From positions 32,001 to 96,000 of the forward strand of contig JAYZQJ010000033.1 of assembly GCA_036149055.1 (NCBI GenBank): a stretch of DNA of 64,000 nucleotides, given 5' to 3'. Of the stretch, positions 1 to 64,000 are shown one piece after another. Numbering within the stretch: position 1 is the first letter of the stretch; every line of letters starts with the position of its first letter. The notes under the pieces were generated by a model. That model was not told the origin of the DNA and ran no database searches. It worked only from the letters and a program-made list of their open reading frames with translations. The position numbers and the translations under genes are program-made. This DNA comes from Myxococcota bacterium. Lineage in GTDB: Bacteria; Myxococcota_A; Polyangia; Polyangiales; Sandaracinaceae.

Positions 1-2
1 GC

Positions 3-770
3 CGCGCGGACAACCTCGGCGACTGCTCCGAGTGGGACCGGATCGGCAGCATCCAGCTCTGCGTCGCGAGCGACTGCGCCGAGCGCGACGAGATCGCGCG
101 GTGGATCACGCCCTACGCCCGCAACGGCCGCCGCCGCTGGATCCTCGACGTCACCCCCTTCCTCGGCCTGGTCCAGGACGGCGGCGAGCGCACGATCCGC
201 GTCGCCATGGGCCCGCCCTGGGAGGAGCCGACCGTGCGCGACGTGAACGTGCGCCTCCGCCTCGCCACCCGCGGCGCCGACGACCGCCCCTTCGCCGTCC
301 AGCGCGCCTTCCGGGGCGGCGCCTGGAACGCCGACTACAACACCCGCGAGCCGGTCACCTTCACCCCGCCGGCGGGCGCGACCCGGGTCGAGCTGGTCAG
401 CATCATCAGCGGCCACGGCCAGGGCGGCGGCACCAACTGCGCCGAGTGGTGCGACCACGTGCACGACTTCGCGCTGAACGGCGGCGCGCCCCACACCGTC
501 AGCTTCCCGGGCGAGGCGGGCACCCGCGACGGCTGCGCCGACCGCACCGGGGAGGGCGTCGTCCCGGCCCAGGGCGGCAACTGGGCGCCGCTCCGCGCCG
601 GCTGGTGCCCGGGCCTCCCGGTGCCCACCCGCCGCATGGACCTCACGAGCGAGCTCGACCTCGGCGCCGAGAGCAGCCTGACCTACACGAGCAGCTACCG
701 CGGGGGCGAGCCGCCGGGGGGCGAGAACGTGATGGTGGATCTCAGCAGCTACCTCGTCTTCTACCGCTGA
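3..770 (+). CDS. Peptide-N-glycosidase F-related protein, 5' end outside window
   Basis: Frame is open from the window start (RADNLGDCSEWDRIG...EIARWITPY...WILDVTPF). C-terminal SGHG...NCAEWC...GNWAPLRAGWCPG matches PNGase F family motifs. Confidence 0.8.
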   Translation, partial: RADNLGDCSEWDRIGSIQLCVASDCAERDEIARWITPYARNGRRRWILDVTPFLGLVQDGGERTIRVAMGPPWEEPTVRDVNVRLRLATRGADDRPFAVQRAFRGGAWNADYNTREPVTFTPPAGATRVELVSIISGHGQGGGTNCAEWCDHVHDFALNGGAPHTVSFPGEAGTRDGCADRTGEGVVPAQGGNWAPLRAGWCPGLPVPTRRMDLTSELDLGAESSLTYTSSYRGGEPPGGENVMVDLSSYLVFYR

Positions 771-824
771 AGCGCCCGAAATCGTTGAAGACGAGACGAC
801 TTCGCGATTCCGTCGCGTTTTCTT

Positions 825-853
825 TTGACACCCCCAAATCGCTGCGCTACATC
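825..853 (+). promoter_or_regulatory. Probable sigma70 promoter of tRNA-Asp
   Basis: Perfect TTGACA at 825-830, 17 bp spacer, imperfect -10 TACATC at 848-853, about 40 bp upstream of the tRNA. Confidence 0.5.
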
Positions 854-895
854 ACCGGTCCCTCGGCGCTGAGGCGCCACGGGAACTGAAAATCT

Positions 896-1013
<118 letters not shown>

Positions 1014-1089
1014 CCCTGAACGTCGCCAAGGAGCAGCTCATCGCGGGGCGATCGGGGGCTCTGGTACGCTACGACGCGGCGGCGCGTGC

Positions 1090-2295
1090 ATGCGGGAGCG
1101 ATTCGCACACCTCGAGGGGCGCTACTGGGTCGCCGCGCCGAGCACGGAGGCCGAGCGGGGCCGGTTGGCGGAGATGATTGGCCACCCGATCCCGGACGCG
1201 ATCTGGGAGGTAGTCCGGGGCCTGGGCGGGATGGAGCTCCGGAGCTGCTTCGTCGAGATCGAGGGTGCCTACCGGGACCGAGACGAAGCCCGCCGACTCG
1301 ATCTGGGTCGCTTCTACGTCGCATCGACGATCCTCGATCTGCTCCACCGCGCTCCGAAGGACGTGGACCCTGCGTACCACCCCTTGCCGCACGGGTTGCC
1401 GTACGGCGAGGCGGGAGGGAGCCAGCTCTGGACGCCGCTCGGCGGTCCCCTGGAGGGGGCCGTGCTCTACCACTCGGCGCGCACGGGACCCGACTCTGTC
1501 GGCTACGTGCTCGGGCCCGAGTCGGCCCGTCGCGTCGGCGAGGCGGTCCGCGCCTACGGGCCCGAGTGGCGGTACGTGTGGCCGATCGCTCGGTCCATCG
1601 ACGAGCTCATCGAGCGGATCCGGTTCCGGCCCACACCGCGCTTCGAGAGCGCGCGCGTCCGCGAGATCGCGCGAGCCGTGATGAAGGGGGCCGAGTGCAC
1701 GATGACCGAGGTCGCGGGGCGGTCGGCCGCGCGGCTCACGGTCTCGTTCGCCGCCAGCACCGGTCGGCAGATCAGCGTGCTCGACGACGACGAGGCCGCC
1801 CGCCTCGAGGCCTTCCTCGCGTGGCACCGCGACTACGCCGAGGACGACGGGGCCGAGCTTCCGAGCTTCGTCGGGCCGCGCGGCATCGAGGAGCGGTACA
1901 TCGGGCGTCCTCCAGCGACCCGTGAGATCCTGGACGCGGTGAGCGACGCGCTGGCGGGGGAGCCGATCGCGCGGCTCGAGGCGCGGCTGCAGGCGGAGGC
2001 GCAGGCGGCGGTGATCTGGCTCATCCACCTCGACGGAGCCGCGCGGCGCGTCGGGCGCGTGGTCCTCTTCGAGGGCGCGCGAGCGAGGTTTCGGGGGCGT
2101 CCCCTCGAGGACGACGTCGAGGGCGATGAAGGGCGGGCTGAGCGTCTCCACGACGCACCGGCCGCCTTCGCCGACCTGATGATGAGCGGCACCGTCGCGC
2201 AGGCGGTCCGGAGCGCGTCGGAGCGCGAGCGCGCGTTCCGCTGCGTGGTGGTCGGCGACGACGGCACCGAGGTCGTGCTGCCGCCGCCGCGCTGA
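1090..2295 (+). CDS. SMI1/KNR4 (SUKH)-like domain protein with an uncharacterised C-terminal domain
   Basis: N-terminal PSTEAERGRLAEMIGHPIPDAIWEVVRGLGG...LPYGEAGG...GAVLY...IARSIDELIERI follows the SUKH pattern. Confidence 0.6.
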   Translation: MRERFAHLEGRYWVAAPSTEAERGRLAEMIGHPIPDAIWEVVRGLGGMELRSCFVEIEGAYRDRDEARRLDLGRFYVASTILDLLHRAPKDVDPAYHPLPHGLPYGEAGGSQLWTPLGGPLEGAVLYHSARTGPDSVGYVLGPESARRVGEAVRAYGPEWRYVWPIARSIDELIERIRFRPTPRFESARVREIARAVMKGAECTMTEVAGRSAARLTVSFAASTGRQISVLDDDEAARLEAFLAWHRDYAEDDGAELPSFVGPRGIEERYIGRPPATREILDAVSDALAGEPIARLEARLQAEAQAAVIWLIHLDGAARRVGRVVLFEGARARFRGRPLEDDVEGDEGRAERLHDAPAAFADLMMSGTVAQAVRSASERERAFRCVVVGDDGTEVVLPPPR

Positions 2296-2346
2296 GCTTC
2301 CCCGCGCGGAGCATCCCTTCGCCGGCGTCGTGTAGGCTCGCACACC

Positions 2347-3045
2347 GTGAGCCTCACGGACGACATCGCAGACCTCGAAGAGCGGGCCGCCAACGACCTG
2401 GGGCTCGACCCGGCGGCCTTCGTGCGTAGCGAGCTCCGCGAGAAGGACGAGGTCGTCGCGGTCGGGACCGCGTTCGACGCCGGCCTGCAGGAGGTCCTGT
2501 CCCTCGCGGGGGAGGGTGGGGATCATGGTTTCTACGCGAGCGTGTGCGCGTGCTGCTTCGGCGCGTCCGGCTCGACGACGGTCGAGGTCGACCCGGCTTC
2601 GCTCCATCCGGGGACCGCGCCCATCGCGGCGAAGATGCTCGCCCGCGCGCTGGACCTCGGTGGCCCGACCGACGGTGTGCTCGTCCCGGAGTGGGCCGAC
2701 CTCATCGGCGGGCGCGAGGACTTCGCGCATCTCGGGCAGCTGCGCGCGCACTGGACGGTCGACGCCACCCGGAGCCGCTTCGCTGGCGCGTGGCTCGCTC
2801 CCTTGCCGGGCGGACGAGACGCGCCTCGGGTCGCGCGCGCCTTCTACGAGACCCGGCTCCGGCGGTCCGCCGCTCGCTACCAGCGCCTGATCGCGATGCA
2901 GGTTCCGGCGGTGCTCATGGAGAACGAGCTCCGGATCCTGCGAGGCAATGTCGAGCAGCTGCGAGCGCGCGGGTACCTGGACGCGGTGGTCCAGAGCCTG
3001 CCGGAAGAGCTGCTCGCGACCGTGCGCGAGCACGCTGCGGTCTAG
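2347..3045 (+). CDS. Hypothetical protein
   Basis: 232-aa ORF with GC3-biased codons and protein-like composition. TAGGCT lies 8 nt before the GTG. Confidence 0.7.
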   Translation: MSLTDDIADLEERAANDLGLDPAAFVRSELREKDEVVAVGTAFDAGLQEVLSLAGEGGDHGFYASVCACCFGASGSTTVEVDPASLHPGTAPIAAKMLARALDLGGPTDGVLVPEWADLIGGREDFAHLGQLRAHWTVDATRSRFAGAWLAPLPGGRDAPRVARAFYETRLRRSAARYQRLIAMQVPAVLMENELRILRGNVEQLRARGYLDAVVQSLPEELLATVREHAAV

Positions 3046-3131
3046 GAGCGACAGCACCATCGTCAGAGGCGACGCCGCGCGCGGGGGCGATGGCGGACGC
3101 CGGACGCTCTCGCCGACGAAGCTCGGCCCGG

Positions 3132-3836
3132 CTACCGCCCGGGCGGGGGCGGAGGAACCGGGATCGGAATCTGGGCCGTCGGCATCTTCACCTCGAACCC
3201 CCAGATCACCAGCGCCGTCGACCGGCTCGGCACGACGGTCATCCCGACGGCCACGCGCCCGAGGCCCTGCAAGTCGTCCTCGACGGAGACCACCGGCTCC
3301 CCGTCGACGTGGACCCGGAGCCGTTGTCCGATCATCGAGACGCGCAGGACGGTCGGACGCATGCGCGAGCGAGCCCCGAACGTCTCGAGACGCTTGCGGG
3401 CCAACCAGCTCAGCTCGGCCCCGCTCGCCGAGGGCATTGCCTTCTCGACCGCGATGCCGCCAGCGTCCATCAAACGGACGCCGATCCGGCCGGCCGTCGA
3501 CTGGCGCACGTTGACCACCAGCTCGGCTCCAGGGAGCAGGGTGGCGTGGACTTCGGCGTGGAAGTCGATCAGGGGGACCCGCGCCGCGAGCGCGACGCTC
3601 GCCGAGGGGCCCTGGCCGAGCACCGACTGCGCGTGCACGCATCCGAAGGTGTCGGTCGCGCGGAGCTCCTCGACGTGGAGCGCCGCCTTGGAGACGAGGT
3701 CGAGCCCGACGTGCTCGCGGGCCGCGAAGTCGAGCCACGCCACACGGCTCATGCCGTGCCGCGGGGGCCGCGCCGCGCCGCACGCGTGGCACACCACGTC
3801 GTCGTCGAGCGGGCTGCCGCACTCTCCGCACGTCAT
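3132..3836 (-). CDS. Hypothetical protein with N-terminal zinc ribbon and a beta-rich domain
   Basis: Start placed at MTCGECGSPLDDDVVCHACG (two CxxC motifs). The remainder is beta-strand-like (LRVHVDGEPVVSV). Confidence 0.65.
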   Translation of the reverse strand: MTCGECGSPLDDDVVCHACGAARPPRHGMSRVAWLDFAAREHVGLDLVSKAALHVEELRATDTFGCVHAQSVLGQGPSASVALAARVPLIDFHAEVHATLLPGAELVVNVRQSTAGRIGVRLMDAGGIAVEKAMPSASGAELSWLARKRLETFGARSRMRPTVLRVSMIGQRLRVHVDGEPVVSVEDDLQGLGRVAVGMTVVPSRSTALVIWGFEVKMPTAQIPIPVPPPPPGR

Positions 3837-3882
3837 GACGCGTTCTACCACTCCGCGGATCTCGCCGGATAGGGTATGCGCC

Positions 3883-4974
3883 ATGCCCACGCTGCAGCCC
3901 GGCGACGGTCCGGTTCGCTTCGACAAAGACGACCCCTTCGCGCTCGCGCTCGCCGAGAACGGCTACCGACCCACCGACTGGTGCGCGCTCTTCGCGGGGC
4001 GGGGGCCTTGGCTGCGTCGGGGCGACGTCGATGACGCGCCGGCCGTCGTCCCGGCGGCGCGGGTCGAGCACGTCGGCGCGCTGTCGGTCACCGACGGCTC
4101 CCTGTCTGCGCTCGACCCGTTCCTGCCCCCGAGCCTTCGCTCGGTCGGCACTCTCGCCCACGCCCTCTCGAACGGCGAGCACCCGGTGTTCGCGGCGCGC
4201 GGGGAGCGAGGCGAGCTCTATGCGATCTGGGTGGACCTGACCGGGGCCGCCGGGGTCCGACGCTGGATCCCCGCACACCTCGACGGCGCGGAGCTGCCGC
4301 CGCCGGGCGCCCACACCGCCCTTCCGGGGCGGCACGCCACGCTGCTCACGTCGTCACCGTCGCGCGAGTGGGCCCCGAAGGGGATGCAGGACGCGTTGAA
4401 CGATGCGGGGTTGTACGCGAAGGACGGAGTGGTCGTGGTGAAGACGCCGGCCGGCCCGCCGCACGCCGCCGTCGGCTTCGACGCGGCGGACGCGCCCGCC
4501 GCGCTCGTCGTGGACGTCCACCGTCTCCGAACGCCGCGGCAGGAAGTGGACGACATCGACCTGGGTGAGACGCCCAGCCTCTTTCTGCGCGAGCACGGCT
4601 TCCTCTCGCTGGACACGATGGTGAGCGTGAGCGTGCCCGACCCCCGGACCTCCGCGCTGGACGCCGTGGTGGCCATCGACTCGGGCTCCGAGATTCCCCC
4701 GCGCCGCAGCGACTGGACCGTCGGGGCGGGCGGAGCCCGCAACCTCCAGCTCGTCTTCGACCCGCATCGCGGAGCCGCCCCCCGTCGCTTCCGCGTGCGT
4801 TGGCGGGCTCCGAGCCACCCCCCGGTCCTGCTCGACGAGGCCCACGTGCGCCGCGCGCTCGTCGACCTCGGCGTGATGCCGTTCATCGCGGAGCACGAGG
4901 CGCGCGCCCTCGTCGCCGACGCGGCGGCCCCCGGGTGGGAGCCCTCACCGCTCGTGGCCGAGCTGCTCCTCTAG
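3883..4974 (+). CDS. DUF4241-like (immunity-associated) protein
   Basis: LSVTDGSLSALDPF, NGEHPVFAARGERGELYAIWVDL and AVGFDAADAPAALVVD resemble DUF4241. TAGGGT lies 7 nt before ATG 3883. Confidence 0.5.
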   Translation: MPTLQPGDGPVRFDKDDPFALALAENGYRPTDWCALFAGRGPWLRRGDVDDAPAVVPAARVEHVGALSVTDGSLSALDPFLPPSLRSVGTLAHALSNGEHPVFAARGERGELYAIWVDLTGAAGVRRWIPAHLDGAELPPPGAHTALPGRHATLLTSSPSREWAPKGMQDALNDAGLYAKDGVVVVKTPAGPPHAAVGFDAADAPAALVVDVHRLRTPRQEVDDIDLGETPSLFLREHGFLSLDTMVSVSVPDPRTSALDAVVAIDSGSEIPPRRSDWTVGAGGARNLQLVFDPHRGAAPRRFRVRWRAPSHPPVLLDEAHVRRALVDLGVMPFIAEHEARALVADAAAPGWEPSPLVAELLL

Positions 4975-5139
4975 CAATGTTCGGCAAAGACGGTGGCGTT
5001 GGCCGAGGGGAGCGCCCCAAGTGCGCCCGCAGCGCTGCAAGGTCGCGTGTTACGGCGACACTGCGTCGTCGTAGCGAACGGCGGGCGCAGGCGCAGGTCC
5101 AGGTGGACGGAACCATGTTCGCCTCACTGCGCCTCGCGC

Positions 5140-5497
5140 TCGACGCTGCGGACGAGGTGCTCGAGGAGAAGCTCCACGTGGTCAAGGAGCACCAGCGCCG
5201 TCGCGTGGTTCGCCGCACCACGTGTCGCTGCCGCGACTGCGGAGGCCGCACGACGCCGCGGTCGCTGCCCTCCCGATCGACAACTCCCCCACCGAGCGCG
5301 AGCTCCAGAACGTCGCCAAGCTCCGCCTCAACATGCTCTTCGCCGGCAGCACCGAGGGGGCCCATCGCGCCTGCGTGCTCCGCGGCATCGTCGCCACCTG
5401 CCGCGCGATCGGCGTACCCGCTCAGGCCTACCTCGCGTGGGTCTACGACCGGCTCGGCACCCACCGCGACGTCTTCGCCCTGCCGCTCGAAGACATG
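5140..5497 (+). pseudogene. IS66-family transposase (TnpC) remnant with internal deletion
   Basis: A zinc-finger piece (EEKLHVVKEH...TCRCRDCG) is joined out of frame near 5270 to the C-terminal piece LPIDNSPTERELQNVAKLRLNMLFAGSTEGA...IVATCRAIGVPAQAYL. Confidence 0.8.
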
Positions 5498-5609
5498 CGC
5501 CTGCGCCCTTCAATGAGGCGACCTTCAGCTGAGCGCGAGCTCCGCGTCGACGGCGTCCCTCGCGGTCGCGCGCTCTGCATCCGCCTTCGCTGAACGGTCA
5601 CGATGTGAC

Positions 5610-5690
5610 GCGACGAAGGCGTAGGTGACGTCCTTCACCAACGCGCTCGCGGAGGAGCTACACGAGATGGACGAGACGGTCACCGCGCTC
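5610..5690 (+). pseudogene. Short-chain dehydrogenase/reductase fragment
   Basis: ATKA*VTSFTNALAEELHEMDETVTAL matches the SDR segment (Y)xATKAYVxSFTxALAEEL...VTVTAL, with an in-frame TAG at 5622. Confidence 0.55.
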
Positions 5691-5771
5691 GGTCGTCGGC
5701 TCGAGCGGCTCCGCTCTCGAGGGGGGCGGGCTCCCGGTCGCGGCGACCGGGAGCCTGTCCGTCTTCGAGCG

Positions 5772-7631
5772 TCAGGGGCCCGTCCAGCCCCCGATGAAGC
5801 GGTGGCCCGCGGCGTCGAAGTTGGGCGGCGGGCTGGCGCTCGTCGCGATGATCAGATCGTCGACGAAGCAGTGGTTGGCCGGCGGCGACTCGTTGTTCCA
5901 GTAGGTGAAGAGGTAGAGCGCGTCGATGTCGCCGCCGCTGTCGGGGATCGTGGGCACGTCGGCACGGTCGAAGATGAGCTCACCGTCACGCCAGATCCGC
6001 ATGCGACCGCCGCCGCCCCGGCTCGCCGGCACGTCGTCGATGGAGAGGTACATCTCGTAGCGCTCCCAGCGCCCGCGCGGGATGGGGGCGCCGTCGTACA
6101 CCTCCCAGACGTGGTGGCCTTCCTTGATGGTGCGGAGGACGCTCGAGGAGGAGTCCGCCTGGTCGATGTAGAGGTCGTTGTAGCCACCGTTGCCCCCGCT
6201 GGAGGTGCGCGAGTGCAGGCGAATGAACTTCATCCACGGCGACGCCGAGAACTGGAAGCTGCTCGGCCAGTACACGTCGAACCGCACCCAGACTTCCTCG
6301 CCCGCGCGGAGCCTCGGACGGATGGGGACGATGCCCCCCCAGCGGCCGAATCCCCCGTTGTCGCCCGGCTCGATGGCCATGCGGGCGCTCTGGAGCCCGC
6401 GCGCGGCGCGCTCCCGGCTGGCGGTGGTGCGCCCGGCCGAGCCGAAGGGCGAGCCGCCGTTCAGCGAGGCTCCTGCCGAATACGACTCGAAGCCGTCCGC
6501 GAAGTACGGCTCGAAGGAGCCGCCGCCGCCCGGGACGCCGCCGCCGCCCGGGGCGCCGCTGGCGTCCGTGCTGAACCACTGCTCGTTGGAGACGCCGGAA
6601 CGGCCGATCCGGTTGCGAGCCCGCACGCGGAGGCCGTATCGGGTGTCGGGGTCGAGCCCGGTGAGCGTCCAGGTCGTGAGGTTCGCGGCGGGAGCGGCGA
6701 GCTCGACCCAGCTCGTGCTCGGCGAGTCCCATCGCTCGATGACGAAGTCCTCCTCGTTCGAGCTGTTGTCCGTCCAGGTGGCGATCGCCTCGGTCGCCGT
6801 CACGCCGCTGATCCGGAAGGCGCCGGGCACGCCGTCGGGAGCGGTGGTGGGCACGGTCACGGGCGCCGCCTCGGTGCGGAACCACACCTCGTTGCTCGGC
6901 GTGGTCAGCCCCAGCGAGTTCCGGGCGCGGACGCGGATGCCGTAGCGGGTGTCGGGATCGAGTCCGCTCAGCGTCCAAGACGTGCTGTTCGCGCCGGGGG
7001 CCGCGATCTCGACCCAGCTCGTGCTGGGCGTGTCCCATCGCTCGATCGTGAAGTCGGTCTCGTTGGAGCTGTTGTCGGTCCACTGCGCGCGGGCGCCCGT
7101 GTCGGTCACCGCGTCGACCGCGAGGCCGCTCGGATCGCCGTCGGGCGGCGTCGGGCTCGAGGGCACGCCGATCGTGAGATCGCCGCACGCCCACTCGCGG
7201 GTCCCGCCCGCGTTCCAGTTCGTCCAGACGTAGTAGTCGCCGTCGGCCAGGTCGATGCGGTGCTCGTCGATGCCACCCCCGGACACGGCGATCTCGCCGT
7301 CGGGCGGCGCCATGAAGCAGGCCGTGCCGGTCGAGCTCGCGCGCATCGAGCCCGTGATCACGGTCTCGTAGAGGGTCGGGGTCCCCCGCCATGGGTAGCC
7401 GTAGGTGAAGTCGACATCGGGAGGCAGCCCGGTCAGGCAGACCTCCAGCCGGTCCTCCGGATAGATCGGCGAGGTGGTGACGCTCCGGCTGACCGTCACC
7501 GCGACGCTCCCATGGGGGCTCGCGCACTCCGCCCCGATCCGCGCCGTGAGCTCGGCGGCCGCGGGGTCGCCCACTTGCTCCGAGCACCCGACGGCGAGCG
7601 CCAGGGTGAGAATTCCGAGTCGAGTTCGCAT
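5772..7631 (-). CDS. Lipoprotein with two FN3 domains and a C-terminal polysaccharide-lyase-like (beta-jelly-roll) domain
   Basis: Lipobox LAVGC and AAGGAGG RBS. Two WTDNSSNE...LDPDTRYGxRVRARN repeats. C-terminal domain contains FADGFE...VWVRFDVYWP...GRWERYEM...RIWRDG...FVDDLII. Confidence 0.75.
   Translation of the reverse strand: MRTRLGILTLALAVGCSEQVGDPAAAELTARIGAECASPHGSVAVTVSRSVTTSPIYPEDRLEVCLTGLPPDVDFTYGYPWRGTPTLYETVITGSMRASSTGTACFMAPPDGEIAVSGGGIDEHRIDLADGDYYVWTNWNAGGTREWACGDLTIGVPSSPTPPDGDPSGLAVDAVTDTGARAQWTDNSSNETDFTIERWDTPSTSWVEIAAPGANSTSWTLSGLDPDTRYGIRVRARNSLGLTTPSNEVWFRTEAAPVTVPTTAPDGVPGAFRISGVTATEAIATWTDNSSNEEDFVIERWDSPSTSWVELAAPAANLTTWTLTGLDPDTRYGLRVRARNRIGRSGVSNEQWFSTDASGAPGGGGVPGGGGSFEPYFADGFESYSAGASLNGGSPFGSAGRTTASRERAARGLQSARMAIEPGDNGGFGRWGGIVPIRPRLRAGEEVWVRFDVYWPSSFQFSASPWMKFIRLHSRTSSGGNGGYNDLYIDQADSSSSVLRTIKEGHHVWEVYDGAPIPRGRWERYEMYLSIDDVPASRGGGGRMRIWRDGELIFDRADVPTIPDSGGDIDALYLFTYWNNESPPANHCFVDDLIIATSASPPPNFDAAGHRFIGGWTGP
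6612..7082 (-). repeat. Internal duplication of the FN3 core (6918-7082 and 6612-6776)
   Basis: Two 165-bp (55-aa) segments that are highly similar at DNA and protein level. Confidence 0.85.
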
Positions 7632-7720
7632 GAAGCCTCCTTCGCCTCGGTTCTAGCCGTGGAGCCGGTCGCAGCGTCCTGATGCCCGCTGAGACGCGCT
7701 TAGCCGGGCGGGCCGAGGGC

Positions 7721-7786
7721 GTTCGAGTCCCGTCCGTCCCGACCCGAAAGCCCTCTGCTCACGCAGAGGGCTTTCGCCTTTCCGTC
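7721..7786 (+). repeat. att-like direct repeat copy 2 (displaced tRNA-Asp 3' fragment plus terminator hairpin)
   Basis: GTTCGAGTCCCGTCCGTCCCGACCCGAAAGCCCTCTGCTCACGCAGAGGGCTTTCGCCTTTCCGTC, matching 949-1013. Confidence 0.92.
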
Positions 7787-7814
7787 TACCGCGCCGTCGA
7801 TCCAGCAGCGCCGC

Positions 7815-8630
7815 TCAGGCCAGAGGACCGCGAGGCGTCGCCAGCACGGCGGTGGCTCGCTCCGCCGTGCAGAGCGGTCGCAGAGCTGGGTCGATCAAGA
7901 GCGCGACGGGGGCGACCTGGGCATGGTCGACCGGATACCAGCGGGGGACCTGGGCCTCGAGGACCGACCACGCTCGCTCGGGGTCCTCCGCGGCGAGTCC
8001 ACGCGCCACCTTGACCGCGCATTCGAAGTCCATGGCCGCGGGATGCGAGAAGTACTGCTCGATCATGGCCGCGGGCACCGCGTAGCAGACCGCCAGCGAG
8101 AAGATGTGCCGGGCCATGCCCGCCGGGTCGTCGACGAGGTCGGGGCGCACGTCGGGCGCCTTGGCGACCGCCGCCTCGAAGGCCTCGGTGTCGGTGCTCC
8201 GGCTGGCCCGGCTCCAGCTCCAGGCGGGCCAGTCGACCAGCCCGCTTCCCTGGTCCCGGGCCAGCGCGCGCAGCGCGCGGAGCCACTTGGCATGTCGATC
8301 CACCAGGCGAGCAGCCCTTGCCCGCAGCGCGCGGCTCGCGGCCTCTTCGATCTCGTCCCACGGTCGACCTCTCTCGCCCGCGAGCGCGAGCAGCCTGACC
8401 ATGTCGTCGAAGACGTTGCCGGCGTACACGGCGCCAGGCTCGGCGGCCAGCCGAGCGGCGTGCTCGACGACCACGTCCCATTCGCCTCGAACGGCCGCGA
8501 GCTCTGCCAGGGAAGCGGAGGCCGAGACGCTCCCCGCCTCGGCGAGCTCCCTCAGCAGACCGAAGGCCTGGTCGGAGTCTCCCGCGAGAGCCAGCTCGCG
8601 CGCTCGCCTGAGTGCCTGTTTCGTCGTCAC
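7815..8630 (-). CDS. Hypothetical alpha-helical protein
   Basis: 271-aa ORF, GAGGGAG RBS upstream, typical codon bias. Confidence 0.7.
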   Translation of the reverse strand: MTTKQALRRARELALAGDSDQAFGLLRELAEAGSVSASASLAELAAVRGEWDVVVEHAARLAAEPGAVYAGNVFDDMVRLLALAGERGRPWDEIEEAASRALRARAARLVDRHAKWLRALRALARDQGSGLVDWPAWSWSRASRSTDTEAFEAAVAKAPDVRPDLVDDPAGMARHIFSLAVCYAVPAAMIEQYFSHPAAMDFECAVKVARGLAAEDPERAWSVLEAQVPRWYPVDHAQVAPVALLIDPALRPLCTAERATAVLATPRGPLA

Positions 8631-8674
8631 CGGTCGTCTTCGCTCCCTCGTGTGTCGTAGGCTAGATCGCGCCG

Positions 8675-9205
8675 ATGTCCTCGGTCTCGATCGCAGTAGC
8701 CGACCCGTGGACCGGGTCTTTCGACGAGCGCGAGCCCGTCAGGGCCGTGGGCGACGGCCACGTCCACGCGCGGCTGACCCTCCGGGTCGCCGGTCGACCC
8801 TTGCCGGGCCTGGGCTTCTTCGGCCCGGACGACGTGTGTCTGGACCACTGGCTCGCGGCGTTCTGCGAGCTTCGCGAGACGTTCGAGGGTCGAGCGTCCG
8901 CGGAGTGCGTCATCGACGACCACGAGCAGGGATCTAACAAGTACCGGTTCCGTCGCGAAGGCGCGCGCGTCTTCGTCTCCGTGATCCCATACGGGTCGTC
9001 GCAACCCGACCCTGGCTTCCACGACGTCGAGTGCCTGACTGCTGACCTGTTCACGGAGATCGACGCGGCCCTGGCTGCGATCGAGGCGCTGGCGATCCGG
9101 GAGGGGGGCGACGCCGGTGAGCACTGGTGGCGCGATCTCGCGATGGGCGCTCACCTCGATCGCGACCGTGTTCTCCAGGTGAGCTCGGCGGACGAAGAGG
9201 AATGA
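8675..9205 (+). CDS. Hypothetical protein (small, acidic)
   Basis: 176-aa ORF with protein-like composition, divergent from 7815-8630. Confidence 0.7.
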   Translation: MSSVSIAVADPWTGSFDEREPVRAVGDGHVHARLTLRVAGRPLPGLGFFGPDDVCLDHWLAAFCELRETFEGRASAECVIDDHEQGSNKYRFRREGARVFVSVIPYGSSQPDPGFHDVECLTADLFTEIDAALAAIEALAIREGGDAGEHWWRDLAMGAHLDRDRVLQVSSADEEE

Positions 9206-9917
9206 CACGCGGCCAGCAGGCAAGCTCGCCCTCGAGGTCGCCGGGATGCACGGCCAGCTCGACCGGCTCGTCCGCCTGCACCGCGGCCGCGTGAGACGAC
9301 AGGTCGGGCGCCGTCAGCGAGCCTCGCTCGCTCGGGGGGCGGCCGGGGCGCGACCACTCGATGCGCATGTCCGGGTGGAGGAGCATGCGCGGGAAACGGA
9401 AGGCGCCGGCCTCGTCGGTGACTGCGCGGACGCGTCGACACGCACCTGCCAAGCACGTCTCCGCCAGGAGCGGCGGCGCCACGACGACCACGTGGTCGGG
9501 GAGCGGCTGACCTCGGGGGTCGAGGAGGCGTCCACGGAGGACCGCGCCGCGCCGCAGCGCGAGACGCACCGGCGCGTCCGGGGGAGGGCCTGCGTATCGA
9601 TGGCGGTGTGCGTTAGGGTTCGTCCACTGGAGGCCGAAGTCGTCGTGCGCGGCTCGGAGCTCCATCCAGTCGCCGCCAGGCACGCAGAATCGGAACCCGC
9701 CCCGAGCGTCCGTGCGGCCACGTCCCTCCCACGGGTCGAGGCGGTCGCCATGGCCCGACGCCACGACCTCGGCCGACGCCACTCCAGTGCCGCTGTCGGC
9801 GTCGACCACCCGGCCGCGCACCTCGGCGGCGCAAGCCGAGTGGGTTCCCGGCCTGCGTGGGGCCGCGCCGCAGCCGAGGACCAGGGCGCAGAGCACGGAG
9901 ACCTGCTTCGCGTTCAC
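9051..9917 (-). CDS. Lipoprotein with carboxypeptidase-regulatory-like (transthyretin-fold) repeats
   Basis: Lipobox LVLGC. VRGRVVDADSGTGVASAEVV...TDARGGFRF and LRGRLLDPRGQPL...TDEAGAFRF. The C-terminal tail overlaps the convergent gene. Confidence 0.7.
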   Translation of the reverse strand: MNAKQVSVLCALVLGCGAAPRRPGTHSACAAEVRGRVVDADSGTGVASAEVVASGHGDRLDPWEGRGRTDARGGFRFCVPGGDWMELRAAHDDFGLQWTNPNAHRHRYAGPPPDAPVRLALRRGAVLRGRLLDPRGQPLPDHVVVVAPPLLAETCLAGACRRVRAVTDEAGAFRFPRMLLHPDMRIEWSRPGRPPSERGSLTAPDLSSHAAAVQADEPVELAVHPGDLEGELACWPRVIPLRPPSSPGEHGRDRGERPSRDRATSAHRRRPPPGSPAPRSQPGPRRSP

Positions 9918-9975
9918 GAGAGCCTCGACGCCGGCCGCCCCGCGAGCGGCTCATGGCACCGTGCACGGCGCGGGC

Positions 9976-10026
9976 TGGTAGTCGAGGGGCGTGGTAGTCG
10001 AGGGACGTGGTAGTCGAGGGGCGTGG
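9976..10026. repeat. 16-bp tandem repeat x3 (TGGTAGTCGAGGGRCG)
   Basis: Units at 9976, 9992 and 10008, between divergent genes. Confidence 0.9.
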
Positions 10027-10970
10027 CCGGCGGAGAGGCGGAACGGGCGCGCGTGCGGTTCCGGGAGGGGACGGACGACGGCGAGGGGCTGACGTTCGAG
10101 GTGGAGCGCGGGCCGTCTGCGCTGCGTCTCGAGGTCTCGCCGTCCCGGCGGCTTCGGCTGGTGGCGGGTGAGCGCTGGCTGATGTGGGCGGAGCTCTGGA
10201 GCGGACACTACGGGGTGACGCTCGTCCGGAGCGACGACCCGCGGAGCCCGGAGATCCTGCCTCCGATGCGCTCGGCCGATGTGCGCCGCGTCTCCACGCG
10301 CGAGGCGTGGCTGCGGCGGCTGGCGCGATCGCTCGCGGAGAGCTCGCGCGCTCCGCTGCGGTCCGGGACGTGGCGCCTCGTCGCGCTGAAGCCTGACGGC
10401 GCGGGCAGGTTCGCGCCGAGGAGCGGCGAGGTCGGGCTCGCGGCCGTCGACCTCTTCGACGCGCTGACCGCGCCGCGGGCGCGCGAGGACGACTTCGGCG
10501 CGCAGGGCTCGTGGTCGGTGTGGCCGCTGCGGCGGCCTCCGGAGCCGGACGCGCCGCGGGTGAAGGCGTGGCGCAAGCACGCGCGGGACGGGACGCTGCC
10601 CCCGGTCGTGCTCGCGGCGGTCTCCGGTCTGAGCACGCACCTCCTCGTCGACGGCCACGACCGGCTCGCGGCCGCGCACGCGGAGGGCGTCACCCCGGAG
10701 CTGTTCGTGCTGGCGCCCGTTCGCGAGGTGGCGCCGGACGAGGGGGCGCGAGCGCGGGTCGCCGAGGCCTACGCGCGCTCCTTCGAAGCGGTGCCCGAGG
10801 CCGGGCGCGCCGCGCTCGGGGAGGCGCTGGTGCGCGCGTTCTCTCCGCTCCTGGTCGGCGCGCCCAGCGTCGCGTCCTTCCGTTCGGGGCTCGACGCGGA
10901 GTGGGAGGAGGAGGTGCGCGCGGTGCTGGGGGAGCCCGCGTTCCGGGCGCTGTTCGTCGACGCGACCTGA
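10023..10970 (+). CDS. Hypothetical protein with a ParB/Srx-like motif
   Basis: Contains LPPVVL...LLVDGHDRLAAA. Start position uncertain. Confidence 0.6.
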   Translation: MAGGEAERARVRFREGTDDGEGLTFEVERGPSALRLEVSPSRRLRLVAGERWLMWAELWSGHYGVTLVRSDDPRSPEILPPMRSADVRRVSTREAWLRRLARSLAESSRAPLRSGTWRLVALKPDGAGRFAPRSGEVGLAAVDLFDALTAPRAREDDFGAQGSWSVWPLRRPPEPDAPRVKAWRKHARDGTLPPVVLAAVSGLSTHLLVDGHDRLAAAHAEGVTPELFVLAPVREVAPDEGARARVAEAYARSFEAVPEAGRAALGEALVRAFSPLLVGAPSVASFRSGLDAEWEEEVRAVLGEPAFRALFVDAT

Positions 10971-10976
10971 TCTCGG

Positions 10977-11906
10977 TCAGAAGACCTTCGGGGCGCGCTC
11001 GGCGTGCTCGGGGTGCCAGCGCCGGCTCCAGCGCGCGAGCCCGGGGATGAGCCAGGTGCGGCCGCGGTGGGCGTTCACGCAGGCGTAGATGCGCACGACG
11101 ACTCGCACGAGCTGCAGCAGGCCGACGAAGCAGAGGAACGCCACGAGCGGCAGGCTGGCGGTCTCGGCGGGCGCGATCGAGACGGCGACGACGACGAGCG
11201 CGAGGGCGAGCACGACCAGCCCGAGGGAGACGGCGCCCATGAGCGCGCTCTGCCGCGCGTGGAAGCGGATCCACGGGTCGCGGCTCCGGACGTTGAAGAG
11301 CGAGACGAAGAGAAAGATGCCGCCGAAGGGCAGGTAGCAGAGGACCGCGAGGCCCGTGTTCTTCGGCGCGGCGGCGCTCTCCTGGCCGTCCGCGCGGGGC
11401 AGGTCGAGGGCGTCGGCGATCGCGCGGGCCAGCCGCTCCCAGCGGGCGCGGCGACGCGGGTGCAAGGGGCGCAGGAGATCCAGGCGGCCTCCGCCCTCGC
11501 GGAGGAGGCTCACCGTGAGCCAGCCCGAGCGCGAGGCCACCAGCGCGACCGAGGTGATCCCCGCGAGCGACTCGACTCGCCCGTCGGCCCGCCGGAGCGT
11601 GCCCGCCGCGAGGTCCAGCTCGAGCTCCGTCCGGCGCGCGCGCATCGGCGCGAGCGCCAGCTGGACGAACCCCACCAGCAGCGGCAGCGCGGTCGCGACG
11701 GCGATGATCGCGCCGGCCGCGAAGCGCGCCGTCGGGCCCTCGTGGAGCGCGCCGGCGCGGAGCGCGAGCAGGCCGGTCAACAGGCCGGTCGCGACGGGCA
11801 GGAGCAGCGCGACGACGAGCGCCTGCCGCACCAGGTCGCCCACCGGCTTCCGGACGCGTAGCCCGTGCGCGGTCTTCTCGAGGTAGCTGTCGATCTCGGT
11901 GGTCAC
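10977..11906 (-). CDS. Membrane protein with a C-terminal DUF4870-like domain
   Basis: Several TM segments. NTGLAVLCYLPF...DPWIRFHARQS...AHRGRTWLIP. Start placed at GTG 11906. Confidence 0.7.
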   Translation of the reverse strand: MTTEIDSYLEKTAHGLRVRKPVGDLVRQALVVALLLPVATGLLTGLLALRAGALHEGPTARFAAGAIIAVATALPLLVGFVQLALAPMRARRTELELDLAAGTLRRADGRVESLAGITSVALVASRSGWLTVSLLREGGGRLDLLRPLHPRRRARWERLARAIADALDLPRADGQESAAAPKNTGLAVLCYLPFGGIFLFVSLFNVRSRDPWIRFHARQSALMGAVSLGLVVLALALVVVAVSIAPAETASLPLVAFLCFVGLLQLVRVVVRIYACVNAHRGRTWLIPGLARWSRRWHPEHAERAPKVF

Positions 11907-11978
11907 GTCGGCCCGGCCGAGTCTCTGCGCCGCGCCGCGCGAGCGCAAGGCGCGTCAGGTAGAGGTATCAGGTCGGGC

Positions 11979-13436
11979 TCACGGCGCGCGAACGTGGAGC
12001 ACTCGCTCGCGCACCAGGAGGTCCGGGTCCGGCGCGGTGGCGTGGCCTGGCTCGACGTAGACGCGGAACACGACGGTGAGGAGCTGGAGCAGGCCGGCGC
12101 CGCTCGGGCAGGTCCCCGTCGGCACCTCGAGGCAGTAGGCGTCGCCGGCGCAGTCTCGGGCCACGCGCCAGGCGAAGAGGGCGCTCGCGTCGGGGTCGCC
12201 CGGAAGGAAGCGCTCGGCGCTGCCGGACCAGTCCTCGCTGGTCACCGCCGCCACGCCCACCAAGTGGGAGAGGGCGTACACGCTCGCGCTCGCGTAGGTG
12301 GCCTTGCCGGTCGCCACGTGGTCGACGCCGATGACGTAGACGGAGTCTCGGTTCAGGATCGTGAACGCCTCCGCGCCGAGGCTCGGATAGAGCGCGTCAC
12401 GGTTGTCCCCCAGGCATGGTGCGCCGGTCTCGATGCACGCCTCGGGGTCCGCGGTGCCTTCGTTGGCCGGGTACGACCGGATCGCGTCGCCGGGGTGCGC
12501 TGCGCGGATCGCGGCTTCCAGTCGGTCGAGCGCCGCCGGGAGGCCATCGCGGGTCTCGTCCACGGTCGCGTCCTTCGGGCGGGCGGGCGGGGACGCGAGC
12601 GGATCGGGGGCGAGCGGCGTGCTCGGGGTCACCCGCAGGAGCGTCGCGCCCGGGTCGGTCACCCAGGCGGCGCCGGCCGCTCGGTCCGCGAAGAGCGCGA
12701 CCCGCGCGAGCAGGGAGAGGGTATCGGCCGGCTCGTCGAGGCCGAAGGCGACGACGCTCGGATCGAGCGTCACGAGGTTGATCGCCTCGTCCGGCACGCC
12801 GGACGCGACGAGCGCCGAGCGCACCCGCGCCTCCGTGGTCGCGTTGCCGGTCATGACGAGCGCGAACGGTCGGTCGTACACCTCGGGCCCGCCCTCGACG
12901 CGGATCGTCTCCGGGTTGAGCGTCTCGTCGAGGCTGGCGAAGGGCACGCGCCTCGTGCCGTCGTAGTCGCGCTCCAGGAGGTACGGCGTGAAGCCGAAGT
13001 AGCGGACGTCGGGCGGCGTGCGCCCGACCAGAACGACCGCCTCGTCCTGCCGCATGCGGAAGCCGGGGGAGGTGCCGTCGGAGGCCTCGTCGAAGTTCGG
13101 CGCCGTCTGCCCCGGACCCCGCGGCAAGTAGAAGCTGAGGTAGGGGCTCGAAGGGTTGTTCCCCGAGCAGCTCCGACCCATCTCGCAGCACATCGAGAGA
13201 TCGACCGCCTCGAAGCGGCCGTCGAGCGTATCGAGCCCCTCGGCCGCCATCGTCTCCCGCAGCCCGGGGAGGCTCGCGTCGAGCTCCGAGCTGGCATCCG
13301 TCGGGGTCGCCGCGTCCGGGGCGGCCGTCCCGGCGTCGTCGGTCGCGGCGTCCATCGAGCCGGAGCCCCCGTCGACCCCGGGGCTCCCCGAGCAGGCGGT
13401 GAGGGCGAGCCCGAGCGACAGAAAGGCGTGTCTCAT
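11979..13436 (-). CDS. Hypothetical lipoprotein
   Basis: Lipobox LTAC, then a D/A/G-rich linker and a globular domain with paired Cys. Confidence 0.8.
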   Translation of the reverse strand: MRHAFLSLGLALTACSGSPGVDGGSGSMDAATDDAGTAAPDAATPTDASSELDASLPGLRETMAAEGLDTLDGRFEAVDLSMCCEMGRSCSGNNPSSPYLSFYLPRGPGQTAPNFDEASDGTSPGFRMRQDEAVVLVGRTPPDVRYFGFTPYLLERDYDGTRRVPFASLDETLNPETIRVEGGPEVYDRPFALVMTGNATTEARVRSALVASGVPDEAINLVTLDPSVVAFGLDEPADTLSLLARVALFADRAAGAAWVTDPGATLLRVTPSTPLAPDPLASPPARPKDATVDETRDGLPAALDRLEAAIRAAHPGDAIRSYPANEGTADPEACIETGAPCLGDNRDALYPSLGAEAFTILNRDSVYVIGVDHVATGKATYASASVYALSHLVGVAAVTSEDWSGSAERFLPGDPDASALFAWRVARDCAGDAYCLEVPTGTCPSGAGLLQLLTVVFRVYVEPGHATAPDPDLLVRERVLHVRAP

Positions 13437-13567
13437 TCGGTGTAGATGGCTCTATCAGCATCGGTGTTCAAGTGACGGGGCGCGCCGCGCTGACGAGGGC
13501 CGGAGAGACGGACGGTGTGGCGTGAACATGGGTTGCGGATGGACGTTGGCCGCGAGAGAGTCTGCGC

Positions 13568-14602
13568 ATGGCCGGCAGCGCTCGCGTCGTGATCCGAACC
13601 CCCCAGCCGGTGCGCTCCCTGGTCTGGGCCGGCGACGAGCTGGTCGACTGGGTGTCGGGCGGGCAGCGCTACGCGCTCGATGGGAGCCACACACCGCGAG
13701 CGAGATTCTTCGCCTTCCGGTTCGATGCGGCGGTGGGCTCGTCCGACGGCACGATGGCGGTCGTGTACGAGCGCGGCGGCACCAAGGGGCTCGTCCTCCA
13801 GCACGGTGAGCACGTCCGCGAGATCGACCGCAGCTACTACTGCGCCAACTCCTACGCCTATCCGGTCTGCTTCTGGTCGCGGGGCGGGCGCCACCTGCTG
13901 GTCCATTGCCCGGACGAGTACAACCGGCTCGAGATCGAAGACGCGCTGACCGGCGAGCGGCTGACGCCTCGCGCGGAGGGCGTCGAGCCCGAGGACTTCT
14001 TCCACTCCCGGCTCGAGGTGAGCCCCGGAGGCGCGCGACTGCTCAGCGCAGGCTGGGTGTGGCATCCGTGGGACGCGGTGGCGCTCTACGAGCTCGAGGA
14101 GGCTCTGCGCGACCCGGCCCGCCTCGACGTCCCCGCGTACCCCGACGCCCCTCACGTGGGGGCGATCGAGGAGGCCTCCGCGACCTGGCAGACCGACGCG
14201 CGCGTGATCCTCACGGCGTCCGGCGACGAAGCCGACGACGACTCCGACGACGACCCGGAGGGCGACGGTGAGCTCCGCCTCCGGCCGCGCGGCGTGGCCG
14301 TCTACGACGTGCCGGAGCGGCGCTGCGTCAGCGCGTGCAAGCTCGACCGGCCGGCGGGGCGAGTCATGGCCGTCGGCACCGAGCACGGGCTCGCGCTGTA
14401 CGAGCACCCCCGCCTGCTCCGCCTCTCCGACGGCGTCGAGCTCGAGTCGTGGCCCGATCTTCCGAGCGGCACCGAGATGTCGAGCATCTTCCGGCAGGAC
14501 CCGGCGCCGCCTCCGATGGCGCTCGACGCCGCCCACCGCCGCGTCGCCATCGCCCGCGGCGACGAGATCCACGTGCTCCTGCTTCCGCCCGACCTCCGGT
14601 GA
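13568..14602 (+). CDS. Hypothetical protein, probable beta-propeller
   Basis: WD40-like segments AVGSSDGTMAVV, LEVSPGGARLLSAG and MALDAAHRRVAIA. Confidence 0.7.
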   Translation: MAGSARVVIRTPQPVRSLVWAGDELVDWVSGGQRYALDGSHTPRARFFAFRFDAAVGSSDGTMAVVYERGGTKGLVLQHGEHVREIDRSYYCANSYAYPVCFWSRGGRHLLVHCPDEYNRLEIEDALTGERLTPRAEGVEPEDFFHSRLEVSPGGARLLSAGWVWHPWDAVALYELEEALRDPARLDVPAYPDAPHVGAIEEASATWQTDARVILTASGDEADDDSDDDPEGDGELRLRPRGVAVYDVPERRCVSACKLDRPAGRVMAVGTEHGLALYEHPRLLRLSDGVELESWPDLPSGTEMSSIFRQDPAPPPMALDAAHRRVAIARGDEIHVLLLPPDLR

Positions 14603-14656
14603 CTGCCATCCCGGTTCTCGCATGACCCCTCCGAAGACCGGCGGTAGGCTGGCCGC

Positions 14657-15328
14657 ATGCGCATCGGTTCCGTGGCGTGGCTGGCGCTCGCGCTCGTCAG
14701 CGCGCCGGTCCTCGCGGAGGACGTGCCGGTCGGCGACGATCCGGACCCGGCGGCCTCCCTCGGGCTCGAGGTGGATCGGTGGCGCGCCGACCCTCGCTCG
14801 CCGGCCTGCCAGGCGGCCGTGGCCGCGTCGGCCCGGGTGACGGAGCTCGAGCGCGCGGTGCGGGCGCGCTCGCTCGCGCCCCCTGGAGGAGCCCGGAGCG
14901 TCGAGCTCGAGCGGTGGGCTGCGGGGGAGCTCTCGGCCTACTTCGAGGCCGCGGCTGCGGACCTCCGCGCGCTCGAGCGCGCGGTCCGAGAGGTGCACGA
15001 ACACGGCTGCCTGCTCGCGAGCCTCGACGCGCTGCGTGCCCTCGGCGACGCCCACGACGCGGTGGCGCGTCGCGTCGACGACGCGGCGCCCACCCAGGAC
15101 CCAGGCTGCGCTCCCGACCTCCTCGCGTCGCTCCGGTGGACGGCACGGCGGGCCTGGCTTCGGTGCCACACGCTCGCGGTCCGGGAGCGCGCGTACACGC
15201 CCGCGGTCCGCGCCTGTCTCGACGGCCTCGATCGCACGGGGCTCGACGCGCCCCCGGCCGAGCTCGTCCCGAGCGGCTCGTGGCGCGGGGGAGGCGCCGC
15301 GCCGCCGCCGCCTCAGAACGCGAAGTAG
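14657..15328 (+). CDS. Secreted helical hypothetical protein
   Basis: Signal peptide MRIGSVAWLALALVSAPVLA. TAGGCT lies 6 nt before the ATG. Confidence 0.65.
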   Translation: MRIGSVAWLALALVSAPVLAEDVPVGDDPDPAASLGLEVDRWRADPRSPACQAAVAASARVTELERAVRARSLAPPGGARSVELERWAAGELSAYFEAAAADLRALERAVREVHEHGCLLASLDALRALGDAHDAVARRVDDAAPTQDPGCAPDLLASLRWTARRAWLRCHTLAVRERAYTPAVRACLDGLDRTGLDAPPAELVPSGSWRGGGAAPPPPQNAK

Positions 15329-16257
15329 CAGGGCATGCAGAGCACGACGCGCTCGGCGGCGTCGAAGCGGAGCTCGGTCTCGCGCTCGCAGGCGGGGCAG
15401 ATCCCGGGGACGCGCGCGCCGTCCTTCCGGAGGGCGTGCCGCGCGATCGTGGCGGCCGAGCGCTCCCGGAGGTCTCCGCGCTGCCCGTCTCGGCGCGCCT
15501 CGCGCGCGGCGTGGCGCTCGGCTCTCTCGGCGGCGGCTCGGGCCGCGGCGGCGCGCTCCTCGCGGCGCCTCCGGAGGTCGGCGAGCGGGTCCGGGGCGGC
15601 CCACGGCGGGAGGCGAGGAGCGCCGCCCAGCCGGGCCTCTTCGAGCGCGCGGTCGAGCCAGTCGCCGTACCACGCCAGGAAGCCGGAGTCGGAGGGGAGC
15701 GGGCCCCCGACGAAGTCCCGAGCCCAGTCGCGGAACGGCATCACGCCGCACTCGTTCGCGCGGTCGTCGATCCAGACCTCGCCGGCGAAGGGGCCGTCGA
15801 GCACGAGGAGCGAGCGGGTGGCGCAGCCGAGGTCGCCGAGGTCCCAGGTGCCGTGCCCGAGGTCGATGCCTTCGGCCTCCGACGGCCCGGTGAGCGGGAA
15901 GGGGAGCGAAGGGCCCTGCGGCCCGGAGAGCGCGCGCCGCACCGCGCCGTCGTAGAGGAACGGGGCGGTGTCGTCCTCGGGTCGCGGGAGCACCTCGCCG
16001 CGCGCGTCGTCGACGAAGGCGAACGCGACGAGGCCGAGCTCCGGGCCCGCCCCGCCGTTGCCCGCGGTCGTCACGAAGCGACGGTAGGGCTCGGGCAGCC
16101 GCACGCCGTAGCGGGCTTCGATCCGCGCGAGCATCGCGGGCGCGAGCGGCGGCGCGAGCCGGTGGCGATGCTCCAGCGCGCCGTACACCTGGAGCGCGGG
16201 GTCGGCCCTCCGGAGCCGCGCCAGCCGGTGCAGCAGCGATTCGATCTCTGCGTCCAT
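15313..16257 (-). CDS. SMI1/KNR4 (SUKH) family protein with C-terminal coiled coil and zinc ribbon
   Basis: YGALEHRHRLAPPL...IEARYGVRLPEPYRRFVTTAGNGGAGP...GCATRSLLVLDGPFAGEVWID...FLAWYGDWLD. Ends with CPAC...CMPC. Confidence 0.85.
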   Translation of the reverse strand: MDAEIESLLHRLARLRRADPALQVYGALEHRHRLAPPLAPAMLARIEARYGVRLPEPYRRFVTTAGNGGAGPELGLVAFAFVDDARGEVLPRPEDDTAPFLYDGAVRRALSGPQGPSLPFPLTGPSEAEGIDLGHGTWDLGDLGCATRSLLVLDGPFAGEVWIDDRANECGVMPFRDWARDFVGGPLPSDSGFLAWYGDWLDRALEEARLGGAPRLPPWAAPDPLADLRRRREERAAAARAAAERAERHAAREARRDGQRGDLRERSAATIARHALRKDGARVPGICPACERETELRFDAAERVVLCMPCYFAF

Positions 16258-16322
16258 CCTCGCCAACGCCGACGGGATACCACGGGCTTGCAATCCGGTG
16301 GACGGAGCGGCACCTCGGGAGG

Positions 16323-17144
16323 GTGCGGGTCGAGACCACGCGAGGGGAGGGGGACTGGGTCTACGCGCGGGCGCGGCCGGAAGCGCTGACCCCGTGGGTG
16401 GACCATCTCTGGACGTTCCGGGGGCCGACCGCGGACCGGTTCAAGCGCGTCTTTCCGAACGGGTGTCTGGAGCTGATCGTCAGCTTCGAGGGGGCGTACC
16501 GGGTGGAGGGCTTCTCGCTGGAGGCGGCGGCGGTGAGCGGGCTCTCGGCGGGGCCGCTGGTGGTGGAGCAGCCGCCAGCGCAGGACGTGATGGCCGCGCG
16601 GCTGACGCCGGCCGGCGCCCGGGCGCTCCTCGGGGTGCCGATGGAGTCGCTCGCGCATCGGCACCTCGCCCTCGAGGACCTGATCGGCGCCTCGGCGCGA
16701 GAGCTGCGTGAGAGGGCCGCGGGGCTCGGCGTGGAGCGGCGCCTGCACGCGCTGGCCGGCTGGCTCCGCGCGCGCCTCTCGCCGCCGCCGCGGGACGCCG
16801 CGAGCTGGATGGTGGAGGCCCTGGTGGAGAGCCGCGGCTGCGCGTCGATCGAGGCGCTGCGGCTCGAGGCGGGCTTCTCCAAGCGGCGGCTGCTGGCGTC
16901 GTTCCGGGAGCGGGTGGGGCTGACGCCGAAGCGGTACGCCCGGGTGCTGCGCTTCCACCGGGCGCTGACCACGCTGCAGGGCGCCGCGCCGGGCGCGCGG
17001 CTCATCGAGGTGGCGCACGCGGCCGGCTTCTACGACCAGGCGCACATGAACGCCGAGTTCCGGGCCCTCGGCGGGCTGACCCCCTCGGCGTTCCTCGACG
17101 CGCGGCACCCGGTCGGCGACGGATCGACCGCCGCCGACCGCTGA
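16323..17144 (+). CDS. AraC-family transcriptional regulator (DUF6597-type N-terminus)
   Basis: RVFPNGCLELIV N-terminal domain. FRERVGLTPKRYARVLRF...AGFYDQAHMNAEFRALGGLTP HTH region. Confidence 0.92.
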   Translation: MRVETTRGEGDWVYARARPEALTPWVDHLWTFRGPTADRFKRVFPNGCLELIVSFEGAYRVEGFSLEAAAVSGLSAGPLVVEQPPAQDVMAARLTPAGARALLGVPMESLAHRHLALEDLIGASARELRERAAGLGVERRLHALAGWLRARLSPPPRDAASWMVEALVESRGCASIEALRLEAGFSKRRLLASFRERVGLTPKRYARVLRFHRALTTLQGAAPGARLIEVAHAAGFYDQAHMNAEFRALGGLTPSAFLDARHPVGDGSTAADR

Positions 17145-17148
17145 GCTT

Positions 17149-17311
17149 GCTGGAGGGTTTGGTGCAAACCCTCCCCCCATTGGGCAAAGCGCCAATGGGG
17201 CCCCCCTCCCGACTCCGCCGGCGCCTCGCGCTGCGCGCTCGCGCCGCGAGCCCAGCGACGGGGCGCTGGGGGCCCTGCGGCTCGCGCTCGCGCGCCGCGC
17301 GAGCGGGCCGC
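17149..17311 (+). repeat. Dispersed multi-hairpin (REP/MITE-like) element, copy A
   Basis: Homologous to 31050-31211. Begins GCTGGAGGGTTTG-GTG-CAAACCCTCC. Confidence 0.85.
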
Positions 17312-17497
17312 CCCCGGCCCCGGGCACGAACCCCGGTGGTGGTGGTGGTCCGTGCGGCGACCTCGCTGCGCTCGTCCCCGCCGCCGTTTCGGGTCCGTCG
17401 ACGTGAAAGGCGGCGGTGCTGCGGCTCGACTTGCAGCAAACTGGACGGGCACGGGGCCGATGGGGCACCCCCGAGACAGACGCTCTCGGAGGCACCC

Positions 17498-17977
17498 ATG
17501 CAGATGGAACGAACCCGACTCTTCGTCGACGGCGTCCGCGCGCCGCTCAAGGCGGACGTGACCCGACGACGCGACGACGGCCTGGTGGTGTCGCAGCCCC
17601 TGCCGTTCCTGCGGCTCGACACGCCGGTGACCGAGCACGGCCGCCGGGCCCGGATCTCCCGGGTCGCGATCGCGATGGACGGAGACGTGCCGCGGCTCTT
17701 GCTCGAGCTCTCGCACGACGCCGAGCAGCCCGCGGAGCCGGCGCCCACGGGCGACGACACGCTCGTGGGGTTCACGCCCGGCGTGAGCACGCGGCCGGCG
17801 CGCACCGACGGGACGGTGCCCTACGAGTTCCAGTCGGAGCCGCCGCCTCGCCGCGAGGTCGTGCTCTCCGATCCGCCGCCGGCCCTCGCGCAGCCTCGCC
17901 CGAGCCTGGCGAGCCGCGTCTGGCAGGCCTTCGTCGGCCTCGCGCTGCTCCTGATCGGGCGCGCTCAGCCCAGCTGA
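17498..17977 (+). CDS. Hypothetical protein with C-terminal hydrophobic segment
   Basis: GGAGG RBS at 17488 before ATG 17498 (MQMERTRLFVDG...). Confidence 0.7.
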   Translation: MQMERTRLFVDGVRAPLKADVTRRRDDGLVVSQPLPFLRLDTPVTEHGRRARISRVAIAMDGDVPRLLLELSHDAEQPAEPAPTGDDTLVGFTPGVSTRPARTDGTVPYEFQSEPPPRREVVLSDPPPALAQPRPSLASRVWQAFVGLALLLIGRAQPS

Positions 17978-20193
17978 GGCCCGCCGAACTCGCGCGCCCA
18001 GCCGACGAAGTCGGAGGGGCGCATCGGCCGCCCGAAGAAGAAGCCCTGCACCTCGTCGCAGGCGTGCGCACGGAGGAAGGCGAGCTGCGCCTCCGTCTCC
18101 ACGCCCTCGGCGACGATGGTGGCGCCGAGCGCGTGGCCGAGCGCGATGACCGCGCCGGTGATCGCGGCGCTCGTCTCCTGCTCGCAGACCTTGGAGACGA
18201 AGGATCGGTCGATCTTGATGACGTGGATCGGGAAGCTCGCGAGGTAGCTCAGCGAGCTGTACCCGGTGCCGAAGTCGTCGACGGTGACGAGCACGCCGAC
18301 CTCCTCGAAGCGCTCGAGCAGCGCCCGATGCCGATCGGTCCGCTCGAGGATCGTGCGCTCGGTGATCTCGAGCTCCAGCCGCTCGGGGGCCAGCCCGCTC
18401 TCGGCGAGCGCGTCGACCACGACGTCGACGAACTCCGGCGCGAGCTGCACCGGGGCCACGTTGACCGAGACGGTGAGCGGCAGGCCCGCGTCCGCCCAGC
18501 CCTTCGCCTCGAGGCACGCGCGGCGCAGCACGCGCTCGCCGAGCGGCACCACCAGCCCGGTGTCCTCGGCGACCGGGATGAACTCGGCCGGAGAGATGAA
18601 CCCCTCCTCGGGGTGCTCCCAGCGCACCAGCGCCTCGGCGCCGACCACCGTGTCGTCCTCGAGGGAGACCCGCGGCTGATAGAACACGGTGAGCGCGTCC
18701 TCTTCGATCGCGAGCCGCAGCTCCTTCTCGATCCAGGCGCGGCGGCGCGCCCGCTCGCTCAGCTCGTCGGTGAAGAAGCAGTAGCCGTTCCGGCCGCTCG
18801 CCTTGGCGTGATAGAGCGCCGCGTCGGAGTGGCGGACGAGCGTCTCGTGGTCGTCGCCGTGCTCGGGGTAGACCGCGATGCCGATCGACGCGCCGACGTG
18901 ATAGGCGGTGCCCTCGATGACGTAGGGCTCGCCGACCTTCTCGATCAGGCGTGACGCCACCAGGCCCGCGTCTTCGGGCGCGCGCACGTCGGTCAGCACG
19001 ATCATGAACTCGTCGCCGCCGAGCCGCGCCACCTGGGAGTCGCCGGTGCGACCGACCCAGTCGGTGGCCCGCAGCGCGCCGGAGAGCCGCTCGGCGGTCA
19101 TGCGGAGCAGCGCGTCGCCGACGCCGTGACCGCCCGCGTCGTTGACCTGCTTGAAGCGGTCGAGGTCGATCGAGAGCACCGCGAGCGGCCGGCCGGTGCG
19201 CTTGGCGCCGAAGAGCATGCGCCCGGTCAGCGACTCGATGTAGCGGCGGTTGGCCAGCCCGGTGAGGTGATCGAAGTTGGCGAGGCGGGTGATGCGGTCC
19301 TGCGCGGCGAGCAGGTCCGACGTCTCCTTCGCGAGCGCCGCGTGGGCGCGCTCGAGCTCGGCGACGGCGTGCCGACGCTCGGTCACGTCGCGGAGGATGG
19401 TGGCGACGAGCCGCCGGCCCTCGACCGCGGCCTTCGCGATCTCGACGTGCCGGATCGCGTCGCCCATCCGCAGCGTCAGCTCGCCGCGGCCGTCACACGC
19501 GCTCCAGCCCGGGACGCGCGCCTCGAGCCGATCGCCGACGGAGAGCGGCGCCAGGAGCGCCTCCGCGGCCGGGTTCAGCTGCTCGACCCGCCCGGCCTCG
19601 TCGCAGACGACGACCGCGTCGGCGAGGTTGGCGAGGATCGCGTCGAGCCTGCGCTCTCGGTCCACGACCTCGGCGCGCAGCCGCCTCCGCTCCTTGACGT
19701 CCGGGGTCGGCTCCGCGCGCAGCACCACCGCGTGGGCCGTGTGCTCGCCGACCTGGAGCGCGCGCGCGGCGGCGACCGGCAGGGCCGGCCCGTGGATGCG
19801 CGCCTCGGCGTAGAGGGGCAGGCCGAGCTCGAGCTCGATCTCGTGCCCCGCCGCCGCCATCGTCGTCTTGGCCGCGCCCGCGACCACGTTGGCGAGCTCG
19901 AGGAGCAGCTCGCGGGCGCCGTCCGCGCCGCCGTCGAGCCCGACCCGCTCGGCCATCCAGCCGGCGGCGTCGACGCTCGCCGACACGCCGATCATGTAGG
20001 TCTGCGCGTCGCACGCGAGCGAGAGGTAGGCGCCGGGGCGGTCCGGGGGACCCACCGGCTCGGCGACCGTCGGCGCGGGCAGCCCGAACATCTCGGCGCT
20101 GTCCACGAAGGCCTGAACGACGGCCCCGAGCCACTCGGCCACGTCCTCGTCGAGGTCGCGGCGCGGTGGCCCGGCGAGGGCGGTGGCTTCCAT
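17965..20193 (-). CDS. CheX-like / PAS / GGDEF / EAL c-di-GMP enzyme
   Basis: ELANVVAG...ELGLP (CheC/CheX-like), PAS (DAVVVCDEAGRVEQLNPAAE), DLDRFKQVND...RLGGDEF, then EALVRW...DDFGTGYSSL...EGVE...QG. Confidence 0.92.
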   Translation of the reverse strand: MEATALAGPPRRDLDEDVAEWLGAVVQAFVDSAEMFGLPAPTVAEPVGPPDRPGAYLSLACDAQTYMIGVSASVDAAGWMAERVGLDGGADGARELLLELANVVAGAAKTTMAAAGHEIELELGLPLYAEARIHGPALPVAAARALQVGEHTAHAVVLRAEPTPDVKERRRLRAEVVDRERRLDAILANLADAVVVCDEAGRVEQLNPAAEALLAPLSVGDRLEARVPGWSACDGRGELTLRMGDAIRHVEIAKAAVEGRRLVATILRDVTERRHAVAELERAHAALAKETSDLLAAQDRITRLANFDHLTGLANRRYIESLTGRMLFGAKRTGRPLAVLSIDLDRFKQVNDAGGHGVGDALLRMTAERLSGALRATDWVGRTGDSQVARLGGDEFMIVLTDVRAPEDAGLVASRLIEKVGEPYVIEGTAYHVGASIGIAVYPEHGDDHETLVRHSDAALYHAKASGRNGYCFFTDELSERARRRAWIEKELRLAIEEDALTVFYQPRVSLEDDTVVGAEALVRWEHPEEGFISPAEFIPVAEDTGLVVPLGERVLRRACLEAKGWADAGLPLTVSVNVAPVQLAPEFVDVVVDALAESGLAPERLELEITERTILERTDRHRALLERFEEVGVLVTVDDFGTGYSSLSYLASFPIHVIKIDRSFVSKVCEQETSAAITGAVIALGHALGATIVAEGVETEAQLAFLRAHACDEVQGFFFGRPMRPSDFVGWAREFGGPQLG

Positions 20194-20282
20194 CGGCCGG
20201 ATCCAACGGAGGCCACGTCCACTTTTGAACGTGTTGTTGTACAGTCGGAGCGTGGTGCGGTGAGGTATGCTCGTGCGCTAGC

Positions 20283-21215
20283 GTGATGAAAACGATGCTT
20301 GGACTCTCCGATCGCCTCCTGGGGGTGATCGCCCTCTGCTCGTGCTTGCTCGGCGCGTCCGTGACCGCCGCGCAGGACGAGCCCCCCGCCGCCTCGCTGC
20401 TCCGCACCTCGACCGCCGAGGGCGTCCGAGGCGGCTTCGGCGGCGCCATCGACCGCATCGTGCGCACGCGACTCGACGCCCTCGAGGTGGTGCGCATCCG
20501 CGGCAGCGTCGCGCTCGACGTCTCCGAGGTGCAGCTCGCGCTCGGGTGCGTGGGCGAGACGCCGGAGTGCCTCGGCCAGGTCGCCCAGCAGCTCGACGTG
20601 CAGGTCCTGCTCCTGCCGAACCTGGACCGGGCGGGCGACGAGCTCATCCTGAGCGTCGCGGTCTTCCGCGCCTCCGACGGCGACCTCAGCCGGGTCGTGC
20701 GGCGGGCCAGCGGGTCGGACGCAGAGACCCAGCTCCTCGACGCGGTCGACGGGCTGCTCCGCGAGCTGTTCGGGCTCCCGCCGGCCGAAGAGGAGGAGCC
20801 GGGCCTCGAGGTCGGGCAGGGATCGGGCGAGGGGACCGCGACCCCGGTGACCCCCGCGCCTGCGGAGCCGGCGATCGCCGGGCCCGCGATCGTGCTCGGC
20901 GTCGGCGCGGCCGCGCTGATCGGCGGGATCGTGACCGGGGCGCTCTTCCTCGGCGAAGAGGAGGGCTACCGCGAGGTGCCGCAGACGCCGGCCGACGTGG
21001 CCGACCGCGACGCCCACCGCGAGAGCGCCGAGACGCTGGCGCTCACCACCAACATCCTGCTCATCGGCGGCGGCGCGGTGGCCGCGGCCGGCGTGGTCTG
21101 GCTGGCGATCGAGCTGGCCGGCGCCGGCGGCGACGGTGACACCGCGCTCGTGCCGATCCTCGGGCCCCAGACGGCCGGGCTCTCCCTCTCGGGCACGCTT
21201 CCGGAGATCCGATGA
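20283..21215 (+). CDS. Secreted or membrane-anchored protein of myxobacterial type
   Basis: Signal peptide, LGCVGETPECLGQVA domain, C-terminal hydrophobic hairpin. Its stop overlaps the next start (ATGA). Confidence 0.75.
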   Translation: MMKTMLGLSDRLLGVIALCSCLLGASVTAAQDEPPAASLLRTSTAEGVRGGFGGAIDRIVRTRLDALEVVRIRGSVALDVSEVQLALGCVGETPECLGQVAQQLDVQVLLLPNLDRAGDELILSVAVFRASDGDLSRVVRRASGSDAETQLLDAVDGLLRELFGLPPAEEEEPGLEVGQGSGEGTATPVTPAPAEPAIAGPAIVLGVGAAALIGGIVTGALFLGEEEGYREVPQTPADVADRDAHRESAETLALTTNILLIGGGAVAAAGVVWLAIELAGAGGDGDTALVPILGPQTAGLSLSGTLPEIR

Positions 21216-23512
21216 ACCGCGCTCTCGCACTCTCGCTCTGCGCCTTCGCCCTCGGCGGCTGCTCGCTCGGCCTCGACGGCAACCCCGCCTACTGCGAGTC
21301 CGACGACGACTGCGCCGCCGGCCAGCGCTGCGAGCGCTTCGAGGGCCGCGACGACGGGCTCTGCGTGCCCGACACCGCGCCGATGGACGGCGGCCCCGAC
21401 GCGGGGCCCGACGGCGGGACCGACGGGGGCCGCTGCGTCGACGGGGCGCCCTGCTACTCGGGCCCGGACGGCACCGAGGGCGAGGGCGTCTGCGTCGCCG
21501 GCATGGTCGAGTGCCGGGACGGAGTCGCGTTCTGTCGCGACGAGGTCGTGCCGAGCGACGACGACAGCTGCGACGGCGTCGACCAGGACTGCGACGGCGC
21601 GACCGACGAGGAGGCCCCGGCGATGATGGCCTGCCCCATCTCGCAGCCCGGCGTCTGCGCAGCCGGTGAGTTCCGCTGCGTCGACGCGGAGTACCGCTGC
21701 CGCCCGATCGAGGAGGCCTCGCCCGAGACCTGCGACGGCAACGACGAGGACTGCGACGCCATCGTCGACGAGGACACCGACACCGAGTGCTACGGCATGG
21801 CCCCGGTGGGCTGCCGGCTCGAGGGAGGCCGCTTCGTCTGCACCGGCGTCTGCGCGCCCGGCCGCACCCTCTGCGAGGGCGGGACGGGGACCTGCGTCGG
21901 AGAGCGGATCCCGAGCGCGATGGACGGCTGCACGACCAGCGGCACCGCGTTCGACAACGACTGCGACGGCATGATCGACGAGGACTGCGCCGAGGCGTGC
22001 ACCGACGGCGAGACCCGCGACTGCTACACCGGGCCCTCCTCCGCCGCCGCGCGCGGTCAGTGCGCGCTGGGCTCCCAGACCTGCAGCGGCGGGGTCTTCG
22101 GCGCCTGCACCGGCTCGGTGCTGCCGACCGACGAGACCTGCGCGAACCCGGGTCAAGACGACGACTGCAACGGCGAGGTCGACGACATCGACGGCGAGGG
22201 CGAGGGCTGTGTCGACGAGATGGCGATGGGCGCGTGCCGACGCGGCGTGCTGACCTGCGTGGCCGCCGCCCTGGACTGCGTGACCCCGTCCCCGGCGCCG
22301 ATGGAGGCCTGCGACGGCCGCGACGACGACTGCGACGGCACCGTCGACGAGGGCTTCGACTTCATGGCCAGCGAGGACCACTGCGGCGGCTGCGGACTGA
22401 GCTGTGGCCCGATGCAGACCTGCTGCATGGGCACCTGCACCGACACCGAGAGCGACGAGATGGCCTGCGGCAGCTGCGGCAACGCCTGCGGCGCGGGTGA
22501 GGGCTGCTGCGACGGCGGCTGCCTCGATCTGCAGAACGACGCGATGAACTGCGGCGCGTGCGGCAACGTCTGCCCCGGCACCCAGTCGTGCTGCGGCGGC
22601 ACCTGCGTCGACACCCGGAGCGACACCGGGAACTGCGGCACCTGCGGCACCGCCTGCACGGGCGGCGACGCCTGCTGCGACGGAAGCTGCGCCGACCCGC
22701 TCAGCACCGCCTGCACGATGTGCGCGATGGACTGCATGCCGGGCCAGACCTGCTGCGCCCCCACCTGCACCGACACCTCGACCGACCCCGCGAACTGCGG
22801 CGGCTGCGGCACCGCGTGCGCGATGGGGGACGCGTGCTGCGGGAGCAGCTGCGCGGACACCGACACCGACCCGGCCAACTGCGGCACCTGCGGCACCGCC
22901 TGCAGCGGGGCGACCGACACCTGCTGCGACGGCGGCTGCGTCGACGTCGACACCGACGAGATGAACTGCGGCGGCTGCGGCGTCACCTGCGGCATGGACG
23001 AGACCTGCTGCGGCGGGGCGTGCGTCGATCTCGACGACGACGCGGCGAACTGCGGGGCGTGCGGCACGGCGTGCACCACCGGCAGCCGCACGAGCTGCAC
23101 CAACGGCGAGTGCTGCCAGCCCGGCGACACCTACTGCGCGGGCGCGGGGCGCTGCACCGACCTGGACACCGACGCCCTCAACTGCGGCGGCTGCGGAGTG
23201 ACCTGCGGGGCGGGCCAGAGCTGCTGCGGCGGCGCCTGCATCAACCCGCTCAACGACGAGCTGAACTGCGGCGGCTGCGGGGTCACCTGCGCGGCCGGCG
23301 AGACCTGCTGCGGCGGCAGCTGCGAAGATCTGCGGAGCAGCGACACCGACTGCGGCACCTGCGGCAACAGCTGCGGTGTGAACGAGGCCTGCTGCGCCTC
23401 GGCCTGCCGCAACACCCAGACCGACGAGGACTACTGCGGCGACTGCGACACGTCCTGCGGCGGCTTCCAGATCTGCTGCCGCGGCAGCTGCCAGGGCGGG
23501 CTCTGCTTGTAG
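21212..23512 (+). CDS. Cysteine-rich repeat lipoprotein
   Basis: Lipobox LGGC. Repeats of CDGxDxDCDGxxDE (putative metal-binding) followed by many DxxNCGxCGxxC...CC units. Confidence 0.88.
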   Translation: MNRALALSLCAFALGGCSLGLDGNPAYCESDDDCAAGQRCERFEGRDDGLCVPDTAPMDGGPDAGPDGGTDGGRCVDGAPCYSGPDGTEGEGVCVAGMVECRDGVAFCRDEVVPSDDDSCDGVDQDCDGATDEEAPAMMACPISQPGVCAAGEFRCVDAEYRCRPIEEASPETCDGNDEDCDAIVDEDTDTECYGMAPVGCRLEGGRFVCTGVCAPGRTLCEGGTGTCVGERIPSAMDGCTTSGTAFDNDCDGMIDEDCAEACTDGETRDCYTGPSSAAARGQCALGSQTCSGGVFGACTGSVLPTDETCANPGQDDDCNGEVDDIDGEGEGCVDEMAMGACRRGVLTCVAAALDCVTPSPAPMEACDGRDDDCDGTVDEGFDFMASEDHCGGCGLSCGPMQTCCMGTCTDTESDEMACGSCGNACGAGEGCCDGGCLDLQNDAMNCGACGNVCPGTQSCCGGTCVDTRSDTGNCGTCGTACTGGDACCDGSCADPLSTACTMCAMDCMPGQTCCAPTCTDTSTDPANCGGCGTACAMGDACCGSSCADTDTDPANCGTCGTACSGATDTCCDGGCVDVDTDEMNCGGCGVTCGMDETCCGGACVDLDDDAANCGACGTACTTGSRTSCTNGECCQPGDTYCAGAGRCTDLDTDALNCGGCGVTCGAGQSCCGGACINPLNDELNCGGCGVTCAAGETCCGGSCEDLRSSDTDCGTCGNSCGVNEACCASACRNTQTDEDYCGDCDTSCGGFQICCRGSCQGGLCL

Positions 23513-23575
23513 GCAGTCCGACGAGGCAGCACCGGCGCTTCCTGCTATCCTGCGCCCATCCACGCGGTGTGGAAG

Positions 23576-25300
23576 ATGGTTGCGCGACCTACCGAGCCCG
23601 AGATGCCCACGACCGGAAGCGGTCGGGAGGCGGCGCGGCCCCCCTCGTCGGGGCCCGCCTCCACGCGCCCGGGCTCCGGCCTGGTGGGCCGGGTCGTGGC
23701 CGGCCGCTACCGCATCCTCCGGGAGATGGCCCGCGGCGGCCTGGGCCGGGTCTACGAAGCCCGCCACGTCGAGCTCGAGCGACGGGTGGCGATCAAGGTC
23801 CTCTCCGAGGAGGTCGCGCGGAACGCCGAGGCCATCAAGCGCTTCCAGCGCGAGGCGCAGACCGCGAGCCAGATCGGGCACCCGAACATCATCGACGTGC
23901 ACGACCTCGGCCGGACCGACACCGGCGCGCCGTTCCTCGCCATGGAGCTGCTCGACGGCGAGGACCTCGACGATCTGCTCGGCGCGGAGTCGAAGCTGCC
24001 CCCCGAGCGCACCCTCGAGATCCTCCGCCCGGTGGCCAGCGCGCTCGACGCGGTGCACGCGCGCGGCATCGTGCACCGCGACGTGAAGCCGGCGAACATC
24101 TTCCTCGCCCAGCGCGTCGACGGCAGCGAGGAGGTGAAGCTCCTCGACTTCGGCCTCGCCGCCTTCCAGGAGAACAGCGACCGGCTCACCCAGCTCGGCA
24201 GCGTGGTCGGCACCCCGCACTACATGCCGCCGGAGGCCGCGGAGGGAGAGCTGAGCGGACCGCAGGGCGACGTCTACTCGCTCGCCGCGGTCGCCTACGA
24301 GTGCCTCTGCGGCAAGCTGCCCTTCGACGCCGAGCAGTCGACCGGCGTGCTGGTGAAGAAGGTGGCGCGCGCGGCCCCGACGATGAGCGCCCGCACCGGC
24401 GAGGCCTACCCGCAGGCGGTGGAGGACGTGCTCGCCCGCGCCCTCGACCGGAGCCCCGCGATGCGCCAGGAGACCTGCCTGGGCTTCATCGACGCGCTCG
24501 CGGAGGCGATCGAGAAGCACTGGGGCGCGGAGCCCCTCGCCGCGCCGGCCCCGGCGCCCGACCTCGCGCCCGCCCCGGCGCCCGACATCCTCGAGTCGGG
24601 GACCTTCGAGGGGCCCCCACCCCGCAAGCCGATGGGGCGCTACGTCGCCCTCGGGCTGGTGGCGCTGCTGGCGATCGGCGGCGGCGCGTGGGCGCTCACC
24701 CCGGCGTCGACCCCGCCGACCGCCGATCCGGATCCCGAGCCGGTGGCGGAGGCCCGCCCGCCCGAGGCGACGACCGAGCCGACGACCGAGGCGACGGAGG
24801 CGGCCGAGACCACCGAGCCCACCGAGGCGCAGGCGGCCCCGGAGGGCGCGGCGACCGAGGAGGCGCCGGTCGAGGAGGCCTCCGCGCGCCCGGGTCGACG
24901 GGGGACGCGCCGCGCCGGATCGTCGACCGCGAGGGGCCGCCGTGGCTCGTCCACCGAGCAGGCCTCGTCCACCGAGCAGGCCGTGTCGGGCTCGGCGCCG
25001 ACCGTGACCGGCACCCGCGAGCCGGACCCGCCCGCCGCCGACACCGCGCGGGCCGAGCGCCTCGCCTCGCAGGCGGGCACCGAGCTCATCCGGGGGCAGG
25101 TCGCCGAGGCGGCGCGGCACGCGCGGCAGGCCACCATGGCCGATCCCGGGCACGGCCCCGGGTGGCGCATCCTCGGCATGGCCGAGGAGCGGCTCGGCCG
25201 GAACCCCGAGGCGGCCCGCGCCTACCGACGCTACCTGCGCATCGACGGCTCGTCGCCCGCGGCGGCGCAGGTCCGGCAGCGCCTCGCCGGCGTCGAGTGA
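23576..25300 (+). CDS. Hanks-type Ser/Thr kinase with TM segment and C-terminal TPR (kinase 1)
   Basis: RGGLGRVY, VAIK, HRDVKPANIFL, DFGLA and GTPHYMPPE motifs. TM YVALGLVALLAIGGGAWAL. TPR-like C-terminus. Confidence 0.95.
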   Translation: MVARPTEPEMPTTGSGREAARPPSSGPASTRPGSGLVGRVVAGRYRILREMARGGLGRVYEARHVELERRVAIKVLSEEVARNAEAIKRFQREAQTASQIGHPNIIDVHDLGRTDTGAPFLAMELLDGEDLDDLLGAESKLPPERTLEILRPVASALDAVHARGIVHRDVKPANIFLAQRVDGSEEVKLLDFGLAAFQENSDRLTQLGSVVGTPHYMPPEAAEGELSGPQGDVYSLAAVAYECLCGKLPFDAEQSTGVLVKKVARAAPTMSARTGEAYPQAVEDVLARALDRSPAMRQETCLGFIDALAEAIEKHWGAEPLAAPAPAPDLAPAPAPDILESGTFEGPPPRKPMGRYVALGLVALLAIGGGAWALTPASTPPTADPDPEPVAEARPPEATTEPTTEATEAAETTEPTEAQAAPEGAATEEAPVEEASARPGRRGTRRAGSSTARGRRGSSTEQASSTEQAVSGSAPTVTGTREPDPPAADTARAERLASQAGTELIRGQVAEAARHARQATMADPGHGPGWRILGMAEERLGRNPEAARAYRRYLRIDGSSPAAAQVRQRLAGVE

Positions 25301-25322
25301 CGCCGCGCGCCCGCCTCGAGCG

Positions 25323-26657
25323 CTACCTCAAGCCGTTGCGGCGGAGCAGCGAGAACAGGTAGCTGCGGTCGAGCCCGGCGTCGCGGGCGGCCTGCGAGAC
25401 GTTGCCGTCGGCGCGCCCGAGGAGGTGGTCGAGGTAGAAGCGCTCGAAGTCGCCGAGCGCGCGCTTGCGCGCCTGCTTGTAGGGCAGCGTGAGGATCGAC
25501 GCGTCGTAGGAGCTCGGCGCGGCCGGGCTCTCGGCGCCCTCCGGGACGGCCATCACGTCCACCGGCGGCAGCGCGCCGAGCGCGAGGGTCGCGTCGACGA
25601 GGTTGCGCAGCTCCCGCACGTTCCCCGGCCAGCGGTGCGACTCGAGCTCCGCCAGGTCGGCCTCGGTGAAGAGGGAGTGGATGTCGGTGTCCTCGCCGCG
25701 CTCCTCGAGGAAGTGCTCGATGAGCACCCGCACGTCGCCCTCCCGCTCGCGCAGCGCCGGCAGCTCGAGGCGGAGGACCGCGAGCCGGTAGTAGAGGTCG
25801 AGCCGGAAGTCGCCCGAGTTCACCTCCGCGCGGAGATCGCGGTTGGTCGCCGCGACGATGCGGACGTCGACCGGCACCTCGGTCTGCCCGCCGACCCGGC
25901 GGAAGCTGCGGCGCTCGAGGGCGCCGAGCAGCACCGGCTGGAGCTCGCGCGGCAGCTCGCCGATCTCGTCCAGGAAGAGGGTGCCGCCGTGGGCCTGCTC
26001 GAGCGCGCCCACCCGCTGCCGCTCGGCGCCGGTGAAGGCGCCCTTCTCGTGCCCGAAGAGCTCGCTGGCCACGAGGGTGGGCGCGAGCGCGCCGCAGTCC
26101 ACGGTGACGAAGGGCTCCTCGTTGCGCTTGCTCGACTCGTGGACCGCCCGGGCGACGAGCTCCTTGCCGGTCCCCGACTCGCCGACGAGCAGCACCGACG
26201 CGTCCGAGCGCGCGGCCCGCTTCACCCAGGCCATGACCCGGCGCATCACCGGGCTCGCCCCGACCAGCGGGCCGAGCCGATCGGTGTCGTGCACCTCGAC
26301 GTCGATGGGGTTGCCGTCGCGGACCACCAGCCGGGTCCGGCCGAGGGCCAGCGTCGTGTCGGGGGCGACGACCGCCCGCCCGAGCCGCGCCGGGCCCACG
26401 TAGGTCCCGTTCGTCGATCCCTGATCGACCACCTCGACCCCGTCGGCGGTGCGCCGGAGCTCGAGGTGATAGCGGCTGACCGTCTCGTCGCCGAGGATGA
26501 GATCGTTGCCCTGGGCGGTGCCCACCGTCAGGCGCTCGCGCTCGCCCCACACGGACCGGCCAACGTCCGTCCCCTCCGTGACGTCGACGCGCAGCGTCTG
26601 GACCGCGGCCGCGGCCTGGCTGTCGCCCCACTTTCTGGTTCGCCTGTCCGACACCAT
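25323..26657 (-). CDS. FHA-domain sigma54-dependent enhancer-binding protein
   Basis: FHA (VGT...VSRYH...GSTNGT), Walker A GESGTGKE, ELFGHEKGAFTGA, LFLDEIGEL, WPGNVREL and a Fis-type HTH (GNVSQAARDAGLDR). Confidence 0.95.
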   Translation of the reverse strand: MVSDRRTRKWGDSQAAAAVQTLRVDVTEGTDVGRSVWGERERLTVGTAQGNDLILGDETVSRYHLELRRTADGVEVVDQGSTNGTYVGPARLGRAVVAPDTTLALGRTRLVVRDGNPIDVEVHDTDRLGPLVGASPVMRRVMAWVKRAARSDASVLLVGESGTGKELVARAVHESSKRNEEPFVTVDCGALAPTLVASELFGHEKGAFTGAERQRVGALEQAHGGTLFLDEIGELPRELQPVLLGALERRSFRRVGGQTEVPVDVRIVAATNRDLRAEVNSGDFRLDLYYRLAVLRLELPALREREGDVRVLIEHFLEERGEDTDIHSLFTEADLAELESHRWPGNVRELRNLVDATLALGALPPVDVMAVPEGAESPAAPSSYDASILTLPYKQARKRALGDFERFYLDHLLGRADGNVSQAARDAGLDRSYLFSLLRRNGLR

Positions 26658-26698
26658 CGCTCACATTACCTCGGATCGCGGTCAGATGGGGGAGATTG

Positions 26699-26740
26699 CT
26701 GTGGGCATACACCCCACAGATGTGGGCGGCCGCTCCCCAA
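26699..26740. promoter_or_regulatory. Tandem palindromic upstream activator sites
   Basis: CTGTGGG-N7-CCCACAG (26699-26719) directly followed by degenerate ATGTGGG-N7-TCCCCAA (26720-26740). Confidence 0.65.
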
Positions 26741-26770
26741 GCTAGCCTTCACCGCGGCACGGTGAGCCTT

Positions 26771-26786
26771 CGGAACGGTGCTTGCC
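26771..26786 (+). promoter_or_regulatory. sigma54 -24/-12 promoter of kinase 2
   Basis: cGGAACGGTGCTTGCc gives GG-N10-GC with TTGC. Confidence 0.7.
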
Positions 26787-26815
26787 TCATATCGAGACCG
26801 AAGGGACGTGCGAAC

Positions 26816-28462
26816 ATGGTCGCGGAGGCAATGCCGATGGAACGAGAGGAGGGCGTGGATCCGCTCGTCGGCTCCGAGATCGCGGGTCGATACCGCGTCG
26901 ACCGGCGCGTCGCGTCCGGCGGCATGGGCGACGTCTACGAGGGAGAGCACATCGAGCTCGGCCGTCGTGTCGCGATCAAGGTGCTGTCACAGAGCTACTC
27001 GCGGAACGAGGAGGCCGTCGCGCGGTTCCTGCGGGAGGCGCGGTCCGCGAGCCGGATCGATCACCCCGCGATCGTCGACATCATCGATCTCGGGCGGCTC
27101 GACGCCGGCGAGCCCTACCTCGTCATGGAGCTGCTCGAGGGCGAAGATCTGGCCGACGTCATCGCCCGCGAGGCGCCGGTCCCCGCGTCTCGGGTGGTGG
27201 AGCTGCTCGAGCCGGTGGCCAGCGCGCTCGACGCCGTGCACCAGCAGGGCATCCTCCACCGCGACATCAAGCCCGCGAACATCTTCCTCTCGGTGCGCTC
27301 CGACGGAAGCGTGCGCCCCAAGCTGCTCGACTTCGGCCTCGCCGCGCTCCGGGAGGCGCCCGACGAGGAGAAGCTCACCCGCGACGGCATCGTCGTCGGC
27401 ACGCCGCACTACGTGTCGCCGGAGGCGGCGGAGGGCGAGCACGTCGACCAGCGGACCGACGTCTACTCGCTGGGTCTCGTCGCGTACGAGCTGCTCGCCG
27501 GCGGCCTGCCCTTCGACGGCGAGAAGCCGATGTCGCTGCTCTACGCGAAGGTGCGGCGCCCGGCGCCCACCCTGAGCGCCAAGACCGGCCGCACCTTCGA
27601 CTCCGACGTGGAGCGCCTGATCGGGCGCACCCTGAGCCGCACCCCGAGCAAGCGCCCGGAGACCTGCGGCGAGCTCATCGGCGAGCTGAAGCGCATCGCG
27701 GAGTCCCTCCCGGCCGACTCGACCCAGGTCGACCTCCCCGAGACGGCGCCCGCCCCGGTGGACGATCGCCCGGAGCACGAGCGGCCGATGATGCCGTCCG
27801 AGCTCGAGATCCCCGGTCACGGGATGCCGTGGAAGAAGCTCGGGCTGGCCCTCCTGCTCCTGCTCCTGCTCGGAGGCGGCCTCTACGCGCTCCGCGCCGG
27901 TGACGGCGAGGCCGAGGCGCCGACCGATGGCCCCGAGGTCGCCGACGGAGAGGAGACCGAGGCGACCGAGGAGACGGCGCCCGAGGGAGAGGCGCCCGAG
28001 CCCGCGATTCCGGAGGCGGAGGGGCTCGCCGCGCCCGAGACTCCGGTCGAGCCCGCCGCCGAGGAGCCCACGCCGGAGGCGGAGATCGCCGCCGCTCCCC
28101 CGCCCCGCCGCGGTCGCGCGCCCCGCCGGCCCGCCGCCGAGGAGACGCCGCCGCCGCAGGCGCCGGCCGCGACGCCCACCCCGCCGGTCGAGGCGGAGTC
28201 CGACCCGGAGCGCGCCGCCTCCCTCGCGCGCGAAGGCGGCACCGCGATCCTCCGGGGCCAGTTCCCGCGGGCGCGGCAGCTCTACCGCCAGGCCACCTAC
28301 GCCGACCCCAGCCACGCCGGCGCCTGGCGCGGCCTCGGGCTGGCGAGCGAGCGCATGGGCCTCGGCCCGGAGGCGGCCACCGCCTACGAGCGCTACCTGC
28401 GCCTCGCGCCCACCGCCTCGGACGCGGCCCAGGTCCGCGAGCGCCTCTCGCGCCTGCGCTGA
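26816..28462 (+). CDS. Hanks-type Ser/Thr kinase with TM segment and C-terminal TPR (kinase 2)
   Basis: SGGMGDVY, VAIK, HRDIKPANIFL, DFGLA and GTPHYVSPE motifs. TM LGLALLLLLLLGGGLYAL. TPR C-terminus. Start placed downstream of the sigma54 site. Confidence 0.95.
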   Translation: MVAEAMPMEREEGVDPLVGSEIAGRYRVDRRVASGGMGDVYEGEHIELGRRVAIKVLSQSYSRNEEAVARFLREARSASRIDHPAIVDIIDLGRLDAGEPYLVMELLEGEDLADVIAREAPVPASRVVELLEPVASALDAVHQQGILHRDIKPANIFLSVRSDGSVRPKLLDFGLAALREAPDEEKLTRDGIVVGTPHYVSPEAAEGEHVDQRTDVYSLGLVAYELLAGGLPFDGEKPMSLLYAKVRRPAPTLSAKTGRTFDSDVERLIGRTLSRTPSKRPETCGELIGELKRIAESLPADSTQVDLPETAPAPVDDRPEHERPMMPSELEIPGHGMPWKKLGLALLLLLLLGGGLYALRAGDGEAEAPTDGPEVADGEETEATEETAPEGEAPEPAIPEAEGLAAPETPVEPAAEEPTPEAEIAAAPPPRRGRAPRRPAAEETPPPQAPAATPTPPVEAESDPERAASLAREGGTAILRGQFPRARQLYRQATYADPSHAGAWRGLGLASERMGLGPEAATAYERYLRLAPTASDAAQVRERLSRLR

Positions 28463-28545
28463 TCTCGAACGGATCGCCCACCGAACGCCCGCGGCCCCCC
28501 AGCCGCGGGCGTTCGTGCGTCTGTCCCTGGATCGGGTGTCGGAGC

Positions 28546-28587
28546 CTATGGTCGAGCCGACCACAGCTGTGGGGTGGGATCCCATAG
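28546..28587. promoter_or_regulatory. Tandem palindromic upstream activator sites
   Basis: CTATGGT-N7-ACCACAG (28546-28566) directly followed by CTGTGGG-N7-CCCATAG (28567-28587). Confidence 0.7.
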
Positions 28588-28627
28588 GTGCCGCCCTCCG
28601 GCGCGCGAAAACGGGGCGGCGCGGAGT

Positions 28628-28643
28628 GGGAACGGTGTTTGCG
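28628..28643 (+). promoter_or_regulatory. sigma54 -24/-12 promoter of the Ig-repeat lipoprotein
   Basis: gGGAACGGTGTTTGCg, with 13 of 14 core nucleotides identical to the site at 26772-26785. Confidence 0.7.
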
Positions 28644-28694
28644 AACCATCGGCCCGAGTGTCGGACCCTGGGATGCGCTGGGAGGACTAGAACG

Positions 28695-30914
28695 ATGAGA
28701 CTCGGATCCCGACTTACTTGGACTGGTGTCGCGCTCGCCGCGCTCGTCTGCGTGGGCTGCGATGGCGGAGACGCCCCGGCCGCGCCGAGCGTCGACGCGC
28801 TGCCCGAGGTGACCAACCAGAACCCGCTGACCGTGACCGGCAGCGCCGAGTCCGGCGCGCTGGTCCAGATCCGCGTCGGCTCGGGGAGCCCCACCGAGGG
28901 CACCGCCGGCGACGACGGCGCCTTCTCGATCGACGTGACGCTGAACGCCGAGGTGGAGAACACCTTGCTCGTGTCGCAGACGGTCGGCGGCGTCGAGAGC
29001 GAGGCCACCATGGTGACCGTCACCCACGACGGCACCCCGCCCAACGCGCCGCAGCTCGACCCGATCGTCACCCCGACGCGCCGCTCGATGCAGCGCCTCC
29101 GGGGCCAGTCCGAGGCGGGCGCGACCATCACCGTCACCGGCGGGACCGAGGACGCCGAGGCCACCGCCGACGCGGACGGCCGCTTCGAGGTGACCGTCTC
29201 GCTCGCGACCAGCGACACGATGGCCGTCGACAACGCCATCGCCGTCGTCGCCACCGACGTGGCGGGCAACGAGGGCCCGGCGACCGACGTCACGATCGTC
29301 TACGACCCGACCCTCCCGCTCGAGGCGCCGGTGCTCGACGACTTCCCGGGCTTCACCAACAGCGCCACGATCACCCTCACCGGTGAGGCGGAGGCGGGCG
29401 TCGGGATCAGCGCGGTCGGCGCGGGCACCGACGGCATGACGACCGTCGGCGACGACGGCACGTTCTCGGTCGAGATCGGCCTGCGCCCGAACCAGCGCAA
29501 CGAGGTGCTGCTCTTCGCCGTCGCCGGCGGCGAGACGAGCGCGGCCGCGAGCGCGGTCATCGTGCACGACGACGTGGCGCCCAACGCGCCGAGCCTCGAC
29601 CCGCAGGCGTCGCCCACCGGCGCGGAGACCATCCGCATGACCGGCGAGGCCGAGCCCGGCGCGACCGTCGACGTCACCGGCGGCATGGCCGACGCGAGCG
29701 GCGCCGCCGACGACGAGGGCTTCTTCTCGGTCGACGTGATGCTGAACCTCGACACCGACAACACGCTCAGCGTGACGGCGACCGACCCGGCGGGGAACGC
29801 GAGTGACCCGACCGAGCTGATGATCACGCAGGACAGCAGCCTCGAGGAGCCGGTCATCGTCGACCCGGTCAGCTCGCCGACGAGCGACCCGACCGTGACC
29901 CTCACCGGGCGCGCCCAGGCGGACAGCGCCATCGAGATCACCGGCGGCGCGGACACCGTCAGCGCGATGAGCGACGCGAGCGGTGACTGGACGGCGATGG
30001 TCACCCTGCGGGCCAACACCCGCAACGAGCTGCGCATCACCCGCCCCGGCAGCGGCGTCGACACCATCGTCACCATCGAGCACGACGACGTGGCGCCGAT
30101 GGCCCCGGAGCTGAACGACCTCGCGAGCCCGACCGGGAACACGACGATCGACGTCACCGGCACCTCCGAGCCCCGCGCGCGCATCAGCGTCAGCGGCGGC
30201 GTGATGCCGGCGAGCGGCACCGCGGGCATGGACGGCCGATTCAGCGTGCCCACCCAGATCGCCGAGGACAGCGAGACGACCCTGAGCGTCATCGCCACCG
30301 ACCGCGCGGGCAACTCGAGCGCGCCGAGCATGGCGACCGTGACCCACTCCAGCTCGACGCCCCCGGCGCCGCGCGTGGACCAGGCCAACCCGGCGCCGAC
30401 CAACATGCCGACCCACGTCGTCACCGGTCGCGTCGAGATGCCCGGCGCGGGGATCGAGATCGTGATCCGCGGCGGCATGGCCGAGGCGACCGGCCCGACC
30501 GACCCGAGCAGCGGCACCTTCTCGGTCGAGGTCACCCTCAACCCGAACACCGAGAACACCCTCATGGTGGTCTCCCGCGAGGGCTCCATCGAGAGCCCGG
30601 CGACCCCGGTCACCATCACCCACGACGACATCGCGCCCGCGACGCCGAACGCCTCGAACATCACGGCGTCGGCCGGGGGCTGCGTGCTCGGCGTCCCCAC
30701 CGGCGGGAACGTCTCGGGCATGATGATGAGCGTCGAGGCGCGCTCGACGGTCCGCGTCGAGAACGTCACCCGGAGCACCAGCGCGACGTCGACCGCGACC
30801 GACGCCGGCTCCTTCAACGTGTCCCTCGGGGCGTGCAACGGAGACGTCATGCGCGTCACCGCCAGCGACGCCGCGGGGAACACCAGCGACTTCGTGGAGG
30901 TCAACGCGAGTTGA
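28695..30914 (+). CDS. Lipoprotein with tandem bacterial Ig-like domains
   Basis: GGAGG RBS, lipobox CVGC, and about 8 repeats of ~90 aa (xTGxAExGAxVxVxGG...ADxxGxFSVxVxL...ATDxAGNxS...HDxxxPxAP). Confidence 0.88.
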   Translation: MRLGSRLTWTGVALAALVCVGCDGGDAPAAPSVDALPEVTNQNPLTVTGSAESGALVQIRVGSGSPTEGTAGDDGAFSIDVTLNAEVENTLLVSQTVGGVESEATMVTVTHDGTPPNAPQLDPIVTPTRRSMQRLRGQSEAGATITVTGGTEDAEATADADGRFEVTVSLATSDTMAVDNAIAVVATDVAGNEGPATDVTIVYDPTLPLEAPVLDDFPGFTNSATITLTGEAEAGVGISAVGAGTDGMTTVGDDGTFSVEIGLRPNQRNEVLLFAVAGGETSAAASAVIVHDDVAPNAPSLDPQASPTGAETIRMTGEAEPGATVDVTGGMADASGAADDEGFFSVDVMLNLDTDNTLSVTATDPAGNASDPTELMITQDSSLEEPVIVDPVSSPTSDPTVTLTGRAQADSAIEITGGADTVSAMSDASGDWTAMVTLRANTRNELRITRPGSGVDTIVTIEHDDVAPMAPELNDLASPTGNTTIDVTGTSEPRARISVSGGVMPASGTAGMDGRFSVPTQIAEDSETTLSVIATDRAGNSSAPSMATVTHSSSTPPAPRVDQANPAPTNMPTHVVTGRVEMPGAGIEIVIRGGMAEATGPTDPSSGTFSVEVTLNPNTENTLMVVSREGSIESPATPVTITHDDIAPATPNASNITASAGGCVLGVPTGGNVSGMMMSVEARSTVRVENVTRSTSATSTATDAGSFNVSLGACNGDVMRVTASDAAGNTSDFVEVNAS

Positions 30915-31004
30915 TCGGCCATGGAGCGGCGGTCCCGTCCGCGGGACCACCGTCCCCCCAACCCAGCCGTCGGGGAGACCCGACGGTCCCACACCGCACC
31001 ACTC

Positions 31005-31038
31005 GGGCCCGGTAGAGGTTTCGGCCTCTACCGGGCCC
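31005..31038. terminator. Strong hairpin downstream of the Ig-repeat gene
   Basis: GGGCCCGGTAGAGG-TTTCGG-CCTCTACCGGGCCC, a 14-bp perfect stem. Two smaller hairpins lie at about 30927-30986. Confidence 0.6.
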
Positions 31039-31049
31039 ACTAAATTCTG

Positions 31050-31211
31050 GCTGGAGGGTTTGATGCAAACCCTCCCCCCATGGGGCGAAGCGCCCATGGG
31101 GCCCCCCTCCCGACTCCGTCGGGACGTCGCGCTTCGCGCTCGTTCCGCGACCCCAGCGCGGGGCGCTGGGGGCCCTGCGGCTCGCGCTCGCGCTTCGCGC
31201 TCGCTGGCCGC
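31050..31211 (+). repeat. Dispersed multi-hairpin (REP/MITE-like) element, copy B
   Basis: Homologous to 17149-17311, with compensatory stem changes. Confidence 0.85.
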
Positions 31212-31297
31212 CTTGTCCGGGTGGCGCCCCACTCGCGCTTCGCGCTCGCTGGCCGCCTTGTCCGCCCGCGCTTCGCGCTCGCTGGCCGCCTTGTCCG
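31189..31297 (+). repeat. 31-bp direct repeat x3 (CGCGCTTCGCGCTCGCTGGCCGCCTTGTCCG)
   Basis: Copies at 31189, 31234 and 31267, with 14-bp and 2-bp spacers. Confidence 0.85.
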
Positions 31298-31481
31298 GGT
31301 GGCGCGCCGGCCCCTCCCGACGCCTCCTCCCGAACCGATCGCAGGCTGGTGAGCGGGGACGATCCTATTCGTTTCATCGATCTCCGCCGGGCTGGGGGCG
31401 AATTCGACGCCCTCGTGGTCAACGCAGATCAGGGGAGGAAGGAGGCGGGAGGCGAGGAGGAATAGCTAGGCCCGCTCTCGG

Positions 31482-31683
31482 CCCGCTGCCGCTGCCGGCC
31501 TCGCTGCCGCCACCGCTGCCGGTCTCGCTGCCGCTACCGCTGCCGGTCTCGCTGCCGCTACCGCTGCCGGTCTCGCTGCCGCTGCCGGACTCGCTGCCGC
31601 TGCCGGCTTCGCTGCCGCTGCCGGTCTCGCTGCCGCTGCCGCTGCCGGCTTCGCTGCCGCTGCCGGTCTCGCTGCCGCTGCCA
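31482..31683. repeat. Hexamer-based VNTR ((CCGCTG)n CCGGTCTCGCTG)
   Basis: 18- and 24-bp units that read GSGSET/GSGSEA on the minus strand (ORF 31419-31697). Confidence 0.9.
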
Positions 31684-31808
31684 CTAAACGATCCCATTCG
31701 TTCATCGAGCAGCGGCGGCGACTCGGCGGGTCAGCTCGTGTTCGAACCGGCGGGGAGAGTCCTCGAAAGGCACTTGGATGATGGCGAAGGTTGGCCATAT
31801 TGAACCCC

Positions 31809-32366
31809 ATGCGACGACTTGGATTCGGAAGACTCAGCGCGCCGTGGAGCCTCTCGGTGGTGGCGCTCGCGCTCACTGGCTGCTCGAACCTCTTGGCCTT
31901 CGATCTCTCCGTGCAGCTCGCGGAGCAGCGGGTGGAGGGGAGCCCGATCGGGGGGCTGCTCGGAGGGTTCTTCGAGCTGCCCATCCCGCTCGACGTGGAC
32001 CTCGCGTCGGAGACGGCGGCGCGGGACACGGGGCCGGCGCAGGCGGTGCGCCTGACGAGCTTGACCCTCGACATCACGCCGACGGCCGAGGGGGCCGGGG
32101 ACACCGACGACTTCGACTTCGTCGACTCCGTCGACATCTTCGTCGAGAGCCGGGAGAGCGGGAGCGATCTGCCGCGGGTGCGCGTGGCGACGGTGAGCGG
32201 CATCCCGGACGGCGCGCGCCAGATCGTCTTCGAGACCGACACGACGGTGAACCTGCGCCCCTACGTGAACGAGGGAGCCCGCCTGACGAGCTCGGCCGAG
32301 GGCACGGTGCCCCCGGACGACGTGACCTTCGACGGTGACATCGTGCTCACCGTCGAGGTTCTGTGA
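31809..32366 (+). CDS. Hypothetical lipoprotein
   Basis: Lipobox LTGC followed by a beta-rich acidic domain. Confidence 0.8.
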   Translation: MRRLGFGRLSAPWSLSVVALALTGCSNLLAFDLSVQLAEQRVEGSPIGGLLGGFFELPIPLDVDLASETAARDTGPAQAVRLTSLTLDITPTAEGAGDTDDFDFVDSVDIFVESRESGSDLPRVRVATVSGIPDGARQIVFETDTTVNLRPYVNEGARLTSSAEGTVPPDDVTFDGDIVLTVEVL

Positions 32367-32369
32367 CCC

Positions 32370-35300
32370 TCACTCGATGATGAAGAAGAGCTCCTCGGCC
32401 TTGTCGGCGTCGAGCTTCTTCAGCGCCTCGTACTGCGCGCGCGCGGCGGCGCCCTGGCCGAGGTTCGCGTAGCAGACGCCGAGGCCGTAGCGCAGGCCCG
32501 GGTCGTCGGGCGCGCTGAGCAGCGCCTGCTGGTAGGGCTCCACCGCCTCCTGGAAGCGGTGGAGCTCGATCAGGTTGTCGGCCAGGCGGTGCATCGCCTC
32601 GCTGTGGTCGGGGTCGACCTCGCCGATGCGTGTGTAGGCTCGCACGGCGTCTTCACGGCGATCGAGGCGCTCGAAGAGCTTGCCGAAGCTCATCAGCGTG
32701 TCGACGTCGCCGAGGCCGAGCTCCATCGCCTCGGCGCAGGCGGCGGCCGCGTCCTCCTTGCGGCCGACCTTGAGGTAGCCGAAGCCGAGGGCCGCCTTGA
32801 GGCTCGGGTCGTGCGGCGCGTTCTTGCAGGCGCCCTCCCAGGCCGCGATGGCCTCCTCGCCCCGGCCGAGGCGCATGAGCGAGGCGCCGAGCGCGTACTG
32901 CGCGGTGGCGTGGGTCGGATCCATGCGGAGCGCCCGAGACAGGGCCGCGGCGCTCTCGTCGAAGCGCTCGAGCCGCTGGAGCACCGCGCCCATGCGGAAG
33001 TAGCCCTCCGCGCTCTGGACCTCGCGCACGAGCGCGTTGAGCGCCTTCAGCGCCTCGTCGAGCTTGCCGGCCCGCTCGTAGGCGCTGGCGCGCGCGAGCT
33101 CCAGCCGCGCCGAGCCGCCGGACGCCGCCGCCGCCTCGAGCACGGAGATGGCCTCCTCGCCCTTGCCGGCCGCGGTGAGGGCCTCGCCGAGCGCGAGCAA
33201 CACCGCGGGGTCGTCCCCGTCGAGCTCCCGGGCGCGCTCGAGGCTCTTCAGCGCCTCGGCGGGCGCGGACTCCACGAGCAGCTCGCCGAGGGCCCGGTGG
33301 GCGAGCGCGCTCTCTTCGTCGAGCCGCACCGCCCGGCGCGCCGCGTCGAGCGCCCGATCGGGCTGACCGTCGTCGCGGTAGCACCACGCGAGCTGCACCC
33401 AGTCGTCGGCGTGATGACCGCCGAGCGACGCCGCCTGCCGGAGCGCCTCGAGCGCCTCCTGCACCCGGCCCGCCTCGCGGTGGAGCCGCCCGAGGAGCGC
33501 CTGCGCCTCGCGCGAGCTGGCGTCGGCCTCCGCGGCCGCCTTCGCCTCGGCGTAGGCCTTGTCCGCCTCGCCCGCGTCCGCGAACGCGCGCGCCAGCGCC
33601 ACCCGCACGCCGGCGTCCTCGGGGCGCCGATCGCGCGCCTCCACCAGCGCGTCGAGCAGATCGAAGCCGCGGTCGGCGTGACGGCAGGCCTCGGCGAGCT
33701 CCGCGGCGATCGGCGCCGGCGCCTCGGCCACGTGCATCGCCTGCTTGAGCGCGTCGACCGCCGCGTCCCAGCGACCGGCCGCGCCGAGGGCCCGCGCGAG
33801 CCGGCGCTGGATGTCCGCGTCGTCGGGCCGGAGAGACGCGGCGCGCTCGAGCGGCGCGACCGCCTCCTCCGGCGCGCTGCGATCCTCCCGCGCCTTCGCC
33901 AGGCCGAGCAGCACCTCCACGTCGTCGGAGAGCGCGGCGAGCTTGCCGTAGTGCGCCTCGGCCTCGCTCGGCATGCCCAGCGCGAGGTAGACCCGCGCCG
34001 CGTGCTCGTGCGCGTCCGCGCGGGTCGGGTCCAGCTCCGCCGCCTTGGCGTACTGCTGAACCGCCTGCTTGGAGCGCTTCTCCGCCTCCAGCACCTGCCC
34101 GAAGCCGACCAGGTAACGTGCGTCCTCGGGGCGCGCCGTGACCGCCGCCTCGCTCTCCTCCCGCGCCTTCGCCACGTCGCCGAGGGCGAGCATGGTCACG
34201 CCGAGGTAGTAGCGGGCCTCGGGGTCGTCGGGCGCCCGGTGCCGGGCGGCGTTGAGCCAGTCGCGGGCCTCGGAGTAGCGCGCGAGGCGACAGAGCGAGG
34301 CGCCCATGCCGACGGCGACCGGGCCGTCCTGCACGCCGAGGTTCACGGTCTTCGACAGCGCGTCGAGCGCCTCCTGCCAGCGCTCGGCGGCCAGCAGCGC
34401 GAGGCCGTGCGCGCGGTGCGAGGCCGCGTCCTGCGGGGCGAGCGTCGCCGCCTCGGCGAGGGCCTTCACCGCCTCGTCCACCCGGTCCATCGAGAGGGCG
34501 AGCTCCCCGAGCGCGCGGTGGAACCACGCCACCTTGGGCTTCAGCTCGGCGGCGCGGCGGAGCTCCTGGAGCGCCTCGTCCTTCCGGTCCACCGCGGCGA
34601 GCGCCTCGCCGTAGCCGGCGTGCCCGGCCGCGTCCTGGGGCGCCTTGGAGAGCGCCGCCTCGAAGACGCCGATCGCCGCGGCGTGCTTGCCGAGCGCGTT
34701 GAGCGCGCGCCCGACCTCGAACGCGGTGTCCGCGTCGTCCGGCCGGAGCTGCAGCGCCTTGCCGAACGCCTTGGCCGCGTCCGCGTGCTGCCCGGCGGCC
34801 GCGTGGGCCTTGCCGAGCCCGCGCTGCGCGTCGAAGTCCTCGGGCGACTCGGACGCCGCCTCGCCGAACACGCTCGCCGCGCCGGTCACGTCACCGGAGG
34901 CGAGCAGGAGGTCTCCGAGCTTCACCTTGCCGGGCGCGCCCGGGGCGAGCTCGACCGCGCTCCGCTGCGCCGCGATGGCGTCGTCCATCCGGCCGATCGC
35001 CGCCAGCTTGGCCGCCACCTGCTCCTGCATCGCGGCGTCCCCGGGCGCGGCCGCGCGCGCCTTGGCCAGCGCCGCCGCCGCGTCGTCCACCCGGCCCTCG
35101 CGGGCGCAGGCGTCGGCGAGCGCGAGCAGCGTGTCGACGCCGCCCTCTCCGACCTCGCTCGCCTTCGCCAGCGCGCGCGCGGCGTCGGCGTCGCGCCCGA
35201 GCGCCTGGTAGCTGCGCCCGAGGGCGGCCCAGGCCGCGCCGTCGTCGGACCGGGCGCGGACGGCCACCTCGAGCGCCGCCGCCGCCGGCTCGTGCCGGCC

Positions 35301-38300
35301 GAGGCGCGCGAGCGCGTGGCCGTACGACCGCTGGGCCTCGCCGTGATCGGGCCGCAGCCCCACCGCGGCCCGCAAGGCCTCCTCCGCCCCGGCGTCCTCG
35401 TTCCGCGCGGCGCGCACCTGGCCGAGGCCGAGCCACGCCTCGAAGCCGGTCGCGTCCGCCGCGGCCGAGGCCGCGAACGCCGCCTCCGCCGCGCCGAGGT
35501 CACCGAGCGCGCGCCGCGCGCGCCCCAGCCCGAGCTGGCTCTCCGCGTCCGGCGCGATCCGGACGGCGCGCTGGTAGGCCTCGGCCGAGGCCTCCCACCG
35601 GCCGGCCGCCGCGCACGCCGCCCCGAGCCGCGCCGCGATCCGAGGATCGTCGGGCGAGAGGGTCGCCGCCTGCGCGAGGGGCGCCGCCGCGTCCGCCGGC
35701 CGCTCCAGGCGCTCGAGCACCCCGGCGAGCGAGAGCTGCGTCGTGAGGTCCTCTTGCGCCATCGCGGCCGCCTGCTCGAGCGGCGAGAGCGCCTCGGCGT
35801 CGCGGCCCAGCTTGCCGTAGAGCCGGCCGAGCGAGACGAGGGCCTCCGCCCAGCCGGGGGCGAGCTCCACCGCCTTGCGGTAAGAGGCGATGGCCGCGTC
35901 GGGCTGACCGAGCTTGGCCTGCGCGTCGCCGAGCGCGTGATGCGCGTCGGCGGAGCCGGGCAGCAGGGTGACGGCGCGGGAGAGCGCCCGCAGGGCCGCG
36001 TCGGCCTGCTTCTTCGCGAGGAGCGTGCGGCCGTAGCCGAACAGCACGTCGCCGTCCATCGCGGCGTCGACCCCGCCCTCGAGCTGCACCGCCCGCTCGT
36101 AGCAAGCGAGGGCGCGATCGAGCTCGCCGCGCCGCTCCTGCACGTCGGCGAGCGCCGCGAAGAGCGCGCGGTCCTCGGCGTGATCGGCGGCCGCCGCCTC
36201 GAGCGCCTCGGCGGCCTCGTCGTCCCGGAAGTCCTCGGCGAGCAGCACGCCGAGCCCGCGGCGGGCCTTCTCCCAGCCGAGCCCGATCGCCTTGCGGTAG
36301 GCCTCCTCCGCGGCGGTGGGCGCCCCGTTCGCGTGGCGGGCGTCGCCGAGCGCGGCCCAGCCCTCCCCGCTCGACGGCAGCGCGGTCACCGCGCGCTCGA
36401 GGGCGGCCACCGCGTCGCCCGGGCGCTCGTCCCCCAGGTACGCCATGCCGAGGTGCAGGCGCGCCTCGGGCTGGTCCGGGTAGAGCGCGAGGCTCGCCTC
36501 GAGGTGCGTCACCGCCGCCTCGAAGCCGCCGCGACGGAGCTCCGCGGCCCCGAGCGCGCTCTTGACGCCCGCGTCGCCCGGGGCGCCCTCGTGCGCGGTG
36601 GTGAGCGCGGCGACCGCCTCGTCGTGCCGGCCGAGCCGGCTCAGGACGCGGCCGAGCTTGGCGTGCGCGCCTTCGGGCGTCTCGCCGCTGGCGTCGATCG
36701 CGGACTGGTAGGCCGCGGCCGCCTCGCCGGTCCGCCCGAGGGCCGCGAGCGCGTCGCCCTTCCCGACCAGCGCGGTCGCGTGCGCGCCGTCGAGGCGGAG
36801 CGAGTCGTCGAAGGCGGCGATCGCGCGATCGACCTGACCGGCGGCGAGCCGCGCGCGCCCCACGTCGGCCCAGCCTCGCGCCTCCTCGAGCCCGAGCGAC
36901 GCGGCCCGCTCGAGCGCCTCGAGCGCGGCCTCGGGCGCGCCCGTGGCCAGGAGCGCCGCGCCGAGCCGCGCGTTCGCCATCGCGTCGCCGGGCGCCAGCG
37001 CCACCGCGCGCTTCAGCGGATCGACCGCCGCCTCCTCGAACCCGAGCGAGAGGCGAAGATCCCCGAGGGCCGCCTGCCCTTCGGCGTCGTCGGGATCGAG
37101 CGCGAGCGCGCGGCTCCAGGCGTCGACCGCCTCGTCGTCCGCGCCGATCGCGCGCTTGGCCCGAGCCAGCTCCACCCAGGCGCCGCGGAGCTGCGGGGCG
37201 AGCTCGGTGGCCTTCTCGAAGCTGGCGCGCGCGTCGTCTGCGAGCCCGCGCGCCTTCTGGGCCCGACCGAGCCGGGCGTGGAGCGCGCCGTCGTCCTCCG
37301 CCAGCCCGACCGCGCTCCGGTAGCTCGCCTCCGCGTCCGCCGGACGCTCGGCCGTCATCCAGAGGTCGCCGAGCTCCGCGTGGAGCGCGGCGTCGTCCGG
37401 CCGGAGCCCGATCGCCTTCTTCAGCGCGTCGGCCGCCCGGGCCTGGTCGCCGAGCCCGCCGCGCGCCCGCCCGAGCGCGAGCCACGCGTCGGCGTCCTCG
37501 GCCTCGCGCTGGGTCACGCGCTCGAACGCCATCACCGCGAGCTCGTGCTGCCCGCTCTCGGACGCGCTCCGCCCGAGGGCCCGCTGCGCGTCGAGGCGGT
37601 CGGGCTCTCGATCGGTGGCGCGCTTCAAGGCGGCGACCGCGTCGGCGTGCCGGCCTCGCTCGGCGAGCGCGCGCCCGTAGGCGATCCACGCCTCGACGTC
37701 GAGCGGCGCGAGCTCGGTGGCCTTCTCGAGCGCCGGCAGCGCTCGCTCCACCCGCCCGAGCGCGAGCAGCGTCGCCCCGAGCTGGCTCTGCAGCGCCGCG
37801 TCGTCCGGCTTGGCCTCGACCGCCTTCTCGAGCGGCTCCACCGCGTCGGCGTCGCGATCGAGCGCCGAGTACGCCGCGCCGAGGCCGCCGAGGGCCTCGA
37901 CGTCCTGGGCCGCGCGCGCGAGCACCGCCCGCCACGCCTCGACCGCCTCCTCCTGGGCGCCCGCCTTCACCGCCGCGCGGGCGTGCTGACGGTGCGCGTC
38001 GAGCCGATCCGGGTCGAGCTTCGCCGCGCGCCGGTAGGCCTCGCGCGCCTCGTCCCACTTCTGGGCGTCGGTGTGGGCGCGGCCGAGGGCCATGAGCGCG
38101 TCGGGGTCGTCGGCGCTCAGCTGCGACAACGCCGAGAGCACCTCGGCCTCGTCGCTCGGCCGCTCGAGGCGCTTGAAGAGATCGGCGAGCGATCGCAAGA
38201 CGCCTTCGTTCTGCGGGTCGACCTCGCGGGCCTTGCGGTAGGCGCGCACCGCCTTCTCGAGCTCGCCGCCCGCCTCGTAGAGGGCGGCGAGGCTCTGGTG

Positions 38301-41300
38301 CGGCGCGGCGGACGCGCCGTCGAGCTGGGCGCTCTTCTCGAGCGCGGCCAGCGCCTCGTCGTTCATCTTCAGCGCCGCGCAGCTCTGCCCGAGCAGGAGC
38401 TGAGCCTCGGCGACGTCGGGCGCGATGCGCGTGCTCTGCCGCAAGGACTGGCGCGCCTCCTCCCACTTCTCCTGACCCGCCTCCGCCCGGCCGCGGCCGA
38501 GGTAGAGGCTCGCGTCGTCGGGCTCCACCTCGAGCGCCGCCGCGTACGCCCGCTCCGCGCCGCCGAGCTTGCCGAGCGCGAAGAGCACCGCGCCGTGGGC
38601 CGCGTGGACCTCCGCCCGCTCCGGCAGCAAGGAAACCGCCTTCGCCAGCGCGAGCTCGGCCTCCTCGTCCTGCTCGAGGGCGCGGTGCGCGAGGCCGAGC
38701 GCGTGCCAGCTCTCGCCCCGGCCCTCGTCGATCTCGACCGCCCGCGCGAAGGCCTTCACCGCCGCGCCGCGCTTGTCGAGCTTCGCCGCCGCGACGCCGA
38801 GCGCGTGGTGGGCGTCCGCCGATCGCGGATCGAAGCCCACGCTGTGATCGAGGGCGTCGTAGCTCCGCTCCCACCGCCCGGCCGCCGCCGCGGCGACGCC
38901 GAGCCGGCAGAGCAGCGCGGCGTCCTGAGGCGCGAGCTCCACCGCCTTCTCGAGCTCGTCGGCCGCCTCCTCGTCGCGACCGAGGTCGCGGAGCACCGCG
39001 GCGAGCGCCGCGTGCAGCTCGGGCTCCGGGGGCAGCGCCTCGATGGCGTCGCGGTAGGTGTCGACCGCCTGCTCCTTCTTGCCGAGCCGCGCGCGCACCT
39101 CGGCGAGGGCGCGCTTGGCCCGCCCCCGCCCCGGCTCCGCGCCGAGCGCCTGGTCGTAGGCCCGCTCCGCCTCGGGGAGCGCGTCGAGCCGGGAGAGCGC
39201 GAGGCCCAGGCTCTCCCACACCTCGGCGTTGCCGGGCGAGAGCGCCGCGCACTTCTCGAGCGCGTCGCGCGCCCGCTCCCACTGCTCGGCGCGCACGTAG
39301 CCGAGGCCGAGATCGATCAGCAGCTGGGTGCTGTCCCCGCCGCCGAGCTCCACCGCCTTCGCGTAGGCGTCCGCGCTCTCCTCGTGCCGACCGAGCTTCT
39401 GGAGCACGCCGCCCTGGCCCGACCACAGAGTCGACTCCTCGGGGTGCGCCTCGAGCGCCTGGGCGTAGACCTTCGACGCCTCCTCCCAGCGCTCGAGCTC
39501 CGCGAGCAGCGCCGCGCGAGGGCCGAGCCACTCGGTGCGCGCGGGCGCGAGCCGGCTCGCCTCCTCGTAGGCCGCGATCGCCTCCTCGCGCTCCTCCGCC
39601 TTCGCCGCCGCCTCGCCGCGCAGCGCGTGCGCCTCCGCCTCCTCGGGCAGGCGCTCCACCGCCGCCCGCAGCGCCTCGAGGCCCTCGCCGCCGCTCCGCA
39701 GCTGCGCCTTGCCGAGCGCGAGGCGCAGGGCGCCGTCGTCGGGGCGCGCCTTCACCGCGGCGGTGAGCGGGGGCACCGCGTCGCCCCACTTCTCGAGCTT
39801 CACCCGCACCTGCCCGAGCAGCGCCTTCAGCGACGCGTCCTCCGGGTCGAGCTCCACCGCCTTGGTCAGCCGCTCCTCGGCGACCTTCAGCTCGCCCTTC
39901 TCCTCGTGCAGCCGACCGCTCAGCGCGAAGCCCTCGGCCCACGACGAGTCGATCTCGAGCGCGCTGGTCAGGTGATCCTTCGCGGCGTCGAGGTCCTTCA
40001 GCTCGAGGCACGCCTTGCCGAGCCACTTGAACGCCTCGCCGATGTCGGGGCGGATCTTCACCGCCCGGGTGAGCGACTTGCGCGCGTCGTCCCACGCCGC
40101 CGTCCGAGCGAGGCTCACGCCGAGCCGGGTCAGGCTCTTCGGGTCCTCTTCGTCGAGCTTCACCGCGCGCTGCCACGCCTCGGCCGCCTCCGCGTGCTTG
40201 CCGAGGCGCTCGAGCAAGGCGCCGTGCGTGCGGTGCACCTCCACCGCGTCGGGCTTCCGCTCGGCCGCGCGCCCGTAGGCTCGCGCCGCGTCCTCCCACT
40301 TCTCGAGCTTCTCGCTGAGCTGCCCCGCCTCGAGGAAGCCCTCGACGAACTCGGGGTCGTGCTCGGCCGCCTTGAGGTAGGCGCCGATCGCCTCGCGGTC
40401 GTCCTCCAGCGCCCGGCATCCCTCCGCGAGCTCCTTGTAGGCGCGGGCCCGGACCAGCGGCTCCGGCTGGGCGCCGCCCTCGTCCCAGGTCCGCAGCGCC
40501 TTCTCGGCCGCCTGCTGCGCCTGCTGCCAGCGCTCGACCGCGTTGTAGGCGATGGCGAGCTGGAGCGCGGCCTGCGCGTCCTCGGGCGCGACCTTCACCG
40601 CCTTCTGCAGGATCGGCACCGCCTCGTCCGAGCGCTCCTGCCGGTTGAGCGACGTGCCGCGGATCACGAGCATCTCCGCGTTCTCGTCCTCGGCGCGCAG
40701 CACCGCGATCGCCGCCTTCTCGGCGTCGGCCCAGCGCTCGGCCTCGAAGTAGAGCCGCGCGAGCGCGGTCCACGCCTCGGTGTTGCCGTCGTCGAGCGCG
40801 ACGACCTTCTCGTAGCTCTTCACGACCTCGTCGGTCTTGCCGAGCTTCGCGCGCACCTGGGCGAGGGCCTCCTGCGTCTCGAAGTGCTCCGGGCGCATCT
40901 CGGCCGCGGTGACGAAGGACTTCTCCGCCGGCTCGTGCTGGCCGAGCGCGACCTGCGTCTGGCCGAGGAGGAAGAAGACGTCCGGGTCGTCCCGGAGCAG
41001 GGTCGAGGCCTTCTCGAGCCGCTCGAGCGCCTCCTCGTTCTTCTCCAGCCGCCGCAGGCAGCGGCCGAGCTTGAAGTAGATGCCGCCGTCGTCGGGGAGG
41101 AAGCGCAGCGCGATCTTGTAGGAGTTGTGCGCCTCCTGATCCTGGCCGACGTGCTCGTAGACGCCGCCGATGGCGATGTATCCGTCGAGGAAGTCCGGGT
41201 CGAGATCGAGCGCGCGCCGATAGGCCTCGATGGCGCGATCGTCCTCTCCGAGGTGTTTGCACGCCTCGCCGAGGAGCTTGTGCCCCTCGACGTGATCCTT

Positions 41301-41891
41301 CTCGGCGGCGACCAGCGCCTGGAGCACGCGGCCCGCGTCCTCCCACTTCTCGAAGCGCACGTAGGCGCGGCCGAGCGGGAGGAGCAGCGTCGGGTCGTTC
41401 GGCTCGAGCTTCAGCGCGCGCTCCAGGCACGCGATCGCGAGCTCCCACTTCTCGGCCTCGACGCAGGTCTCGCCGCCCTTGCGCGGCGCGTCGGCGTGCT
41501 CGGGCGGATCGGCCTCCGCCTCGAGCTGGCTCACCGCGTGGTAGGCGTCGGCGGCGGTGCTCACGTCGCCGACCTTCACCGCGACCTCGCCCAGCACGTA
41601 CTGGCAGTCGGCGTGCTCGGGCTTGATGGCCGCCGCCTCCTTCAGCGGGGCGACCGCCTCCTCGGTCTGTCCGTCCTCGAGGTAGGCGCGCCCGAGCCCG
41701 TACCGGCAGCCGAAGTGGTCGGCCTTCGAGCGGCGCGCGCTCTCGTACTCCTTGATGGCTCTGTCGAGCTCCCCGAGCTTGTGATACGCGGCCGCGAGCT
41801 GGTAGCGCTTCCGCGTGTCCTTGGGGTTCACGAGCAGACCCTGCTTGTACAGGGTCACCATCTCTCTGAGCTTCTCGGGGTCGTCCGACAT
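32370..41891 (-). CDS. Giant tetratricopeptide-repeat protein (~3173 aa)
   Basis: Continuous ~34-aa periodicity (AxxxLGxxxxxxGxxxxAxxxYxxAxxLxP) from MSDDPEKL to the C-terminus. No signal peptide or other domain recognised. Confidence 0.93.
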   Translation of the reverse strand: MSDDPEKLREMVTLYKQGLLVNPKDTRKRYQLAAAYHKLGELDRAIKEYESARRSKADHFGCRYGLGRAYLEDGQTEEAVAPLKEAAAIKPEHADCQYVLGEVAVKVGDVSTAADAYHAVSQLEAEADPPEHADAPRKGGETCVEAEKWELAIACLERALKLEPNDPTLLLPLGRAYVRFEKWEDAGRVLQALVAAEKDHVEGHKLLGEACKHLGEDDRAIEAYRRALDLDPDFLDGYIAIGGVYEHVGQDQEAHNSYKIALRFLPDDGGIYFKLGRCLRRLEKNEEALERLEKASTLLRDDPDVFFLLGQTQVALGQHEPAEKSFVTAAEMRPEHFETQEALAQVRAKLGKTDEVVKSYEKVVALDDGNTEAWTALARLYFEAERWADAEKAAIAVLRAEDENAEMLVIRGTSLNRQERSDEAVPILQKAVKVAPEDAQAALQLAIAYNAVERWQQAQQAAEKALRTWDEGGAQPEPLVRARAYKELAEGCRALEDDREAIGAYLKAAEHDPEFVEGFLEAGQLSEKLEKWEDAARAYGRAAERKPDAVEVHRTHGALLERLGKHAEAAEAWQRAVKLDEEDPKSLTRLGVSLARTAAWDDARKSLTRAVKIRPDIGEAFKWLGKACLELKDLDAAKDHLTSALEIDSSWAEGFALSGRLHEEKGELKVAEERLTKAVELDPEDASLKALLGQVRVKLEKWGDAVPPLTAAVKARPDDGALRLALGKAQLRSGGEGLEALRAAVERLPEEAEAHALRGEAAAKAEEREEAIAAYEEASRLAPARTEWLGPRAALLAELERWEEASKVYAQALEAHPEESTLWSGQGGVLQKLGRHEESADAYAKAVELGGGDSTQLLIDLGLGYVRAEQWERARDALEKCAALSPGNAEVWESLGLALSRLDALPEAERAYDQALGAEPGRGRAKRALAEVRARLGKKEQAVDTYRDAIEALPPEPELHAALAAVLRDLGRDEEAADELEKAVELAPQDAALLCRLGVAAAAAGRWERSYDALDHSVGFDPRSADAHHALGVAAAKLDKRGAAVKAFARAVEIDEGRGESWHALGLAHRALEQDEEAELALAKAVSLLPERAEVHAAHGAVLFALGKLGGAERAYAAALEVEPDDASLYLGRGRAEAGQEKWEEARQSLRQSTRIAPDVAEAQLLLGQSCAALKMNDEALAALEKSAQLDGASAAPHQSLAALYEAGGELEKAVRAYRKAREVDPQNEGVLRSLADLFKRLERPSDEAEVLSALSQLSADDPDALMALGRAHTDAQKWDEAREAYRRAAKLDPDRLDAHRQHARAAVKAGAQEEAVEAWRAVLARAAQDVEALGGLGAAYSALDRDADAVEPLEKAVEAKPDDAALQSQLGATLLALGRVERALPALEKATELAPLDVEAWIAYGRALAERGRHADAVAALKRATDREPDRLDAQRALGRSASESGQHELAVMAFERVTQREAEDADAWLALGRARGGLGDQARAADALKKAIGLRPDDAALHAELGDLWMTAERPADAEASYRSAVGLAEDDGALHARLGRAQKARGLADDARASFEKATELAPQLRGAWVELARAKRAIGADDEAVDAWSRALALDPDDAEGQAALGDLRLSLGFEEAAVDPLKRAVALAPGDAMANARLGAALLATGAPEAALEALERAASLGLEEARGWADVGRARLAAGQVDRAIAAFDDSLRLDGAHATALVGKGDALAALGRTGEAAAAYQSAIDASGETPEGAHAKLGRVLSRLGRHDEAVAALTTAHEGAPGDAGVKSALGAAELRRGGFEAAVTHLEASLALYPDQPEARLHLGMAYLGDERPGDAVAALERAVTALPSSGEGWAALGDARHANGAPTAAEEAYRKAIGLGWEKARRGLGVLLAEDFRDDEAAEALEAAAADHAEDRALFAALADVQERRGELDRALACYERAVQLEGGVDAAMDGDVLFGYGRTLLAKKQADAALRALSRAVTLLPGSADAHHALGDAQAKLGQPDAAIASYRKAVELAPGWAEALVSLGRLYGKLGRDAEALSPLEQAAAMAQEDLTTQLSLAGVLERLERPADAAAPLAQAATLSPDDPRIAARLGAACAAAGRWEASAEAYQRAVRIAPDAESQLGLGRARRALGDLGAAEAAFAASAAADATGFEAWLGLGQVRAARNEDAGAEEALRAAVGLRPDHGEAQRSYGHALARLGRHEPAAAALEVAVRARSDDGAAWAALGRSYQALGRDADAARALAKASEVGEGGVDTLLALADACAREGRVDDAAAALAKARAAAPGDAAMQEQVAAKLAAIGRMDDAIAAQRSAVELAPGAPGKVKLGDLLLASGDVTGAASVFGEAASESPEDFDAQRGLGKAHAAAGQHADAAKAFGKALQLRPDDADTAFEVGRALNALGKHAAAIGVFEAALSKAPQDAAGHAGYGEALAAVDRKDEALQELRRAAELKPKVAWFHRALGELALSMDRVDEAVKALAEAATLAPQDAASHRAHGLALLAAERWQEALDALSKTVNLGVQDGPVAVGMGASLCRLARYSEARDWLNAARHRAPDDPEARYYLGVTMLALGDVAKAREESEAAVTARPEDARYLVGFGQVLEAEKRSKQAVQQYAKAAELDPTRADAHEHAARVYLALGMPSEAEAHYGKLAALSDDVEVLLGLAKAREDRSAPEEAVAPLERAASLRPDDADIQRRLARALGAAGRWDAAVDALKQAMHVAEAPAPIAAELAEACRHADRGFDLLDALVEARDRRPEDAGVRVALARAFADAGEADKAYAEAKAAAEADASSREAQALLGRLHREAGRVQEALEALRQAASLGGHHADDWVQLAWCYRDDGQPDRALDAARRAVRLDEESALAHRALGELLVESAPAEALKSLERARELDGDDPAVLLALGEALTAAGKGEEAISVLEAAAASGGSARLELARASAYERAGKLDEALKALNALVREVQSAEGYFRMGAVLQRLERFDESAAALSRALRMDPTHATAQYALGASLMRLGRGEEAIAAWEGACKNAPHDPSLKAALGFGYLKVGRKEDAAAACAEAMELGLGDVDTLMSFGKLFERLDRREDAVRAYTRIGEVDPDHSEAMHRLADNLIELHRFQEAVEPYQQALLSAPDDPGLRYGLGVCYANLGQGAAARAQYEALKKLDADKAEELFFIIE

Positions 41892-42066
41892 GAGGGAGGG
41901 CGACGATACCGAAGCGGGCTGCGCGATTGAAGAGCGGATCGCGGCCCCGTAACCCGAGTTGCGCGGCGCTCCCGACGCCGCCCGCGGCGATACCCTCGTT
42001 TGGGGATGTAGCCCTCGAGAAGAGGGCGAGAGGAAACCAGGTCGCGCGGCGCGCGATGAGCCGGCC

Positions 42067-42318
42067 ATGCCTGCTCGACGCCCGCGCTACGCGCCCCGCG
42101 ATCGCTACCGGACCCGCCCCTCGGCGCGCGAGGTCCCGGCCCTGCACGACCTGGCCGCGACGGCCCTCGATCGGCCGCTGGTGGATCTCCCCGCGGCGCG
42201 GAGACGCGAGCGGGCCCGGACGCGCTGCCTGCCCTCTCTCGTGCCCCTCGTGCTGGTGGTGCTCGGCCGCTCGCTGACCCTCGGCTCGGTCGTCGGCGCG
42301 ACCCTGGCGTGCCTGTGA
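42067..42318 (+). CDS. Small hypothetical protein with C-terminal hydrophobic segment
   Basis: Fills the gap between the TPR and PLD genes. Ends LVPLVLVVLG...VVGATLACL. Confidence 0.35.
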   Translation: MPARRPRYAPRDRYRTRPSAREVPALHDLAATALDRPLVDLPAARRRERARTRCLPSLVPLVLVVLGRSLTLGSVVGATLACL

Positions 42319-42330
42319 GGCTGTTGCCTC

Positions 42331-43575
42331 CTACTCGGCGACCCGCGGGGCGACGTAGTCCCGAGCGGGGTCGATGGGCGCGGCGTACTCGCTGGACCAG
42401 GTGCCGTCGAAGAACGCCTCGAGGTCCCGGGCGAAGGCCTCGCTCTCGACGACGAAGCCCGCGTTGCGGCTGTGGAGGAAGTAGTCGCCGGCCGCGTTGC
42501 TGGTGCCGACCCAGGAGGCGGCGCCGTCGACGCTCAGGTACTTCGCGTGCACCGTGCGGGAGAACGGGACGAAGCCCCGGGAGGCCTCCGGGATGGTCAC
42601 GATCCGGACCTCGATCCCCTCGACCGCGTGCAGCGCCTTCAGGTCCTCGATCCGGCCGGGTCGGGTCTCCCAGTGGCTGACCATCACGCGCACGTCGACC
42701 CCGCGGGCCGCCGCCTCGCGCAGCGCGTCGTCGAGCGCGGTCCAGCGATCCCCTCCGTGCCCGACGAGGTGGTAGCCCATCACCTGTAGCCGCAGGGTCC
42801 GCCGGGCGCCGGCGATCATCGCCTCGAGGCGCGGCCAGTCCCAGGCCGCCCCCTCGGGGAGCGCGGGCTCGGGGCTGAACGTCGGCCACACCCGCGCGGG
42901 CGCTCCGCCGTAGTCGACCACCGCCGGGAATTCGCGCGCCTCGCCGACCGCCCTCGCCTCCTCGAGCGACGCGCCGCCGGCCAGCGCCCAGTCCATCGCG
43001 AACACGTCGGCCACCGCCCCGACGAGCGAGGGCTCGCGGACCAGCAGGCCGAGCTCCTGGATCTGGGTGAGCGAGCGCCAGTCGAAGTTCTGGCTGCCCA
43101 CGAAGGCGGCGCGCCCGTCGACGACGAAGAGCTTGGCGTGCTGCACGCCGCCGCCGGCGTGGGGGCCGAAGTCGAGGATGCGCACCTCGACGCCTTCGAT
43201 CGCGCCGAGCGCGTCGGGCACCTCGGGCATGCGGGCGTGGAACATCGCGTCGAAGACCATGCGCACCCGCACCCCGCGCGCCGCCGCCGCCTCGATCGCC
43301 GCGATCACCGGCTCGAGCGCCTCCCCCTCCTCCGTGACGCCGTAGAAGAAGAGCATGTCCAGCGAGCTGGACGCCTCGCCGATCAGCTGCGGCCAGAGCG
43401 CGGGCGCGTCGGGGATGCCCGGGTGGTCGAGGGAGGTCTCCACCGGCCAGGACTCGACGAGGGTCAGCGCCGGCGGGGACGGGCTGGCGACCGCGGGCTC
43501 CGGCGTCACCGGCTCCGGGGCCGCGCCGCCGCAGCCGAGGGTCAGACAGCAGAGCCCGAGCAGCGCGCCTCGCAT
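42331..43575 (-). CDS. Phospholipase D superfamily lipoprotein (PLD3/poxvirus K4-like)
   Basis: Lipobox TLGC, LVESWP N-terminus, and two HKD motifs (HAKLFVVD...GSQNFD and HAKYLSVD...GTSN). Confidence 0.88.
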   Translation of the reverse strand: MRGALLGLCCLTLGCGGAAPEPVTPEPAVASPSPPALTLVESWPVETSLDHPGIPDAPALWPQLIGEASSSLDMLFFYGVTEEGEALEPVIAAIEAAAARGVRVRMVFDAMFHARMPEVPDALGAIEGVEVRILDFGPHAGGGVQHAKLFVVDGRAAFVGSQNFDWRSLTQIQELGLLVREPSLVGAVADVFAMDWALAGGASLEEARAVGEAREFPAVVDYGGAPARVWPTFSPEPALPEGAAWDWPRLEAMIAGARRTLRLQVMGYHLVGHGGDRWTALDDALREAAARGVDVRVMVSHWETRPGRIEDLKALHAVEGIEVRIVTIPEASRGFVPFSRTVHAKYLSVDGAASWVGTSNAAGDYFLHSRNAGFVVESEAFARDLEAFFDGTWSSEYAAPIDPARDYVAPRVAE

Positions 43576-43586
43576 GGCGGCGGACG

Positions 43587-44258
43587 CTACAGCTTCGCGT
43601 CGAGCCCGTCCACGAGAACGACCGGCTGCAGCACCGTGTCGACGCGCAGCTCGGCCGGCACGAGCCGCCGCGGATCGTCGATCAGCAGACGCAGGCCGAG
43701 GTCGGCTCGCAGCTCCTCGTGCTCCATCAGCGCGCGCTTGAAGCGGTCGACGAAGGTGTCGGGCATGGTCGCTCGGGCGGTGCCGCTCTCGGCCATCGAG
43801 GGCACGTCCCGCTCCCGCCACACCACCGCGCCATCGACGGTGATGACGAGGCTGCGCACGTGCTCGAGGCGCAGGGGCTCGCCGTCCTGATCCTCGAGCA
43901 CGAGGGTGGTGAGCACGAGATCCAGCGCCCTCACCGCCCCGATGTCTCCCCGCCGCGACAGGCGCTCGGCCCGGTCGACCACCCGCTCGCGGGTGAGCAG
44001 GCGCGCGCCCTCCAGCCGCACGTCCACCATGCAGCCATCGTCCATCGGCGCGAAGCTCACCAGCGCCCGATCCGCGTCCGACGGGAAGGACTCCGCGGAC
44101 CCGAACGGGCACTCGGTCCGCGCCCGCTCGGAGAGGGAGAACGTGCGCTCGAAACGAAAGGGTTTCACCGACCCCTCGCCGAGCTCCACCAGGATGAGGT
44201 TCGCGCAGCCCGTCAGGACCAGGGCGGAGGCGAGCGCGGCGTAGGAGCGAGGCGGCAT
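43587..44258 (-). CDS. Hypothetical lipoprotein
   Basis: MPPRSYAALASALVLTGC lipoprotein signal. Confidence 0.7.
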   Translation of the reverse strand: MPPRSYAALASALVLTGCANLILVELGEGSVKPFRFERTFSLSERARTECPFGSAESFPSDADRALVSFAPMDDGCMVDVRLEGARLLTRERVVDRAERLSRRGDIGAVRALDLVLTTLVLEDQDGEPLRLEHVRSLVITVDGAVVWRERDVPSMAESGTARATMPDTFVDRFKRALMEHEELRADLGLRLLIDDPRRLVPAELRVDTVLQPVVLVDGLDAKL

Positions 44259-44407
44259 GGCCGCGACCGCTGCAGCGCGCGTGCCGCGGCCTCGGTGCGC
44301 AGGGTTCGTACGCGGCCGACGCCGGGACGCCACGGCGCGGTGCGCTGCGGGGCGGATCGCATCATCTCCGGCGGCCGCGTCGCCATCGACGGACTAGAGT
44401 GCGCCTC

Positions 44408-45112
44408 ATGGCGCGCGGGAGATCGCAGCACAGCCGGGCGGTGATCGCCCTCGTCGTCGTCATGACGGCGGCGTTCGCGGTCCAGCTCGCCGGCGTGGTC
44501 GAGGGCGGGGACTGGGCCCTGCACGCCAACGCGTTCGTGGCCGCGTGGGGCGAGGTGACGGGCGGAGGCGGCGGGCCGGAGAGCTGGCGCACGCTCTCGA
44601 CGCTCTGGGCCTACGCGCTCGTCCATGGAGGGGTCGAGCACCTCGGCTACAACCTCGTCTTCCTCTGGCTCTTCGGCAGCCTCGTGCAAGACGCGGTCGG
44701 GGAGCGGGGCGTGGTGGTGTCGGCCCTGGTCACGACGGCCACCGCCGGGCTGCTCTTCACCTTCCGGCACCTGGGCGAGACGCCGGACGGCGTGATCGGC
44801 TGCTCGGGGCTGGGGAGCGGGCTGGCCGGGGTCTACGTGCTGCTCGCGTTCCGCTGGAGCGAGATGCCGCGGGCCCACGCCTGGCCGCTCGCCCGGCCGG
44901 TGCCCCCGATGCAGGCGGCGGCGTTCGCGATCCTCTTCGTGATCGGCGACCTCTTCCTGCTGCGGTCCAACGACGGCACCGCCCACGACGCCCACCTCGG
45001 GGGCTTCGGCGGCGGCTTGCTCCTCGCGATGAGCCTGACCACCTTCTTCCCGACGTGGAGGTCCTTCCTCGGCTCGAAGATCGCCCCCGAGGGTCTGGCG
45101 GAGCGCCGATGA
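44408..45112 (+). CDS. Rhomboid-family intramembrane serine protease
   Basis: HGGVEHLGYN (HxxxxHxxxN), GCSG catalytic Ser, AHDAHLGG catalytic His. Confidence 0.88.
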   Translation: MARGRSQHSRAVIALVVVMTAAFAVQLAGVVEGGDWALHANAFVAAWGEVTGGGGGPESWRTLSTLWAYALVHGGVEHLGYNLVFLWLFGSLVQDAVGERGVVVSALVTTATAGLLFTFRHLGETPDGVIGCSGLGSGLAGVYVLLAFRWSEMPRAHAWPLARPVPPMQAAAFAILFVIGDLFLLRSNDGTAHDAHLGGFGGGLLLAMSLTTFFPTWRSFLGSKIAPEGLAERR

Positions 45113-45882
45113 GGATCGCGCTCGCGCTGCTGCTCGCGATGACCGCGCTCCCGGCCGCGGCCTCTGCTCAGGACGAGGGGGAGGCGCCGCCCCCCACGCT
45201 GCCGCCGCCGACCCTGTCGCCGGAGGAGATGGACCCGCCCCCCGAGCCGCTCGAGGGCGAGGAGGTCCCGGAGCCCCCCGAAGAGGAGGGCGAGACCGAG
45301 ATCCTCATGCACATCGGGACCGGCGATCACCCGGAGTGGGAGGAGGAGAACGCGCGCGAGGTGCCGCGGGACGTCGCCTTCGAGGTCCCGGACGACGCGC
45401 GGACCGGCCAGGGCGTCGGGGCCTCTTCGGTCAGCATCGACGAGGAGCGGTTCGGGGAGCCCCGCGAGTTCGCGCTCGGGGCCGGGGTGAGCTGGGCGCG
45501 GCTCATCAGCGCGACGGAGATCGACTTCCTGCGGGTCGACCAGCGCTTCGACTGGCGGGTGCCGGACTTCCCGGCGCTGCGCCTCGGGATCGGCGCGTCC
45601 CAGAGCTTCGCCGCCAACCAGTGGCTCGTCGGGGGCGGGCTCCGGGCGGGGCTCGGCACCTACTTCTGCGAGTCGCGCCTCGTCCGTTGCGAGATCGTCG
45701 CCGTCGTGCAGCCGGGGGTCCTCGGCGGGGACGTGCTCGGCCCCCGCTTCGATCTGCACGCCGCCCTCGAGGCGCACTTCGACTTCGCCGGCGTCTTCGG
45801 CGCCTGGGTCACCGGCGGCTTCTCGCAGCTCGGCACCGAGTCGATGGTCCACCTGGGCGGCGTGGCGGCCTTCCTGTTCTGA
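45109..45882 (+). CDS. Secreted protein, probable outer-membrane beta-barrel with acidic Pro-rich N-terminus
   Basis: Signal peptide ending ASA-Q, amphipathic strands, terminal Phe. ATGA overlap with the rhomboid gene. Confidence 0.7.
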   Translation: MRIALALLLAMTALPAAASAQDEGEAPPPTLPPPTLSPEEMDPPPEPLEGEEVPEPPEEEGETEILMHIGTGDHPEWEEENAREVPRDVAFEVPDDARTGQGVGASSVSIDEERFGEPREFALGAGVSWARLISATEIDFLRVDQRFDWRVPDFPALRLGIGASQSFAANQWLVGGGLRAGLGTYFCESRLVRCEIVAVVQPGVLGGDVLGPRFDLHAALEAHFDFAGVFGAWVTGGFSQLGTESMVHLGGVAAFLF

Positions 45883-46064
45883 AAGGACTCCTTGACGCCG
45901 TGGGGCCGGCCCTGGTGTATTTCCGCGGCCGGGAAAAACCTGGCGACGGATAGAATGCACGCTCCGGCGCGCCGTCTCATCCGCACCTTTCGAAGGCTCT
46001 CGTCGTGGGGGGACGAGCGACATCGGGCTCTCCTTCCACGATCGCACTGATCCCTGGAGGCGTC

Positions 46065-46934
46065 GTGAGCTCACCCCCGATTCGAATCTCCCACCTCGCG
46101 GCGGGCCTGGCGGCCGTCCTGGCCATCGCGCTCGCCGCTCCCACGCAGGCCCAGATCGGCCCGGCGCGCCGCATCACCGGCGCCCCCGTCGCCAACGAGG
46201 CCGTGCGCGCCCGGTTCGCCTGGGGCGGCACCGGCAACCGCATCATCTGGGTCAACCAGGCCGACGAGGTCTACTACCAGCGCGTGCACTCCAACCGCGT
46301 CGACCGCCACATCCGCATGCGCGGACACACGGTCGGGGTCCGCGGCGATCAGACCGAGTACGTGATCCCGTGGGACAACAACACGATCCTCGTCGTGACC
46401 CAGCGCGGCAGCCTCTACCGGCACCAGATCCGGAACGAGAGCGTCGGGCCGCCCGAGCAGATCCAGGGCGCCCCGGTCGGCACCCAGGGCCAGGACCCGG
46501 TCTTCATGTTCCGGGTCGCCAACCGGCTGATCAACGTCACCCAGCAGGGTGAGGTCTGGGCCCACCAGGTCGGCAACGTGGTCTCCCCGCCGCAGCGCCT
46601 CGGCCGCGTGGCCATCGCCTCGCCGCGCCAGGTGCGCCACGTGTTCAACGTCGGCCGCGCGGTCTACATCGTCAGCGACCAGGGCGAGGTCTACCGCCAC
46701 GACGTGCACCCGGACTTCGGTCAGGGTCGGCTCGTGCAGACCCGCGCCAACTGGTTCGCGCAGCCCAACACCCGGTTCGCGTTCGTGATGAACAACGGCC
46801 TGTACGTGGTGGGTCCCCAGGGCGAGCTCTGGGTCCACGACGTCAGCCGGCTGATGCAGAACCGCCGCGGGGTCCGCGGTCAGCGCGCGGCGCCGCAGCC
46901 CGCGCAGCCCGCGCAGCCGCCCACCGGGGGTTGA
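46065..46934 (+). CDS. Secreted repeat protein, probable beta-propeller (tachylectin-like)
   Basis: GGAGG RBS before GTG, signal peptide, and five repeats (NQADEVYYQ, TQRGSLYRH, TQQGEVWAH, SDQGEVYRH, GPQGELWVH). Confidence 0.7.
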   Translation: MSSPPIRISHLAAGLAAVLAIALAAPTQAQIGPARRITGAPVANEAVRARFAWGGTGNRIIWVNQADEVYYQRVHSNRVDRHIRMRGHTVGVRGDQTEYVIPWDNNTILVVTQRGSLYRHQIRNESVGPPEQIQGAPVGTQGQDPVFMFRVANRLINVTQQGEVWAHQVGNVVSPPQRLGRVAIASPRQVRHVFNVGRAVYIVSDQGEVYRHDVHPDFGQGRLVQTRANWFAQPNTRFAFVMNNGLYVVGPQGELWVHDVSRLMQNRRGVRGQRAAPQPAQPAQPPTGG

Positions 46935-46972
46935 GCGCGCGTCGACGGACTGCACGTCCGAGGAACGCAGAG

Positions 46973-47011
46973 ACGGCCGCTCCCCTCGCGGGGACGCGGC
47001 CGTTCTTCGTT
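46973..47011 (+). terminator. Probable intrinsic terminator
   Basis: ACGGCCGC-TCCCC-TCGC-GGGGA-C-GCGGCCGT followed by TCTTCGTT. Confidence 0.6.
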
Positions 47012-47242
47012 CCGGGGGGACGCGCTCAGCGGCCGTGCAGATAGCGCCGGATCGCCTCCTCGAGGGGCGTCTCCGCGAGCATTTCGCCGCCGCCCCGGGA
47101 GGGGCGCTCGTAGCTCGCGGTGGTGAGCACGCGGGGGCGCGCGGGCTGACGGGGCTCACCGCTCTGAGGGGCGATGAAGAAGGGGCGGAGGGTCGCTCGC
47201 ATGCCCCCGGTCAACGGCGCGCCGGGGGCGGACTTGAGGCCC

Positions 47243-47662
47243 TCAGCGCCGCTGCGCCTCGAAGAGACGGTAGGCGAGCATGCCGAGCGCCATGGTGCCG
47301 ACGAAGACGGCCGCCTCCGCGCCGAATGAGGCCAGCGACGCGATGCCCGGGCCCGGGCAGAAGCCGCCGAGGCCCCAGCCGATCCCGAACAGCGCGCTGC
47401 CGCCGAGGAGCGCCGGCGTGAGGTCCTTGCGGGTGGGCACCTCGAAGCGACCTCCGAAGACGGGGGTGCCCCGCTTCAGGATGAGGCGGAAGAGCACGAA
47501 GTGGACGCCGATCGCGCCGACCATGACGAACGCGAGGCTGGGATCCCACTGGCCGAAGAAGTCGAGGAACCCGACGACCTTGGACGGCTGGGTCATGCCC
47601 GCGATGGCGAGGCCGACGGCGAAGATCAGACCGGCGACGAACGCGGCGAGGGGCTTCTTCAC
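47243..47662 (-). CDS. YeeE/YedE-family sulfur-compound transporter subunit (PmpA/DUF6691-like)
   Basis: GMTQPSKVVGFLDFFGQWDPSLAFVM...LFGIGWGLGGFCPGP. Confidence 0.9.
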   Translation of the reverse strand: MKKPLAAFVAGLIFAVGLAIAGMTQPSKVVGFLDFFGQWDPSLAFVMVGAIGVHFVLFRLILKRGTPVFGGRFEVPTRKDLTPALLGGSALFGIGWGLGGFCPGPGIASLASFGAEAAVFVGTMALGMLAYRLFEAQRR

Positions 47663-48105
47663 GACACGCCTCCGAGCAGCCGCACCGCGAGCACGGTCAG
47701 GGCGCCGGTCGCGATGAAGGTCACGGTGGCCACGATCGAGCGGCGGGAGAAGCGGCTGATGCCGCAGACCCCGTGGCCGCTGGTGCACCCGCTGCCGAGC
47801 CGCACACCGAAGCCGACGACGAGGCCGGCGACGGCGATGGTGAGCAGCGACCGGTCGTAGGTGACGGCGAAGAGCTGGGGCTGCAGCGCGAACATCACCG
47901 CGCCGCCCACCACCAGGCCGCCGACGAAGGCGGCCCGCCAGCCGAGCTCCTGCGCGTCGGCGCGGTCGGCCGGCCGGGGGAGGAGCAGGCCGGAGAAGAT
48001 GCCGCTGATGCCGGCGATGCGGCCGTTGAAGAGGAGGAGCAGCGACGCGCTGATCCCGATGAGGACGCCTCCGAGCGTGGAGGCGAGGGGGGTGAAGTGT
48101 TCCAT
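47659..48105 (-). CDS. YeeE/YedE-family sulfur-compound transporter subunit (PmpB-like)
   Basis: GGVLIG...NGRIAGISGI...RLGSGCTSGHGVCGISRFSRRSIVAT. Confidence 0.92.
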   Translation of the reverse strand: MEHFTPLASTLGGVLIGISASLLLLFNGRIAGISGIFSGLLLPRPADRADAQELGWRAAFVGGLVVGGAVMFALQPQLFAVTYDRSLLTIAVAGLVVGFGVRLGSGCTSGHGVCGISRFSRRSIVATVTFIATGALTVLAVRLLGGVS

Positions 48106-48310
48106 GAGGGTGGCTCCGAGAACGGCGAACGGGCCGGGTCTTTGCTGATCTCTCGAGTCGGGATGCGCTCGACGCAACCCGTGGTCACCACACCACCAGG
48201 AAGCGTACCAACGTCGGCGCGCACCGCCCACGCGAGCCTCTGCAACGCGGCGAAACGAGCGGTGCAACGGCGAGATACGGATCGCCCGGCCGACGCCCCA
48301 CGGCGAGGGC

Positions 48311-48326
48311 TGGCGCGGTTCTCGCT
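48311..48326 (+). promoter_or_regulatory. Candidate sigma54 promoter of the rhodanese-CA gene
   Basis: TGGCGCGGTTCTCGCT gives GG-N10-GC. A TGCAACG direct repeat lies upstream at 48241 and 48263. Confidence 0.45.
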
Positions 48327-48340
48327 GACCGCGGTCGGCC

Positions 48341-49711
48341 ATGACCCGCTCGCTGCCCCTCGCCCTCCTGCTCGTCGCCTGCCAGGCGCCCTCCCCGGCC
48401 CCGCGCGCGTGCTCGCCGGACGGTCCCCCCGCGCGCTTCGACCGCTCGCCGGGCGGCGTGCCCGAGGTGGCTCCGTCCTGGGTGCTCGCCCACCACTGCC
48501 AGGTGCGCCTGGTCGACGTGCGTTCGGAAGAGGAGCTGACGGGCCCGCTCGGCCGCATCCCCTGGGCCAGGCACGTCCCGCTCGACCGGCTCGAGGACGA
48601 GGCGGAGGCCTGGGACCGGGACGCCCCGGTGGTCCTGGTGTGTCGCTCGGGGCGGCGGTCGGCGCGGGCCACCCGCGCGCTCGAGGACCTGGGCTTCGGC
48701 GCGGTGGCGTCGATGACCGGCGGCATGCTCGCCTGGCGCGACGGCGACCGGCCGGTGGTGCGGCACCGCGCCTCGCCCGCCCCTCCCCCGCCGGCGGAGC
48801 CGCACGCGGGGCCGCTCCGCGCGGTCGACATCGAGGCCCACCTGGGCGACCCGCGCCGGATCCGATGGGTCAAGGTCGCGGCGCTCCTGATGCAAGGCAC
48901 GCAGTCTTGCGTGGACGGACGCGATCCGAGGCCGGTGCTCGGCACGCCGGGCGGAGACGCCGGCGAGATCCTGCTCTCGCTCGCCGCGGCGGAGCGGGTG
49001 CGCGGCGCGCCCTTCCCCGCCTCGCGGGTCGGCCCCTTCCTGGACGCGTACCTCGACGCCTTCGGGCGCGTCTACGTGCACACCGACACCCACGCGCTCG
49101 AGGCGCTGGAGGCCTCGCTCCGGGACGACCCGCGCTTCGCCCCCGCGCTCGCCCGCGGCGTCGAGCGCCTGGTGCGGCGCCCGCCGCGCGCCCTCGAGGG
49201 GCCGCTGCTCGACGCGCTGACCCGCCCGGCCCACGTGGGCTGCGGCCACCTGCGCCTGATGCGCGAGCACCCGGACGAGTACGGCGTGCGCCCGGCGCTG
49301 AGCGAGGCGGTGCTGCGCGCGATCTTCGTGCGGCTCTGGCGCGGCGACGCGATCGACTTCGTGGTGCTCGAGGGCGGCCACGCCGAAGGCGCGGTGCTCG
49401 ACGTGGTGCTCGATGGGGAAGTGCACAGCTACACGCGTGTGCCGATGATCGCGCCGCACCTCGGAGACCGAGAGCTGTTCGTGCACCACCCCCAGGTCAG
49501 CGCCTGGCTGCGCGAGCAGAACGCGAGCTTCGTGTTCGAGCACGATCCCGCGCTCCGCGCCGAGCCCGGGCGCAGGGAGGCGCTCCACGCGGAGCTCGAG
49601 CGGCTCGGCGCGGCCCAGCTCCAGGCCACCCTCTCGCACCTCGCCGCGGACCTCCCGCGCTACCGAGCCCACGTCTCCGAGCGGCGGGTGTCGATCGAGG
49701 CGGCGCGATGA
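48341..49711 (+). CDS. Lipoprotein: rhodanese domain fused to a zeta/beta-type carbonic-anhydrase-like domain
   Basis: Lipobox LVAC. Rhodanese LVDVR...VLVCRSGRRS...GGMLAW. Then CVDGR...PGG...VHTD...GCGH...EGGHAEGAV. Confidence 0.75.
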   Translation: MTRSLPLALLLVACQAPSPAPRACSPDGPPARFDRSPGGVPEVAPSWVLAHHCQVRLVDVRSEEELTGPLGRIPWARHVPLDRLEDEAEAWDRDAPVVLVCRSGRRSARATRALEDLGFGAVASMTGGMLAWRDGDRPVVRHRASPAPPPPAEPHAGPLRAVDIEAHLGDPRRIRWVKVAALLMQGTQSCVDGRDPRPVLGTPGGDAGEILLSLAAAERVRGAPFPASRVGPFLDAYLDAFGRVYVHTDTHALEALEASLRDDPRFAPALARGVERLVRRPPRALEGPLLDALTRPAHVGCGHLRLMREHPDEYGVRPALSEAVLRAIFVRLWRGDAIDFVVLEGGHAEGAVLDVVLDGEVHSYTRVPMIAPHLGDRELFVHHPQVSAWLREQNASFVFEHDPALRAEPGRREALHAELERLGAAQLQATLSHLAADLPRYRAHVSERRVSIEAAR

Positions 49712-50889
49712 GGCGGCTCGCGCTGATCACGCTGCTGCTCTGGCCCGCGCCCGCGGCGGCGGACTGGCCGGACGCGATCGGCCCCTTCACGGTCGGGGAC
49801 GATGCGGCCTCGCTGCGGCTCTCGGGCATGGCGCAGCTCCAGCTCGACGTCGAGCGCCCGGGCGAGCCCGCGCTGCGGGTCCGGCGGCTGCGGCCGATCG
49901 CCCGGGCGAGCTTCGCCGGCGGCCTCCTCGGCGCGACCGCGCACCTCGAGCTCGCGCCGGGCCAGGCCGAGCTGATCGACCTCTTCGTCGAGGCGCGGCT
50001 GGATCCGGCCCTCCACCTCCGGGCCGGGCAGCTCAAGGTGCCGTACACGGTGTACCGGCAGCAGTCGCCCACCCGCCTCGCCCTCGTCGACTGGCCGGTC
50101 ACGAGCCGCTGGTTCGGGGCCGAGCGGCAGCTGGGTGTGACGGCGACGGGGGCGCTGGGCCCGGTGGGCTACGCCTTCGGCGCGTTCGCGGGCGAGAACC
50201 GACGGGCGGCGCACGCGCGCGAGCTGCCGGCCTTCTACGGCGAGGACGCGACGAACCCCTCGCGCCTGAGCGACCTGGGCGCCCCGGAGTCTCCGCACCT
50301 GGAGCTCTTCGCCCGGCTCGAGCACGCCCACCCGGACCTCGACCCGACCTCGCAGATGGACGCCCGGGGCGGCGAGCTGCGTCACCTCGTGGCGGCGAGC
50401 GTGGCCTGGGACACCGCGCCGACGGCGCGCCGCGATCTGCTGCTGCGCGTCGCGCCCGAGCTGTGGGTGCAGGCGCACGGGCTGAGCCTCACGCTCGTGG
50501 GTCACCTCGCGCTCTTCGAGGACGCGACCGGCGCGCCCCGGCCGGCGGGCATGGGCGCGCTCGCCGAGCTCGGCTGGCACGCGCACCGTCACGTGGAGCT
50601 GACGCTGCGGGTGGCCCGGGTGGACCTGACGGCCGCGCTCCGGGGAGACGCGGCCCGGCACGCCGCCCGCCTCGAGCCGCGCGACGCCGACGCGCACGCG
50701 GCCTGGGAGGCGCAGTACGGCGACGCCGGCACCCTGCGCGCGACCCAGGAGGTGGCGCTCGGCGTGAACGTGCTCGTGATCGGCCGCAGCCTCGCGTGGC
50801 GCTCCGACGTCGCGTGGCTCCGCGTCGAGCGGACCGACGGCGCCCGCGACGCGCTCCGCTTCCGCACCCAGCTCAGCCTGGCGTTCTGA
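49708..50889 (+). CDS. Outer-membrane porin (OprO/OprP anion-porin-like)
   Basis: Signal peptide, VRRLRP...LIDLFVE...LRAGQLKVPY...ERQLGV, C-terminal FRTQLSLAF. ATGA-coupled to the upstream gene. Confidence 0.75.
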   Translation: MRRLALITLLLWPAPAAADWPDAIGPFTVGDDAASLRLSGMAQLQLDVERPGEPALRVRRLRPIARASFAGGLLGATAHLELAPGQAELIDLFVEARLDPALHLRAGQLKVPYTVYRQQSPTRLALVDWPVTSRWFGAERQLGVTATGALGPVGYAFGAFAGENRRAAHARELPAFYGEDATNPSRLSDLGAPESPHLELFARLEHAHPDLDPTSQMDARGGELRHLVAASVAWDTAPTARRDLLLRVAPELWVQAHGLSLTLVGHLALFEDATGAPRPAGMGALAELGWHAHRHVELTLRVARVDLTAALRGDAARHAARLEPRDADAHAAWEAQYGDAGTLRATQEVALGVNVLVIGRSLAWRSDVAWLRVERTDGARDALRFRTQLSLAF

Positions 50890-50950
50890 CCCCGTTCCAG
50901 GGAGCGTTCCACCCCGTTGCGGCGCGCACGTCGGGGGCGCGCGCGAGGCG

Positions 50951-50966
50951 CGGCACGCGGCGTGCT
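50951..50966 (+). promoter_or_regulatory. Candidate sigma54 promoter of sulP
   Basis: CGGCACGCGGCGTGCT has a GGCAC core and GG-N10-GC spacing. Confidence 0.45.
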
Positions 50967-52655
50967 CTGGAGGACGGTCATGTCGACTCGCTTCACCCGC
51001 TGGATCCCCGCCCTCTCCTGGCTGCGCGACTACGAGCTCCGCCGCGACCTCCCGGGGGACCTCTCCGCCGGGCTCACGGTGGCGGTGATGCTGATCCCGC
51101 AGGGCATGGCCTACGCGATGCTGGCCGGCCTGCCGCCGGTGGTGGGGCTCTACGCGTCGGTGGTCCCGCTGCTGGTCTACGCGTTCCTCGGCACGAGCCG
51201 GCAGCTCGCGGTCGGCCCGGTCGCGATGGTCTCGCTCCTGGTGGCGACCGGCGTCGGCGCGATCGCGGAGCTGGGCTCGGCCGCGTACGTGGCCCTCGCG
51301 GTGGTGCTCGCCGGCATGGTCGGCGTCATCCAGCTCGCGATGGGTCTGCTCCGGCTGGGCAAGCTCGTCACCCTGCTCAGCCACCCGGTGATCAGCGGCT
51401 TCACCTCGGCGGCCGCGATCATCATCGGGCTCAGCCAGCTGAAGCACCTGCTGGGCGCGCCCATCCCCCGCAGCGCGCGCCTCCACGAGCTGCTGGCGAG
51501 CGCCGCGCAGGCCCTGCCGGAGACGAGCCTCGTCACCCTCGGCATCGGCGCGGCGTCGATCGCGATCCTGCTCGGCCTCAAGCGATGGGCGCCGCGGTTC
51601 CCGGGCGCGCTGACGGTGGTCGGGCTCGGCACGCTGGCGACCTGGGGCCTCGGCCTGCACGAGGCGGGGGTCGCGATCGTCGGCGAGGTGCCCGCCGGGC
51701 TCCCGCGTCCCGGGCTGCCGTCCTTCGACCTCGAGCAGATCTCCGCGCTCCTGCCGACCGCGCTGGTGATCTCGCTGGTCGGCTTCATGGAGTCCATCAG
51801 CGTCGCCAAGGCCTTCGCCCGGAAGCACCGCTACGAGGTCGACGCGAGCCAGGAGCTCACCGCGCTGGGCCTCGCGAACGTGGCCGGCACCCTCTTCGGC
51901 GCCTACCCGGTGACGGGCGGCTTCAGCCGCACCGCGGTCAACGGGCAGGCGGGCGCGCGCACCGGGCTGGCGAGCGCGATCACCGCGGTGGTCATCGGCG
52001 TCGCCCTGCTCTTCTTCACGCCGCTCTTCCACTTCCTGCCGAACGCGGTGCTCGCGGCGATCGTGATGACGGCGGTGTTCGGGCTCGTCGACCTGAAGGA
52101 GGCCCGGCACCTCTGGCACGTGAAGCGCACCGACGCGGGGCTGCTCGCGCTCACCTTCGCGGTCACGCTCTTCGTCGGCATCGAGGAGGGCATCGGCGCC
52201 GGCGTGCTCGGCTCGCTCGCGCTCTTCGTGCACCGGAGCACCCGCCCTCACCACGCCATCCTCGGGCGGCTCCCGGGCACCACGAGCTACCGGAACGTCA
52301 CCCGCTTCCCCGAGGCCGAGCGTGTGCCCGGGGTCACGATCTGGCGCTTCGACGCGAGCTTCTACTTCGCCAACGCGGACTACTTCCGCGACCAGGTCGA
52401 CCGCCTGCTGCTCGGCGGCGGCGCGCGCGCGCTGGTGCTCGACGCGAGCGGCATCAACGACCTCGACGCCAGCGCGGTCACGACCCTCGAGGAGGTGCAC
52501 GCGCGCCTCGACGCGGCCGGCGTGCAGCTCTTCGTGGCCCACGCCAAGGGCCCGGTGCGCGACGTCCTGGAGCGCGGCGGCTTCACCGCGCGCCTCGGGG
52601 CGGACCGCTTCTACCTGGATCTGCACGAGGCGGTGACGGCGGCGGCCGCCGCGCC

Positions 52656-57356
<4,701 letters not shown>

Positions 57357-57474
57357 GTCCTCCCCAAGAACGGAACTACCATGGGTCTGGGAAACCGGGT
57401 GCGCCACGCTGCCATTTCAGGTGCGCACGACCCGGTTCTTCGCCGGAAAATCGCCGTCGCGGCCAGCCGTGGAC

Positions 57475-58551
57475 CTAACGAGGGTATCTGGGGTAGCTGC
57501 CGAGGAGGTGGACGCGATCGCAGCGCGCCTCGAGCGCCTCGATCGCGGCCGCCACCGACGCGTCCTCGCGGTGGCCTTGCACGTCGATCACGAACACGTA
57601 GCGCCACGCGTCGCCGCGCCGCGGCCGGCTCTCGATGCGCGTCATGTTCACCCCCGCGTCCTCGATCACGCCGAGCACCCGCCGCAGCGCGCCGCGGCTC
57701 TCGTCGTCCCGGATCGCGAACGCCAGGGTGGTCTTGTCGTCGCCGGTCGGCTTCGCGTCCCGCGCGCCGATCATCACGAAGCGGGTCTCGTTCTCGGGGT
57801 GGTCCTGGATGCGCGCGGCGAGCGTCGGCAGCCCGTGGATCTCGCCGGCCAGCGCGCTCCCGATCGCGGCGCCTCCGGGATCGCGCCGCGCCTCCTGCAC
57901 CGCCGCCGCCGTCGACGCGGTCTGGACGAGCTGCGCGTGCGGCACGTTCCGGTGCAGCCAGTCGCGGCACTGAGCGAGCCCCTGCGGGTGCGAGTAGACC
58001 CGCTCCACCGCGGGCAGCGCGGCCACCCGGCCCATCAGGCAGTGCTCGATCGGGAGCACGACCTCGCGCCGGATCTGGACGCCGCCCGCGAGCAGCGCCT
58101 CGATGGCGCTGGCCACCGATCCTTCGCTCGAGTTCTCGAGCGGGACCACCCCGAACTCGGCCCGCTTCGCGCGCACCGCGTCGAACACGCCCTCGATCGT
58201 CGCCGCCTCGACGTAGCGCGGCGCGTAGCCGAAGAGGGTGCGCGCGGCGAGGTGGCTGAAGGTGCCGGCCGGGCCGAGGTAGCTGACGGTGACCGTCGAC
58301 TGGAGCGAGACGCTCGCGCTCATGATCTCGCGAAAGACCGCGACGATCGCCTCCTTCGGGAAGCGGCCCGCGCCCTTGTCGATCACGCGGCGGAGCAGCG
58401 CGTTCTCGCGCTCGGGGTCGACCGTGCCGAGGCCGCTCGCGCGCTTGGCCTCCGCGATCTCGGCCACCAGATCGGCGCGCTCGGCGAGGAGGGCGAGGAG
58501 CCGCTCGTCGACCGAGTCGATGCGCTCGCGCAGCGCCGGCAGATCAGTCAC
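57475..58551 (-). CDS. pheA: Chorismate mutase / prephenate dehydratase (P-protein)
   Basis: LRERIDSVDERLLALLAER, YLGPAGTFS, PLENSSEG, SHPQGLAQC, NETRF, and ACT-domain IESRP. Confidence 0.95.
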   Translation of the reverse strand: MTDLPALRERIDSVDERLLALLAERADLVAEIAEAKRASGLGTVDPERENALLRRVIDKGAGRFPKEAIVAVFREIMSASVSLQSTVTVSYLGPAGTFSHLAARTLFGYAPRYVEAATIEGVFDAVRAKRAEFGVVPLENSSEGSVASAIEALLAGGVQIRREVVLPIEHCLMGRVAALPAVERVYSHPQGLAQCRDWLHRNVPHAQLVQTASTAAAVQEARRDPGGAAIGSALAGEIHGLPTLAARIQDHPENETRFVMIGARDAKPTGDDKTTLAFAIRDDESRGALRRVLGVIEDAGVNMTRIESRPRRGDAWRYVFVIDVQGHREDASVAAAIEALEARCDRVHLLGSYPRYPR

Positions 58552-60205
58552 GGGCGGCCTCGTGCACGCCGCGCACCGCGCGCCCGCTGGGGTCGGCGTT
58601 CTCGGCGAACGCGGCGTCCCACGCGAGCGCCGCCTCGGTGCTGCAGGCGATGGACTTGCCGCCGGGCACCTGACGCGCCGCGTCCGGGTGATCGAAGAGC
58701 TCCTCGAAGATCATGCGGTACATGTACCCCTCTTTGGTCGACGGCGGGGCATGTTCGAAGCGGGCGGCGGCCTCCGCGAGCTCGGCGTCGCTCACCCGCG
58801 CCTCGGCCTCGGCCTTCAGCCCGTCGATCCAGCCGTAGCCGACGCCGTCGGAGAACTGCTCCTTCTGTCGCCAGAGCACCGACGCCGGGAGCAGGCCCGC
58901 GCACGCCTCGCGCAGGAGCTGCTTCTCCATCTTGCCGGGGCGCACCATCTTGGCCGCCGGGTCGGTGCGCATCGCGACCTCGAGGAAGGCGACGTCGAGG
59001 AAGGGCACGCGCGCCTCGACCCCCCAGGCGGCCATCGACTTGTTCGCGCGGAGGCAATCGTACTTGTGGAGCTGCGCGAGCTTGCGGACGGTCTCCTCGT
59101 GGAACGCGCGCGGGTCGGGCGCCTTGTGGAAGTAGAGGTAGCCGCCGAAGATCTCGTCGGCGCCCTCGCCGCTGAGCACCATCTTGATGCCCATCGCCTT
59201 GATCCGGCGCGCGAGCAGGTACATCGGCGTCGAGGCGCGGATGGTGGTGACGTCGAAGGTCTCGAGGTGCCAGATCACGTCGCGCAGGGCGTCCAGTCCC
59301 TCCGCGAAGGTGTAGGTCATGCCGTGATGCACGGTCCCGATCGCGTCGGCGGCCACCTGCGCCGCCTCGAGGTCGGGAGAGCCCTCGAGGCCGATCGCGA
59401 AGCTGTGGAGCCGCGGCCACCACGCCTCCTCGCGCTCGTCCGTCTCGACGCGACGGCGCGCGTGGCGCTGGGCGAGGGCCGCCACCACCGACGAGTCCAG
59501 GCCGCCCGAGAGCAGCACGCCGTAGGGCACGTCGGTCATCAGCTGGCGAGCCACCGCGTCCTCGAGCGCGCCGCGGATGCGCTCGCGGTTGACCGGCCCC
59601 CCGTCGACCACCGCGAAGTCGCGCCAGGTCGGGCGGTAGTAGGCCCGCGCGGCGCCGGTCGCGCTGTCGAGCACGTGGCCGGGCGGCAGCTCCTCGATCG
59701 ACACGCAGTCGGGCACGAGGGCCTTCATCTCCGAGGCGACGCGCAGCCGGCCCTCCCGGTCGCGGCCCGTGTAGAGCGGGATGACCCCGATGGGGTCGCG
59801 CGCGATCACGTAGCGGTCGCTGGGCTCGTCGTAGAGCACGAAGGCGAAGATGCCGTCGAGCTGGTGCACGAAGTCGGCGCCCTTGGCGCGGTAGAGCGCG
59901 AGGATCACCTCGCAGTCGGACTGCGTCCTCCAGGGGTAGGCGGCGTGGGCCTCCCGCACCGCGCGGTGCCCGTAGATCTCTCCGTTGACCGCGAGCACCG
60001 TCCCGCCGGGACCGAGGAGCGGTTGGCCTCCGCTGGCCGGGTCGACGATGGCCAATCGCTCGTGGGCGAGGATCGCCGATCCGCCGGCCCAGACGCCGCT
60101 CCAGTCCGGCCCCCGGTGCCTCATCGTCTTGCTCCGCTCGAGCGCCTCTGCGCGGAGCGTGGCCGGGTCGCCCCGGACCTCGAGCACGGCATAGATGGAG
60201 CACAT
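58544..60205 (-). CDS. asnB: Asparagine synthetase B (glutamine-hydrolysing)
   Basis: MCSI...RHRGPDWSG, AHERLAIVD, NGEIY, LLSGGLDSS, SGEGADEIFGGY, WRQKEQFSDGVG. Confidence 0.97.
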   Translation of the reverse strand: MCSIYAVLEVRGDPATLRAEALERSKTMRHRGPDWSGVWAGGSAILAHERLAIVDPASGGQPLLGPGGTVLAVNGEIYGHRAVREAHAAYPWRTQSDCEVILALYRAKGADFVHQLDGIFAFVLYDEPSDRYVIARDPIGVIPLYTGRDREGRLRVASEMKALVPDCVSIEELPPGHVLDSATGAARAYYRPTWRDFAVVDGGPVNRERIRGALEDAVARQLMTDVPYGVLLSGGLDSSVVAALAQRHARRRVETDEREEAWWPRLHSFAIGLEGSPDLEAAQVAADAIGTVHHGMTYTFAEGLDALRDVIWHLETFDVTTIRASTPMYLLARRIKAMGIKMVLSGEGADEIFGGYLYFHKAPDPRAFHEETVRKLAQLHKYDCLRANKSMAAWGVEARVPFLDVAFLEVAMRTDPAAKMVRPGKMEKQLLREACAGLLPASVLWRQKEQFSDGVGYGWIDGLKAEAEARVSDAELAEAAARFEHAPPSTKEGYMYRMIFEELFDHPDAARQVPGGKSIACSTEAALAWDAAFAENADPSGRAVRGVHEAARD

Positions 60206-60360
60206 TTCCTTTCCTCCCGTGTCGGGGAACGCCCCACGACGCAGCGCGTCAGAGACGCCCTTCAGAGTGAGAGGACTCACTGGTACTCCTGACGCGCCGC
60301 GTTGTCCAGACGCCCGAAACGTCCTGATTTGCGGGCCCTACGAAAATCGGCCGGGTGGCC

Positions 60361-60389
60361 TTGACACGCCGCGTCGTAGCGATCATCGT
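60361..60389 (+). promoter_or_regulatory. sigma70 promoter of the ilv leader
   Basis: TTGACA-N17-CATCGT, 7 nt upstream of GTG 60397. Confidence 0.6.
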
Positions 60390-60396
60390 CCTCGCC

Positions 60397-60591
60397 GTGA
60401 CGCAGCTCACGTCCCAGCCCACCGCTCAGACCGCGACCGCTTCGGCGGCCAGCGCGAGCGATCGCGGCACCGACGTGCTCCCGACCGACGCCCTCCTCCG
60501 GGGTGTCGGCCGCCTCTCCGTCGTCCTCGTACTCGTCGTCCTCCTCGCCCTCGTCGTCCTCATTACGGGCGGTGGGGCGCTCCTCGGATAG
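60397..60591 (+). CDS. ilv operon leader peptide (64 aa)
   Basis: Contains VVLVLVVLLALVVLI (14 of 15 codons Val/Leu/Ile) just before the attenuator hairpin upstream of ilvD. Confidence 0.75.
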   Translation: MTQLTSQPTAQTATASAASASDRGTDVLPTDALLRGVGRLSVVLVLVVLLALVVLITGGGALLG

Positions 60592-60613
60592 TCGACACGA
60601 CTTTCTTCGATGT

Positions 60614-60656
60614 GAGCCCCCGCCGCCGAGAGGCAGCGGGGGCTCTTCGCGTTTCT
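60614..60656 (+). terminator. Attenuator terminator hairpin
   Basis: GAGCCCCCGCCGCC-GAGA-GGCAGCGGGGGCTC followed by TTCGCGTTTCT. Confidence 0.8.
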
Positions 60657-60679
60657 GGACCCCAACCCACGCAAGCACC

Positions 60680-62470
60680 ATGACCCACGTACGACGCCGA
60701 TGGTTCGTCCCCGCCGACCGCTACCAGGTCCGGTCCACCGTCGCGACCGCGGCGGAGAGGAGGCCCCCGCGCCCGATCCCCTCGCCGCGCTCCGGCCGGA
60801 TCAAGCACGGGGTCGAGCGCGCGCCGCACCGGGCGCTGCTGCGGGCGACCGGCGTGAGAGACGACGACCTCGACCGGCCCTTCGTGGCCATTGTCAACTC
60901 CCACGCCGACATCGTGCCGGGTCACGCCCACCTCGCCGAGCTCGGCCGGACGGTGAAGGAGGCGGTGCGCGCCGCGGGCATGGTGCCCTTCGAGTTCCAC
61001 ACCATCGCGGTCGACGACGGGATCGCGATGGGCCACGAGGGCATGCGCTTCTCGCTGCCGAGCCGGGAGCTCATCGCCGACTCGGTCGAGACGATGATCC
61101 GCGCCCACTGCTTCGACGCGATGGTGTGCATCCCCAACTGCGACAAGATCGTGCCCGGGATGCTGATGGCGGCCGCGCGCCTCGACATCCCCACCGTCTT
61201 CGTCAGCGGCGGGCCGATGCCGGCCGGCAAGCTCCCGGACGGCACGGCGGTGGATCTGGCGAGCGTGTTCGAGGGGGTCGGCCAGCTCCGCGCCGGCAAG
61301 ATCGCGCTCCGGCAGCTCGACACCCTCGAGAAGAGCGCGTGCCCCGCCTGCGGCAGCTGCAGCGGGCTGTTCACCGCCAACAGCATGAACTGCCTGACCG
61401 AGGTGCTCGGCCTCTCGCTCCCGCTCTCGGGCACCATCCAGGCGCGCACGCCCGAGCGGGAGGCCCTCGCCCGGCGCGCGGCCGCGCGGGTCGCCGATCT
61501 CATCGAGCAGGACCTCACGGCGCGGCAGGTCCTCACCGACGCGGCGTTCGAGGACGCGTTCACCGTCGACGTCGCGCTCGGAGGCAGCACCAACACCGTG
61601 CTCCACCTCCTCGCCATCGCCCGGGAGGCGGGCGTCGACTTCCCGCTCGAGCGGGTCGACGCGATCAGCGCGCGCACGCCCTACCTCTGCAAGCTCAGCC
61701 CGGCCGGTCGGCATCACATGGAGGACCTGCACCGCGCGGGCGGCGTCCCGGCGGTGATGCGGGAGCTGGCGGACCTGCTGCACCTCGACCGCCCCACGGT
61801 CTCCGGCGAGACGATGGGCGACCTGGTCGGCCGGGCGGAGAACCGCGACCCCGAGGTGGTGCGCCCCCGCCGCGATCCCTGGTCCGAGACCGGCGGGCTC
61901 GCGCTCCTCTTCGGCAACCTCGCGCCCGAGGGAGCCGTGGTGAAGGTGGGCGCGGTCGACCCCGAGATGCGGCGCCACGAGGGGCCGGCCCGGGTCTTCG
62001 AGGGTCACGACGCCGCGGTCGCCGCCATCCGGGAGCGGCGCATCCACCCGGGCGACGTGGTGGTGATCCGCTACGAGGGCCCGGCCGGGGGCCCCGGCAT
62101 GCAGGAGATGCTCGAGCCCACCAGCGCGCTGACCGGCATGGGGCTCGGGGCCCAGGTGGCGCTGGTCACGGACGGCCGCTTCAGCGGCGCGACCCGCGGG
62201 GCGGCGATCGGCCACGTGAGCCCGGAGGCGGCGGCGCGCGGCCCGATCGCGGCGGTCCAGGAGGGAGACCGGATCGCGATCGACCTCGACGCCAAGCGCC
62301 TCGACGTGCGGCTGACCGACGCCGAGCTCGAGGCGCGCCTGGCCGCGCTGCCCCCGTTCCGCAGCCGGGTGAAGAGCCGCTGGCTCCGCCGCTACGCCCA
62401 CCTCGTGACCAGCGCCAGCACCGGCGCCGTCCTGAACGACCGCTTCGGAGGAGAAGATGATGACGGCTGA
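60680..62470 (+). CDS. ilvD: Dihydroxy-acid dehydratase
   Basis: APHRALLRATG, DDGIAMGHEGMRFSLPSRELIADSVE, NCDKIVPG, CSGLFTANSM, GPGMQEML, TDGRFSG. Confidence 0.97.
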   Translation: MTHVRRRWFVPADRYQVRSTVATAAERRPPRPIPSPRSGRIKHGVERAPHRALLRATGVRDDDLDRPFVAIVNSHADIVPGHAHLAELGRTVKEAVRAAGMVPFEFHTIAVDDGIAMGHEGMRFSLPSRELIADSVETMIRAHCFDAMVCIPNCDKIVPGMLMAAARLDIPTVFVSGGPMPAGKLPDGTAVDLASVFEGVGQLRAGKIALRQLDTLEKSACPACGSCSGLFTANSMNCLTEVLGLSLPLSGTIQARTPEREALARRAAARVADLIEQDLTARQVLTDAAFEDAFTVDVALGGSTNTVLHLLAIAREAGVDFPLERVDAISARTPYLCKLSPAGRHHMEDLHRAGGVPAVMRELADLLHLDRPTVSGETMGDLVGRAENRDPEVVRPRRDPWSETGGLALLFGNLAPEGAVVKVGAVDPEMRRHEGPARVFEGHDAAVAAIRERRIHPGDVVVIRYEGPAGGPGMQEMLEPTSALTGMGLGAQVALVTDGRFSGATRGAAIGHVSPEAAARGPIAAVQEGDRIAIDLDAKRLDVRLTDAELEARLAALPPFRSRVKSRWLRRYAHLVTSASTGAVLNDRFGGEDDDG

Positions 62471-64000
62471 GATCACGGGCGCGCGCGCGCTCTGGGAGGC
62501 GCTGGTCGCCGAGGGCGTCGACGTCGTCTTCGGCTACCCGGGGGGCGCCATCATGCCCACCTACGACGCGCTGCCGGGCTACCCGATCCGGCACGTGCTC
62601 TGCCGCCACGAGCAGAACGCCGCGCACATGGCCGACGGCTACGCGCGGGCCTCCGGGCGGGTCGGCGTCGCCATCGCGACCTCGGGCCCCGGGGCCACCA
62701 ACCTCGTGACCGGCATCGCCACCGCGATGCTCGACTCGAGCCCCATCGTCTGCATCACCGGGCAGGTCCCCTCGACCCTGATCGGCAGCGACGCGTTCCA
62801 GGAGACCGACATCACCGGGGTCACGCTCCCGATCACCAAGCACAACTACCTGGTCACCCGCGCGGAGGACGTCGCGCCGATCCTGCGCGAGGCCTTCTAC
62901 GTCGCCCGGAGCGGCCGGCCGGGCCCGGTGGTGGTCGACATCACCAAGGACGCGCAGCTCGGCCTCTGCCGCCCGGACCACGGCGCGCCGGTGCGGCTGC
63001 CCGGCTACCGGCCGCGGCGACGGGTGGAGGCGGCCGAGCTCGACGAGGCGGCGCGGCTCATCGACGCGGCCGAGCGGCCGCTCGTGTTCTGCGGGCACGG
63101 CGTGGTGAAGGCCGAGGCGACCGCGCTGCTGCGGGAGCTGGTCGACAAGGGCGACCTCCCGGTGGCCTGCACCCTGCTCGGGCTCGGCGGCTTCCCGGCG
63201 AGCGATCCGCGGCACCTCGGCATGATGGGCATGCACGGCGAGGCGTGGGTCAACGAGGCGGTGCAGCGCGCGGACCTGCTCGTCGCGCTCGGCATGCGCT
63301 TCGACGACCGGGTGACCGGCAACCTCGCCAGCTACGCCCGCGGCGCGAAGAAGATCCACGTCGAGCTCGATCCGGCCGAGGTCGGCAAGAACGTCGCGTG
63401 CGACGTCGCGATCGTCGGCGACGTGAAGGACGCCCTGCGCGGGCTGGTGCCCCGGATCGCGTGGCGGCGCCGCGAGGGCTGGCGCGCGGAGATCGCCGCG
63501 CTGCGCGAGGACGCCGAGGCCCACGACGTCCAGCGCCTCCCGGACGACGGCCGGCTGCTCGCCGCCCACGTGATGGCGGACCTGCACCGGCTGACCGGGG
63601 GCGAGGCCCTCGTGGTGACCGACGTGGGCCAGCACCAGATGTGGGAGGCGCAGTACTACCGCCACGAGGCGCCCCGCAGCCTGATCACCTCGGGCGGGCT
63701 CGGCACGATGGGGTTCGCGCTCCCGGCGGCGATCGGGGCGCGGTTCGCGCGGCCCGGCGACGAGATCTGGGTGATCGCGGGCGACGGCGGCTTCCAGATG
63801 AGCGCGGCCGAGCTCTCGACCTGCATGCAGGAGGGCGTGCAGGTGAACGTGGCCATCATCAACAACGGCTACCTCGGCATGGTCCGGCAGTGGCAGGACC
63901 TCTTCTACGAGAAGCGCTACGTGGCGACGCCGATCGTCAGCCCCGACTTCGTGAAGCTCGCCGAGGCCCACGGCCTGAGCGCGCGGCGGGTCACGCGGCG
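62457..64000 (+). CDS. ilvB: Acetolactate synthase large subunit, 3' end outside window
   Basis: Read directly from the DNA (absent from the ORF track): MMTAEITGARAL...VFGYPGGAIMP...RHEQ...TSGPGATN...DVGQHQMW...SGGLGTMG...GDGGFQM...NNGYLGMVRQWQ. Confidence 0.96.
   Translation, partial: MMTAEITGARALWEALVAEGVDVVFGYPGGAIMPTYDALPGYPIRHVLCRHEQNAAHMADGYARASGRVGVAIATSGPGATNLVTGIATAMLDSSPIVCITGQVPSTLIGSDAFQETDITGVTLPITKHNYLVTRAEDVAPILREAFYVARSGRPGPVVVDITKDAQLGLCRPDHGAPVRLPGYRPRRRVEAAELDEAARLIDAAERPLVFCGHGVVKAEATALLRELVDKGDLPVACTLLGLGGFPASDPRHLGMMGMHGEAWVNEAVQRADLLVALGMRFDDRVTGNLASYARGAKKIHVELDPAEVGKNVACDVAIVGDVKDALRGLVPRIAWRRREGWRAEIAALREDAEAHDVQRLPDDGRLLAAHVMADLHRLTGGEALVVTDVGQHQMWEAQYYRHEAPRSLITSGGLGTMGFALPAAIGARFARPGDEIWVIAGDGGFQMSAAELSTCMQEGVQVNVAIINNGYLGMVRQWQDLFYEKRYVATPIVSPDFVKLAEAHGLSARRVTR

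Follow-up and report, generated by a model that had tools for sequence, protein, structure and literature searches.

A rhodanese joined to a zeta carbonic anhydrase-like fold in a predicted lipoprotein of the Myxococcota, and its association with sulfur handling

What use might a bacterium have for a lipoprotein that joins a rhodanese to a fold known from a diatom carbonic anhydrase (CA)? The question is raised by a gene at positions 48341..49711 (+) of a 64,000-nucleotide stretch of Myxococcota DNA (the window, meaning the whole stretch that was analysed). The gene is a single open ORF of 456 aa, here called P0001, which holds a lipoprotein signal, a rhodanese and a domain of the zeta-CA fold. 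Its GC per codon position is 0.82/0.53/0.95, it is single-copy in its own genome (9.9 Mb, 96%-complete), and its nearest named relatives come from the Sandaracinaceae and other Myxococcota. An initial annotation had read it as an exported enzyme that couples sulfur transfer to the hydrolysis of CO2, COS or CS2, and all the motif codons that it listed were confirmed.

The protein begins with a predicted type II signal peptide that ends in the lipobox LVA-Cys14 (48341..48382, +; Cys14 codon at 48380), at a position identical in a same-genus relative (L101). These calls were made with our own motif-level heuristic, which looks for n- and h-regions and a lipobox Cys. By this heuristic a lipobox is found in 75/97 proteins of the exported type to which P0001 belongs (type A, see below) vs 3/75 of type B, and those three are A-like. 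A further pair of cysteines, Cys24 and Cys53 (48410..48499, +), likely forms a disulfide typical of the exported type; both are kept in 41/44 scorable type-A lipoproteins. The motif and the family pattern support the lipoprotein export that had been proposed, and P0001 is predicted to face the periplasm.

The rhodanese domain, about residues 36-143 (48446..48769, +), is of the type found in PDO fusions, and it gives the sole Pfam match on the protein (residues 52-133). It has the rhodanese fold, a PF00581 score above cut-off and a catalytic Cys101 heading a CRxGxR-type loop. This loop reads CRSGRRS (48641..48661, +; Cys101 codon 48641) and is intact, as had been claimed. Across 97 type-A proteins the same CRSGRRS loop occurs 77 times, other Cys loops occur 8 times, and in 12 proteins an Asp replaces the Cys; the PDO-fused rhodaneses of P0001's own genome carry CRSGGRS and CRSGRRS. 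The entire rhodanese is missing from several members nested in the type-A clade (L008, L035, P0048, P0079 and P0126).

The remainder of the protein, residues 160-456 (48818..49708, +), is uncatalogued, with no matches in Pfam, NCBIfam or the PDB sequences. Its predicted model has the single-chain fold of CDCA1, to which the match is distant (17% identity, rmsd 3.5, Foldseek E 0.02); the structure search put forward as a check on the zeta fold thus bore it out. No sequence match to PF18484 or the CDCA1 chains was found, and the domain is therefore filed as a sister family that would work like a zeta-CA. The beta-CA family PF00484 was found neither in P0001 nor in its own genome, and the His-to-Cys spacing of 54 residues differs from the short HxxC ligand spacing of beta-CAs.

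In the R3 repeat of CDCA1 the metal ligands are Cys473, His525 and Cys535, with the metal water hydrogen-bonded by Asp475 and Gly536, and the CO2 pocket consists of Val474, Phe537, Phe603, Thr627 and Leu631 (described in PMC8217695). The P0001 counterparts of the metal-site residues are Cys190, His247, Cys301, Asp192 and Gly302, and that of the pocket residue Val474 is Val191. The first motif, CVDGR (48908..48922, +), contains predicted ligand 1 (Cys190), the pocket residue Val191 and the Asp192/Arg194 dyad, and maps to Cys473-Val474-Asp475 (PMC8217695). Predicted ligand 2 is His247, which together with Asp249 lies in HTD (49079..49087, +) and maps to His525 by order. Predicted ligand 3 lies in G-Cys301-G-His303 (49238..49249, +; Cys301 codon 49241), opposite Cys535-Gly536-Phe537, and the spacing between ligands 2 and 3 is 54 residues vs 10 in CDCA1. 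The Cys/His/Cys ligand order and the Asp/Arg dyad of zeta-CA are thus both present in the sequence. P0001 also has a PGG motif at residues 203-205 and an H347-x-E349 motif within EGGHAEGAV; the initial annotation gives the corresponding CDCA1 letters as ‘PGG’, ‘HGD’ and ‘HxE’. For the CO2 pocket, V191, F380, T430 and L434 were mapped by order or end register, and Phe537 is replaced by His303. The inferred equivalents of Phe603, Thr627 and Leu631 lie at 49478..49642 (+), where Phe380 is assigned by residue order, and Thr430 and Leu434 assume an ungapped alignment with residue 445 set against chain residue 642 as the end register.

This site is extremely well conserved. Among 273 aligned domains (101 type A, 70 type B, 83 standalone and 19 eukaryote-type repeats, 4 of them from one record), C190, D192, H247, D249, G300 and C301 are present in 273/273, and R194 and H303 in 272/273; since a C-x-D-G-[RH] motif served to choose the domains, the C190 and D192 counts are in part a product of selection. 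In an unselected alignment (A2), C190, D192, R194, H247, D249, C301, H303, H347 and E349 are invariant in 120/120, and H347, E349 and H383 are near-invariant family-wide. No active-site position separates type A from type B among the 273 domains; the 8 positions that do differ all lie outside the site, 4 of them in indel regions. With His303 in place of Phe537 and the near-invariant H347, E349 and H383, the site would be more polar than that of CDCA1, and CA-type folds are in general promiscuous toward X=C=Y substrates. The domain might then hydrate some other heterocumulene, for example isothiocyanic acid/thiocyanate, which rhodanese makes from cyanide, or its metal might bind HS- or polysulfide as a sink or sensor. 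We consider such other chemistry quite improbable, given that His303 is also found in members from algae, protists and Saccharibacteria that lack a sulfur context, and that no cyanide or thiocyanate genes recur in the part of the neighbouring ORFs that was scanned (134 ORFs).

The family to which this domain belongs is large and widely scattered. At E<=1e-3 we found 511 relatives among 8000 scored candidates and, separately, 1493 representatives of 50%-identity clusters, spanning the Myxococcota, Planctomycetota, Saccharibacteria, a glaucophyte alga and other protists. Members occur in 21/40 genomes of the relatives search (own genome included, one genome left out, one match partial), and phylum-wide in 15/201. 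Four architectures can be told apart. Type A is the exported form, with a lipobox, a mostly intact rhodanese and the Cys24/Cys53 pair. Type B is signal-less and has a degenerate, mostly Ser-led rhodanese loop; a Cys is present in 16/71, mostly within an acidic CxDG loop. Standalone forms of about 300 aa, the Saccharibacteria among them, and eukaryotic forms make up the rest. In a midpoint-rooted FastTree phylogeny of 130 domains, type A forms a single clade (support 0.889) with rhodanese-less lipoproteins nested within it, and type B is a separate clade (support 0.778). The two types co-occur in at least 5 genomes (L003/L041, L016/L047, L034/L046, L078/L053 and L103/L119).

Among the eukaryotes, Lapot gusevi has rhodanese fusions with the zeta-fold domain. 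In Cyanophora paradoxa the zeta-fold domain is repeated in tandem, 2-4 times, in five large proteins (P0122, P0123, P0229, P0270 and P0272); judged from sequence, the three that were fully read carry a signal at the N-terminus and a membrane anchor at the C-terminus. These are candidates for unrecognised glaucophyte surface carbonic anhydrases; a literature search on Cyanophora together with CDCA found nothing. In Planoprotostelium fungivorum (P0273) a signal-like N-terminus and a zeta-fold domain are followed by a fused H+-pyrophosphatase membrane domain. One further protein, P0258, has the reverse order, a zeta-fold domain and then a C-terminal rhodanese with the loop CRTGNRS, which suggests an independent fusion event.

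The neighbours of the gene point towards sulfur. Divergent from it lie a short YeeE/YedE1-type sulfur transporter subunit (47659..48105, -; PF04143, E 2.9e-11) and its YedE2-type partner subunit (DUF6691; 47243..47662, -; PF20398, E 5e-42). Downstream, a porin-like gene (49708..50889, +; PF07396 Porin_O_P, E 0.018, weak and below cut-off) overlaps the P0001 stop with its start (ATGA), which makes it translationally coupled, and is followed by a SulP/SLC26 anion permease with a STAS domain (50980..52767, +; PF00916 and PF01740; TIGR00815 526 bits, over cut-off), whose ORF is open from 50917 with a likely ATG at 50980. Beyond the window, 25 kb downstream of P0001, is a PDO-rhodanese gene (G000:C33:106398-107450). 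Other features were seen close by. Just past yedE is a Pfam-negative ORF of 309 aa (window 46005-46934, +), whose N-terminus is signal-like and which contains short repeats. A 1583-aa CheB-CheR-PAS-histidine kinase-receiver hybrid (window 52656-57407, -) is convergent on sulP, and a 3232-aa ORF (window 32370-42068, -) has, by eye, the appearance of a giant TPR-repeat protein.

The same trend holds across the family. We assigned each locus to a type from its rhodanese loop and its signal, independently of its neighbours (all type-A loci come, by their records, from metagenome-assembled genomes), and searched up to about 7 kb on each side with tblastn; 16 of 100 loci were excluded (6 duplicates, 1 motif-less and 9 standalone, rhodanese-less or truncated). 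Around 31 type-A loci we found PDO 13 times, SQR 5, TauE 8, YeeE/YedE 14 and SulP 7, with at least one of these at 20 loci, porin-like genes at 16 and bestrophin at none. Around 53 type-B loci there were no PDO, SQR, TauE, YeeE or SulP genes and no porin-like genes, and bestrophin occurred at 11 (L015, L025, L029, L036, L038, L044, L049, L056, L062, L063 and L074), mostly directly adjacent and in several sub-lineages, cultured Polyangium included. Of random 15-kb stretches of P0001's own genome, 1.2% contain such sulfur genes and 0.7% a bestrophin gene. The neighbour queries were drawn from the same loci. Type A is one clade, so that the locus counts are non-independent and a Fisher P overstates the contrast. 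The SulP permease may belong to the sulfur cluster independently. Searches of the own genome returned no close SQR relative (one query) and, of the CA kinds looked for (alpha, beta and DAB-type), none; a beta-CA is found in 31/39 relative genomes, the same-genus genome included. Two further observations come from individual loci. Downstream of one type-A gene, at a distance of 1.2 kb, is a divergent beta-CA-like gene whose N-terminus is signal-like (L045:9132-9803; weak NF011765, E 9.5e-5), and a convergent lgt (prolipoprotein diacylglyceryl transferase) adjoins type-A genes on their downstream side at L008 (by Pfam), L012 and L017 (by clustering).

The promoter region tells a similar story. 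Upstream of P0001 is a sigma54-like -24/-12 element (48311..48326, +), kept in three aligned genomes, preceded by phased 11-bp direct repeats of TG[CA]AAC (48241..48268, +) that are likely activator sites and occur also in L101 and L104. Such sigma54 promoters are common in myxobacteria. When scored out of 11 against a sigma54 consensus, with expectations from mononucleotide shuffles, 19/29 type-A upstream regions reach a score of >=9 vs 1.7 expected, and 2/49 type-B regions vs 2.8 expected; the repeat regex matches 8/29 type-A regions. A strict form of the repeat occurs 4 times genome-wide, once in the P0001 promoter and once upstream of an Fe-S/NrfD operon (L124:2903-10241, G000:C2) whose sigma54-like box scores 8; the other two occurrences have no such box. 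This operon encodes a fused 4Fe-4S/NrfD subunit, a PhsA-like molybdoenzyme (below cut-off) and a chaperone, with a downstream sulP match. The PDO-rhodanese gene has a sigma54-like box scoring 9 and a shorter repeat, and is divergent from a sigma54 activator (L123:1899-4416, G000:C33:106398-108915), an arrangement like the FisR layout described in PMC7315123. From these sequence patterns we infer that the P0001 operon, the PDO-rhodanese gene and the Fe-S/NrfD operon share a sulfur regulon. Together, the neighbours at 20/31 type-A loci and the promoter motif common to sulfur genes make the proposed link to sulfur metabolism a strong one.

Could this link be an accident of ancestry? A general periplasmic CA may have gained a PDO-fusion rhodanese and been kept in sulfur clusters by descent, with its two halves functionally unconnected. 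Type A is a single clade, 11/31 of its loci have no sulfur neighbour, and its rhodanese is missing or has its Cys changed to Asp in several members, all of which would fit such a passenger. However, the sulfur linkage survives many rearranged gene orders (gene order is highly variable within type A), and the gene retains its own sigma54-like promoter in 19/29 cases. In addition, the full-length predicted pTM of 0.82 exceeds the 0.63-0.68 estimated, roughly, for freely moving domains, and the model hints that the rhodanese and zeta-fold domains dock onto each other. We regard a passenger fusion as hardly probable.

That type-A genes so often stand among sulfur-detoxification genes suggests that P0001 is an enzyme of CO2/bicarbonate, or possibly one that splits COS, which was likely recruited into bacterial sulfur handling. 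The account that we tentatively prefer, at somewhat less than an even chance, is that the zeta domain chiefly hydrates CO2 to bicarbonate in the service of sulfane-sulfur uptake. A sigma54 activator of FisR-like layout would induce both the P0001 operon and the PDO-rhodanese gene 25 kb away. Thiosulfate or polysulfide would enter via the coupled porin, and Cys101 would accept S(0) as a persulfide, with the release of sulfite and protons. The sulfur would then be passed to the YeeE/YedE pair and imported to glutathione for PDO. Cys190, His247 and Cys301 would bind Zn (perhaps Cd), and the metal-hydroxide, with the Asp192/Arg194 dyad, would interconvert CO2 and HCO3-/H+ close to the SulP permease, so that the domain would act as a zinc carbonic anhydrase and buffer the acid and bicarbonate that move as sulfur is handled. 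Good analogies exist for the sulfur half of this scheme: zero-valent sulfur is brought in to glutathione by YedE1E2, 177/212 carriers of which have pdo (PMC10812762), and an SQR-rhodanese-PDO route has been described (PMC9774590). We favour CO2/bicarbonate because the active site is unchanged across types and because other members sit in contexts such as bestrophin, algal surface repeats and a proton pump. Sulfur handling would, we presume, create its own need for CO2 buffering. Weighing against this account are the distant structural match, His303 for Phe537, the 44-residue insertion between ligands 2 and 3, the presence of SulP in only 7/31 type-A loci and of no sulfur neighbour in 11/31, and the beta-CA already present in 31/39 relative genomes.

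The sulfur context also invites a different substrate. The zeta domain might be chiefly a periplasmic COS/CS2 hydrolase that lets the cell exploit volatile carbon-sulfur gases or render them harmless. H2S would be released, SQR (where present) or abiotic oxidation would yield polysulfide, and the fused rhodanese would capture this and feed YeeE/YedE and PDO. A sulfur substrate accounts for the regulon link, with its promoter motif common to type A and sulfur genes, more simply than pH buffering does. Type A is found inside complete sulfide-oxidation clusters, as the SQR, PDO, TauE and YeeE/YedE counts above attest, and L008 keeps its zeta domain amid yeeE/yedE/pdo despite having no rhodanese. 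CDCA1-R3, unlike a plant beta-CA, hydrolyses CS2 to H2S (PMC8217695). Even the conserved site leaves a substrate switch possible, because the selectivity of CS2 hydrolase is ascribed to its tunnel rather than to the metal site (PMC8217695). Yet this CDCA1 activity is weak: at 1e-5 M and 45 min it gave about half the H2S of a true CS2 hydrolase at 1e-6 M and 5 min (PMC8217695). Furthermore, type A has no active-site changes of its own, the own genome has no close SQR relative by one query, a porin is superfluous for gases, and other family members have CO2/H+ contexts. COS/CS2 as the chief substrate is thus the strong rival, though less probable than CO2; as a side activity of the zeta domain, by analogy with CDCA1, it is likely. 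The boldest claim would be that P0001 is the first periplasmic COS/CS2 hydrolase, rhodanese-docked and in a sigma54 sulfur regulon, that turns volatile carbon-sulfur gases into importable sulfane sulfur in predatory myxobacteria, its family being an overlooked COS sink and a hidden CA class; we think this rather unlikely, though not far-fetched.

Do the two domains work on a common intermediate? The sulfur borne by a rhodanese is S(0), and that set free when COS or CS2 is hydrolysed is S(-II). A direct hand-over between the domains is unlikely for this reason, and because some type-A members have no rhodanese or have lost its Cys; channelling of a shared intermediate is, equally, unlikely. In the preferred CO2/bicarbonate account the two domains would be co-located and co-regulated, with no such intermediate passed. 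Of the original interpretation, then, the fold, the export, the rhodanese loop and the sulfur link are all supported. Tight chemical coupling appears unlikely, given the two oxidation states of sulfur, the members with a Cys-less or absent rhodanese and the lack of any type-A-specific site change.

A fusion of rhodanese and zeta-CA had been put forward as having no characterised example, and our literature search likewise found none; neither the fusion nor its family is described in the freely accessible articles searched. Zeta-CA is listed for diatoms alone in Table 1 of PMC7215798, zeta and like classes are termed highly restricted in a 2026 survey (PMC13098186), and the account of the class in PMC4413181 describes CDCA1 only. 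What is new here is a long-insert His303 sister family, an exported rhodanese fusion, a tie to a sulfur regulon and a matched non-sulfur paralogue. The survey reports many genomes with no detectable CA (PMC13098186). A family of some 1,500 clusters (50% identity) that is invisible to Pfam and NCBIfam may fill part of this gap, and P0001 itself is present in a genome where the alpha- and beta-CA search came up empty. We know of no physiological role for the CS2 activity of CDCA1. The two zeta-fold types, one exported and tied to sulfur, the other cytosolic and tied to bestrophin, occur together in some genomes. On such matched proteins the choice between CO2 and COS/CS2 can be tested directly, with a bearing on microbial COS uptake and on the route by which the zeta fold reached diatoms.

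How does P0001 compare with known systems? The closest in fold is the zeta-class Zn/Cd carbonic anhydrase CDCA1 of Thalassiosira weissflogii (3bob, 3boh, 3uk8, 7bez; PF18484). The zeta domain of P0001 is 16-18% identical to it and longer (about 297 residues vs 210), is present as a single repeat to which a rhodanese and a lipid anchor are joined, belongs to a heterotrophic bacterium, and departs from CDCA1 in His303 and in the ligand spacing given above. The closest structure to its rhodanese is the Burkholderia phytofirmans PDO-rhodanese (5ve3-5ve5; 40-44% identity), a kind of gene that is a frequent type-A neighbour and lies 25 kb off in the own genome; in P0001, by contrast, the rhodanese stands in front of its partner, which has the zeta-CA fold, and export is predicted. 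The Geobacter ExtH-ExtI pair is alike in setting a rhodanese lipoprotein gene beside a phosphate-selective-like (OprO/P-family) porin (PMC5877670; the term ‘lipoprotein’ comes from a reference title in PMC13510729), and the L005 porin matches NF040900 (ExtI) weakly (E 1.3e-5). ExtH as described in PMC5877670 has no CA domain, and the P0001 locus has YeeE/YedE, SulP and PDO as neighbours instead of multiheme cytochromes. The CS2 hydrolase of Acidianus and the COS hydrolases of clade D beta-CA likewise have a Cys/His/Cys metal site, which in P0001 is predicted; theirs is the sulfur-linked chemistry that the COS/CS2 reading would call for. Finally, the descriptions of the FisR pdo-sqr-tauE and BigR yeeE-yedE-pdo operons of Cupriavidus and Acinetobacter in PMC7315123 and PMC10812762 include no CA-fold component; the gene set of these operons is the same as that around type-A loci, and the FisR-type operons share with P0001's surroundings a sigma54-like promoter and an activator divergent from pdo.
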